Source: a virus | Lineage: Duplodnaviria > Heunggongvirae > Uroviricota > Caudoviricetes | Strand: one strand, 5' to 3' | Virus record (IMG/VR): IMGVR_UViG_2802429250_000001 | Length of the DNA stretch: 5,820 nt | In this document: one piece after another, positions 1 through 5,820 of the stretch | Position numbering within the stretch: the first letter of the stretch is position 1 | Layout: the number at the start of each line of letters is the position of its first letter | Notes under the pieces: model-generated | Databases searched by the model: none | What the model was told of the DNA's origin: nothing | The model's input: only the letters and a program-made list of their open reading frames with translations | Made by a program: the position numbers and the translations under genes

Positions 1-90
1 GCTGATCACCGTTACTACAGCACGCCAGAAATGCAGAATATTTTGCTGCAAAATGTCGTTGGTCACGCTGTCCGGAAAGCAAAAAATTTT

Positions 91-283
91 GCTGGTGGCG
101 CGACTGATGCGATTTTGTCAGGTCGCAAGGTGATGATCAATCTGATGTCTAATTTCGTTCTGGATAAAACAAAGGCGACCGCAGAGGGCCACCAGTGGGA
201 AAGCTACACACTTGAACACATCGCCAACAATGCCAGATTTGCGGCTGGTGGGCAATGTGATCAGTGTGCTGGCTTGCTGGTGG
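91..283 (+). other. Cluster of three co-oriented Chi octamers (5'-GCTGGTGG-3') at 91-98, 244-251 and 276-283
   Basis: Exact octamers read directly on the + strand; the surrounding 1-542 region has no convincing ORF. Further single Chi octamers: + strand 4165-4172; - strand (CCACCAGC on +) 1310-1317 and 4994-5001. Confidence 0.7.
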
Positions 284-542
284 GCTATTCCTGCTCTTTA
301 ACATTGCCATGCCGCGATGTTTTCCAGGTATGCGACCCCATTTTTGTGCGCCTGTACTCTTTAAGGAATTTCTCAAGGATAAACGCACAGGGCGCGAATC
401 TGTCTGACTCATATTCGTACGCTATCTTTCTGCGCTGTCTTTTCCGTGCCGGTGATGGTGTATTGGTCGATTCTTTGTTGGTCATTCTGTGTACCTGTAA
501 AGCAATGCGCCGGAGTTCCTCACACCACGGCGATGATAGTTA

Positions 543-848
543 TTATTCTGATTCTTTGGCCTTGCGGCGCTGGAGTTCTTCACGTGCGACGGTGACGAGC
601 TGCCCGATCTCCTCGACAGCTTTGACTCCGATTTTTTCCACCTGCGCCAGTGCATTGAGCGAAGAAACCAGGGGATTTTCTCCGCTTCCTTCTGCCTGGC
701 GGCGGGCGATCTCACCACGCATGGCGGTTACTATGAATCCGGCGTTGCTTTCGCCGTCCAGTTTTACGGATTCCATGCCTTCAAAAGCATCATGTGGGAT
801 ACGAATTGAAATCTGTTTTGATTTGTCGTTGATAGTGTTTTTTGCCAT
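543..848 (-). CDS. Small DNA-binding regulator, ribbon-helix-helix (Arc/CopG-like) N-terminus, about 101 aa; likely repressor of the divergent operon
   Basis: ORF-track frame 543-887 trimmed to the ATG at 846-848, which sits 6 nt after GGAGA (rc of 855-859); an alternative ATG at 852-854 has no spacing. N-terminus KQISIRIPHDAFEGMESVKLDGESNAGFIVTAMRGEIARRQ fits a beta-strand / helix / G-x-S turn / helix pattern. Stop is TAA (rc of 543-545). Confidence 0.55.
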   Translation of the reverse strand: MAKNTINDKSKQISIRIPHDAFEGMESVKLDGESNAGFIVTAMRGEIARRQAEGSGENPLVSSLNALAQVEKIGVKAVEEIGQLVTVAREELQRRKAKESE

Positions 849-870
849 GTGCATTCTCCTAAACAAAAGA

Positions 871-946
871 TGTGATTCAGTATACACAAAAAAGAATCAC
901 AAAAAATACTTGACCTGTGATTCAGTTAAATTTAATTTAAATCACA
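871..946. promoter_or_regulatory. Divergent promoter/operator region: two inverted repeats TGTGATTC...(G/A)AATCACA at 871-901 and 917-946, overlapping candidate promoter elements
   Basis: TGTGATTCAG at 871-880 and 917-926; GAATCACA at 894-901 and AAATCACA at 939-946. Rightward -35-like TTGACC at 910-915 with an A/T-rich -10 candidate 17 bp downstream (TAATTT 933-938); another TATAAA at 961-966. Leftward -10-like TATACT (rc of 879-884) lies inside operator 1. No transcript start-site data. Confidence 0.45.
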
Positions 947-971
947 CCTCAGTAAGAGGATATAAACGACA

Positions 972-1005
972 ACGCCCCGAACTGTTTGCGGCAGTAGCGG
1001 GGCGT
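972..1005 (+). promoter_or_regulatory. GC-rich hairpin in the operon leader (ACGCCCCG / CGGGGCGT stem, 18-nt loop)
   Basis: 972-979 ACGCCCCG is the exact reverse complement of 998-1005 CGGGGCGT. The loop has a further CTG/CAG pair (982-984 / 992-994). No U-tract follows on either strand, so it is not a canonical intrinsic terminator. It sits about 30 nt upstream of the ORF1 start. Confidence 0.4.
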
Positions 1006-1035
1006 CTAACCAAACCGTTAAATGAGGTAACGATT

Positions 1036-1401
1036 ATGGCTGGGGCACAGCATACCCAAACTCACCCTAAATTTATATACACCTTCCTGGCGGTGCACCG
1101 TGATTGCATCGCTGACGGTAAAAATACTGTTCATGTAGCCGCCGATACGCTGGTTGATGCCTGCGAGATGCTCAATGACATGGGCTATATCTCGGCAACA
1201 TGGAAAGGGCGTGAAGAAAACACGTTGTTTATTCAGAAATGCGAAAACAATTTTATCTGGCGTTTTATCGCCCTGAGTACGGCACAACCGCGCGTGATTC
1301 ACATCGAGGCCACCAGCGAACAGGAAGCACGCCAGCAATCTCCTGATGGCTGCGTGATGGTATTCGCTGCCCGTATTCGCCAGGAGGTGGAGCATGTGTA
1401 A
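1036..1401 (+). CDS. Hypothetical protein, ORF1 (121 aa), first gene of the rightward operon
   Basis: ATG 1036-1038 preceded by GAGG (1024-1027) at 8-nt spacing; same frame as the spurious 31-1401 ORF. Stop TAA 1399-1401 overlaps the ORF2 start (ATGTGTAA). Confidence 0.55.
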   Translation: MAGAQHTQTHPKFIYTFLAVHRDCIADGKNTVHVAADTLVDACEMLNDMGYISATWKGREENTLFIQKCENNFIWRFIALSTAQPRVIHIEATSEQEARQQSPDGCVMVFAARIRQEVEHV

Positions 1402-1618
1402 TGCAACATGGCCTGATGCAGCGGTAGACGCTATCAAAACGCTGATGGATTCACTTATTGAGATTTCTGCTATCGCTGGTGTGGCGCATAAACACGCAGC
1501 CAGAGAATCAGAATGCATCTCCCATTATTTAGCATTTGTGCAGCTGAAAGCCGATCAGGCACTGGATAAGGCCGGAAAAATTATCATGGCTGATGTACAG
1601 GAGGTGCACCATGCATAA
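1394..1618 (+). CDS. Hypothetical protein, ORF2 (74 aa)
   Basis: ATG 1394-1396 preceded by AGGAGG (1383-1388) at 5-nt spacing; 8-nt start/stop overlap with both neighbours. Confidence 0.55.
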   Translation: MCNATWPDAAVDAIKTLMDSLIEISAIAGVAHKHAARESECISHYLAFVQLKADQALDKAGKIIMADVQEVHHA

Positions 1619-1976
1619 CCTGTCAATTTCTGACCTTAACAGCATTCAGTTTGACGAGAAATTTACCGGGCAGTTGCTGGTCAATGTGGAGAACGGGCGC
1701 ATAGTGCGTAATTACCACCTGCCGGATGGTGCAATTGCCGGAAGCGTTGAAGCATTGCTGGAACTGGCGGAACGTGCGCGACTGATTAAGCCGTCAACGT
1801 GCCATCACGATGATGATCTGCATTTTACCGGGTGTATGGTGAGTCACTACGAAAACGGCGTTGAAGTATCCTGCGAACGTCTGCGTGATGATTGCTGTTT
1901 CGGCACACTGCCGGAATTTATCGAATTGCTGACCAGTTGCGGTTATCAGGTCATTCAGGGGGGTAAACATGCGTGA
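1611..1976 (+). CDS. Hypothetical Cys/His-rich protein, ORF3 (121 aa)
   Basis: Start moved from the track's 1593 to ATG 1611-1613, which has AGGAGG (1599-1604) 6 nt upstream and overlaps the ORF2 stop as ATGCATAA. C-terminal half holds C-HH-x-H-C-H-C-CC-C spacing (STCHHDDDLHFTGC ... SCERLRDDCCFG ... TSCGY). Confidence 0.6.
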   Translation: MHNLSISDLNSIQFDEKFTGQLLVNVENGRIVRNYHLPDGAIAGSVEALLELAERARLIKPSTCHHDDDLHFTGCMVSHYENGVEVSCERLRDDCCFGTLPEFIELLTSCGYQVIQGGKHA

Positions 1977-2202
1977 TGATCGTTTTAATTCCCTGAAACA
2001 GGAGTTTGATGGCGCACCGGAAGATACATCGGGCGCATTGTTGAGCATTGCTGACATGATGAAAGCTGCATATTTTCTTATCAATACCAGGGGCTACAAG
2101 TCAGAGGGTGAAATGATTCTTAGTATTGCGTCGGACTATGCTGAATATGTGGCAGAGACGCGTTACAGAAGAAAATCTCTGGAGGATGTAAGCCATGCAT
2201 AA
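1969..2202 (+). CDS. Hypothetical protein, ORF4 (77 aa)
   Basis: ATG 1969-1971 follows a GGGGGG run (1957-1963) at 5-nt spacing; overlaps the ORF3 stop as ATGCGTGA and the ORF5 start as ATGCATAA. Confidence 0.55.
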   Translation: MRDDRFNSLKQEFDGAPEDTSGALLSIADMMKAAYFLINTRGYKSEGEMILSIASDYAEYVAETRYRRKSLEDVSHA

Positions 2203-2395
2203 TCATGAAGCGCATGTACCCGTAGTGCTTAATGTGCCAGATGATTTCACCGGACGCGTGCTGGTTTACCTTGATAAAGAAAAAGTGAAATCACAATGCC
2301 GACTGAAAAGTAATGAGATTGTGGGTTCTCCTGAATTTTTTTCTGAACTCTGTATTCGTGCAGAAATAAAACCGGAACTGCTGACAGGAAAATAA
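2195..2395 (+). CDS. Hypothetical protein, ORF5 (66 aa), apparent paralogue of the ORF3 N-terminal half
   Basis: ATG 2195-2197 with GGAGG (2181-2185) upstream. Ungapped alignment with ORF3 residues 1-56 gives identity at F18-T19-G20, L23-V24, L37, I42, G44-S45, E47, E51-L52, R55-A56. Confidence 0.55.
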   Translation: MHNHEAHVPVVLNVPDDFTGRVLVYLDKEKVKSQCRLKSNEIVGSPEFFSELCIRAEIKPELLTGK

Positions 2396-2399
2396 AACC

Positions 2400-2690
2400 A
2401 TGAAAAGGAAAAATTCTGGCTTTACTGCCAGCGGTCTCTCTCGGCCTGAAATCAGACACGGAGATATTTACCGCGACACCAGACGTGGGGGACGAGTGGT
2501 TATTCGTCACGTTACGCCAGGCAATATCACCTACCGCCGTGAGGCTTACGAATATGACTGCGTAATGCCGCGCCGTCAGTTTGAGCGTGATTTTATTCTG
2601 GTTGAAAACAAACAACAGGCAGTGGCAAGACGTGCAGCCACGAATATTAAAAAAATCCGGGCAATGTTGGTTGCGGGAGGTAAGAAGTGA
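2400..2690 (+). CDS. Hypothetical basic (Arg/Lys-rich) protein, ORF6 (96 aa), translationally coupled to the replication gene
   Basis: ATG 2400-2402 with AGGAA (2386-2390) upstream; stop TGA 2688-2690 overlaps the GTG start of the next gene (GTGA). The translated product is visibly rich in Arg and Lys. Confidence 0.55.
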   Translation: MKRKNSGFTASGLSRPEIRHGDIYRDTRRGGRVVIRHVTPGNITYRREAYEYDCVMPRRQFERDFILVENKQQAVARRAATNIKKIRAMLVAGGKK

Positions 2691-4486
2691 AAAACGCACC
2701 GAATTTAAAATATCAGCCGAAGGATAAATTCACCGAGGTAATCATTTTTGCCGGGACGGATGCTTACGCCCATGCTCAACACTGGATTGAAAGCGAAGGA
2801 CGAAAACACGGCGATAACGTGCCTCCTGTTTACCTGGGGCCAAAGCAACTGGCAGACCTGGCGAATATCCGCATTGTCGACGATGAACGCCGCTTTGCGC
2901 GTGTCTATCTCGCGGGGGAGATAGAGCCAATCCAGATCAATGCTATTGCTGAAAAGCTGGCGCTGGCTGGTGTACAGGACGCGAAATTATACAAAGGTAT
3001 CACCGACCGGGAGCCGGAAAACTGGCGCGACTACCTGCAACGGATCCGCGAACAGGCAGAGAGTGGGGAAGTTTCAGCGATGAAATTAGCCACAAAAAAT
3101 ATTGACCTATCTAGGCCAGCACTAAATCAGATGGGAGCCAGCCAGAGAGGGGAAGTGTTACTTGAATATTATGGAAGAGCACTGGCTATAAATGATGATT
3201 CTGATGTAGTTCACCATTACAACGGAATTGTCTGGGTGCCTGTATCTGATAAGGAACTCCAGCGGGCTATGGCGCAGATTTTTATTGATGCGGAAATCAG
3301 CTATTCGCAGAACGCCATCAAATCGGCGGTCGATACCATGAAGTTAAGTTTGCCCGTAATGGGGAATACAGCCCGTAACCTGATTGGATTCAGTAACGGG
3401 GTATTTGATACCAGAACTGGTAATTTTCGGGAGCATAACAAAAACGACTGGTTGTTAATTGCCAGTGAATTACCTTTCAGCCCACCAGCAGAGGGGGAAA
3501 CGCTGGCAACACATGCGCCGAATTTCTGGAAGTGGTTGCGCCGTTCGGTGGCTGAGAATGACCGCAAGGCAGATCGCGTACTGGCGGCGTTATTCATGGT
3601 GCTGGCGAATCGGTACGACTGGCAGTTATTTCTTGAGGTAACGGGGCCGGGTGGAAGCGGTAAAAGCGTAATGGCGGAGATTTGCACTATGCTGGCGGGT
3701 AAGGCCAACACGGTATCGGCAAGCATGAAGGCGCTGGAAGATGCCAGGGAACGTGCGTTAGTGGTTGGCTTTTCGCTGATTATCATGCCGGATATGACCC
3801 GTTACGCTGGTGATGGTGCAGGGATTAAGGCCATTACAGGCGGTGATAAGGTGGCAATCGACCCGAAACATAAAGCCCCCTACTCAACACGCATTCAGGC
3901 GGTCGTGCTGGCGGTGAACAATAACGCCATGTCATTCAGTGACCGCAGCGGTGGGATATCACGTCGTCGGGTAATATTCAATTTTTCGGAAGTTGTACCG
4001 GAGAACGAACGTGACCCTATGCTGGCTGAAAAAATAGAAGGAGAGCTGGCGGTAGTGATTCGCCACCTGCTTACACGCTTTTCTGACCAGGACGAAGCTA
4101 AACGCCTGCTATATGAGCAGCAGAAATCAGAAGAAGCCCTGGTGATAAAACGCGAGGGCGATTCGCTGGTGGACTTCTGCGGCTATCTCATGTCGTCGGT
4201 AATGTGCGATGGCCTGTTAGTGGGTAATGCTGAAATTATTCCGTTCAGCCCGCGCAGGTATCTCTATCACGCCTATCTGGCGTATATGAGGGCACACGGA
4301 TTCGGTAAGCCCGTAACACTGACACGCTTCGGTAAGGATATGCCAGGGGCAATGGCGGAATACGGCAGGGAGTATATGAAACGGAAAACGAAGCATGGCT
4401 TGCGTTCAAACGTGATACTGACAGAGGATTCAGAAGACTGGATGCCCTCATGTGCATCGGTCACAAATGACGATGGCAAAAATTAA
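2687..4486 (+). CDS. Replication initiator/helicase, phage P4 alpha family (D5_N-like region + SF3 helicase P-loop + C-terminal region), 599 aa
   Basis: GTG start 2687-2689 with GGGAGG (2675-2680) at 6-nt spacing. Walker A GPGGSGKS at aa 320-327 (nt 3644-3667); Walker B-like SLIIMPD; SF3 motif C-like VLAVNNN; D5_N-like stretch GFSNGVFDTRTGNFREH. Iterons of the P4 alpha-binding type lie immediately downstream. Confidence 0.85.
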   Translation: MKNAPNLKYQPKDKFTEVIIFAGTDAYAHAQHWIESEGRKHGDNVPPVYLGPKQLADLANIRIVDDERRFARVYLAGEIEPIQINAIAEKLALAGVQDAKLYKGITDREPENWRDYLQRIREQAESGEVSAMKLATKNIDLSRPALNQMGASQRGEVLLEYYGRALAINDDSDVVHHYNGIVWVPVSDKELQRAMAQIFIDAEISYSQNAIKSAVDTMKLSLPVMGNTARNLIGFSNGVFDTRTGNFREHNKNDWLLIASELPFSPPAEGETLATHAPNFWKWLRRSVAENDRKADRVLAALFMVLANRYDWQLFLEVTGPGGSGKSVMAEICTMLAGKANTVSASMKALEDARERALVVGFSLIIMPDMTRYAGDGAGIKAITGGDKVAIDPKHKAPYSTRIQAVVLAVNNNAMSFSDRSGGISRRRVIFNFSEVVPENERDPMLAEKIEGELAVVIRHLLTRFSDQDEAKRLLYEQQKSEEALVIKREGDSLVDFCGYLMSSVMCDGLLVGNAEIIPFSPRRYLYHAYLAYMRAHGFGKPVTLTRFGKDMPGAMAEYGREYMKRKTKHGLRSNVILTEDSEDWMPSCASVTNDDGKN

Positions 4487-4500
4487 ACTTATGGAATAAC

Positions 4501-4654
4501 TGTTCATCAAACTATTCACTGTTCACCTTTTTGATTATTTGTTGAGCTTTAAGGGTGAACAGTGGTGAACAGTTGGTGAATAGTTTTTGTGAAACTGTTC
4601 ACCCCTTAACACAATGAATTAAAAGGAGAAACGGAAAAGGTGAACAGGTGAAGG
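4501..4654. repeat. Iteron cluster, P4 ori/crr type: about 8 copies of TGTTCACC / GGTGAACA in both orientations
   Basis: TGTTCATC 4501-4508; TGTTCACC 4520-4527 and 4596-4603; GGTGAACA 4554-4561, 4564-4571 and 4639-4646; GGTGAATA 4575-4582; GGTGAAGG 4647-4654. The three copies at 4554-4582 are spaced 10-11 bp apart. Confidence 0.75.
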
Positions 4655-4685
4655 GTTAAAATGCAAAAATTTTATTTTATTGCTG
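4655..4685. other. AT-rich tract flanking the iterons (candidate DNA-unwinding element)
   Basis: aagggttaaaatgcaaaaattttattttattg, immediately after the last iteron. Confidence 0.4.
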
Positions 4686-4741
4686 TGAGGTAAAGGCTGT
4701 GACAACGAAACACACAAAAAACACAATCTCACGCCCTTGAT

Positions 4742-4942
4742 TTGACAGAACACAGGCTGAGGGGGGCGATAAAAATTATCGACCGCAACGCCGGGGAAGG
4801 ATACGCGAAAGTACATCCCGAACTGATAAGCGCATTCATGACAACGGCAGCGGCAAACTTTGCCACGCTGACAGAACGGGAGATTGCCGAAGCTGAACAG
4901 GTGACAATCATCAACGTTAAAACCGGAGAGCAAACAGCATGA
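4742..4942 (+). CDS. Hypothetical small protein or decayed gene fragment (no canonical start)
   Basis: The track ORF starts at TTG 4742 with no Shine-Dalgarno; the internal ATG 4838 also lacks one. The frame is open from 4703. Translation (GAIKIIDRNAGEGYAKVHPELISAF...) looks protein-like, but start support is poor. Confidence 0.25.
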   Translation: MTEHRLRGAIKIIDRNAGEGYAKVHPELISAFMTTAAANFATLTEREIAEAEQVTIINVKTGEQTA

Positions 4943-5157
4943 CGGTACAAATATCCGCTTACGGGCGGCAGGTGGCTGATCTGCACTCAAAAACCACCAG
5001 CAAGGGAACACCAATGGCAATGGCGAGTATGGCAGTTCCCCTTCCGCGCAGCCAGGCAGATGACGGAACGGCGAAACGTGGCTGGTCTGGTTATCGCAGA
5101 CAGCGTAATCAGTGCGCGAACGGTGCGGCTGGGCGGCAAAAAAGGCCAGCAGAGTGA
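4939..5157 (+). CDS. Hypothetical small basic protein (72 aa)
   Basis: ATG 4939-4941 preceded by GGAGAG (4926-4931) at 7-nt spacing; overlaps the upstream ORF stop (ATGA). Product is low-complexity and basic, so it may be a gene remnant. Confidence 0.35.
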   Translation: MTVQISAYGRQVADLHSKTTSKGTPMAMASMAVPLPRSQADDGTAKRGWSGYRRQRNQCANGAAGRQKRPAE

Positions 5158-5234
5158 TCCGTACGGTGATGGAATACCATTTGGGGATATCGTATAAATA
5201 AACCTTAGCATAGCGTTATATAAAGGTGATATAT

Positions 5235-5561
5235 ATGATTTACTTTGTGAAGAAATTTAGTGAAATAGTGGAAAAGTCTTCTGGTGCTTTGTCTTTCGGG
5301 ATTATACAGAGTCTCGTTATGATAGGTATAATTGCAAATTTATCTTCTCAAACAGGTGTAAGGTATTTCATCTTGCTTACTATTGCATTTATTGCAACTA
5401 TAAGTATTGCATTATGTATGTTGAGTATAATATCTGTTATTAACGAAGTGACAGGAAAACATAAGTACATGAAGTTTTTGTTTGGGATTCTGCTGTACCC
5501 TTCTTTTATTGGTGTTATTCTTTCTGCGTACCTGAGTATTAAAGCACTAATAGTCAGTTAA
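5235..5561 (+). CDS. Small integral membrane protein (about 108 aa, three predicted transmembrane helices) in an AT-rich islet
   Basis: ATG 5235-5237 with AAAGGTGA (5222-5229) upstream, preferred over the track's GTG 5226. Three hydrophobic stretches: GALSFGIIQSLVMIGIIANL, VRYFILLTIAFIATISIALCMLSIISVI, FLFGILLYPSFIGVILSAYLSI. A 50-nt sample counted 30% G+C against about 50% for the rest of the window. TATAAA at 5193-5198 is a candidate -10. Confidence 0.6.
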   Translation: MIYFVKKFSEIVEKSSGALSFGIIQSLVMIGIIANLSSQTGVRYFILLTIAFIATISIALCMLSIISVINEVTGKHKYMKFLFGILLYPSFIGVILSAYLSIKALIVS

Positions 5562-5587
5562 TTATCTGGGTAATAAGCAATAAAGAA

Positions 5588-5601
5588 ATTTCTATAGAAA
5601 T
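5588..5601. repeat. Perfect 14-bp palindrome ATTTCTATAGAAAT
   Basis: Read directly; it lies between the membrane-protein stop (5559-5561) and the next + strand start (5641). Confidence 0.3.
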
Positions 5602-5640
5602 AAGCCATCAAAAGGAACGACGATAATACGGATAATATCG

Positions 5641-5820
5641 ATGAAAAGTACACATGGAAAAGCTGACCATCAACAGAAATTACGGTATGCCACAAAAATG
5701 GTACAGGAGACGCAACAGCAGGATAAAACCACATCGGCATATAAAGTGATGCCCGGTAATCAGAACGCGCAGCAGAAGCCCACAGGGGCGACACCGTGGC
5801 GGCATATGACCAAACGCCAG
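5641..5820 (+). CDS. 5' part of a hypothetical gene that runs off the right edge of the window
   Basis: The frame is open from 5584 to the window end. First ATG at 5641 (MKSTHGKADHQQKLRYATKMVQETQQQDKTTSAYKVMPGNQNAQQKPTGATPWRHMTKRQ...); alternative ATGs at 5698 and 5749. Absent from the ORF track because it has no stop in the window. Shine-Dalgarno is weak. Confidence 0.35.
   Translation, partial: MKSTHGKADHQQKLRYATKMVQETQQQDKTTSAYKVMPGNQNAQQKPTGATPWRHMTKRQ

Follow-up and report, generated by a model that had tools for sequence, protein, structure and literature searches.

A cluster of co-oriented Chi octamers in a mosaic, unannotated region of an EcCIMP1-like satellite family of Escherichia coli

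The window analyzed here, a stretch of 5,820 nucleotides deposited as IMG/VR record IMGVR_UViG_2802429250_000001, belongs to an EcCIMP1-like PICI satellite of E. coli. Its positions 1-540 are 100% identical to E. coli chromosomes, and parts of it match 1840 of 5426 complete E. coli genomes. The closest full-length relative (96.8% identity) resides in strain APEC IMT5155 (locus L268), where the element adjoins tRNA-Thr after proA and has the MarR-Vat island on its other side. The gene order at L268 is: integrase, a hypothetical gene, an AlpA-like HTH protein, the AntA antirepressor, a gap, orf66 and ylcI/ynfO (both on the minus strand), an Icd-like gene, five small genes including one of the DUF4222 family, primase, a ProQ/FinO-like gene, a PerC-like gene and others. 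The annotation of L268 and of another relative, L267, reveals the features expected of a PICI, namely an integrase next to a tRNA, alpA, a primase/replication module and an ori, with no capsid or lysis genes, all within ~10-15 kb. The assignment to the EcCIMP1 type is based on the agreement of the gene set and the location with the description of EcCIMP1 (PMC11773190). A scan of species-representative genomes with an 18-nt pattern returned nearly exclusively chance matches, with Escherichia albertii as the sole real match, and at this stringency the element looks confined to Escherichia.

Within the window, the minus strand encodes orf66 (285-485, a hypothetical protein, phrog_21027) and a YlcI/YnfO-family gene (543-848, phrog_6522). 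The AT-rich divergent region between ylcI and icd (860-950) contains GTGATTCAG twice (at 872 and 917) and AATCAC at 895 and 940, which look like operator repeats around a putative TTGACC...TAATTT promoter. The primase gene is followed immediately, at 4501-4646, by seven P4-type ori octamers (TGTTCACC/GGTGAACA, with at most one mismatch), distributed over both strands; they are probably the replication origin of the island, because the same 8-mer is annotated as "ori type 1 repeat" in the ori and crr of P4. An AT-rich ORF of 108 codons at 5235-5561 encodes a very hydrophobic, membrane-like protein and looks like an inserted cargo gene, since it falls in a segment without exact 25-mer matches to L267 (these end near window position 3500). 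The right end of the window (~5698-5820) contains the start of a gene for a ProQ/FinO-family RNA chaperone, followed in relatives by a PerC-family regulator; the chaperone might have a bearing on the structured 3' ends of leftward RNAs. In L001, the genome that is 100% identical to window 1-540, the primase gene is interrupted by an IS5 transposase (L001 12365-13333); since this renders its island defective, another strain must be the source of the window.

Window positions 1-284, between antA (whose end is 131 nt to the left of the window) and orf66, carry no annotation in the RefSeq record of an identical genome. An exact-match search located the Chi octamer GCTGGTGG on the + strand of this gap at 91-98, 244-251 and 276-283, precisely where the original prediction had reported three same-strand sites. 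The total of six Chi that it gave for the window has to be corrected to seven, four of them on the + strand (starting at 91, 244, 276 and 4165) and three on the - strand (1310, 3482 and 4994). Chi #1 (91-98) belongs to a segment termed module A and reads in frame 1 as GCT GGT GG, i.e. Ala-Gly-Gly. Chi #2 (244-251), also Ala-Gly-Gly in frame 1, lies in module B within a near-invariant core, GGCTGGTGGGCAATG. Chi #3 (276-283) lies in module C, 2 nt past the stop codon of the leftward orf66, reads in frame 1 as (T)TG CTG GTG GGC, i.e. Leu-Leu-Val-Gly, and is identical to Chi #2 at 12/13 bases (GCTGGTGGGC[A/T]AT). Among the other sites, that at 1310-1317 (-) lies inside the conserved Icd-like motif (E-A-T-S-E) and is kept in relatives L003, L004, L006 and L007, those at 3482-3489 (-) and 4165-4172 (+) are within the primase gene, and that at 4994-5001 (-) is downstream of the ori-like iterons.

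The activity of Chi is raised by A or G at nucleotides 4-7 on its 3' side, while T at nucleotides 5-7 is disfavoured (PMC5041463). The corresponding nucleotides in the window (GACT, ATGT and ATTC) are not the favourable A/G-rich contexts; such unfavourable flanks modulate the activity of Chi and do not abolish it. A fourth module found in relatives, A', carries a Chi with the optimal 3' flank AAAA. A high-activity flank context was also considered as the cause of the conservation of GCAATG after Chi #2 and was rejected, as the contexts do not match (PMC5041463).

In dinucleotide-preserving shuffles of the window (n=200), the mean number of Chi was 0.20 and the maximum 2, versus 7 in the real sequence. 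The average of about one Chi per 4-5 kb that the original prediction gave for E. coli agrees with the host value of 1 per 4.6 kb. Two stricter baselines were also calculated. With 1008 Chi per 4.6 Mb of E. coli (PMC12315714), simple arithmetic gives an expectation of ~0.2 co-oriented triplets within 193 bp per E. coli genome, and such a triplet is therefore rare but not impossible in a genome-wide scan. The same-strand density of the island family (85 per 226 kb) translates into a triplet probability of ~0.01 for this window.

Comparison of relatives revealed that the region is a mosaic. Modules A (window 1-140, with Chi #1), B (about 164-262, with Chi #2) and C (about 262-300, with Chi #3) are found apart, reordered, or joined with module A', and this window happens to combine all three. 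Among the 55 unique variants of the corresponding 460-bp region, 29 contain one Chi, 15 contain two, 11 contain three, and none contains zero. All Chi around module B are on the + strand and are located in at least four unrelated sequence modules; Chi #1 and the copy in A' have the octamer alone in common. The module B core is nearly invariant even in variants in which the terminator (see below) and the spacer differ entirely, and the breakpoints at which relatives begin to differ are 7-15 nt 3' of Chi #2. Chi #1 is replaced by GCTGGTAG in 2 of 17 module-A variants, Chi #2 is missing from one of the 24 unique module-B variants (GCTGGTGA), and the octamer of Chi #3 is invariant in the nine unique module-C variants. 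Polymorphic sites number 1/8, 1/8 and 0/8 in the octamers of A, B and C, compared to 23/60, 23/41 and 18/41 in their flanks (pooled: 2/24 vs 64/142; Fisher P = 0.0003).

The island family as a whole is rich in Chi. Its non-redundant DNA (226 kb) contains 144 copies (1 per 1.57 kb), which makes Chi the top-ranked octamer, the second-ranked one having 92 copies; the ranking is unchanged when unique contexts are counted. E. coli itself has 1 Chi per 4.6 kb, at octamer rank 21, with strong depletion in non-coding DNA (PMC12315714; bioRxiv 10.1101/2021.07.08.451572); in the island family Chi is densest in the unannotated DNA. L268 contains 13 Chi in 13.6 kb: its annotated genes carry 7, versus 1.31 +/- 1.08 in synonymous-codon shuffles (0/1000 reached 7), i.e. 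a ~5-fold excess, and 6 further Chi are found in 3.8 kb incompletely covered by annotated genes. The window's own genes contain 3 Chi versus 0.56 in the same type of shuffles (P = 0.008). The maximal-order Markov expectation (observed/expected 1.33) was rejected as a control, because the 7-mers inside Chi are themselves enriched, and the synonymous-codon shuffles were used instead. The original prediction had proposed counting Chi density and orientation across the whole element; the orientation is uniform in the 460-bp region only, as outside it the family Chi display no orientation bias (to the right of module B, about 147 on the + strand vs 158 on the - strand, as sums). No extended consensus was found around 237 family Chi contexts. 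Altogether, the top rank of Chi among the family octamers, its excess over the codon expectation, the higher conservation of octamers than of their flanks and the presence of Chi in 55/55 variants support selection on the Chi octamer itself.

The PHROG scan of ten L268 proteins and four window/L001 proteins, several of which are without known function, named no recombinase or RecBCD inhibitor, and neither did the Pfam scan among the scanned proteins; most PHROG matches were to families of unknown function, and a RecBCD inhibitor may be hidden among the many island proteins of this kind. A lambda-type cos is absent from the closest relatives of the window. Some cousins possess a lambda-type cosN on the + strand ~6.7 kb right of the cluster, which is there in the "active" orientation; a cos-based orientation argument was nonetheless rejected for this element, since cos occurs in some cousins and not in the closest relatives. 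The IMG/VR contig L127 has the lambda-type cos GGGTCCTTTCCGGCGATCCGGTAGGCTACG|GGGCGGCGACCTCGCGGG at 602 and 13366 (12.76 kb cos to cos), with all six of its Chi in the half right of module B and zero in the 6 kb to the left.

Module B has features of a leftward transcript end. An intrinsic terminator of the ylcI-orf66 transcript is predicted on the minus strand at 164-193 (stem 193-174, GGTGGCC CTCTGC GGTCGCC, then TTTGTTTTAT), the terminator scan of this strand reporting a 7-bp GC-rich stem followed by the U tract TTTGTTTT. Single-side changes in its arms across variants are G.U-compatible on the minus strand only, other variants display a compensatory G:C to C:G swap (GGCGACC/GGTCGCC to GGCCACC/GGTGGCC), and some have a wholly different but perfect terminator stem. 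Directly upstream of the terminator on the same strand, RNAalifold predicted a hairpin, SL1, at 219-257 (CAUUGCC...GGCGAUG on the minus-strand RNA), which in this window extends to about 202-275 and has the complement of Chi #2 in its 5' arm. The fold of the 131-nt RNA 290-160 (-) has an energy of -47.6 kcal/mol (z = -3.8); folding energy is indecisive as to the strand, the + strand folding about as well as the minus strand. The covariation test for SL1 was not significant, with too little variation among the variants. Judging from these predictions, the ylcI-orf66 transcript seems to have its 3' UTR and terminator in module B here.

The Rfam 15 scan of window 1-540, including C4/CI-type RNAs, gave no match at E <= 1, the sole match in the window being a chance miRNA match at 4497-4586, and the scan of L001 8600-10300 gave sub-threshold chance matches only (E <= 10). 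A candidate small RNA of ~78 nt was noticed on the minus strand at L001 8884-8997, 4-117 nt outside the left end of the window. A promoter-like TTCACT-17-TATAAT, whose -10 is of the extended type (TGATATAAT) in other variants, is followed by a strong terminator with a stem of 11 pairs, a GCAA loop and a U tract. The conserved segment is GCGCAGUAGG...GGCGCUCCGGCAACGGGGCGC, and the candidate has no match in Rfam.

On the + strand, a long open frame (frame 1) covers 1-1401 and ends in an Icd-like domain (about 1246-1401). It starts with an ATG overlapping the antA stop codon (ATGTGTAA), 138 nt left of the window (L001 8863), has a total of 512 codons, is antisense to orf66 and ylcI, and crosses the divergent promoter region. 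Of 47 unique family variants, 43 are free of frame-1 stops from Chi #2 up to the Icd motif, and the distances between the two fall into 19 classes (477-1578 nt), every one a multiple of 3, with 5-41 stops in the other two frames over the same span. Across the gap, a 284-aa protein named "Icd-like" or "ash family" is often annotated, by PGAP as well as by other pipelines. The frame-1 product matched no family in Pfam, PHROG or NCBIfam except for the C-terminal Icd-like domain; an Ash-family match was obtained in a different variant only, downstream of the conserved core. The polymorphic sites in the first 362 nt of frame 1 are distributed over the codon positions as 13/13/10, compared to 35/32/57 in antA, i.e. 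no third-position excess is seen in the start region of the frame. Protein coding was rejected on the basis of this pattern as the cause of conservation in modules A and B. The frame is kept open, yet the protein does not look conserved in this region; the openness could reflect a long translated leader that avoids Rho termination, or a real overlapping gene. The stop/start overlap CATGTGTAA occurs both after icd (window 1394-1401) and after antA (L001 8863-8870), and the ORFs downstream of both junctions begin with M-C-N-A. This similarity suggests that duplication or recombination of the junction downstream of icd gave rise to the DNA that follows antA.

The original prediction described the gap as apparently non-coding, which is correct for RefSeq, where nothing is annotated at 1-284, but not for the other annotations that call a long ORF, nor for the frame itself. 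It had also foreseen that a genuine coding sequence with repeated Ala-Gly-Gly or Leu-Val-Gly might account for the octamers: they do lie in a kept-open frame, as Ala-Gly-Gly twice and Leu-Val-Gly once, but there is no protein-level conservation at that place.

The kept-open frame and the RNA element form the basis of the main rival explanation, doubtful though entirely conceivable, in which the octamers are a by-product of the leftward element (SL1 and terminator, the ylcI-orf66 3' UTR, possibly a small RNA) and of the open frame, with no selected role of RecBCD at this place. In its favour, Chi #2 forms part of a conserved hairpin stem that immediately precedes a terminator on the minus strand, which itself exhibits the compensatory swap and the G.U-only changes. 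The two changes at or beside Chi #2 that are each seen in a single variant (GCTGGTGA and GCTGGTGGA) are transitions that preserve RNA pairs, and the invariant block of 15 nt reaches beyond the octamer. The openness of frame 1, with all three octamers inside, and the 3' flanks that are suboptimal for Chi activity (PMC5041463) point in the same direction. However, this explanation does not account for the co-oriented Chi in the unrelated modules A, A' and C, for the lower variability of octamers than of flanks in all three modules, or for the top-octamer rank and the excess over codon expectation. The covariation of SL1 is not significant and the open frame shows no amino-acid conservation here, which also speaks against it.

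We give little credence to the octamer being part of a longer repeated recognition motif, for instance GCCCACCAGC on the leftward RNA or on DNA, bound by a regulator of the island or by the ProQ/FinO-like RNA chaperone. Such a motif would agree with the near-identity of Chi #2 and #3 over 13 bases, with the reappearance of CCACCAG at 189-195, where it is able to pair with both of them, and with the presence of a ProQ/FinO-family gene in relatives, but Chi #1 and the A' copy are alike in the octamer only, the Chi contexts of the family show no extended consensus, and the known RNA families of Rfam give no match. About equally little credence is due to mere chance together with a short duplication at this place, against a background of codon usage that already makes the octamer common in the genome. 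The host-density expectation, the resemblance of Chi #2/#3 to a 13-nt duplication and the separate occurrence of the three Chi-bearing modules in relatives agree with it, but it is contradicted by the number of Chi in the window compared to the shuffles, by the presence of Chi in every region variant, by the specific conservation of the octamers and by the family-wide excess that persists after the control for codon usage.

We therefore lean, with some reserve, towards the interpretation that the three octamers are genuine Chi sites and may represent a local peak of a RecBCD-directed Chi load that is selected throughout this E. coli PICI satellite family. Weighing against it are the missing orientation bias outside the region, the suboptimal 3' flanks, the larger invariant block and hairpin around Chi #2, to which the conservation of this site could also be due, and the position of all three octamers in the kept-open frame. 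RecBCD recognizes 5'-GCTGGTGG-3' from the 3' side, nicks a few nt 3' of Chi and loads RecA (PMC5041463, PMC12315714), and it is this octamer that the E. coli enzyme reads (PMC12315714). The orientation logic of the original prediction is sound, as a co-oriented cluster on the + strand is correctly placed for RecBCD entering from the right. Linear forms of the island that could be exposed to RecBCD would include a rolling-circle tail, packaged or transduced DNA, and the broken chromosome when the island is integrated. RecBCD travelling leftward via the primase/icd side would meet up to three correctly oriented Chi within 193 bp, and three in a row may raise the recognition at this point, because a single Chi is not recognized at every passage. 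At Chi, degradation of the Chi-containing strand would stop and RecA would be loaded; as a result, the int-alpA-antA side would be preserved and recombination could begin, leading to recircularization, repair or exchange with related islands. If a headful helper packages terminally redundant multimers, as in P1, dense unoriented Chi could also aid recircularization. The cluster may be located here because no other part of the island is as mosaic and as little constrained by protein coding. The analysis demonstrates the sites with their orientation, the enrichment across the family and the conservation specific to the octamer, whereas each RecBCD and RecA step, and the benefit to the island, we infer.

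At the L268 locus, the + strand runs with proB and proA, in what we take from the K-12 map to be the direction of the leading strand of that replichore, so that the cluster would also point in the direction in which Chi is usually active during repair of the chromosome. We speculate further, while considering it improbable, that the cluster is a dedicated RecBCD "stop and recombine" site, that the PICI needs the host RecBCD-RecA pathway to recircularize and survive in a new cell, and that the same sites drive the local shuffling of modules. If so, Chi would influence how successfully a very common E. coli satellite family is transferred as well as how its mosaics evolve, and the strategy of "no Rec module, high Chi" would extend from phages to their parasites.

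It is debated whether Chi is selected in mobile DNA or is a mere by-product of codon usage, and Chi-rich phages without recombination genes of their own have been described only recently. The island family, of which about one in three complete E. coli genomes contains at least a portion, has a conserved co-oriented hotspot in unannotated DNA, and if the preferred interpretation is true, phage satellites share the RecBCD/Chi strategy of Chi-rich phages. The island also offers a small, tractable test case for Chi in transferred DNA, with 14 kb, three sites and a close relative whose helper is known. To date, we found no paper linking Chi or RecBCD to PICIs. EcCIMP1 itself, a PICI of E. coli MP1, is mobilized by the helper phage Kapi1 (PMC11773190). 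It shares with the closest relative of the window the chromosomal site between proA/tRNA-Thr and the MarR-Vat island, and, going by its description, the gene set (integrase, AlpA, antirepressor, "Ash family protein", primase, PerC); unlike the present analysis, the paper makes no mention of Chi, RecBCD or the intergenic region (PMC11773190).

The satellite P4 (NC_001609, locus L269) resembles the island in the ori/crr iterons TGTTCACC after the primase gene and in the order of an alpA-like gene, a long open frame ending in an Icd/kil-like segment, and then primase, but it differs in having cohesive (cos) ends and sid/psu/delta genes. No Chi was found on either strand of its 11,624 bp, which indicates that Chi richness is not general to E. 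coli satellites. A relation to the P4 immunity region was rejected, as no DNA similarity was detected between P4 and window 1-1450. The historically annotated 137-aa "cI ORF" of P4 ends in a sequence resembling the start of the Icd-like ORF of the island, which parallels the long open frame described above.

A high density of Chi in non-ORF DNA, together with its top rank among octamers, has been published as the signature of the RecBCD-dependent phages LLS and P1 (PMC12315714; bioRxiv 10.1101/2021.07.08.451572). LLS (Zheng et al. 2025) is a Chi-rich lambdoid phage without a Rec module, with Chi as its top octamer at 1 per 1.86 kb (PMC12315714). The island family agrees with it in a density above that of the host (1 per 1.57 kb) and in the excess beyond codon usage; among the island proteins scanned, many of them of unknown function, no recombinase or RecBCD inhibitor was recognized. 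On the other hand, LLS is a phage and the island a satellite of about 14 kb, 20 of the 23 Chi of LLS share one orientation, with a concentration near the right cos end, whereas those of the island are uniform in the 460-bp region only, and the benefit of RecBCD to growth was demonstrated for LLS (PMC12315714). In P1 (Subramaniam and Smith), Chi is the top octamer at ~1 per 1.9 kb, with near-random orientation and a density in non-ORF DNA equal to that in ORFs, and it has been proposed to serve RecBCD-RecA recombination of the linear terminally redundant DNA after injection (bioRxiv 10.1101/2021.07.08.451572). In the island family Chi is likewise the commonest octamer and abundant outside ORFs; P1 differs in that its Chi concentrate near the genome ends and its RecA/RecBCD dependence is experimental. 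According to the account of Dabert et al. 1992 given in bioRxiv 10.1101/2021.07.08.451572, an oriented Chi lets a rolling-circle plasmid with a free double-strand end survive RecBCD, and Chi plasmids form high-molecular-weight DNA; that system was engineered. The closest kind to the island family are the high-Chi mobile elements without a Rec module (LLS and P1), with which it has density, top octamer rank and excess beyond codon usage in common; it would be a further member of this known class and not a new mechanism, with a Chi density higher than that of either LLS or P1.

Follow-up and report, generated by a model that had tools for sequence, protein, structure and literature searches.

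The window analysed in this study is the whole 5,820-bp stretch of DNA, and chromosomal islands matching it were found in 1840 of the 5426 complete E. coli genomes searched. The best-covered match is locus L001 (APEC IMT5155), an element of about 14 kb at the tRNA-Thr gene adjoining proA. The genes of L001 are arranged as a rightward block (int, a hypothetical protein, a small AlpA-like HTH regulator and an AntA/AntB antirepressor), a leftward pair (a 66-aa ORF and a "YlcI/YnfO family protein"), and a second rightward block (an Icd-like gene, four small ORFs, DUF4222, a D5-type primase, ProQ/FinO and PerC). Judged by this layout, the element is a Gram-negative PICI-like satellite at tRNA-Thr. 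The int gene lies at the tRNA, an AlpA-type regulator is present (AlpA Pfam matches were obtained in sister loci), the primase module is followed by iterons, and the size is that of L001, about 14 kb; the definition used here also includes the absence of virion genes and a length of about 10–20 kb. The element is not P4, as the layout is instead PICI-like at tRNA-Thr.

The leftward pair of the window consists of the regulator gene (543–848, minus strand; 101 aa, YlcI/YnfO family) and, downstream of it, the 66-aa ORF (285–485, minus strand), which is also annotated in L001. The 66-aa product is very basic, and phrog_21027 is its sole match. This ORF is probably co-transcribed with the regulator, and a terminator-like hairpin with a T-run at 164–193 (minus strand) would end the leftward transcription unit. 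It is absent in three related loci (L014, L020, and L026), and elsewhere unrelated small ORFs take its place. At the other end of the window, seven copies of GGTGAACAG or its complement are found in both orientations at 4499–4648, directly downstream of the primase gene. This array is likely the iteron-type replication origin of the satellite, distinct from the operator-like repeats described below.

The regulator gene starts with an ATG at 848, and this start Met is common to all homologues. The Shine-Dalgarno sequence AGGAGA (855–860, complement), read from the sequence, is located 7 nt upstream of the ATG, and a CTCC-like motif is kept at this position in the stacked loci. The protein matched NCBIfam NF041551 (YlcI_YnfO_N) with 64.9 bits (cut-off 30, E 5e-18, residues 9–50), and RefSeq names the homologues likewise as YlcI/YnfO family. 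It also matched phrog_6522, a family of unknown function. No Pfam model, ribbon-helix-helix (RHH) families included, scored above threshold with the regulator. The sub-threshold Pfam matches of family members were scattered over PSK_trans_fac, RHH_1, TacA1, and CB_ParB_C, all of which are RHH, and RHH_1 was touched by only 2 of 53 members, at E 0.003; these searches thus do not support membership of the regulator in a curated RHH sequence family. Sequence and profile searches of the PDB with the regulator returned no RHH protein and no solved structure. We searched 1.84 billion cluster representatives exhaustively with a profile and obtained 72 hits at E ≤ 0.001, indicating a small family, and about half of these hits are 55–65 aa long and comprise the N-terminal domain alone.

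We predicted the structure of the regulator using AlphaFold2. The full-length model had a pLDDT of 78, with residues 1–18 lacking regular structure and helices at 19–28, 35–53, and 59–100. The model of residues 1–56, based on a 53-sequence alignment, had a pLDDT of 91.7 and showed an extended N-terminus followed by helices at 19–28 and 35–54. The order strand, helix A, helix B within about 45 residues is the topology of RHH proteins, and G32-E33-S34 is located directly before helix B (35–54), where these proteins have a G-x-S/T/N turn. E33 is invariant in 24 full-length homologues, and G-E-S is also the consensus in the broader family alignment. A comparison of the profile with the Arc sequence by hhalign placed KQISIRIPHDAFEGM...DGES on PQFNLRWPREVLDLV...NGRS at a probability of 17%, so that the strand, R-x-P, helix A, and G-x-S are in register with Arc. 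With Mnt, hhalign aligned 14 columns at a probability of 1%. DSSP assigned no sheet in the monomer models, the dimer sheet lying outside a monomer prediction, and the N-terminal model gave no Foldseek match in the PDB, probably because the domain is too small as a monomer. The RHH fold of the N-terminal domain (residues 1–56; 681–848, minus strand) is well supported by these models. The first-pass annotation had described an RHH-like strand/helix/G-x-S/helix arrangement in the leftward protein, and the AlphaFold2 model of residues 1–56 and the alignment with Arc agree with that description.

Residues 59–100 (549–674, minus strand) are predicted to form one long helix and presumably serve as an oligomerisation domain. 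This helix has a heptad-like pattern, and L60, L64, L67, I73, G74, and R89 are invariant. Residues 45–86 also gave a weak profile match (E 0.01) to the helix-hairpin-helix of Hef (SSLxALxxVExIGxKAxEEI, which includes the invariant I73 and G74). We did not adopt a helix-hairpin-helix C-terminus because AlphaFold2 gives a continuous helix there, with a pLDDT near 90. In another int-AlpA-primase satellite (L032), a 61-aa relative that consists of the RHH domain only (P0136, 2501–2686) is encoded at the same position, and the gene caller placed a 195-aa ORF over it on the opposite strand. The same role may be filled by short YlcI/YnfO-type proteins that lack this helix.

The intergenic region between the regulator gene and the rightward operon contains two candidate operators, O1 (871–901) and O2 (916–946). 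O1 is composed of TGTGATTC at 871–878 and GAATCACA at 894–901, an 8-nt inverted repeat whose arms are 100% complementary and separated by 15 nt. In O2, TGTGATTC is found again at 916–923, and the fourth half-site, AAATCACA at 939–946, has one mismatch. The two operators are also direct repeats at a spacing of 45 bp, as TGTGATTCAGT at 871–881 is repeated at 916–926 and AATCACA at 895–901 is repeated at 940–946. From the arm positions and the direct repeats, the inverted repeats are centred at 886 and 931; the two copies about 45 bp apart that had been noticed earlier are thus real. The exact 8-mer occurs three times in the window on either strand, always within 871–923, against a chance expectation of about 0.18 exact copies (2 × 5820/4^8). 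These three are also the sole exact copies in the 23.9-kb related locus L001. A palindromic near-copy, CGTGATTCACA, with one mismatch per strand is present at 1293–1303 within the Icd-like gene and could be due to chance.

We assigned candidate promoters in both directions. The rightward promoter has a −35 element TTGACC (910–915, plus strand) and, 17 bp after it, a −10 element TAATTT (933–938, plus strand), which is weak and agrees with the consensus at 3 of 6 positions. Most of the 16 stacked loci have TTGACx in this column, and TAAnnT is conserved in its own. The leftward candidate −10 element TATACT (879–884, complement) is located in the centre of O1, where TAT(A/T)xT is conserved across the loci. 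No convincing −35 element accompanies it, so the leftward promoter is uncertain. A consensus promoter scanner reported neither of the divergent promoters; their assignment is therefore based on conservation. The first-pass annotation had the repeats overlapping the −35 and −10 of the rightward promoter and the −10 of the leftward one. This holds for the rightward spacer and −10, which fall inside O2 together with the putative start, and for the leftward −10, which O1 overlaps; the rightward −35, in contrast, sits between the repeats and abuts the second from outside, so that it is flanked and not covered.

The leader of the rightward operon contains two predicted RNA structures. The first is a stem-loop at 972–1005 (plus strand; outer arms 972–979/998–1005, inner arms 981–984/992–995), followed by a near-invariant CUAACCA at 1006–1012. 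Compensatory changes occur at 5 of its 12 pairs, and 87.7% of the cells are paired, compared with 22–44% for slid partners; the z-score of the leader MFE is −2.64. The second, obtained by both alifold and MFE folding, is a small hairpin CGTTA/TAACG (1016–1032, plus strand) that holds the Shine-Dalgarno sequence GAGG (1024–1027) in its loop. In other loci its arms are TGTAA/TTACA and CATTA/TAATG, which are compensatory changes. Both structures are conserved in all loci (the leaders of L002–L028, and also 2470–2540 of L022), and the lambdoid phage mEp460 has the same leader motif in a stretch without annotation. The leader matched no Rfam family; the best score was 19 bits with R1162 antisense RNA, for which the gathering score is 55.

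The Icd-like gene (1036–1401, plus strand; 121 aa, NF033153) is the first gene of the operon and has a conserved ATGGCT start. RefSeq places the start at 1180, giving 73 aa. The in-frame ATGGCT at 1036 has GAGG 8 nt before it; this start and the N-terminal sequence MAGxQHTQTHPKF are kept across genera and also in P4. At about 1045–1075 the DNA sequence itself is preserved, from E. coli to Xenorhabdus and in several phages (hits of 78% identity), perhaps owing to a constraint on the RNA.

We compared about 20 loci whose regulators are 44–96% identical. They come from at least nine genera (Escherichia, Edwardsiella, Klebsiella, Enterobacter, Serratia, Erwinia, Xenorhabdus, Photorhabdus, and Phytobacter), and Salmonella is also represented in the collection. 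The intergenic regions were stacked without gaps from the regulator start codon. In every locus the regulator diverges from the replication operon of an int-alpA element, whichever replication protein is encoded (D5 primase, DUF927-Toprim, or AAA_25). Most loci have four 8-bp sites at columns 26, 49, 71, and 94, with TTGACx at columns 65–70 (910–915 of the window) and TAAnnT at columns 88–93 (933–938 of the window). Four loci (L018, L019, L020, and L009) have a fifth half-site in the same register about 22 bp past O2, at column ~116. The window has no fifth half-site, and its sequence at 961–968 is TATAAACG.

The sequence of the half-site co-varied with residues 11–17 of the regulator, the predicted strand, and not with the remaining protein. 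KQISIRI or RQISIRI is accompanied by TGTGATTC (the window, Edwardsiella, and Klebsiella), QLTTVRV or QLFTVRV by TGTGTTTC (Xenorhabdus, Photorhabdus, Serratia, and E. coli), and QSLTARI by TGTAAGAC (Enterobacter and Klebsiella). QQ(L/I)NARF is found with TGG(G/T)ATTC (E. coli and Phytobacter), Q(L/M/V)KN(I/V)R(I/F) with GGTGTGTA (Erwinia, a record named Martelella alba, E. coli, and Salmonella), and EQRTVRI with a GTGAGTCA-like site in one locus (L028). Three sites were predicted blind from the strand sequence; the predictions agreed closely with the sites found in L025 and L026, and approximately in L027.

As the regulator and the operator are neighbours and are co-inherited, some of this co-variation is due to linkage. 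Linkage alone is insufficient because the head (residues 1–22) and the body (residues 23–101) are decoupled. The relative P0024, whose locus has TGTGTTTC, departs from the window protein at 13 of 22 head residues and 5 of 79 body residues. In P0066 and P0113, whose loci have TGTGATTC, 3–5 of 22 head residues and 25–30 of 79 body residues are changed. L020 and the window have nearly identical promoter elements and O1 spacers, and position 5 differs in all four sites. The sites of the GGTGTGTA class (L003, L005, L016, and L027) are oriented + + − − compared with + − + − at about the same spacing, indicating that the register is critical and the orientation is not. This suggests that one symmetric dimer binds one 8-bp site. 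Side chains of the β-strand would read the DNA, as is characteristic of RHH proteins, and the co-variation points to this indirectly. The reading of the repeats as operators is strengthened, as their position is kept across genera and their sequence changes together with the predicted β-strand.

EcCIMP1, an element at the same tRNA-Thr site, is mobilised by phage Kapi1 (PMC11773190). In E. coli MP1 (L029), EcCIMP1 has int, alpA, antA/B, Icd-like, and PerC genes and flanks similar to those described above. It has no YlcI/YnfO gene and no RHH cassette, and all its genes are in one orientation. The present element is therefore not EcCIMP1, despite the shared att site and the similar flanks. The RHH cassette is thus a modular addition and, as it is absent from an element that has been mobilised experimentally, is not essential to such elements.

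These comparisons, the strongest evidence obtained, indicate that the 101-aa protein is probably an RHH repressor of the replication operon that acts through the four sites and also regulates its own gene. Its function is most likely that of a repressor of the Arc/Mnt/NikR/omega type; we infer its binding, its oligomeric state, and the sign of regulation. RHH dimers would insert their two-stranded sheet (residues ~11–17, KQISIRI) into the major groove, one dimer per TGTGATTC, and the long C-terminal helix would join the dimers into tetramers or higher oligomers. The sites are 22–23 bp apart, about two helical turns, and would thus lie on roughly one face of the DNA. Occupancy of O2 would cover the spacer, the −10, and the putative start (~945), and would silence the replication operon, that is, the Icd-like gene, the small ORFs, DUF4222, and the D5-type primase. 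Autoregulation would follow from occupancy of O1, which would cover the −10 of the regulator's own promoter. At one of the two promoters the protein could instead be an activator, as Mnt is at its own promoter. Different satellites would have different reading heads with matching sites and hence separate 'immunity' specificities. Candidates for the inducing signal are speculative and include the satellite's AntA/B antirepressor, whose gene lies just upstream, a protein of the helper phage, by analogy with Stl, and rightward transcription driven by AlpA, which would cross the repressor cassette in antisense. A protein repressor of the early operon had already been proposed in the first-pass annotation. 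The operators and the co-variation of head and site support that proposal, and we infer the repression itself.

We considered three other explanations. In the first, the RHH protein binds the sites and is mainly an activator or architectural factor, or a centromere binder of the omega/ParG type. Against a mainly activating role, O2 lies over the spacer, −10, and start of a promoter with a good −35, which is a repressing position. Against a centromere binder, no partition ATPase was found in the element, and the element is chromosomally integrated. We therefore regard this explanation as unlikely.

It is less probable still that the repeats are bound by another factor, such as the AlpA-like HTH protein, the primase (as iterons), the product of the first ORF, or host CRP. 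TGTGA is a CRP half-site, and CRP sites have a spacing of N6. The arrangement here is TGTGA-N21-TCACA, which does not fit N6, and the other site classes have no TGTGA; CRP sites were thus ruled out. In favour of AlpA, this protein is a known activator of Gram-negative PICIs (PMC6092414). However, the site follows the RHH head across five classes, and predictions made from the head agreed with the sites found. The N-terminus of the first ORF, moreover, is nearly the same in loci with different sites, and separate iterons (GGTGAACAG at 4499–4648) lie after the primase gene.

In the least probable explanation, the regulator would be an RHH antitoxin with the 66-aa ORF (285–485) as its toxin, and the repeats would serve only to autoregulate this toxin-antitoxin pair. 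We dropped it because the downstream ORF matches no toxin family and is missing or exchanged in related loci where the regulator and its sites are retained, so that no cognate toxin is conserved. In addition, two of the four sites cover the promoter of the divergent operon and not that of the regulator, and the predicted long C-terminal helix is conserved in all loci whatever gene lies downstream.

An RHH repressor acting on divergent promoters is a regulatory device familiar in kind. Gram-negative satellites still lack an identified repressor, for which the regulator is a good candidate, and the module is carried by 654 of the 5426 complete E. coli genomes and occurs in at least nine genera. 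In the literature searched, YlcI/YnfO proteins are given no function and no RHH repressor is described for PICIs, and a 2026 survey lists the "YlcI/YnfO family protein" merely as an accessory gene of cf-PICIs (PMC13612085). With a defined set of repressor, operators, and promoters, the quiescence and induction of the satellite become directly testable. The correspondence of heads and sites, with about 5–6 classes that are a few residues and a few bp apart, is a natural data set on RHH recognition and a ready source of orthogonal repressor-operator pairs.

More tentatively, the YlcI/YnfO RHH cassette might be the not-yet-identified, Stl-equivalent master repressor of a large subset of Gram-negative PICIs and cf-PICIs, with at least six immunity groups and exchangeable heads, and repression might be lifted by an antirepressor from the helper or the satellite or by AlpA-driven antisense transcription. 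The leader, with its tRNA-minihelix-like hairpin, ACCA, and Shine-Dalgarno sequence in a hairpin loop, would in that case be a second, RNA-level control replacing the CI RNA of P4. We hold this extended scheme to be possible, at odds clearly below even.

P4 immunity is based on the CI RNA (C4 family) and its seqA/seqC targets, whereas the element described here has a putative protein repressor and operators instead. The controlled operon is equivalent, as the ORF after the CI RNA gene of P4 (MATTLTPSHPEF...) is homologous to the first ORF of the window (MAGAQHTQTHPKF...). We searched Rfam for C4, isrK, and c4-a1b1 and obtained no hit in the window at E ≤ 1 and none in 850–1250 at E ≤ 10. The same search of P4 as a positive control gave hits at 8420–8705, with C4 at 74.9 bits (8420–8507) and c4-a1b1 at 44.1 bits; an isrK-like element and a c4-a1b1 target were thereby located upstream of the CI RNA. 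With P4 as the control, a C4/CI-like leader RNA was ruled out, and the control logic differs from that of P4, as the first-pass annotation had anticipated. The conserved leader may be a processing, stability, or translational-control element at the place where P4 has its CI RNA. In the P4 record (L024), a CDS of 137 aa labelled 'cI gene product, transcriptional repressor' (8168–8584) overlaps the CI RNA gene. The PHROG label 'transcriptional repressor' for Icd-like proteins (phrog_6196 and phrog_1743) seems to stem from this old annotation of P4 cI and is therefore no argument for repression by the Icd-like protein.

Compared with the regulator, a 101-aa RHH protein for which no helper partner is known, the Stl repressors are larger, of the HTH type, and linked to helper proteins. 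The position of the gene is shared, since Stl/Rpr, the master repressor of Gram-positive PICIs (SaPIs), is likewise encoded leftward and diverges from the replication operon (PMC6092414).

Among RHH proteins, Mnt and Arc of P22 immI show no significant sequence similarity to the regulator; their sites consist of two half-sites about one helical turn apart, compared with four at 22–23 bp here. Omega of pSM19035 binds WATCACW heptads, direct or inverted, that are contiguous, unlike the sites here with their spacing of 22–23 bp. It has a partition role, which the regulator does not have, and the two proteins share no sequence homology. NikR binds GTATGA-N16-TCATAC as an RHH tetramer and has a metal-binding ACT-like domain, whereas in the regulator the operator is duplicated and a single predicted long C-terminal helix is present without such a domain. 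The half-sites of the NikR operator are about 22 bp apart, and it is this geometry that the sites found here, at 22–23 bp, resemble.

Follow-up and report, generated by a model that had tools for sequence, protein, structure and literature searches.

By comparison with related loci, the six small open reading frames at 1036-2690 of the window (the whole stretch of viral DNA analyzed here, 5,820 nucleotides) make up the leading part of the early/replication operon in a common Escherichia coli satellite of the PICI or cf-PICI type. An Icd-like gene and a DUF4222 gene appear as its fixed anchors, and the genes between them are, to judge from the aligned operons, swapped at conserved start/stop junctions. 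The model as a whole, comprising regulation, coupled translation, two anchors and an exchangeable middle, is one that we regard as fairly probable. The genes are as follows.

1036-1401, + strand: ORF1, 121 aa
1394-1618, + strand: ORF2, 74 aa
1611-1976, + strand: ORF3, 121 aa
1969-2202, + strand: ORF4, 77 aa
2195-2395, + strand: ORF5, 66 aa, a single FTG unit
2400-2690, + strand: ORF6, 96 aa
2687-4486, + strand: REP, replication gene, 599 aa, GTG start

Coordinates, lengths and frames of ORF1 to ORF6 and REP were recomputed and agreed exactly with the earlier note on this DNA, and rereading of the coordinates and junctions bore out its description of six chained ORFs with four 8-nt overlaps and a GTGA overlap. 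In gene order the start/stop overlaps read ATGTGTAA, ATGCATAA, ATGCGTGA and ATGCATAA, followed by GTGA at ORF6/REP; between ORF5 and ORF6 lies a 4-nt gap, where no overlap had been claimed. The Shine-Dalgarno sequence reported at each start was also found, as purine-rich motifs 5-12 nt upstream (AGGAGGTG twice, GGAGGA, GGGAGGT) that are weaker ahead of ORF4 (GGGGGG) and ORF6 (AGGA). The chain is rightly described as a translationally coupled one 5' of a P4-alpha-related replication gene, REP being 50% identical to the helicase/C-terminal part of alpha.

ORF1 to ORF6 are real genes: all were predicted by independent gene callers, each matches a PHROG family (1e-18 to 1e-48), and most Ka/Ks values against diverged copies lie at 0.06-0.33, the exceptions being ORF4 (0.15-1.06), ORF6 against locus L007 (0.48) and one saturated ORF5 comparison. 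That some of them are chance ORFs or decaying, nonfunctional remnants is extremely improbable. Frameshifts affect the neighboring SSB gene downstream in the window, which may point to decay of this copy of the element, and ORF5 in L021, and RefSeq annotates a shorter ORF1 start in one genome; against this stand the mostly low Ka/Ks, a PHROG family for every ORF, frames and overlaps kept in diverged elements and other species, and an N-terminal part of ORF1 that is conserved at the protein level and folds at pLDDT 81-87.

The earlier note took the element for a P4-type satellite, an assignment that the relatives' islands contradict. The islands of near-identical relatives run from int, AlpA and AntA/Rha through a divergent YlcI/YnfO gene and the operon to SSB, ProQ, PerC or capsid genes, which is the gene order of the PICI/cf-PICI integrase-proximal module (PMC10085698; PMC6092414). 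The order int, AlpA-type regulator, pri-rep recurs in relatives with the same operon (L001 at tRNA-Thr, L007, L021 at tRNA-Pro, L026-L035 and L036); the window itself lacks int, alpA and packaging genes because the 5.8-kb contig ends. Iterons adjoin pri-rep, as in Gram-negative PICIs, and major capsid and decoration genes are present in L020, L021 and L032, as in cf-PICIs, while L001 has ProQ, PerC and DUF4747 genes and no capsid genes. The P4 genes sid, delta and psu are not in the window, nor are they annotated in the island of L001 (a 97%-identical relative) or in the others within the stretches fetched, and tblastn with the three P4 proteins in L007-L019 returned nothing. Epsilon (PF25738) and cnr (DUF5375) gave no Pfam or BLASTP match in ORF1 to ORF6, with the P4 proteins matching their own families strongly, and an Rfam E-value scan of the whole window for a CI/C4-type immunity RNA gave one spurious miRNA match, located on the iterons.

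Homology to P4 early proteins, which the earlier note would have counted as a refutation if confident for every ORF, is partial: ORF1 shares the domain of P4 ORF137, and epsilon, cnr and orf151 are without counterpart. The P4 left operon likewise strings small ORFs together by 8-nt ATGnnTRA or GTGnnTAA overlaps up to a replication gene, and it resembles the window in the Icd-like domain of its first ORF and in the helicase/C-terminal domains of alpha. P4 has an Ash/Icd-like region with kil, eta and cI, then epsilon, orf151, cnr and alpha, whereas the window has no homologue of epsilon, cnr or orf151, no Ash domain, no CI/C4 RNA and no alpha primase domain, and its relatives lack sid, delta and psu. 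The left modules of EcCICFT073 and EcCIEDL933 offer a further comparison: the relatives of the window also have int, AlpA, accessory genes, pri-rep and iterons after rep. Helper-phage induction and high-frequency transfer have been shown for EcCICFT073 (PMC6092414), and De Sousa et al. and Fillol-Salom et al. have described the left half common to PICIs and cf-PICIs. Several allelic types of Pri-Rep are exchanged between PICI/cf-PICI elements, and some relatives of the window have capsid genes downstream. These papers leave the genes from alpA to pri-rep as hypothetical and describe neither the Icd-like/DUF4222 anchors nor the divergent YlcI/YnfO gene nor the FTG unit.

None of the six products had been recognized from the sequence at first reading. 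This stands for ORF2 to ORF5 and fails for ORF1 (Icd-like, NF033153) and ORF6 (DUF4222, PF13973). ORF1 matches NCBIfam NF033153 at aa 73-116 (6.2e-23, 80.6 bits, cutoff 25) and consists of two tandem Icd-like repeats, at about aa 7-56 and aa 73-116, the first of which has diverged: against a profile made from C-terminal domains only, the N half scores 18.4 bits, compared with a shuffle maximum of 6.7 (n=1000). In the AF2 model beta-beta-alpha-beta occurs twice (pLDDT 67.6), short forms of ORF1 (67-68 aa) lack exactly the first repeat, and a PDB sequence search with ORF1 gave chance-level matches only. In phage P1, icd is the small first gene of the immI operon and is translationally coupled to the next gene. 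ORF1 and the icd-ant operon have the NCBIfam Icd-like domain in common; the differences are that the domain is duplicated in ORF1, that no ant gene follows it and that the C4 antisense RNA was not found in the Rfam scan of the window. P1 Icd is a host cell division inhibitor, and the domain match is what links the ORF1 subfamily to it.

The prophage-encoded "superinfection exclusion" system of ECOR61 offers a second comparison (Silas et al. 2023, 10.1101/2023.04.06.535777). Tn5 suppressors of the cell death triggered there by the phage accessory gene orf24 fell in a 366-nt Icd-like gene and two overlapping small genes, all six linked genes, primase included, were required for cell death by orf24, and the effect was abolished when the Icd-like gene was removed (10.1101/2023.04.06.535777). 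The first gene of that operon agrees with ORF1 in length (121 aa, 366 nt) and annotation and is followed by overlapping small genes and a primase, a layout similar to that of the window. Those small genes measure about 61 and 63 aa in a set of six genes in total, compared with 74, 121, 77, 66 and 96 aa plus REP in the window, and the 121/61/63-aa pattern was seen in no sampled operon; the two operons are alike in their first gene and in layout. The family name and the ECOR61 experiment make ORF1 a likely toxic or division-inhibiting effector. The suggestion in the earlier note that ORF1 to ORF6 may be new helper-manipulation or anti-defence functions would be a reasonable guess; the one experimental lead is toward toxicity and abortive infection, via the Icd-like gene of ECOR61 and the two small genes after it.

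At the other end of the operon, ORF6 matches PF13973 (DUF4222) at aa 16-68 (1.4e-19, 69.8 bits, gathering score 27). In all satellite loci examined but L008, which has none, it lies directly 5' of the replication gene, and the overlap between the two is 4 nt wherever they are separate genes; in L043 a single ORF is a DUF4222-DUF927 fusion. P4 cnr occupies the equivalent position, but ORF6 is unrelated to it. REP comprises an N-terminal module of ~135 aa, a P4-alpha-type SF3 helicase and a C-terminal DNA-binding region (domains D5_N, DUF5906 and Pox_D5). Its aa 141-593 are the part 50% identical to P4 alpha (aa 322-775); alpha's primase domain (aa 1-320) is missing, its place taken by the unrelated ~135-aa module. 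The N-terminal ~130 aa recur at 43-91% identity before AAA_25/RepA and DUF927 helicases, so that this domain is common to three helicase types. Searches of PDB sequences with ORF6 and with the REP N terminus gave chance-level matches only. Immediately 3' of REP lies the following feature.

4499-4648, unstranded: iteron cluster, about seven GGTGAACAG/CTGTTCACC repeats

The position of this cluster agrees with the PICI ori as described in PMC6092414, and by this analogy the iterons are probably the replication origin. The only characterized DUF4222 protein is RgdR of EHEC O157:H7 (OI-51), which is reported to activate the LEE/type III secretion cascade via Ler. RgdR too comes from a prophage-type island, and its likeness to ORF6 is known by the domain; it is described as a type III secretion regulator and not as a replication factor, whereas ORF6 is coupled to a replication gene. 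The role reported for RgdR counts against ORF6 as a replication partner.

Between the anchors, the similarity of ORF3 and ORF5 that the earlier note had picked out is well beyond shuffled controls: BLASTP aligns them at E = 2e-6 with 20/61 identities, in Smith-Waterman alignment they score 65 where shuffled sequences score 20.9 +/- 3.8 (z = 11.6, 0/1000), and both proteins match phrog_340, ORF3 at 2.3e-28 and in two stretches. The duplicated unit exists, and duplication is wider than had been described, for ORF3 is itself a tandem of two FTG units (about aa 1-60 and aa 62-121; N half against C half, z = 7.4, 0/1000 shuffles), as ORF1 is a tandem of Icd-like repeats. The window thus holds three copies of this ~50-aa unit, two in ORF3 and one in ORF5, and single-unit variants of ORF3 found in nature resemble recombinants between the two units. 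The unit has no family in the Pfam copy searched, and some homologues carry the newer PF27490; its profile gave chance-level matches only against the PDB, and ORF5 had no tblastn match among GenBank phages. Frequently it lies directly 5' of DUF4222 and the replicase, and in a distant homologue (P0170) it is fused to an N terminus like a DnaG-type zinc finger, a motif recognized by eye. The unit was considered as a type II antitoxin and then judged less likely to be one, adjacency to a ParE-like gene failing in L039 and in all satellite loci examined, and the window having no toxin gene.

ORF2 matches phrog_5146 (1.7e-48) and had no Pfam, NCBIfam, PADLOC or PDB match; its presence varies among otherwise similar operons, and its Ka/Ks is 0.14-0.28. 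ORF4 matches phrog_24341 (3.2e-46) and had no Pfam or PDB match. All 66 of its homologues with an organism name in a word-indexed search are from E. coli (66/66), and tblastn adds an E. ruysiae copy (L007). It is the fastest evolving of the six in closer comparisons and has been seen fused to ORF2-like or ORF3 proteins. One short feature bears on these fusions.

1958-1963, + strand: G6 run, directly 5' of the ORF4 ATG

The run is G6 in the window, L003 and L022 and G9 in L007, and the 196-aa ORF3-ORF4 fusions (P0007-P0009, P0013) read ...VIQGVNMRDD, as they would with one G fewer; as these sequences read, the length of the run sets whether ORF3 and ORF4 are two genes or a single fused one. ORF2 to ORF5 had no match to a characterized protein, P4 epsilon and cnr included. 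Profile-profile comparison of ORF2, ORF4, ORF6, the FTG unit and three other cassette families gave no remote relationship (probabilities all <5%), and PADLOC defense models had no match among the window proteins.

Operons differ between the Icd-like and DUF4222 genes, where the sets of small genes are, in aa, 74; 106; 78-70-72; 154-77; 76-74-121-77-77; 121-66; 121; and 75. The template is a divergent YlcI/YnfO gene, an Icd-like gene, one to five exchangeable small genes, DUF4222 and a replication protein, with start/stop junction sequences conserved whatever module comes next; this is the pattern from which we read the Icd-like and DUF4222 genes as the anchors. The cross-species survey comprised 13 loci, a small sample biased to one motif variant. 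Parts of the gene block are present in 1454/5426 complete E. coli genomes. Related runs of small overlapping genes follow a cI-like repressor in the early-left (pL-type) regions of temperate enterobacterial phages and prophages, where the Icd-like domain, cassette family D, the FTG unit and cassette family E occur in similar order; families D and E are absent from the window. Those prophage runs end in xis/int and include a ParE-like toxin module, whereas the satellite runs end in DUF4222 and a replicase.

Upstream of ORF1 lie the candidate regulatory elements.

543-848, - strand: YlcI/YnfO-family (DUF3950) gene, 101 aa; NF041551 at 5e-18, phrog_6522
871-901, unstranded: palindrome 1, operator-like, TGTGATTC-N15-GAATCACA
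910-938: candidate promoter read by eye, TTGACC (910-915), 17 nt, TAATTT (933-938)
916-946, unstranded: palindrome 2, operator-like, TGTGATTC-N15-AAATCACA, 45 bp from palindrome 1, abutting the candidate promoter
972-1005, + strand: GC-rich 5'-leader hairpin with an 8-bp perfect stem, preceding the ORF1 Shine-Dalgarno motif

The YlcI/YnfO gene occupies the same divergent position in L001, L020-L025, L027, L036 and L038, and the palindrome pair is conserved in L001, L003, L021 and L027. From its position, its ribbon-helix-helix-like sequence and the nearby palindromes, the YlcI/YnfO protein is predicted to be a ribbon-helix-helix repressor of the operon; whether Gram-negative PICIs have a repressor has been stated to be unclear (PMC6092414). 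A consensus promoter scan of 849-1035 listed none, the by-eye candidate falling below its threshold. The leader hairpin is kept in L001, L021, L024, L025 and L027; the MFE of 950-1040 is -25.4 kcal/mol, but z is only -1.76.

In the model that we favor, the operon is probably transcribed from the candidate promoter at ~910-938, with the divergent YlcI/YnfO protein probably binding the two palindromic operators that overlap it. Related PICIs require the activator AlpA for expression: for EcCICFT073 it has been shown that AlpA activates its genes and that helper phages induce alpA (PMC6092414). Ribosomes would then move from gene to gene via the start/stop overlaps, keeping expression of the products linked. 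ORF1, a homologue of the first ORF of the P4 left operon, is likely the toxic or cell-division-blocking effector. We infer that ORF6 works with or on the replication initiator, the REP N-terminal module traveling with DUF4222 whichever helicase follows. ORF2 to ORF5 would be drawn from a pool of small accessory genes, the ~50-aa FTG unit among them, that are swapped at the conserved junctions, and the number of FTG units may be altered by recombination between copies. Since the FTG unit and cassette families D and E, like the Icd-like domain, also occur in prophage early-left operons, the most likely role for these genes is an early one, directed at the host or at competing phages.

What else could the middle genes be doing? 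One reading makes ORF2 to ORF5 accessory factors for satellite replication or copy number, functional analogues of P4 cnr or orf151. Their place between the operon start and the replicase, their translational coupling to it, the frequent position of the FTG unit directly 5' of DUF4222 and the replicase, and the zinc-finger-like N terminus of the unit homologue P0170 would all suit such a role. We nevertheless judge it quite improbable: ORF2 to ORF5 are partly or wholly missing from operons whose Icd, DUF4222 and replicase genes are near-identical, and are therefore dispensable for the replication module, the same cassettes go with three unrelated helicase types, and in prophage early-left operons they sit beside cI in runs of small ORFs to xis/int with no adjacent replication gene; nor do ORF2 to ORF5 show similarity to cnr or orf151. 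It is unlikely, too, that ORF3 and ORF5, the FTG-unit proteins, bind ParE-like toxins in the manner of antitoxins; in a satellite they would be orphan antitoxins against a toxin of the helper prophage or of the operon itself. A PF24732 ParE-like gene does lie immediately 3' of the unit on the same strand in 11/11 related prophage loci (L009-L019; E 1e-18 to 1e-20 in the three proteins scanned, the other ParE-like genes being identified by tblastn), the spacing, for loci with determined gene ends, runs from a short overlap (4 nt in L009) to about 200 nt, and antitoxin then toxin is the canonical order. As the 11 loci are interrelated, their synteny cannot count as independent evidence. In the independent prophage lineage L039 a 115-120-aa family precedes the ParE-like gene and the unit lies 1.5 kb upstream, which makes that family the likelier ParE partner and the FTG unit look like an inserted cassette, and no satellite locus examined has a ParE-like gene.

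A further reading, to which we give some limited credence, is that the operon front is a dedicated abortive-infection/superinfection-exclusion module, in which the small proteins would sense certain phage accessory proteins or relay their presence, releasing the Icd-like toxin, and the cassette would set which phages are detected. The ECOR61 suppressors, lying in the Icd-like gene and two small genes, and the loss of the effect on removal of the Icd-like gene are in its favor, as are the middle genes, whose high turnover and mosaicism resemble those of defense or counter-defense loci, and relaxed or positive selection on ORF4 in close comparisons. On the other hand, no PADLOC model matches any protein, and the same gene families occur in ordinary prophage early operons. 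The ECOR61 reconstitution was weak and needed all six genes, the primase among them, and it fits induction of a toxic satellite operon equally; for P4 and abc1, Silas et al. propose simple induction of a toxic operon (10.1101/2023.04.06.535777). More speculative, and in our view doubtful, is the idea that the middle genes (FTG units, ORF2, ORF4 and their alternates) are interchangeable sensors or adaptors that couple recognition of phage early proteins to the Icd-like toxin and replication, diversified by recombination at junctions and repeats and perhaps by G-run slippage. If true, satellites would have a modular, self-diversifying phage-sensing system in common with temperate phages.

The block is widespread in E. 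coli, yet four of its six products had no match to a characterized protein. In Gram-negative PICIs, both the helper-interfering genes and the existence of a repressor are open (PMC6092414), and the operon front with the divergent YlcI/YnfO gene and the palindromes would be an obvious place to seek them. The early/replication-operon model sorts the parts, with the Icd-like protein, DUF4222 and the replicase N-terminal module as fixed and the FTG unit and other small families as exchangeable. Taken together with the link to ECOR61, the one experiment with a phenotype (phage-triggered cell death), this sorting gives what were hypothetical proteins a small number of candidate roles that can be tested.

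The window is the entire contig PTSE01000071.1 of assembly GCA_002965135.1 (5,820 bp), and the six small ORFs in front of the replication gene (REP) lie exactly where the earlier note had placed them:

1036-1401, plus strand: ORF1, 121 aa
1394-1618, plus strand: ORF2, 74 aa
1611-1976, plus strand: ORF3, 121 aa
1969-2202, plus strand: ORF4, 77 aa
2195-2395, plus strand: ORF5, 66 aa
2400-2690, plus strand: ORF6, 96 aa
2687-4486, plus strand: REP, 599 aa, GTG start

The sequence also bears out the four 8-nt overlaps, which read, in order, ATGTGTAA, ATGCATAA, ATGCGTGA, and ATGCATAA, and the GTGA junction of ORF6 and REP; between ORF5 and ORF6 lies a spacer of 4 nt, and purine-rich motifs resembling Shine-Dalgarno sequences precede all starts. 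The six ORFs are genuine genes: all are called by independent gene callers, every one matches a PHROG family (1e-18 to 1e-48), and Ka/Ks against diverged copies is 0.06 to 0.33 in most comparisons, with higher values for ORF4 in closer comparisons (0.60 and 1.06) and a value of 0.48 for ORF6 against the Escherichia ruysiae locus L007.

How far does duplication reach within this operon? The shuffling test set against the proposed kinship of ORF3 and ORF5 came out in its favor, with a Smith-Waterman score of 65 versus 20.9 ± 3.8 for shuffled ORF5 (z = 11.6, 0/1,000 as good), and BLASTP aligns ORF3 aa 1 to 61 with ORF5 aa 1 to 60 at 33% identity (E = 2e-6). The second half of ORF3 is also alignable with ORF5, its two halves match each other (z = 7.4, 0/1,000 shuffles), and phrog_340 matches two stretches in ORF3 and one in ORF5. 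Because of these matches the operon is seen to carry three copies of a unit of ~50 to 60 aa, so that the duplication is confirmed and extends beyond that noted earlier. This FTG unit, named from its motif, follows the pattern ...FTG(R/Q)hhh.hENG.h....L.D..h.(G/A)(S/T)...F.EL....AG..V. When 1.84 billion representative proteins were searched exhaustively with a profile, just 68 members came up at E <= 1e-3, and a motif-based scan covering a single genome from each species recovered members in Enterobacterales only. A few are fused to other domains, namely, Bro-N in P0164 (recognized by eye), AntA in P0053 (precomputed PF08346), and a DnaG-like zinc-finger-like segment in P0170 (also by eye).

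ORF1 is built on the same principle as ORF3, from two Icd-like repeats. Its N-terminal half scores 18.4 bits on a profile made of C-terminal Icd-like domains only (maximum of 6.7 in 1,000 shuffles), its AlphaFold2 model, of moderate confidence (pLDDT 67.6), runs twice through a beta-beta-alpha-beta order, and the common short Icd-like forms of 67 to 68 aa lack precisely the first repeat. P4-type Ash/Icd-like ORFs of ~205 aa (P0212, P0219-P0229, and P0251) have an Icd-like motif at each end and the Ash region between them, and thus gain and loss of such repeats seem to be general in the family.

None of the six products had been recognized from the sequence alone, which holds for ORF2 to ORF5 but not for ORF1 and ORF6. 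The Icd-like domain of ORF1 also forms the C terminus of the first ORF of the P4 left operon (7.8e-21). PHROGs labels this family "transcriptional repressor," as does the P4 GenBank record for ORF137 ("cI gene product"), an ORF1 homologue; we take the label to be inherited annotation. ORF6 belongs to the DUF4222 family (69.8 bits versus a cutoff of 27), the only characterized member being RgdR of enterohemorrhagic Escherichia coli O157:H7, described as a type III secretion activator (PMC10877973). ORF2 to ORF5 match nothing characterized in Pfam, NCBIfam, PADLOC, or PDB, and profile-profile comparison revealed no hidden relationship among the four.

Comparison of ~20 sampled operons from E. 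coli and relatives yields a constant template of an Icd-like first gene, 1 to 5 small genes, a DUF4222 gene, and a replication gene, the one exception being the Pectobacterium locus L008, which is without DUF4222. A divergent YlcI/YnfO (DUF3950) gene is annotated in most of these operons, and DUF4222 and replication genes overlap by 4 nt wherever they are separate. The middle differs from locus to locus: one 74-aa gene of another family (L020), one 106-aa gene (L025), an ORF2-like gene with a single FTG unit and a gene of family D, a further small cassette family (L024), an ORF2-ORF4 fusion followed by family D (L023), five genes (L022), only ORF3 and ORF5 (L026-L031, L034, and L035), or only ORF3 (L033). 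The sequence directly 5' of each ATG is conserved whatever module comes next; ...GGAGGATGTAAGCC-ATG, for example, leads into ORF5 in two cases (the window and L021) and into family D in two others (L022 and L023). Exchange of middle genes therefore takes place at start/stop junctions. Some variant proteins look like recombinants between repeat units, joined at FTG (P0047), GSVE (P0041), or ENGVEV (P0035) or combining an ORF3 leader with an ORF5 body (P0070). Fusions of ORF3 and ORF4 into 196 aa (P0007-P0009 and P0013), a form represented by several hundred database sequences, have one G fewer in the G-run before the ORF4 start, which is G6 in the window (1958-1963) and G9 in E. ruysiae (L007 5758-5779); they could reflect slippage-driven switching or assembly error. 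Overall, the middle is a cassette undergoing recombination, whose small accessory genes belong to a pool that temperate phages share.

REP aa 141 to 593, covering the helicase and C-terminal domains, is 50% identical to aa 322 to 775 of P4 alpha, whose primase domain is missing from REP. Replication proteins of the sampled operons have three helicase types (D5_N/DUF5906, AAA_25/RepA, and DUF927), and a related N-terminal module of ~130 aa (aa 1 to 135 in REP, window 2687-3100) stands in front of all three, with 43 to 91% identity among the window, L021, L023, L024, L027, L029, and L032. Neither Pfam nor PDB has a match for this module, which is in every case preceded by a DUF4222 gene. In locus L043 (2711-4354), a single 547-aa ORF contains both DUF4222 and DUF927, which are two coupled genes in neighboring assemblies, and this natural fusion hints that the two proteins work together. 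Directly 3' of REP, GGTGAACAG/CTGTTCACC is repeated ~7 times, with repeats facing either way (4499-4648), and this cluster is probably the replication origin; a spurious Rfam miRNA match arises from these repeats.

What kind of element carries this operon? Of 5,426 complete E. coli genomes, 1,454 contain parts of the six-ORF block, with coverage of 80% or more in 103 of these. In the closest complete relative, avian pathogenic E. coli IMT5155 (L001), the block belongs to a tRNA-Thr island beside proA, ordered as int, a hypothetical gene, an HTH regulator occupying the place of AlpA, AntA/AntB, a divergent YlcI/YnfO gene, the six-ORF/REP operon, a frameshifted SSB gene, ProQ, PerC, and DUF4747. 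Pfam annotates AlpA in other relatives, some relatives have major capsid and decoration genes downstream, and this arrangement is the int-proximal module common to PICIs and capsid-forming PICIs (PMC10085698; PMC6092414). The P4-type framing of the earlier note is thus only partly right: the helicase and C-terminal part of REP and the Icd-like first ORF are shared with P4, but sid, delta, and psu are all absent from the IMT5155 island, which is PICI-like, and P4 epsilon, orf151, and cnr have no counterpart among ORF2 to ORF5. Judged by gene content, the element appears to be a widespread satellite of the PICI or capsid-forming PICI type, not of the P4 type.

Downstream of the operon, the ORF at 4939-5157 starts like a satellite SSB (MTVQISAYGR...) and is out of frame after ~40 aa; RefSeq records a frameshifted SSB gene in L001 as well, and the element in the window may be undergoing decay. 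The segment 5201-5600 is AT-rich (GC 0.31 versus ~0.49 elsewhere), encloses a hydrophobic 111-aa ORF (5226-5561) with no Pfam match, and resembles inserted foreign DNA or a cargo gene.

Upstream of ORF1, two palindromes 45 bp apart, TGTGATTC-N15-GAATCACA (871-901) and TGTGATTC-N15-AAATCACA (916-946), with the consensus TGTGATTC-N15-(G/A)AATCACA, adjoin the divergent YlcI/YnfO gene (543-848, minus strand) and recur in L001, L003, L021, and L027. A candidate promoter recognized by eye, TTGACC-17 nt-TAATTT, abuts the second palindrome and falls below the consensus-scan threshold. The N terminus of the divergent 101-aa protein is RHH-like (NF041551; weak Rv0623-like match), and this protein would be the regulator that binds these operators. 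In the satellite EcCICFT073, AlpA activates island genes, alpA itself is induced by helper phages, and whether Gram-negative PICIs have a repressor is stated to be unclear (PMC6092414); the YlcI/YnfO gene and the palindromes are a candidate repressor-operator system for them. The leader contains a GC-rich 8-bp hairpin (972-1005), also present in L001, L021, L024, L025, and L027; it is not followed by a T-run, and its folding z is only -1.76. An Rfam scan of the whole window found no C4/CI RNA. The YlcI/YnfO gene is followed downstream by a 66-aa gene, also on the minus strand (285-485), that matches no family and carries only a hypothetical-protein annotation in relatives.

The FTG unit also occurs in 11 related prophage loci of Atlantibacter, Citrobacter, Enterobacter, and relatives, in an early-left operon made of a cI-like repressor, many small ORFs, and then xis and int. 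A ParE-like toxin gene follows the unit directly in all 11 (PF24732, 1e-18 to 1e-20 in three proteins scanned), as would be expected if the unit were its antitoxin. In the independent lineage L039, however, a gene of a 115- to 120-aa family stands directly before the ParE-like gene, with the unit 1.5 kb upstream, after an Icd-like gene and between genes of family D and family E, another small cassette family. The unit is therefore treated as an independent cassette, and its role as antitoxin as only a minor rival. The 115- to 120-aa gene and the 72-aa ParE-like gene, linked in temperate prophages (L009 5591-6398; L039 3837-4399) directly in L039 and with the FTG unit inserted between them in L009-L019, are possibly an uncharacterized toxin-antitoxin pair. 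Beyond the antitoxin question, the prophage comparison is useful in showing that early-left operons of prophages and early operons of satellites both combine Icd-like, family D, FTG-unit, and family E genes, and in a similar order.

The only functional data come from the cell-death system of E. coli ECOR61, which is killed by the phage accessory gene orf24; a weaker effect was reconstituted only with all six linked genes, primase included, and was abolished when the Icd-like gene was removed (Silas et al., bioRxiv 10.1101/2023.04.06.535777). Its first gene has exactly the length of ORF1 and its layout resembles the satellite-operon template, but the next two genes differ in length from ORF2 and ORF3, and the likeness rests on the first gene and the layout. 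The six-ORF block is the front of an early/replication operon, with a duplicated Icd-like protein, the probable effector, first and a replicase-coupled DUF4222 protein last, and, given the variability of ORF2 to ORF5, their presumed early expression, and the ECOR61 result, these four would most likely have host- or phage-directed roles.

Follow-up and report, generated by a model that had tools for sequence, protein, structure and literature searches.

This locus raises the question of what kind of element encodes a helicase-family protein followed directly by a cluster of short repeats, and whether the two form a replication module that acts on its own. The window (the whole stretch of viral DNA analysed, 5,820 nucleotides, IMG/VR record IMGVR_UViG_2802429250_000001) had been interpreted, from its letters alone, as carrying a P4-type module. 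The segment 2687-4685 is very probably the module by which a Gram-negative phage-inducible chromosomal island (PICI) of E. coli, of the EcCICFT073 type, replicates. Modules of this type were described in 2018 (Fillol-Salom et al. 2018, ISME J, PMC6092414); the present one is an ordinary, well-supported case and current understanding is not overturned. Facts on P4 were drawn from its GenBank annotation, the PDB entry, PMC6092414 and general knowledge, and the coordinates of the EcCICFT073 island were taken from the supplement of PMC6092414.

The rep gene and the domains of its product

The GTG start of rep overlaps the TGA stop of the preceding DUF4222 ORF (GTGA), an overlap that suggests translational coupling of the two genes, and the N-terminus that follows from this start (MKNAPNLK) agrees with the starts of homologues. 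The DUF4222 gene occupies an equal position in EcCICFT073 and in the IMT5155 island, and rep would close an operon that runs rightward with translational coupling and consists of an Icd-like gene, small ORFs, DUF4222 and rep. No terminator was found between rep and the downstream repeats in a terminator scan, so that transcription of the operon is expected to run into the repeat cluster. The SSB-like gene downstream of rep is truncated and the island may therefore be partly decayed. A low-GC insert is located at about 5200-5700. Several long overlapping ORFs (31-1401 on the plus strand, 4619-5020 on the minus strand and others) were rejected as artefacts, because in relatives the same stretches hold annotated genes or the intergenic origin, and no Rfam families were found in the window using an Rfam scan. 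The coding features are as follows.

2400-2690, plus strand: DUF4222, the small ORF immediately preceding rep (PF13973, E=1.4e-19)
2674-2678, plus strand: Shine-Dalgarno-like GGAGG, 8 nt upstream of the rep GTG start, read from the sequence
2687-4486, plus strand: rep ('pri-rep' in the PICI literature), 599 aa, P4-alpha-like SF3 helicase and origin-binding initiator
2687-3070, plus strand: N-terminal domain, aa 1-128, predicted alpha/beta fold of uncertain function
3152-3541, plus strand: D5_N domain, aa 156-285 (PF08706, E=1.5e-12)
3641-3967, plus strand: SF3 (AAA+) ATPase core, DUF5906/SF3, aa 319-427 (Pfam)
3644-3667, plus strand: Walker A GPGGSGKS, aa 320-327, identical in P4 alpha
3776-3793, plus strand: Walker B LIIMPD, conserved with P4 alpha
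3905-3925, plus strand: motif C VLAVNNN, conserved with P4 alpha
3953-3973, plus strand: arginine-finger region GISRRRV, starting inside the ATPase core and ending 6 nt beyond it, conserved with P4 alpha
4157-4447, plus strand: origin-binding domain at the C-terminus, aa 491-587, a homologue of the P4 alpha domain of known structure (PDB 1KA8, E=1.6e-23)
4373-4414, plus strand: specificity segment YMKRKTKHGLRSNV, aa 563-576, the sole segment that tracks the iteron word across 27 relatives

The D5_N-like and SF3 helicase motifs attributed to the 599-aa protein in the sequence-only reading were recovered using Pfam as D5_N, the DUF5906/SF3 ATPase and Pox_D5 (aa 490-585), and rep is an unbroken ORF in which no ATPase motif is missing. 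The suggested likeness to P4 alpha also held: residues 322-776 of alpha align to aa 141-594 of Rep with 50% identity over 455 residues and a single gap, the shared part comprising D5_N, the SF3 helicase and the C-terminal origin-binding domain, the last of which matches PDB 1KA8. Rep is a clear relative, though its score against TIGR01613 (phage/plasmid primase, P4 family, C-terminal), 97.2 bits, lies below the curated cut-off of 108.7. Based on canonical winged-helix topology and the homology to 1KA8, aa 563-576 probably form the beta-hairpin wing of a winged helix; the AF2 single-sequence model of the C-terminal domain had a pLDDT of 35.

The two proteins differ at their N-termini. P4 alpha carries Zn_Ribbon_Prim (aa 30-66) and Toprim_3 (aa 210-299), whereas neither a Zn-ribbon nor a Toprim was detected in Rep at E<=1, and a 128-aa domain stands in their place. 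This domain matched no Pfam family and contained no recognisable primase motifs; alignment to alpha aa 1-321 using hhalign gave a probability of 1.4%, a Foldseek search of the domain model against the PDB returned no significant match and a profile search against PDB sequences returned chance-level matches only. The same domain fills the usual primase slot in at least four families of mobile-element replicative ATPases (D5/SF3, AAA_25, VapE-like and DUF927). The RefSeq label for the gene is 'DNA primase family protein', though no primase domain is detectable. With neither a Zn-ribbon nor a Pfam Toprim, Rep lacks any primase that could be recognised, so the host is the most likely source of primers; the other possibility is that priming is provided or recruited by the uncharacterised N-domain.

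The iteron cluster downstream of rep

Exact copies of TGTTCACC occur six times in the window against 0.20 expected, a count reached in 0 of 200 shuffles, and five of the six fall at 4520-4646. The sixth, at 3913-3920, was rejected as an iteron and lies within the codons of the conserved helicase motif C. About eight octamers in both orientations had been noticed directly after the stop codon, three of them 10-11 bp apart and followed by an AT-rich tract; nine are now counted at 4501-4654, five exact and four degenerate, beginning 15 bp past the rep stop (4501+, one mismatch; 4513+, two; 4520+; 4554-; 4564-; 4575-, one; 4596+; 4639-; 4647-, two), and the triple and the tract are both in place. 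No second octamer cluster was found in the window. The layout is as follows.

4499-4685, no strand: predicted replication origin, iteron cluster and AT-rich tracts, 25-40% GC (flanking genes about 50%)
4501-4527, plus strand: left iteron set TGTTCATC (4501), TATTCACT (4513) and TGTTCACC (4520)
4528-4550, no strand: AT-rich spacer between opposed iteron sets
4554-4582, minus strand: tandem iteron triple 4554/4564/4575, spaced 10 and 11 bp, the copy at 4575 being TATTCACC
4596-4603, plus strand: lone inverted iteron, the equivalent of P4 ori 9353
4639-4654, minus strand: GGTGAACA and GGTGAAGG as a pair of iterons, with a purine-rich stretch ahead of them
4656-4684, no strand: most AT-rich tract (18/20 A/T), candidate unwinding element

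The resemblance to P4 that had been proposed for these repeats extends to the DNA itself. The octamer is the same word as the 'ori type 1 repeats' of the P4 GenBank annotation, and alignment of the intergenic DNA gave 55/69 identical positions with P4 ori and 49/53 with P4 crr (z=17 for each). The core layout of P4 ori, with three tandem repeats (10 and 11 bp), one inverted, two tandem and an A/T run, is matched in order: the triple at 4554/4564/4575 corresponds to the P4 copies 9310, 9320 and 9331, and the 4656-4684 tract has the position that an A/T run holds behind the final iteron of P4 ori. The purine-rich stretch ahead of the 4639-4654 pair has 92% identity to a P4 crr unit. In P4, however, the system is bipartite, with ori and crr 4.5 kb apart, crr consisting of two 120-bp repeats and being, according to the GenBank annotation, the site directly downstream of alpha; the window has one composite cluster and, unlike P4, no terminator separating the initiator gene from the iteron site. 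Neither DnaA boxes, nor the IHF consensus, nor GATC sites were found in 4487-4745, and the lack of DnaA boxes and GATC gives no sign of DnaA- or Dam-controlled initiation. Two weak promoter-like matches (9/12 matches) are present at 4674-4727.

One unit of the origin is absent from this copy. IMT5155, vB_KppS-Ant and 11/11 full-length E. coli matches sampled all carry a 74-bp segment with two direct iterons and one inverted iteron; the loss of this segment from the window, by deletion between AACTGTTCATCA direct repeats, may have reduced the efficiency of the origin. Together with the truncated SSB-like gene and the low-GC insert, this deletion of a unit kept in all sampled relatives would fit a decaying relic, correctly identified as to type and no longer firing in this copy. 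Such a fate is judged unlikely: the rep ORF keeps all its ATPase motifs, the nine iterons, both AT-rich tracts and the entire ori-like core are retained, and P4 ori itself has just six type 1 repeats.

Covariation of iteron and protein, and the island that carries them

An AT-rich iteron cluster was observed directly 3' of the gene in 27 relatives (22 of 23 genome loci, IMT5155, vB_KppS-Ant, EcCICFT073, plasmid NZ_CP148328.1 and the crr of P4); the exception among the 23 genome loci is a P4-like alpha gene in Erwinia (L026), whose clusters are split to both sides of the gene. The iteron words of the 27 relatives fall into the classes GGTGAACA, GGTAGACA, GGTGGAGA, GG(C/T)GGACA and GGTAGATA, and every class pairs with its own distinct sequence at aa 563-576. 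Two loci are instructive in this respect. In L004 the helicase is 96% identical, yet the C-terminal domain and the iteron both differ, and in L025 the C-terminal domain is like that of L018 and is changed only in the aa 563-576 segment, together with the iteron. This comparative evidence supports the view that Rep reads the iteron site.

The octamers cluster only 3' of rep in the whole vB_KppS-Ant genome, in the IMT5155 island with its flanks and in a 10.8-kb circular record, the copies outside the cluster being one lone octamer within the rep CDS in IMT5155 and in the circular record. The latter is a complete PICI with an 84%-identical Rep, assembled as a circle (episomal form). The IMT5155 island is 96.8% identical to the window element and also carries a P4-type integrase beside tRNA-Thr, AlpA (PF05930) and PerC; int and alpA lie outside the window and were supplied by this comparison. 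Of complete E. coli genomes, about 11% carry this PICI lineage.

A PICI is laid out as int, alpA, a rightward operon that ends in rep-ori, and accessory genes such as perC, with neither a phage lysis module nor a tail module. The genes of the window (YlcI/YnfO-like, Icd-like, DUF4222, rep and an SSB remnant), together with those added by IMT5155, follow this order, and P4 sid, delta, psu and epsilon are missing from the element. The order is shared with EcCICFT073, in which a leftward YlcI/YnfO-like gene is followed by the Icd-like gene, small ORFs, DUF4222, rep, the intergenic iterons and the SSB-like gene. The EcCICFT073 Pri-Rep has 43% identity to Rep from end to end (591 aligned residues, N-domain included), with the same Pfam content and architecture down to the unusual N-domain, and both elements have their origin directly 3' of rep, where iteron sets border AT-rich DNA. 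The iteron words differ (TGTTCACC in the window vs T(G/A)TCTACC in EcCICFT073), and so, in step with them, do the specificity segments; in its helicase and C-terminal domain Rep is nearer to P4 alpha (50%) than to the EcCICFT073 protein (43%). The rep-ori segment of EcCICFT073 sustained replication of a temperature-sensitive plasmid and deletion of rep or ori abolished or reduced replication, while a related island in ABU 83972 is listed as 'PICI?' in the supplement of the same paper (PMC6092414). The Rep-ori of SaPI islands follows the same logic, an island-encoded, self-loading helicase initiator with an iteron origin directly 3' of its gene. The SaPI5 primase-helicase (PDB 7OLA), however, has weak similarity to Rep in the ATPase core (E=2.8e-10) and none detectable outside it, its N-terminal and DNA-binding domains being different and its host lineage Gram-positive.

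The description as a P4-type module thus stands for the alpha-like protein and the ori/crr-like DNA and falls for the element, which is a PICI with a single cluster and no primase domains. The further proposal that it replicates on its own is sound in that the element encodes its own initiator and origin; PICIs, however, do not exist as plasmids and replicate only once AlpA-dependent induction has taken place (PMC6092414).

Proposed mechanism and implications

From these comparisons we infer how this Rep-ori pair would bind, fire, melt, load hexamers and obtain its primer. Following induction and excision of the island, the C-terminal domain of Rep would bind the TGTTCACC iterons 15 bp after its own stop codon, and the opposed iterons (three rightward, three leftward at helical-turn spacing, one rightward, two leftward) would hold helicase hexamers in place around the AT-rich DNA. 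This DNA would then melt, the SF3 helicase would load itself, and the host replisome would copy the island circle.

It is improbable that the cluster is instead a crr-like accessory site of an origin located outside the window, since the region 3' of rep, together with rep, sufficed in EcCICFT073 (PMC6092414) and since no second cluster exists in the related complete elements (the IMT5155 island with flanks, the vB_KppS-Ant genome and the 10.8-kb circular PICI). The position of crr directly after alpha in P4, with the true ori 4.5 kb away, the 92% identity of the cluster's right half to a crr unit and the split clusters flanking the P4-like alpha gene in Erwinia are all compatible with an accessory site, but the left half fits the P4 ori core, including the 10/11-bp triple and the terminal A/T run. 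A mainly regulatory array, at which bound Rep would block read-through into the downstream genes or pair copies to control copy number (handcuffing) with no initiation, is very improbable even though transcription of the rep operon enters the cluster with no terminator in between and iterons of many plasmids play such dual roles. The cluster shares its arrangement and sequence with the proven P4 ori and its position with the proven EcCICFT073 ori, and the AT-rich tracts between opposed iterons would serve no evident purpose if the array were regulatory alone; one role does not, however, exclude the other.

With the cluster taken as the origin of a PICI, a previously unannotated origin is located in a PICI type carried by about 11% of sequenced E. 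coli genomes, and the table of iteron classes, with the protein segment that tracks them, provides a ready specificity code for swap experiments. How such islands are primed becomes a question in itself, as the experimentally active EcCICFT073 protein has the same primase-less architecture. The identity of the iteron word to that of P4 suggests a testable interaction of two satellite families: because the word is identical and the specificity segment nearly so (KRKTKHGLRSN in Rep, KRHTKQGIQTN in P4 alpha), P4 alpha and Rep might fire or titrate each other's origins. A joint reading, in which P4/PICI cross-talk is possible and the N-domain is a module derived from TOPRIM, not described before, that acts either in priming itself or in recruitment of the host primase, is put forward as speculative and rather doubtful. 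If the cross-talk is real, two satellite families with shared hosts but no other relationship would interact at the level of replication, by cross-talk or as incompatibility.

Initiator gene and iteron cluster

The elements on which the replication reading rests are as follows.

2687-4486 (+): rep, encoding the 599-aa protein Rep
Rep aa 156-285: D5_N (Pfam)
Rep aa 319-427: SF3 ATPase family DUF5906 (Pfam)
Rep aa 490-585: Pox_D5 (Pfam)
4501-4654: nine iteron octamers, exact and degenerate, in both orientations
4656-4684: AT-richest part of the intergenic DNA 3' of rep (25-40% GC)

The GTG start codon of rep overlaps the TGA stop of the DUF4222 ORF upstream, with GGAGG 8 nt 5' of it, and was considered well placed because the N-terminus MKNAPNLK coincides with the first residues in homologues. 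Walker A, Walker B, motif C and an arginine-finger region were all found in addition to the Pfam domains, bearing out the D5_N-like and SF3 helicase protein proposed in the sequence-only reading. Exact copies of the octamer TGTTCACC number six in 5820 bases against 0.20 expected (0 of 200 shuffles reached six), five of them within 4520-4646, and the octamers at 4554, 4564 and 4575 are spaced by 10 and 11 bp. The earlier description of octamers in both orientations after the rep stop, three of them 10-11 bp apart, followed by an AT-rich tract, was correct in all particulars. The sixth exact copy (3913-3920, minus strand) lies within the motif C codons of rep (VLAVNNN) and is conserved in the near-identical island of E. 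coli APEC IMT5155; as a candidate binding site it was rejected and read instead as a coincidence of those codons.

Residues 322-776 of alpha, the initiator of satellite phage P4, aligned to Rep with 50% identity and a single gap, and Rep aa 491-587 matched the solved origin-binding domain of alpha (PDB ID: 1KA8; E=1.6e-23). The octamer had been likened to the iterons of P4 ori and crr, and TGTTCACC is indeed the 'ori type 1 repeat' of the P4 GenBank annotation, present in ori (9310-9413) and in crr (4291-4590), which in that record lies directly 3' of the alpha gene. The similarity extends further: P4 ori 9308-9378 and window 4553-4621 are identical at 55 of 69 positions (z=17 against shuffles), and a crr unit, read in alpha orientation, and window 4598-4652 at 49 of 53 (z=17). 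Judged from these alignments, the window cluster is homologous to the P4 sites in DNA sequence, beyond the shared motif. The octamers match those of P4 ori in orientation order and spacings, and each of the two clusters has an A/T run beyond its final iteron.

Order and orientation of octamers in the window and in P4 ori
Window: 4554-, 4564-, 4575-, 4596+, 4639-, 4647-
P4 ori: 9310-, 9320-, 9331-, 9353+, 9396-, 9406-

Integrity of the copy and number of sites

Comparison of window 4487-4530 with the records L003 (16454-16570) and L002 (11690-11800) identified a 74-bp unit (two direct iterons and one inverted) that is found in IMT5155 and in the 16.5-kb induced element vB_KppS-Ant and is missing from the window origin, the deletion end points lying in the direct repeat AACTGTTCATCA. 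Full-length matches sampled across 595 E. coli genomes, including the 99.8%-identical best match, spanned ~520 bp for a query of 446 bp in 11 of 11 cases, and therefore carry the unit. Further 3', an SSB-like gene (4939-5157, +) is 67% identical over its first 45 residues to the single-stranded DNA-binding protein of EcCICFT073, the Gram-negative prototype of the phage-inducible chromosomal islands (PICIs), and then diverges; it is truncated or frameshifted, and its IMT5155 homologue is annotated as frameshifted. Adjacent DNA at ~5200-5700 has a GC content of 32% against ~50% around it and holds a 111-aa ORF (5226-5561) with hydrophobic stretches, for which Pfam gave no match; a foreign insert or an accessory gene is probable. 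The absent iteron unit, the shortened SSB-like gene and the low-GC DNA beside it would all fit a non-functional relic, but this was rated unlikely because the origin core and the rep ORF are intact.

That the cluster is a mere crr-like helper site was argued against by the arrangement in three related elements examined over their full extent: in the IMT5155 island plus 12 kb on either side, in the complete vB_KppS-Ant genome and in a circular record of 10.8 kb, the octamers cluster solely after rep. The islands therefore use one composite site, whereas ori and crr of P4 lie 4.5 kb apart. Outside the cluster a lone octamer was found in the rep coding sequence, in IMT5155 and the circular record only.

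Iteron classes and the terminal domains of Rep

The comparison set comprised 23 loci from other Enterobacterales genomes together with P4, vB_KppS-Ant, IMT5155 and EcCICFT073; NZ_CP148328.1 was checked separately. In 27 cases, P4 crr counted, the stop codon is followed directly by an AT-rich cluster (32-43% GC) of repeats 8 bp long. The sole exception, a full-length P4-like alpha (773 aa) of Erwinia rhapontici (L026), has no iterons directly after its stop; its TGTTCACC clusters are split (187-272 and 6643-6738), ~1.8 kb upstream and 2.1 kb downstream of the alpha gene, resembling the ori and crr arrangement of P4. The repeat word varies among relatives (GGTGAACA, GGTAGACA, GGTGGAGA, GG(C/T)GGACA and GGTAGATA), and every class has its own version of a single short stretch in the C-terminal domain; in the window this stretch is YMKRKTKHGLRSNV (aa 563-576) and, from canonical winged-helix topology, would be the beta-hairpin wing. 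A locus of E. ruysiae (L004), with TGTCTACC iterons, is 96% identical to the window in the helicase region and only 72% in the C-terminal domain; L025, with GGTGGAGA and not GGTGAACA iterons, has a C-terminal domain that resembles those of L018 and L020 save in this stretch. Such co-variation is the strongest in silico support for Rep reading the repeats 3' of its own gene.

The primase domains of alpha are a zinc ribbon (aa 30-66) and Toprim (aa 210-299), neither of which was found in the window Rep at E<=1; when residues 1-148 of Rep were compared as a profile with alpha aa 1-321, the probability was 1.4%. The window-type N-terminal domain belongs to a small family, with 135 representatives at E<=0.001 in a search of 1.84 billion proteins, and among the matches listed it is N-terminal in nearly all and fused to D5_N/SF3, AAA_25, VapE-like or DUF927 ATPases. 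N-termini are interchangeable across the Rep family: zinc ribbon plus Toprim in P4 and L026, Toprim alone in L012, a different unannotated domain of ~130 aa (motif SDALFSCVYxWVNGH) in L013-L025, and the window type in the window Rep and the EcCICFT073 Pri-Rep. Since Pri-Rep, with the architecture of the window protein, replicates a plasmid in DH5alpha (PMC6092414), a canonical primase in cis is dispensable, and priming is probably supplied by the host.

Relation to phage-inducible chromosomal islands

Over 90% of its length the window matches the IMT5155 island at 96.8% identity; this island adjoins tRNA-Thr and proA and contains a P4-type integrase, the AlpA regulator and PerC. EcCICFT073, with coordinates taken from the supplement of PMC6092414, shares the gene order of this island type: int, alpA, a leftward YlcI/YnfO-like gene, an Icd-like gene, small ORFs, DUF4222 and a 584-aa 'DNA primase family protein'; beyond 290 bp of intergenic DNA come a hypothetical gene, SSB and PerC. 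Pri-Rep and the window Rep share 43% identity from end to end, N-terminal domain included. In Gram-negative PICIs the origin adjoins the 3' end of the initiator gene, with two iteron sets around an AT-rich region, and the EcCICFT073 rep-ori segment maintains a temperature-sensitive plasmid (Fillol-Salom 2018, PMC6092414); in the same assay a rep mutant gave zero colonies and deletion of ori significantly lowered colony numbers. One homology match of the window (H39) falls inside the ABU 83972 island (4152946-4166644), given as 'PICI?' in that supplement, and vB_KppS-Ant carries the same replication gene (75% identity) with capsid, portal and small-terminase genes.

In the window, TGTGATT(CAG) or its complement AATCACA occurs four times at 865-950, adjoining a TTGACC hexamer, where the YlcI/YnfO-like gene (543-887, leftward) and the Icd-like operon (rightward) diverge. 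The repeats resemble an array of operators within a divergent promoter region.

Of 5426 complete E. coli genomes, 595 carry the C-terminal-domain-plus-origin segment of the window class, and its location is nearly always chromosomal. The record NZ_CP148328.1 (L030), a circular 'plasmid' of 10,790 bp in an E. coli assembly, is a complete PICI (int, AlpA, YlcI/YnfO-like, Icd-like, DUF4222, an 84% identical Rep and a prohead protease/capsid fusion); directly after rep it has nine TGTTCACC copies. The circle is probably an island that was excised and then captured as an episome, consistent with the excised form replicating, or at least persisting.

Every testable PICI feature was found, and the two P4 features absent were the primase domain and the bipartite ori/crr. 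The interpretation given in the sequence-only reading was essentially right and the finding is real. The most fitting label for the module is Rep-ori of an EcCICFT073-type PICI, with a helicase, an origin-binding part and iterons of the P4 kind. This module type has been described and tested since 2018, and the window is a further member; the remaining interest lies in the specificity code between iteron and protein, the iteron word common with P4 and the uncharacterised N-terminal domain.

Follow-up and report, generated by a model that had tools for sequence, protein, structure and literature searches.

The DNA analysed here (the window, a single stretch of 5,820 nucleotides) matches an E. 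coli phage-satellite island integrated at thrW and adjoining proA. The genes of the thrW island are int, an HTH regulator, AntA, YlcI/YnfO, an Icd-like gene, several small ORFs, DUF4222, a replication initiator, ProQ/FinO and PerC, and a MarR/Vat island follows. The window holds only part of this island, and its wider context was read from the closest complete relative (L001, at thrW), which has no phage structural or lysis genes in the island context. The context was that of a phage-inducible chromosomal island (PICI), with integration at a tRNA/attB site, int, AlpA/HTH and a rightward operon ending in pri-rep. A PICI with the same locus and gene content, EcCIMP1, has been published (PMC11773190). 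The features of the initiator region are listed in Table 1.

Table 1. Features of the initiator gene, its upstream neighbour and the putative origin (positions are those of the window)
Feature	Position	Strand	Remarks
DUF4222 ORF	2400..2690	+	PF13973, E 1.4e-19; stop overlaps initiator start
PICI Pri-Rep-type replication initiator gene	2687..4486	+	599 aa; helicase and origin binder of the alpha kind that lacks the alpha primase
N-terminal module, aa 1-125	2687..3061	+	Portable alpha/beta domain; Toprim-like predicted fold, without conserved acidic catalytic residues
Flexible linker, aa 126-142	3062..3112	+	Coincides with the recombination junction between module and helicase cassette
D5_N domain, aa 156-285	3152..3541	+	PF08706, E 1.5e-12; aligns to P4 alpha 336-467
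SF3 helicase ATPase core (DUF5906), aa 319-427	3641..3967	+	PF19263, E 6.3e-11; 50% identity to P4 alpha
C-terminal origin-binding winged helix (Pox_D5 / P4 alpha origin-binding domain), ~aa 490-587	4154..4447	+	PF03288, E 7.6e-13
Putative ori	4499..4650		Eight TGTTCACC-type iterons (4501-4646), in both orientations, around AT-rich spacers

The initiator gene starts with a GTG codon preceded by GGGAGG, and this codon shares bases with the DUF4222 stop (GTGA); translational coupling of the two genes is likely. The ORF cannot be extended further 5' because an in-frame TAA lies 6 nt (two codons) upstream of the GTG, and the start at 2687 is supported by the conservation of the N-terminal peptide MKNAPN in homologues of the initiator. 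A scan for promoters and terminators around the gene found no excess over shuffled sequence. The protein has a single Walker A box (GPGGSGKS, aa 320-327, nt 3644-3667). At its C-terminus the Pox_D5 Pfam match spans aa 490-585, and aa 491-587 match the crystal structure of the P4 origin-binding domain (PDB 1ka8, E 1.6e-23).

A close known relative of this architecture is the alpha protein of P4 (NP_042036), which combines primase, helicase and origin-binding functions. A preliminary description of the window had presented P4 alpha as a protein of about 777 aa with an N-terminal primase marked by EGYATA, and this agrees with the P4 record: the protein is 777 aa long, with a primase Zn-ribbon at residues 30-66 and a Toprim_3 domain at residues 210-299 that contains EGYATA at 214-219. 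The initiator is 178 aa shorter. BLASTP aligned initiator residues 141-594 with P4 alpha residues 322-776 at 50% identity over 455 aa with one gap, and D5_N, the SF3 helicase and the C-terminal winged helix are common to the two proteins. In the same comparison Walker A lies at residue 320 in the initiator and at residue 501 in P4 alpha, and is thus 181 residues more N-terminal, as the preliminary description had supposed. The helicase and origin-recognition half of P4 alpha is therefore intact in the initiator. Residues 1-321 of P4 alpha, on the other hand, have no counterpart, and in their place the initiator carries a distinct conserved module of 125 aa and a linker.

Translation of the ORF confirmed a length of 599 aa and the lack of any EGYATA or EGY-type motif: the EGY tripeptide occurs nowhere in the initiator, nor does CxxC, and there is no Cys in residues 1-140. 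The domain search that had been proposed for the N-terminal region was run with Pfam and NCBIfam on residues 1-318 at E<=10, and the single model returned was D5_N; Toprim, AEP/PrimPol and Zn-ribbon models were all missing. The primase zinc ribbon model PF08273, which accounts for the Zn-ribbon of P4 alpha, had no match in the initiator at the same threshold, and an AEP catalytic domain was not matched in aa 1-318 by Pfam, NCBIfam or PHROG. A diverged equivalent of EGYATA was also sought. In lax Pfam scans the Toprim HMM gave not even a weak match to the initiator or to 23 diverse module sequences, and profile-profile comparison (hhalign) of the module region with a P4-type Toprim alignment gave a probability of 0.1-0.2%; a diverged EGYATA/Toprim was accordingly rejected at the level of sequence. 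The initiator thus lacks the primase of P4 alpha, both Zn-ribbon and Toprim domain. Among the features of a P4 alpha-type primase-helicase, both of those that define the primase were lacking and the helicase, origin-binding and iteron features were all present. The P4 genes sid, psu and delta were absent from the element within the region examined. The proposal that the protein is a helicase and origin binder without primase activity holds in so far as the canonical primase is missing and the helicase, the origin-binding domain and the TGTTCACC iterons are present, but the protein is not simply a short alpha, since its N-terminal part has been replaced by the 125-aa module.

The module (residues 1-125) corresponds to PHROG 2850, which is annotated as of "unknown function". 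A module profile identified 128 clusters among 1.84 billion representative proteins, and in every full-length member found the module was located at the extreme N-terminus. A search of 5426 complete E. coli genomes detected module DNA in 206 of them, and the module also occurs in distant taxa. Among E. coli copies it is under strong purifying selection (pN/pS = 0.07-0.15, with the IMT5155 allele, which has an indel and is out of register, left out).

An AlphaFold model of the module, built on a 23-sequence alignment, had a pLDDT of 91.5 and a pTM of 0.86 and consisted of four beta-strands alternating with helices. The module fold was unchanged in a model of the full-length initiator (pLDDT 83.6), in which the linker (residues 126-142) had a pLDDT of <50. 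Foldseek found nothing significant for the module in the PDB, and the best match of the module profile among all PDB sequences (Cas2, E 0.14) was at the level of noise. In a viral structure library, DnaG/TOPRIM-annotated proteins ranked second and fourth, with a weak likeness. The top structural match (BFVD A0A6J5LID1; Foldseek E 3.4e-4, TM 0.62/0.69) is a stand-alone, uncharacterised protein of 112 aa from an uncultured Caudovirales phage, and the module fold may also exist as a free-standing phage protein.

The preliminary description had held that a confident primase fold in residues 1-300 would count against a protein without primase. The predicted fold comes near to this, in that its closest matches, though weak, are the DnaG-type Toprim domains (Aquifex DnaG, B. 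subtilis DnaG and the T7 gp4 primase fragment), yet the catalytic Glu and the DxD of these domains are absent. At the end of strand 1, the site of the Toprim catalytic Glu (hhhEG), the module family has Ala, Val or Ile at position 22 followed by an invariant Gly (IIFAG in the initiator versus IAEG in P4); the equivalence of Ala22 with the Toprim Glu is set by position in the secondary structure and not by residue-level superposition. After strand 3, the site of the Toprim DxD, a nearly invariant Gly (G77) is followed by variable residues and no DxD. Conservation of acidic residues throughout the family is limited to E17 and E111. The module further lacks the zinc-binding domain and the flanking catalytic subdomains that go with DnaG-type Toprim, and similarity to these domains was not detectable in sequence. 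The model can be read as a Toprim-like, possibly Toprim-derived, domain that would have lost its metal-binding catalytic set.

Five of the iterons in the putative ori are exact copies of TGTTCACC and three have one mismatch, with the first located 15 nt past the initiator stop. In the whole window TGTTCACC occurs 14 times at <=1 mismatch, compared with 4.9 +/- 2.2 expected, and none of 200 shuffles reached 14. In P4 the same octamer forms the type 1 repeats of ori and crr. The arrangement is also alike, with an iteron cluster immediately downstream of the initiator gene in each case (crr after P4 alpha, the putative ori here). P4 has both ori and crr, whereas the related island has one iteron cluster; a second, P4 ori-like cluster was not found elsewhere in it. 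The location immediately 3' of the initiator agrees with the described position of PICI ori, as does the organisation, in which sets of iterons flank AT-rich DNA (PMC6092414).

The prototype E. coli PICI, EcCICFT073, has the same island gene order, with DUF4222 upstream of the initiator and ori immediately 3' of it. Its Pri-Rep (WP_000761835; L005:36242-37993) is collinear with the initiator, including the module, with 43% identity over aa 1-586, and has the same Pfam architecture, likewise without a primase domain. It differs in a CTGTCTACC-type iteron and a more diverged C-terminal domain, and the initiator as a whole has less identity to the CFT073 protein (43%) than its helicase/origin-binding part has to P4 alpha (50%). 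Judged by its sequence, the initiator has every testable feature of a Gram-negative PICI Pri-Rep. Fillol-Salom et al. 2018 reported that a temperature-sensitive plasmid carrying EcCICFT073 rep and ori was maintained in helper-free DH5alpha, that plasmid maintenance was abolished or reduced when rep or ori was deleted, and that the pair was functional with rep expressed alone from an arabinose promoter (PMC6092414); these results are for a 43%-identical homologue and are compatible with host priming and self-priming alike.

These data bear on the source of primers, for which the host, the helper and the upstream ORFs had all been put forward. The neighbouring ORFs in the window are 66-127 aa in length and have no known function except for DUF4222, an Icd-like repressor-family match and a remnant of a single-stranded DNA-binding protein (SSB). 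No primase was found among the window ORFs upstream or downstream of the initiator, nor was a primase ORF found in three distant elements carrying the module. Because plasmid replication was helper-free and no upstream ORF is primase-like, neither the helper phage nor any upstream ORF is a likely source. Of the original suggestions this leaves the host, to which an unrecognised activity of the initiator itself has to be added.

The module is not confined to one class of helicase. In 25 full-length members its partners were D5_N/SF3 helicases (13) and DUF927-type proteins (10), together with one each of a VapE-like protein, an AAA_25 (RepA-like) protein and a Parvo_NS1-like ATPase, and the module has thus passed between no fewer than five unrelated helicase/ATPase families. 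A DUF927-type gene (E. coli O104:H4 C227-11) and a RepA-type gene (WGI31CT) each share 90-100% nucleotide identity with nt 1-360 of the initiator gene; beyond ~nt 375 their identity to it is random, and megablast matches to the initiator gene stop at nt 375-387. The iterons that lie downstream differ from one helicase type to the next: TGTTCACC, CGGGATA-type or AAAGTGAGG-type and, in CFT073, CTGTCTACC. The separate iterons of each type and the junction at ~nt 375 indicate that helicase and ori swap as one cassette, and the module stays with the island backbone while helicase and ori are exchanged by recombination. As helicase and ori are swapped behind a constant module, what the module does should be independent of the class of helicase and of origin specificity. 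Repeated 9-mers were also observed after the alternative cassettes, namely CATATCCCG/CGGGATA after the DUF927-type cassette (L010, 5634-6118), AAAGTGAGG after the RepA-type cassette (L011, 4914-5598) and CTGTCTACC after the D5-type cassette of CFT073 (L005, 37997-38284). These are presumably the cognate ori iterons, and would amount to a natural series of initiator-origin pairs that were swapped behind a shared module.

The initiator is probably the Pri-Rep of an EcCIMP1/EcCICFT073-like PICI that has no DnaG- or AEP-type primase of its own, relies on primers made by the host and carries the module as a non-catalytic accessory domain. Under this scheme the winged helix would bind the TGTTCACC iterons and the SF3 ring, a hexamer, would melt and unwind the AT-rich spacers. 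Primase activity of the DnaG or AEP type would be missing from the initiator, and the host would supply the primers, most probably from DnaG, either by direct recruitment or by loading of the restart primosome on the unwound origin. The most speculative step concerns the module, which on its disordered tether would act as a non-catalytic accessory domain and may bind ssDNA or recruit a partner from the host or the island. Possible analogues are the surfaces by which SF3 initiators of eukaryotic viruses recruit primase and the inactivated primase-like domain of metazoan Twinkle. Metazoan Twinkle retains an N-terminal primase-like domain that is inactive; the likeness is one of function, with no demonstrable homology, as the helicase is SF4 in Twinkle and SF3 in the initiator.

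Other explanations for the module were weighed against this one. A regulatory or sensor role, in which a Rossmann-like ligand- or protein-binding domain allows the DUF4222 product or a helper-phage protein to switch the helicase, is unlikely. DUF4222 does precede the module in every E. coli match listed that includes the gene start, but it was not seen beside distant members of the module family, and in WGI31CT the module is 90-100% identical although the DUF4222 gene has only ~25% nucleotide identity (ungapped comparison). The arabinose-driven EcCICFT073 rep, which works with ori in the absence of other island genes, also argues against a switch of this kind, and no ligand-binding motif was identified in the module. 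It is improbable, too, that the module is a cryptic minimal primase, that is, a highly diverged Toprim with non-canonical residues (e.g. E17 and E111, both nearly invariant) whose template binding is supplied by D5_N or the helicase ring, which would make the initiator a true primase-helicase like P4 alpha. Such a primase would account for the position of the module in the primase slot of five helicase families, for its strong conservation under purifying selection and for the lack of any other primase in these elements, and the self-sufficiency of the EcCICFT073 rep-ori unit in E. coli is in keeping with it. Unconventional primases exist, and the best fold matches are to Toprim domains of DnaG-type primases, yet these are the very domains whose catalytic Glu and DxD the module lacks. 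The idea that decay of a P4 alpha gene has left a truncated, non-functional remnant with a junk N-terminus draws on the shorter protein, the missing primase and decay among neighbours (the SSB remnant, and frameshifts in related islands), but is effectively refuted by the confident fold, the low pN/pS and the experimentally functional, collinear EcCICFT073 homologue, and it fits poorly with an intact ORF with a good ribosome-binding site and with a module present in 206 E. coli genomes and distant taxa.

In genome pipelines and in papers on satellites the gene routinely goes by the name of "DNA primase" or "primase-replicase", and for the initiator the "DNA primase" label is probably wrong. 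The Pri-Rep family is already known and partly characterised, and the useful part of the present analysis is the likely mis-annotation together with the portable module in the primase slot. Neither the missing primase domain nor the N-terminal module is mentioned in the PICI Pri-Rep papers searched, and nothing relevant on DUF4222, EGYATA or primase-less SF3 satellite initiators was found in the literature searched. The label matters as satellite-detection schemes use the initiator gene as a core marker. If it is wrong, a widespread enterobacterial class of PICI needs another source of primers in its replication model, and the module becomes an obvious candidate for a link to the host replisome. 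A more tentative suggestion is that the module is an unrecognised, portable priming adaptor of satellites, either a new minimal primase or a recruiter of DnaG that serves helicases of different families and, judging by those families, of opposite polarity. This is doubtful at present, but if true it would explain how islands replicate with a "primase" gene that has no primase domain. For the CFT073 homologue, a plasmid assay with rep and ori is already available. The initiator genes also provide a clean case of domain-level cassette exchange, in which helicase and ori are swapped and the module is kept.

Several minor observations were made on the remainder of the window. A role in a defence system was considered and rejected, with no PADLOC match for the initiator or DUF4222. 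Downstream of the putative ori, a 72-aa ORF (4939-5157, +) has a weak match to single-stranded DNA-binding proteins (phrog_44, E 7e-6); an intact SSB of 136 aa is found at the same relative position in EcCICFT073 (L005, 38539-38949), and the annotation of the IMT5155 copy records a frameshift. The ORF appears to be what is left of an SSB gene and, if so, would bear on how the island replisome is assembled. From 5001 to 5820 the GC content is 0.34-0.41, compared with ~0.5 elsewhere, and related islands match the window there only in pieces. This stretch includes a hydrophobic ORF of 111 aa (5226-5561) with no Pfam or PHROG match, which is probably a separately acquired accessory gene. Upstream of DUF4222 (1394-2395, +) there are paralogous pairs of small ORFs: those at 1394-1618 and 1969-2202 match phrog_2512, those at 1593-1976 and 2195-2395 both match phrog_340, and the stop/start junction CAGGAGGTGnAnCATGnnTAA is repeated at 1381-1401 and 1598-1618. 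This suggests that the small ORFs arose by tandem duplication of a two-gene unit. Finally, an ORF of 456 aa (31-1401, +) overlaps a minus-strand gene of the YlcI/YnfO family (543-887) and the region of the Icd-like gene, as annotated in related islands, and is almost certainly spurious.

Follow-up and report, generated by a model that had tools for sequence, protein, structure and literature searches.

An AT-rich single-gene cassette encoding a small predicted membrane protein in a PICI-type phage satellite of Escherichia coli

Genes and sequence signals at the locus

The window, by which we mean the whole stretch of 5,820 nucleotides that was analysed, contains a D5-type primase gene, a cluster of short repeats, a decayed ssb, an AT-rich islet with a single open reading frame (designated ORF108) and the beginning of a proQ gene. 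The features and their positions in the window are as follows.

2687-4486, plus strand: D5-type primase/helicase gene of the satellite, with the Pfam domains D5_N, DUF5906 and Pox_D5
4501-4646, no strand assigned: cluster of TGTTCACC repeats in both orientations, just 3' of the primase gene (seven matches in 146 bp)
4939-5197, plus strand: decayed ssb, delimited by alignment with the intact 140-aa SSB gene of the related element L003
5181-5608 (approximate extent), no strand assigned: AT-rich cassette, apparently inserted (a putative moron), between the end of ssb and the spacer that precedes proQ
5193-5224, plus strand: AT-rich upstream spacer, a candidate promoter region, with TATAAA hexamers at 5193-5198 and 5219-5224
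5222-5230, plus strand: Shine-Dalgarno sequence AAAGGTGAT, 5 nt ahead of the ATG of ORF108 (read from the sequence)
5235-5561 (stop included), plus strand: ORF108, 108 aa, with three predicted transmembrane (TM) helices and a predicted N-in/C-out topology (from the open reading frame and its translation)
5588-5601, no strand assigned: perfect 14-bp palindrome ATTTCTATAGAAAT, probably functionless
5641-5820, plus strand: 5' part of a ProQ/FinO-family gene, directly 3' of the cassette

The AT-rich islet in a context of about 50% G+C, from which the original prediction had started, is borne out by the base composition. G+C is 31.4% in 5170-5640 and 48.7% in 1-5169, and the minimum of the whole window lies at the islet, the lowest 471-bp stretch starting at 5179 with 31.0% G+C (window mean 47.5%, sd 4.6). 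The three codon positions of ORF108 have a G+C of 0.33, 0.32 and 0.31, compared with 0.58, 0.40 and 0.54 in the primase gene, and because all three positions are AT-rich, the bias is more than an effect of hydrophobic amino acids. In L003 the base composition of the cassette is likewise distinct from that of the flanking genes.

ORF108 begins with ATG and its frame is intact. Hydropathy analysis gave hydrophobic segments at about residues 17-36, 44-69 and 81-107, with a GRAVY of 1.24, and AlphaFold2, run with a 17-sequence family alignment, gave helices at residues 2-36, 42-73 and 77-107 with a mean pLDDT of 74.8; the 108-aa protein of three hydrophobic helices that had been predicted was thus recovered by both approaches. 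The lysine-rich loop at residues 70-80, together with the charged N-terminal 14 residues, suggests an N-in/C-out topology. Polar and small residues are conserved within the helices (S16, G17, Q25, G57 and G93), and homologues at 26-36% identity have the length and the motifs of ORF108, namely E-x-(S/C)-S-G-A-L-S-L...Q where helix 1 begins, a glycine within helix 2 and, in the third helix, YP-x-x-I-G-x-L-L-S-A.

PGAP calls no gene at ORF108 in the three RefSeq records whose annotation was fetched. The comparison of ORF108 with its 76%-identical homologue P0002 gave a dN/dS of 0.21, with 18, 6 and 38 differences at codon positions 1, 2 and 3, respectively, and all fetched copies of ORF108 have an unbroken frame and differ by 0-2 amino acids. 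Given this dN/dS, the excess of third-position differences and a frame that stays intact while the neighbouring ssb and proQ decay, we regard ORF108, as judged by its pattern of substitution, as a real and selectively constrained gene.

The signals around ORF108 give a more mixed picture. A good Shine-Dalgarno sequence is present, as had been stated (AAAGGTGAT at 5222-5230), and that of the L003 homologue is weaker (ACGGAT). The GTG at 5226, considered as a holin-like dual start, was rejected, since it lies inside the Shine-Dalgarno sequence and an in-frame TAA stands just before the ATG in L003. The TATAAA box attributed to the gene does exist, in two copies, and a AGCATAGCGTT-TATA block upstream of ORF108 is kept in L003, but a promoter of its own is unsubstantiated: upstream of ORF108 no -35/-10 pair met the sigma-70 consensus scan, and the sole strong plus-strand match of that scan lies inside ORF108. 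No intrinsic terminator was found 3' of ORF108 in the window, and neither an own promoter nor an own terminator was detected at the homologous locus of L003.

The perfect palindrome that had been described after the ORF is also there, at 5588-5601, but it is probably without meaning. In composition-matched simulations a perfect palindrome of at least 14 bp arose with a chance of about 7%, the palindrome is not kept at the homologous locus of L003, and the spacer RNA that contains it folds no better than its shuffles (z = 0.14) and forms no stable hairpin. A role as terminator or operator was ruled out on the same grounds (chance about 0.07, no conservation, no stable hairpin), the palindrome not being terminator-like either. 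Rfam families had no match in or near the islet.

Decay of the flanking genes and insertion of the cassette

Both genes that flank the cassette are damaged. The ssb of the window carries two deletions within the gene, and the stop that should follow the C-terminal tip ...DGIPF is gone; PGAP reports it as frameshifted or partial, and its intact homologue matches Pfam SSB. In proQ, a 1-nt deletion breaks the frame from the ancestral start at 5654, and the frame that starts with the ATG at 5641 is that of ProQ again from residue 28 onwards; PGAP labels this gene 'frameshifted', and another gene caller predicts a 176-aa ProQ product. Disruption of ssb and proQ by the insertion of the cassette was considered and ruled out, because the two genes that flank the ORF in L003 and L025 are undamaged and encode an SSB of 140 aa and a ProQ of 175 aa.

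The site is empty in L022, a sibling element from strain ETEC6335, where 36 nt separate the ssb stop from the proQ start. The extra block of L003 measures 436 bp and has two copies of ATACCGT at its ends, and L022 has one copy; in the window the left copy reads ATACCAT (5174-5180) and the right copy has degenerated (about 5600-5608). This 7-nt direct repeat may be taken as weak evidence on the mechanism of insertion. The comparison itself points clearly to a presence/absence polymorphism of a roughly 430-bp ORF108 cassette. Among other relatives, L006 has the primase followed directly by proQ, and L002 has ssb followed by capsid genes. The suspicion that the islet is a foreign-looking insertion, which a comparison of flanks was to settle, was therefore well founded: ssb and proQ are adjacent, and the cassette is absent, in sibling elements.

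The block of decayed ssb, ORF108 and frameshifted proQ is 98.6% identical in the element of APEC IMT5155, which has another integrase, another att site (tRNA-Thr by proA) and another terminal cargo. Since such identity is found in elements that differ in integrase, att site and cargo, the block has moved or recombined between elements, and ORF108 has remained intact throughout. ORF108 thus lies between genes that are adjacent in related elements and has a base composition unlike that of its flanks, and we class the islet, on these genome comparisons, as a single-gene cassette, a moron as Hendrix used the term. That it is a genuine cargo cassette for a membrane protein is very likely.

The element that carries the cassette

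The islet had been placed in a mobile element, and it does lie in one: the carrier, a satellite of roughly 13.5 kb that is best assigned to the PICI type, is found in strains such as ABU 83972 and A41, where it lies between yicC and dinD. Its gene order is integrase, a hypothetical gene, a small HTH regulator, an AntA/AntB antirepressor and, on the opposite strand, a YlcI/YnfO-family gene; then an Icd-like gene, several small genes, DUF4222, the D5-type primase and a small gene; and then ssb, ORF108, the ProQ/FinO-family gene, PerC, five small genes and a terminal cargo gene. The element thus combines an integrase, a small HTH regulator in the position of AlpA, a primase and a PerC-like gene within the range of about 10-15 kb. 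It has no virion genes and no endolysin, spanin or other lysis genes, and its integration is site-specific (yicC/dinD; tRNA-Thr/proA). The gene organisation is like that of EcCIMP1 and other E. coli PICIs, as described (PMC11773190). By its gene content, then, we identify the host element as a PICI-type phage satellite of E. coli.

A link of ORF108 to the superinfection immunity of EcCIMP1 was considered, but none is claimed, since the post-primase genes of EcCIMP1 are described differently and E. coli MP1 is outside the 11 genomes with the cassette. The att site of EcCIMP1 is that of the APEC IMT5155 element.

The analogy with P4, and with it the idea that the islet lies at or beyond the boundary of the element, did not hold. 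The islet is in mid-element, because the element continues well past it, with proQ, perC, the small genes and the terminal cargo, up to dinD. The element is also not P4 in the strict sense, as none of psu, delta and sid is annotated in it, and the primase of the window has only D5_N, DUF5906 and Pox_D5, without the Zn-ribbon and Toprim domains. One P4-like feature is present, the TGTTCACC repeats. Five of the seven matches at 4501-4646 are exact and two have one mismatch; window-wide there are 14 matches compared with 4.9 expected, and no shuffle reached 14. The octamer is the P4 ori/crr iteron, and the repeat cluster is probably a replication origin.

Distribution and genomic contexts of the ORF108 family

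The islet was found in 11 of 5,426 complete E. coli genomes, and relatives of its flanking sequence occur in 1,729 genomes. When 1.84 billion representative proteins were searched exhaustively with HMMER, 13 family members were found, most of them 106-120 aa long, and a profile search of 5.8 billion clusters returned 33, all unnamed or 'hypothetical', the few with a named source being from Klebsiella, Pantoea and Kosakonia. With so few E. coli genomes and 13 clusters in that protein set, ORF108 is not a housekeeping protein, the ordinary explanation against which the original prediction had set itself. Complete E. coli genomes contain none of the other subfamilies, those of the L028 and L017 types; no match came from a tblastn search of phage genomes, and a scan of genome contigs gave no confirmed relative. 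A metagenome scan with one subfamily yielded 8 loci.

A 46%-identical copy on a Klebsiella variicola plasmid has a gene G+C of 51%, so the family is not intrinsically AT-rich. The G+C of the gene is below that of the upstream flank in 9 of the 11 homologue loci examined. Judged by these searches, the ORF108 family is a tiny and undescribed family of the Enterobacterales.

In at least six satellite lineages, which include PICIs, capsid-forming PICIs and P4-like satellites, family members at 26-30% identity are encoded just 3' of the primase gene. The contexts are the following.

Window lineage (PICI): after the ssb remnant, about 750 nt 3' of the primase
L025 and L003 (related element with intact ssb and proQ; L025 from a viral-contig collection): between ssb and proQ
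L026 (int/D5-primase satellite): about 280 nt after the D5-type primase
L028, L029 and L036 (capsid-forming PICI): about 280 nt after the D5-type primase, ahead of the capsid E and decoration D genes
L017 and L018 (int/AlpA/DUF4222/D5-primase element with a capsid-protease gene): 267 nt after the primase
L016 (classical P4-like, with Psu, Delta, AlpA and a Zn-ribbon/Toprim/D5 primase): between the primase and the element end
Fixed chromosomal locus after a sigma-54 two-component system: copy 82-87% identical to the capsid-forming-PICI copy
Klebsiella aerogenes: beside the pqq operon
Low-G+C islets of Pantoea with a WapI-family immunity gene and DUF1493 and DUF3658 genes: copies 74-79% identical to the P4-like copy
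Klebsiella plasmid copy: near HicAB

The L026 contig stops about 700 bp past the ORF and has no capsid genes within that stretch. In L016 a strong terminator lies between the primase and the family ORF, and the ORF should therefore have an independent promoter there. The L016 copy falls in the primase-to-att interval, which in P4-like satellites is a minor defence hotspot with 7% of the P4 defence systems (PMC13586616; NAR 2026). About half of the distinct family contexts are non-satellite ones, in which the genes stand alone in variable islets. No neighbour gene is conserved across the family contexts, and no Pfam domain was found in the 248-aa protein that recurs as a neighbour in Pantoea. 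Over about 12 dereplicated contexts, the pattern suggests a mobile cargo gene that stands alone and markedly favours the post-primase slot of satellites. To our knowledge, the recurrence of the family after the primase of several satellite types has not been reported before. The post-primase cargo slot as such has so far been noted only marginally.

Searches for known families and folds

Searches of Pfam, PHROGs, PADLOC and NCBIfam with ORF108 and 29 family members gave no consistent match; the scattered weak matches are typical of hydrophobic sequences. PADLOC-DB 2.0 contained no match at E up to 10, PDB sequences contained none to the family profile, and Foldseek, with the AlphaFold model against BFVD and PDB, returned only generic three-helix bundles at E above 0.1. 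None of the 29 members matches the colicin/microcin immunity families of Pfam. The Pfam holin families gave no match either, and one of the 29 members matches a PHROG holin family at E = 0.1. The probability given by hhalign was 0.1 against P22 SieA and 0.15 against the class I holin P22 gp13.

Two candidate classes were excluded on these and structural grounds. Type I toxin-antitoxin toxins have less than about 60 aa, a single TM segment and an antisense RNA, compared with 108 aa and three TM segments in ORF108, and there is no Rfam match within the islet. As for class I holins, the C-terminus of ORF108 (...SIKALIVS) has one charge, in contrast to that of gp13 (...KRFAAKKAGVDDANQQ), and lysis genes and a dual start are lacking. 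The holin-like protein that had been among the original suggestions consequently fails on the features that define the class, i.e. the charged C-terminal tail, the lysis-gene neighbours and the conserved dual start.

Possible functions of ORF108

We propose that ORF108 would be an inner-membrane protein whose N-terminus faces the cytoplasm and whose C-terminus faces the periplasm, and that it would act alone, because no partner gene is conserved. There it may protect the satellite-carrying cell at the membrane level, that is, by superinfection exclusion, in which it would hinder the entry of phage DNA through the inner membrane or the formation there of the ejection conduit. Exclusion of this inner-membrane type is known from P22 SieA, HK97 gp15 and T4 Imm. 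That the gene is carried by satellites and also has close copies in chromosomal islets suggests a benefit to the carrier cell and not a core satellite role. To the joint explanation, in which a moron cassette encodes a lone inner-membrane protein that acts in superinfection exclusion, we give a probability of about 0.35. The role in phage exclusion, taken by itself, is a tentative assignment made by analogy. It is doubtful that the family would constitute a new one-protein membrane anti-phage system of the post-primase slot, preferentially carried by enterobacterial satellites and swapped among PICIs, capsid-forming PICIs, P4-like satellites and chromosomal islets.

Points against exclusion are the lack of a Pfam, PHROG, PADLOC or NCBIfam match, the hhalign probability of 0.1 for SieA, the merely generic bundles from the fold searches, the lack of a PGAP gene call and the non-satellite half of the contexts. 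What weakens the exclusion model most is the failure to detect a promoter for expression in the uninduced state. With no promoter or terminator detected, ORF108 may be expressed only together with the induced satellite operon, which would suit a role in the life cycle better than exclusion.

A role of that kind would be that of a membrane effector of the lytic cycle, either a depolarising toxin or Abi protein or a holin/antiholin-like factor of lysis timing, co-transcribed with the replication genes after induction. The lack of a detectable promoter and terminator in both the window and L003 fits it, as does the orientation of the ORF, which is co-directional with the primase operon in 6/6 satellite lineages. 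Small TM proteins are common as defence effectors in satellite hotspots (PMC9122126), and the size and three TM segments are those of class I holins such as P22 gp13. We nevertheless hold such an effector to be improbable. ORF108 has neither the charged tail nor the conserved dual start, and its hhalign probability against gp13 is 0.15; the element encodes neither endolysin nor spanin, and a conserved sensor or antitoxin partner is likewise lacking. Moreover, the solitary chromosomal copies at a fixed locus speak against strong toxicity, and in L016 the strong terminator parts the primase from the ORF.

The contexts outside satellites bear on another explanation, orphan immunity, by which ORF108 would neutralise a toxin directed at the membrane, such as a colicin, bacteriocin or T6SS/CDI effector of the pore-forming type, through contact with the toxin's helices in the bilayer. 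This is the mode of action of E1-type colicin immunity proteins. Size, number of TM segments and predicted N-in/C-out topology resemble those of E1-type colicin immunity proteins, and S16, G17, Q25, G57 and G93, lying within the helices, suggest recognition inside the membrane. The gene is solitary and mobile, like orphan immunity genes, the Pantoea copies share their islet with WapI-family immunity and DUF1493/DUF3658 genes, and one Klebsiella copy is on a plasmid. However, a toxin gene adjoins the ORF in none of the about 12 contexts, the colicin/microcin immunity families of Pfam are matched by 0/29 members, and the recurrent post-primase placement in satellites would be left unexplained; we consider orphan immunity unlikely. 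The prospect seems remote that ORF108 is a hitch-hiker without current function, or has a role intrinsic to the satellite and unrelated to conflict (e.g. membrane tethering of replication). The module is decaying, with ssb a pseudogene and proQ frameshifted, the family is rare and ignored by PGAP, and ORF108 adjoins the module of origin, primase and ssb, all of which could be read in this sense. Yet purifying selection extends across homologues of 76%, 46% and 26-30% identity, with the motifs conserved, ORF108 has remained intact amid its decaying neighbours, and copies on chromosomes and a plasmid occur without any replication genes.

Superinfection exclusion by a lone membrane protein, our preferred reading, would concern a class of genes that is easily overlooked. 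Satellites and prophages are a main source of new genes for protection against phages and between bacteria, and no class is missed more often than that of single small membrane proteins; PGAP leaves ORF108 unannotated. ORF108 is a compact and testable candidate. It is carried by ABU 83972, a well-studied strain, elements with an empty site offer natural controls, and its distant homologues occupy the same slot in several satellite types. If phage exclusion or toxin neutralisation proves true, the family would be a new one and the post-primase slot would be worth searching for more; if ORF108 turns out to have no phenotype, it would be an ordinary orphan moron.

Comparison with known systems

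The cassette is known in kind, as a moron or accessory membrane protein on a temperate element; the protein family itself is undescribed. The moron of temperate phages was reportedly defined by Hendrix and Juhala, and the classic moron carries its own promoter and its own terminator. ORF108 resembles it in being a single gene between genes that are adjacent in sibling elements, in its deviant composition and in being dispensable for the core functions of the element. It differs in that the carrier is a satellite, a PICI, and not a phage, and in that an own promoter and terminator were not detected.

E1-type colicin immunity proteins (Cei, Iia, Cki and their relatives) are inner-membrane proteins of about 100-115 aa with three TM segments, often encoded by AT-rich genes. 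The 108 aa and three predicted helices of ORF108 agree with this, whereas there is no sequence or profile match, no colicin or lysis gene lies near ORF108, and the carriers are satellites and not Col plasmids. Class I holins (lambda S and P22 gp13) are alike in length, about 105-108 aa, and in their three hydrophobic helices, but ORF108 lacks the charged tail, the dual-start motif, an endolysin or spanin neighbour and a profile match.

P22 SieA is one inner-membrane protein with three predicted TM segments that is sufficient alone and blocks the DNA ejection conduit (PMC10883804). Its gene has a G+C of 33.7%, compared with 47.1% for P22, and it shares with ORF108 the character of a single AT-rich accessory gene of a temperate element as well as the three predicted TM segments. 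SieA has 162-164 aa and a conserved cytoplasmic FxRYPxEAxxFNK motif, in contrast to the 108 aa of ORF108, from which this motif is absent.

Finally, the defence hotspots of satellites hold variable cargo in P4-like satellites and PICIs (PMC9122126, PMC13586616). ORF108 differs from such cargo in matching no known defence family and in its internal position between ssb and proQ, outside the terminal variable slot with its 662-aa or DUF4747 cargo. The likeness lies in the homologue carried by the classical P4-like satellite, which is located within the primase-to-att minor defence hotspot.

Annotation of the 108-aa ORF

Annotation was retrieved for three RefSeq genomes (NZ_CP028735, NC_017631 and NZ_CP005930), and in all of them PGAP left the 108-aa ORF (window 5235-5561) unannotated, despite its being under purifying selection. 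ORF108 is an example of a small AT-rich membrane-protein gene overlooked by annotation. Its neighbours in the window, ssb and a ProQ/FinO-family gene, both carry lesions.

Damaged neighbours of the 108-aa ORF
4939-5197, ssb pseudogene with two internal deletions and with its stop lost after the conserved C-terminal ...DGIPF tip
5641-5820, ProQ/FinO-family gene whose reading frame, taken from the ancestral start at 5654, is disrupted by a 1-nt deletion

Copies integrated at two distinct chromosomal att sites have these ssb lesions in common. In the ProQ/FinO-family gene, translation from an ATG at 5641, upstream of 5654, would return to the ProQ sequence at residue 28; the gene is a pseudogene according to PGAP, while a 176-aa product is predicted by another gene caller. 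It may be a rescued gene.

Family copies in chromosomal islets

Copies of the ORF108 family that are 82-87% identical to the capsid-forming PICI ORF were observed in six loci (L010, L019, L020 and L031-L033). These copies occupy a fixed chromosomal position after a sigma-54 two-component system, about 220 nt past the response-regulator gene; their C-terminal ends differ, giving proteins of 111, 127 and 141 aa. The family gene of L019 has an IS-like pair beside it. These features suggest that the family gene has passed between a satellite and the chromosome.

The same 248-aa gene was also seen about 540 nt downstream of the family member in two different Pantoea islets.

The 248-aa Pantoea gene
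L009, 8869-9615, in the first islet
L013, 8872-9618, in the second islet

No Pfam domain was found in its product, and the gene was missing from all other family contexts examined. The Pantoea family member and the 248-aa gene could form a local two-gene module.

Mosaic structure and terminal cargo of the element

Compared with its closest relatives, the window is mosaic. Segments 141-1253 and 2543-3118, the latter covering roughly the first 144 codons of the primase gene as well as the 3' end of the DUF4222 gene, had no megablast match in the elements of E. coli ABU 83972 or A41, whereas the segments flanking them are 96-99.6% identical to those elements. Segment 141-1253 does match the APEC IMT5155 element.

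One PICI backbone was observed with differing cargo in its terminal slot: at yicC/dinD (L001/L024, 15290-17278) it holds a 662-aa "RNA-binding domain-containing protein", and at tRNA-Thr/proA (L023, 15266-16758) a DUF4747 protein and a hypothetical protein. The slot looks like the true variable (defence-type) hotspot of the window's PICI element.

The satellite of L017, which carries a family member, contains int, AlpA, putAbiC, DUF4222, a D5 primase and a capsid-protease gene. It appears to have inserted into a lambda-like prophage, interrupting the portal gene: Phage_portal_2 is present as two pieces of 278 aa and 239 aa, one on either side of the satellite (1448-2284 and 12870-13589), and a second capsid-protease gene then follows.

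Comparison with known systems

P22 sieA (13336-13830 in the P22 locus, L037) likewise forms an AT-rich island, with 33.7% G+C against 47.1% for the P22 genome, a compositional signature shared with the ORF108 islet.

Octamer cluster
4501-4646, both orientations, seven copies of TGTTCACC, five exact and two with one mismatch

This cluster lies directly 3' of the primase gene, within a 35% G+C stretch. TGTTCACC is the P4 alpha-protein iteron of ori/crr, so 4501-4646 is probably the satellite replication origin, although the P4 genes psu, delta and sid are missing from the element.
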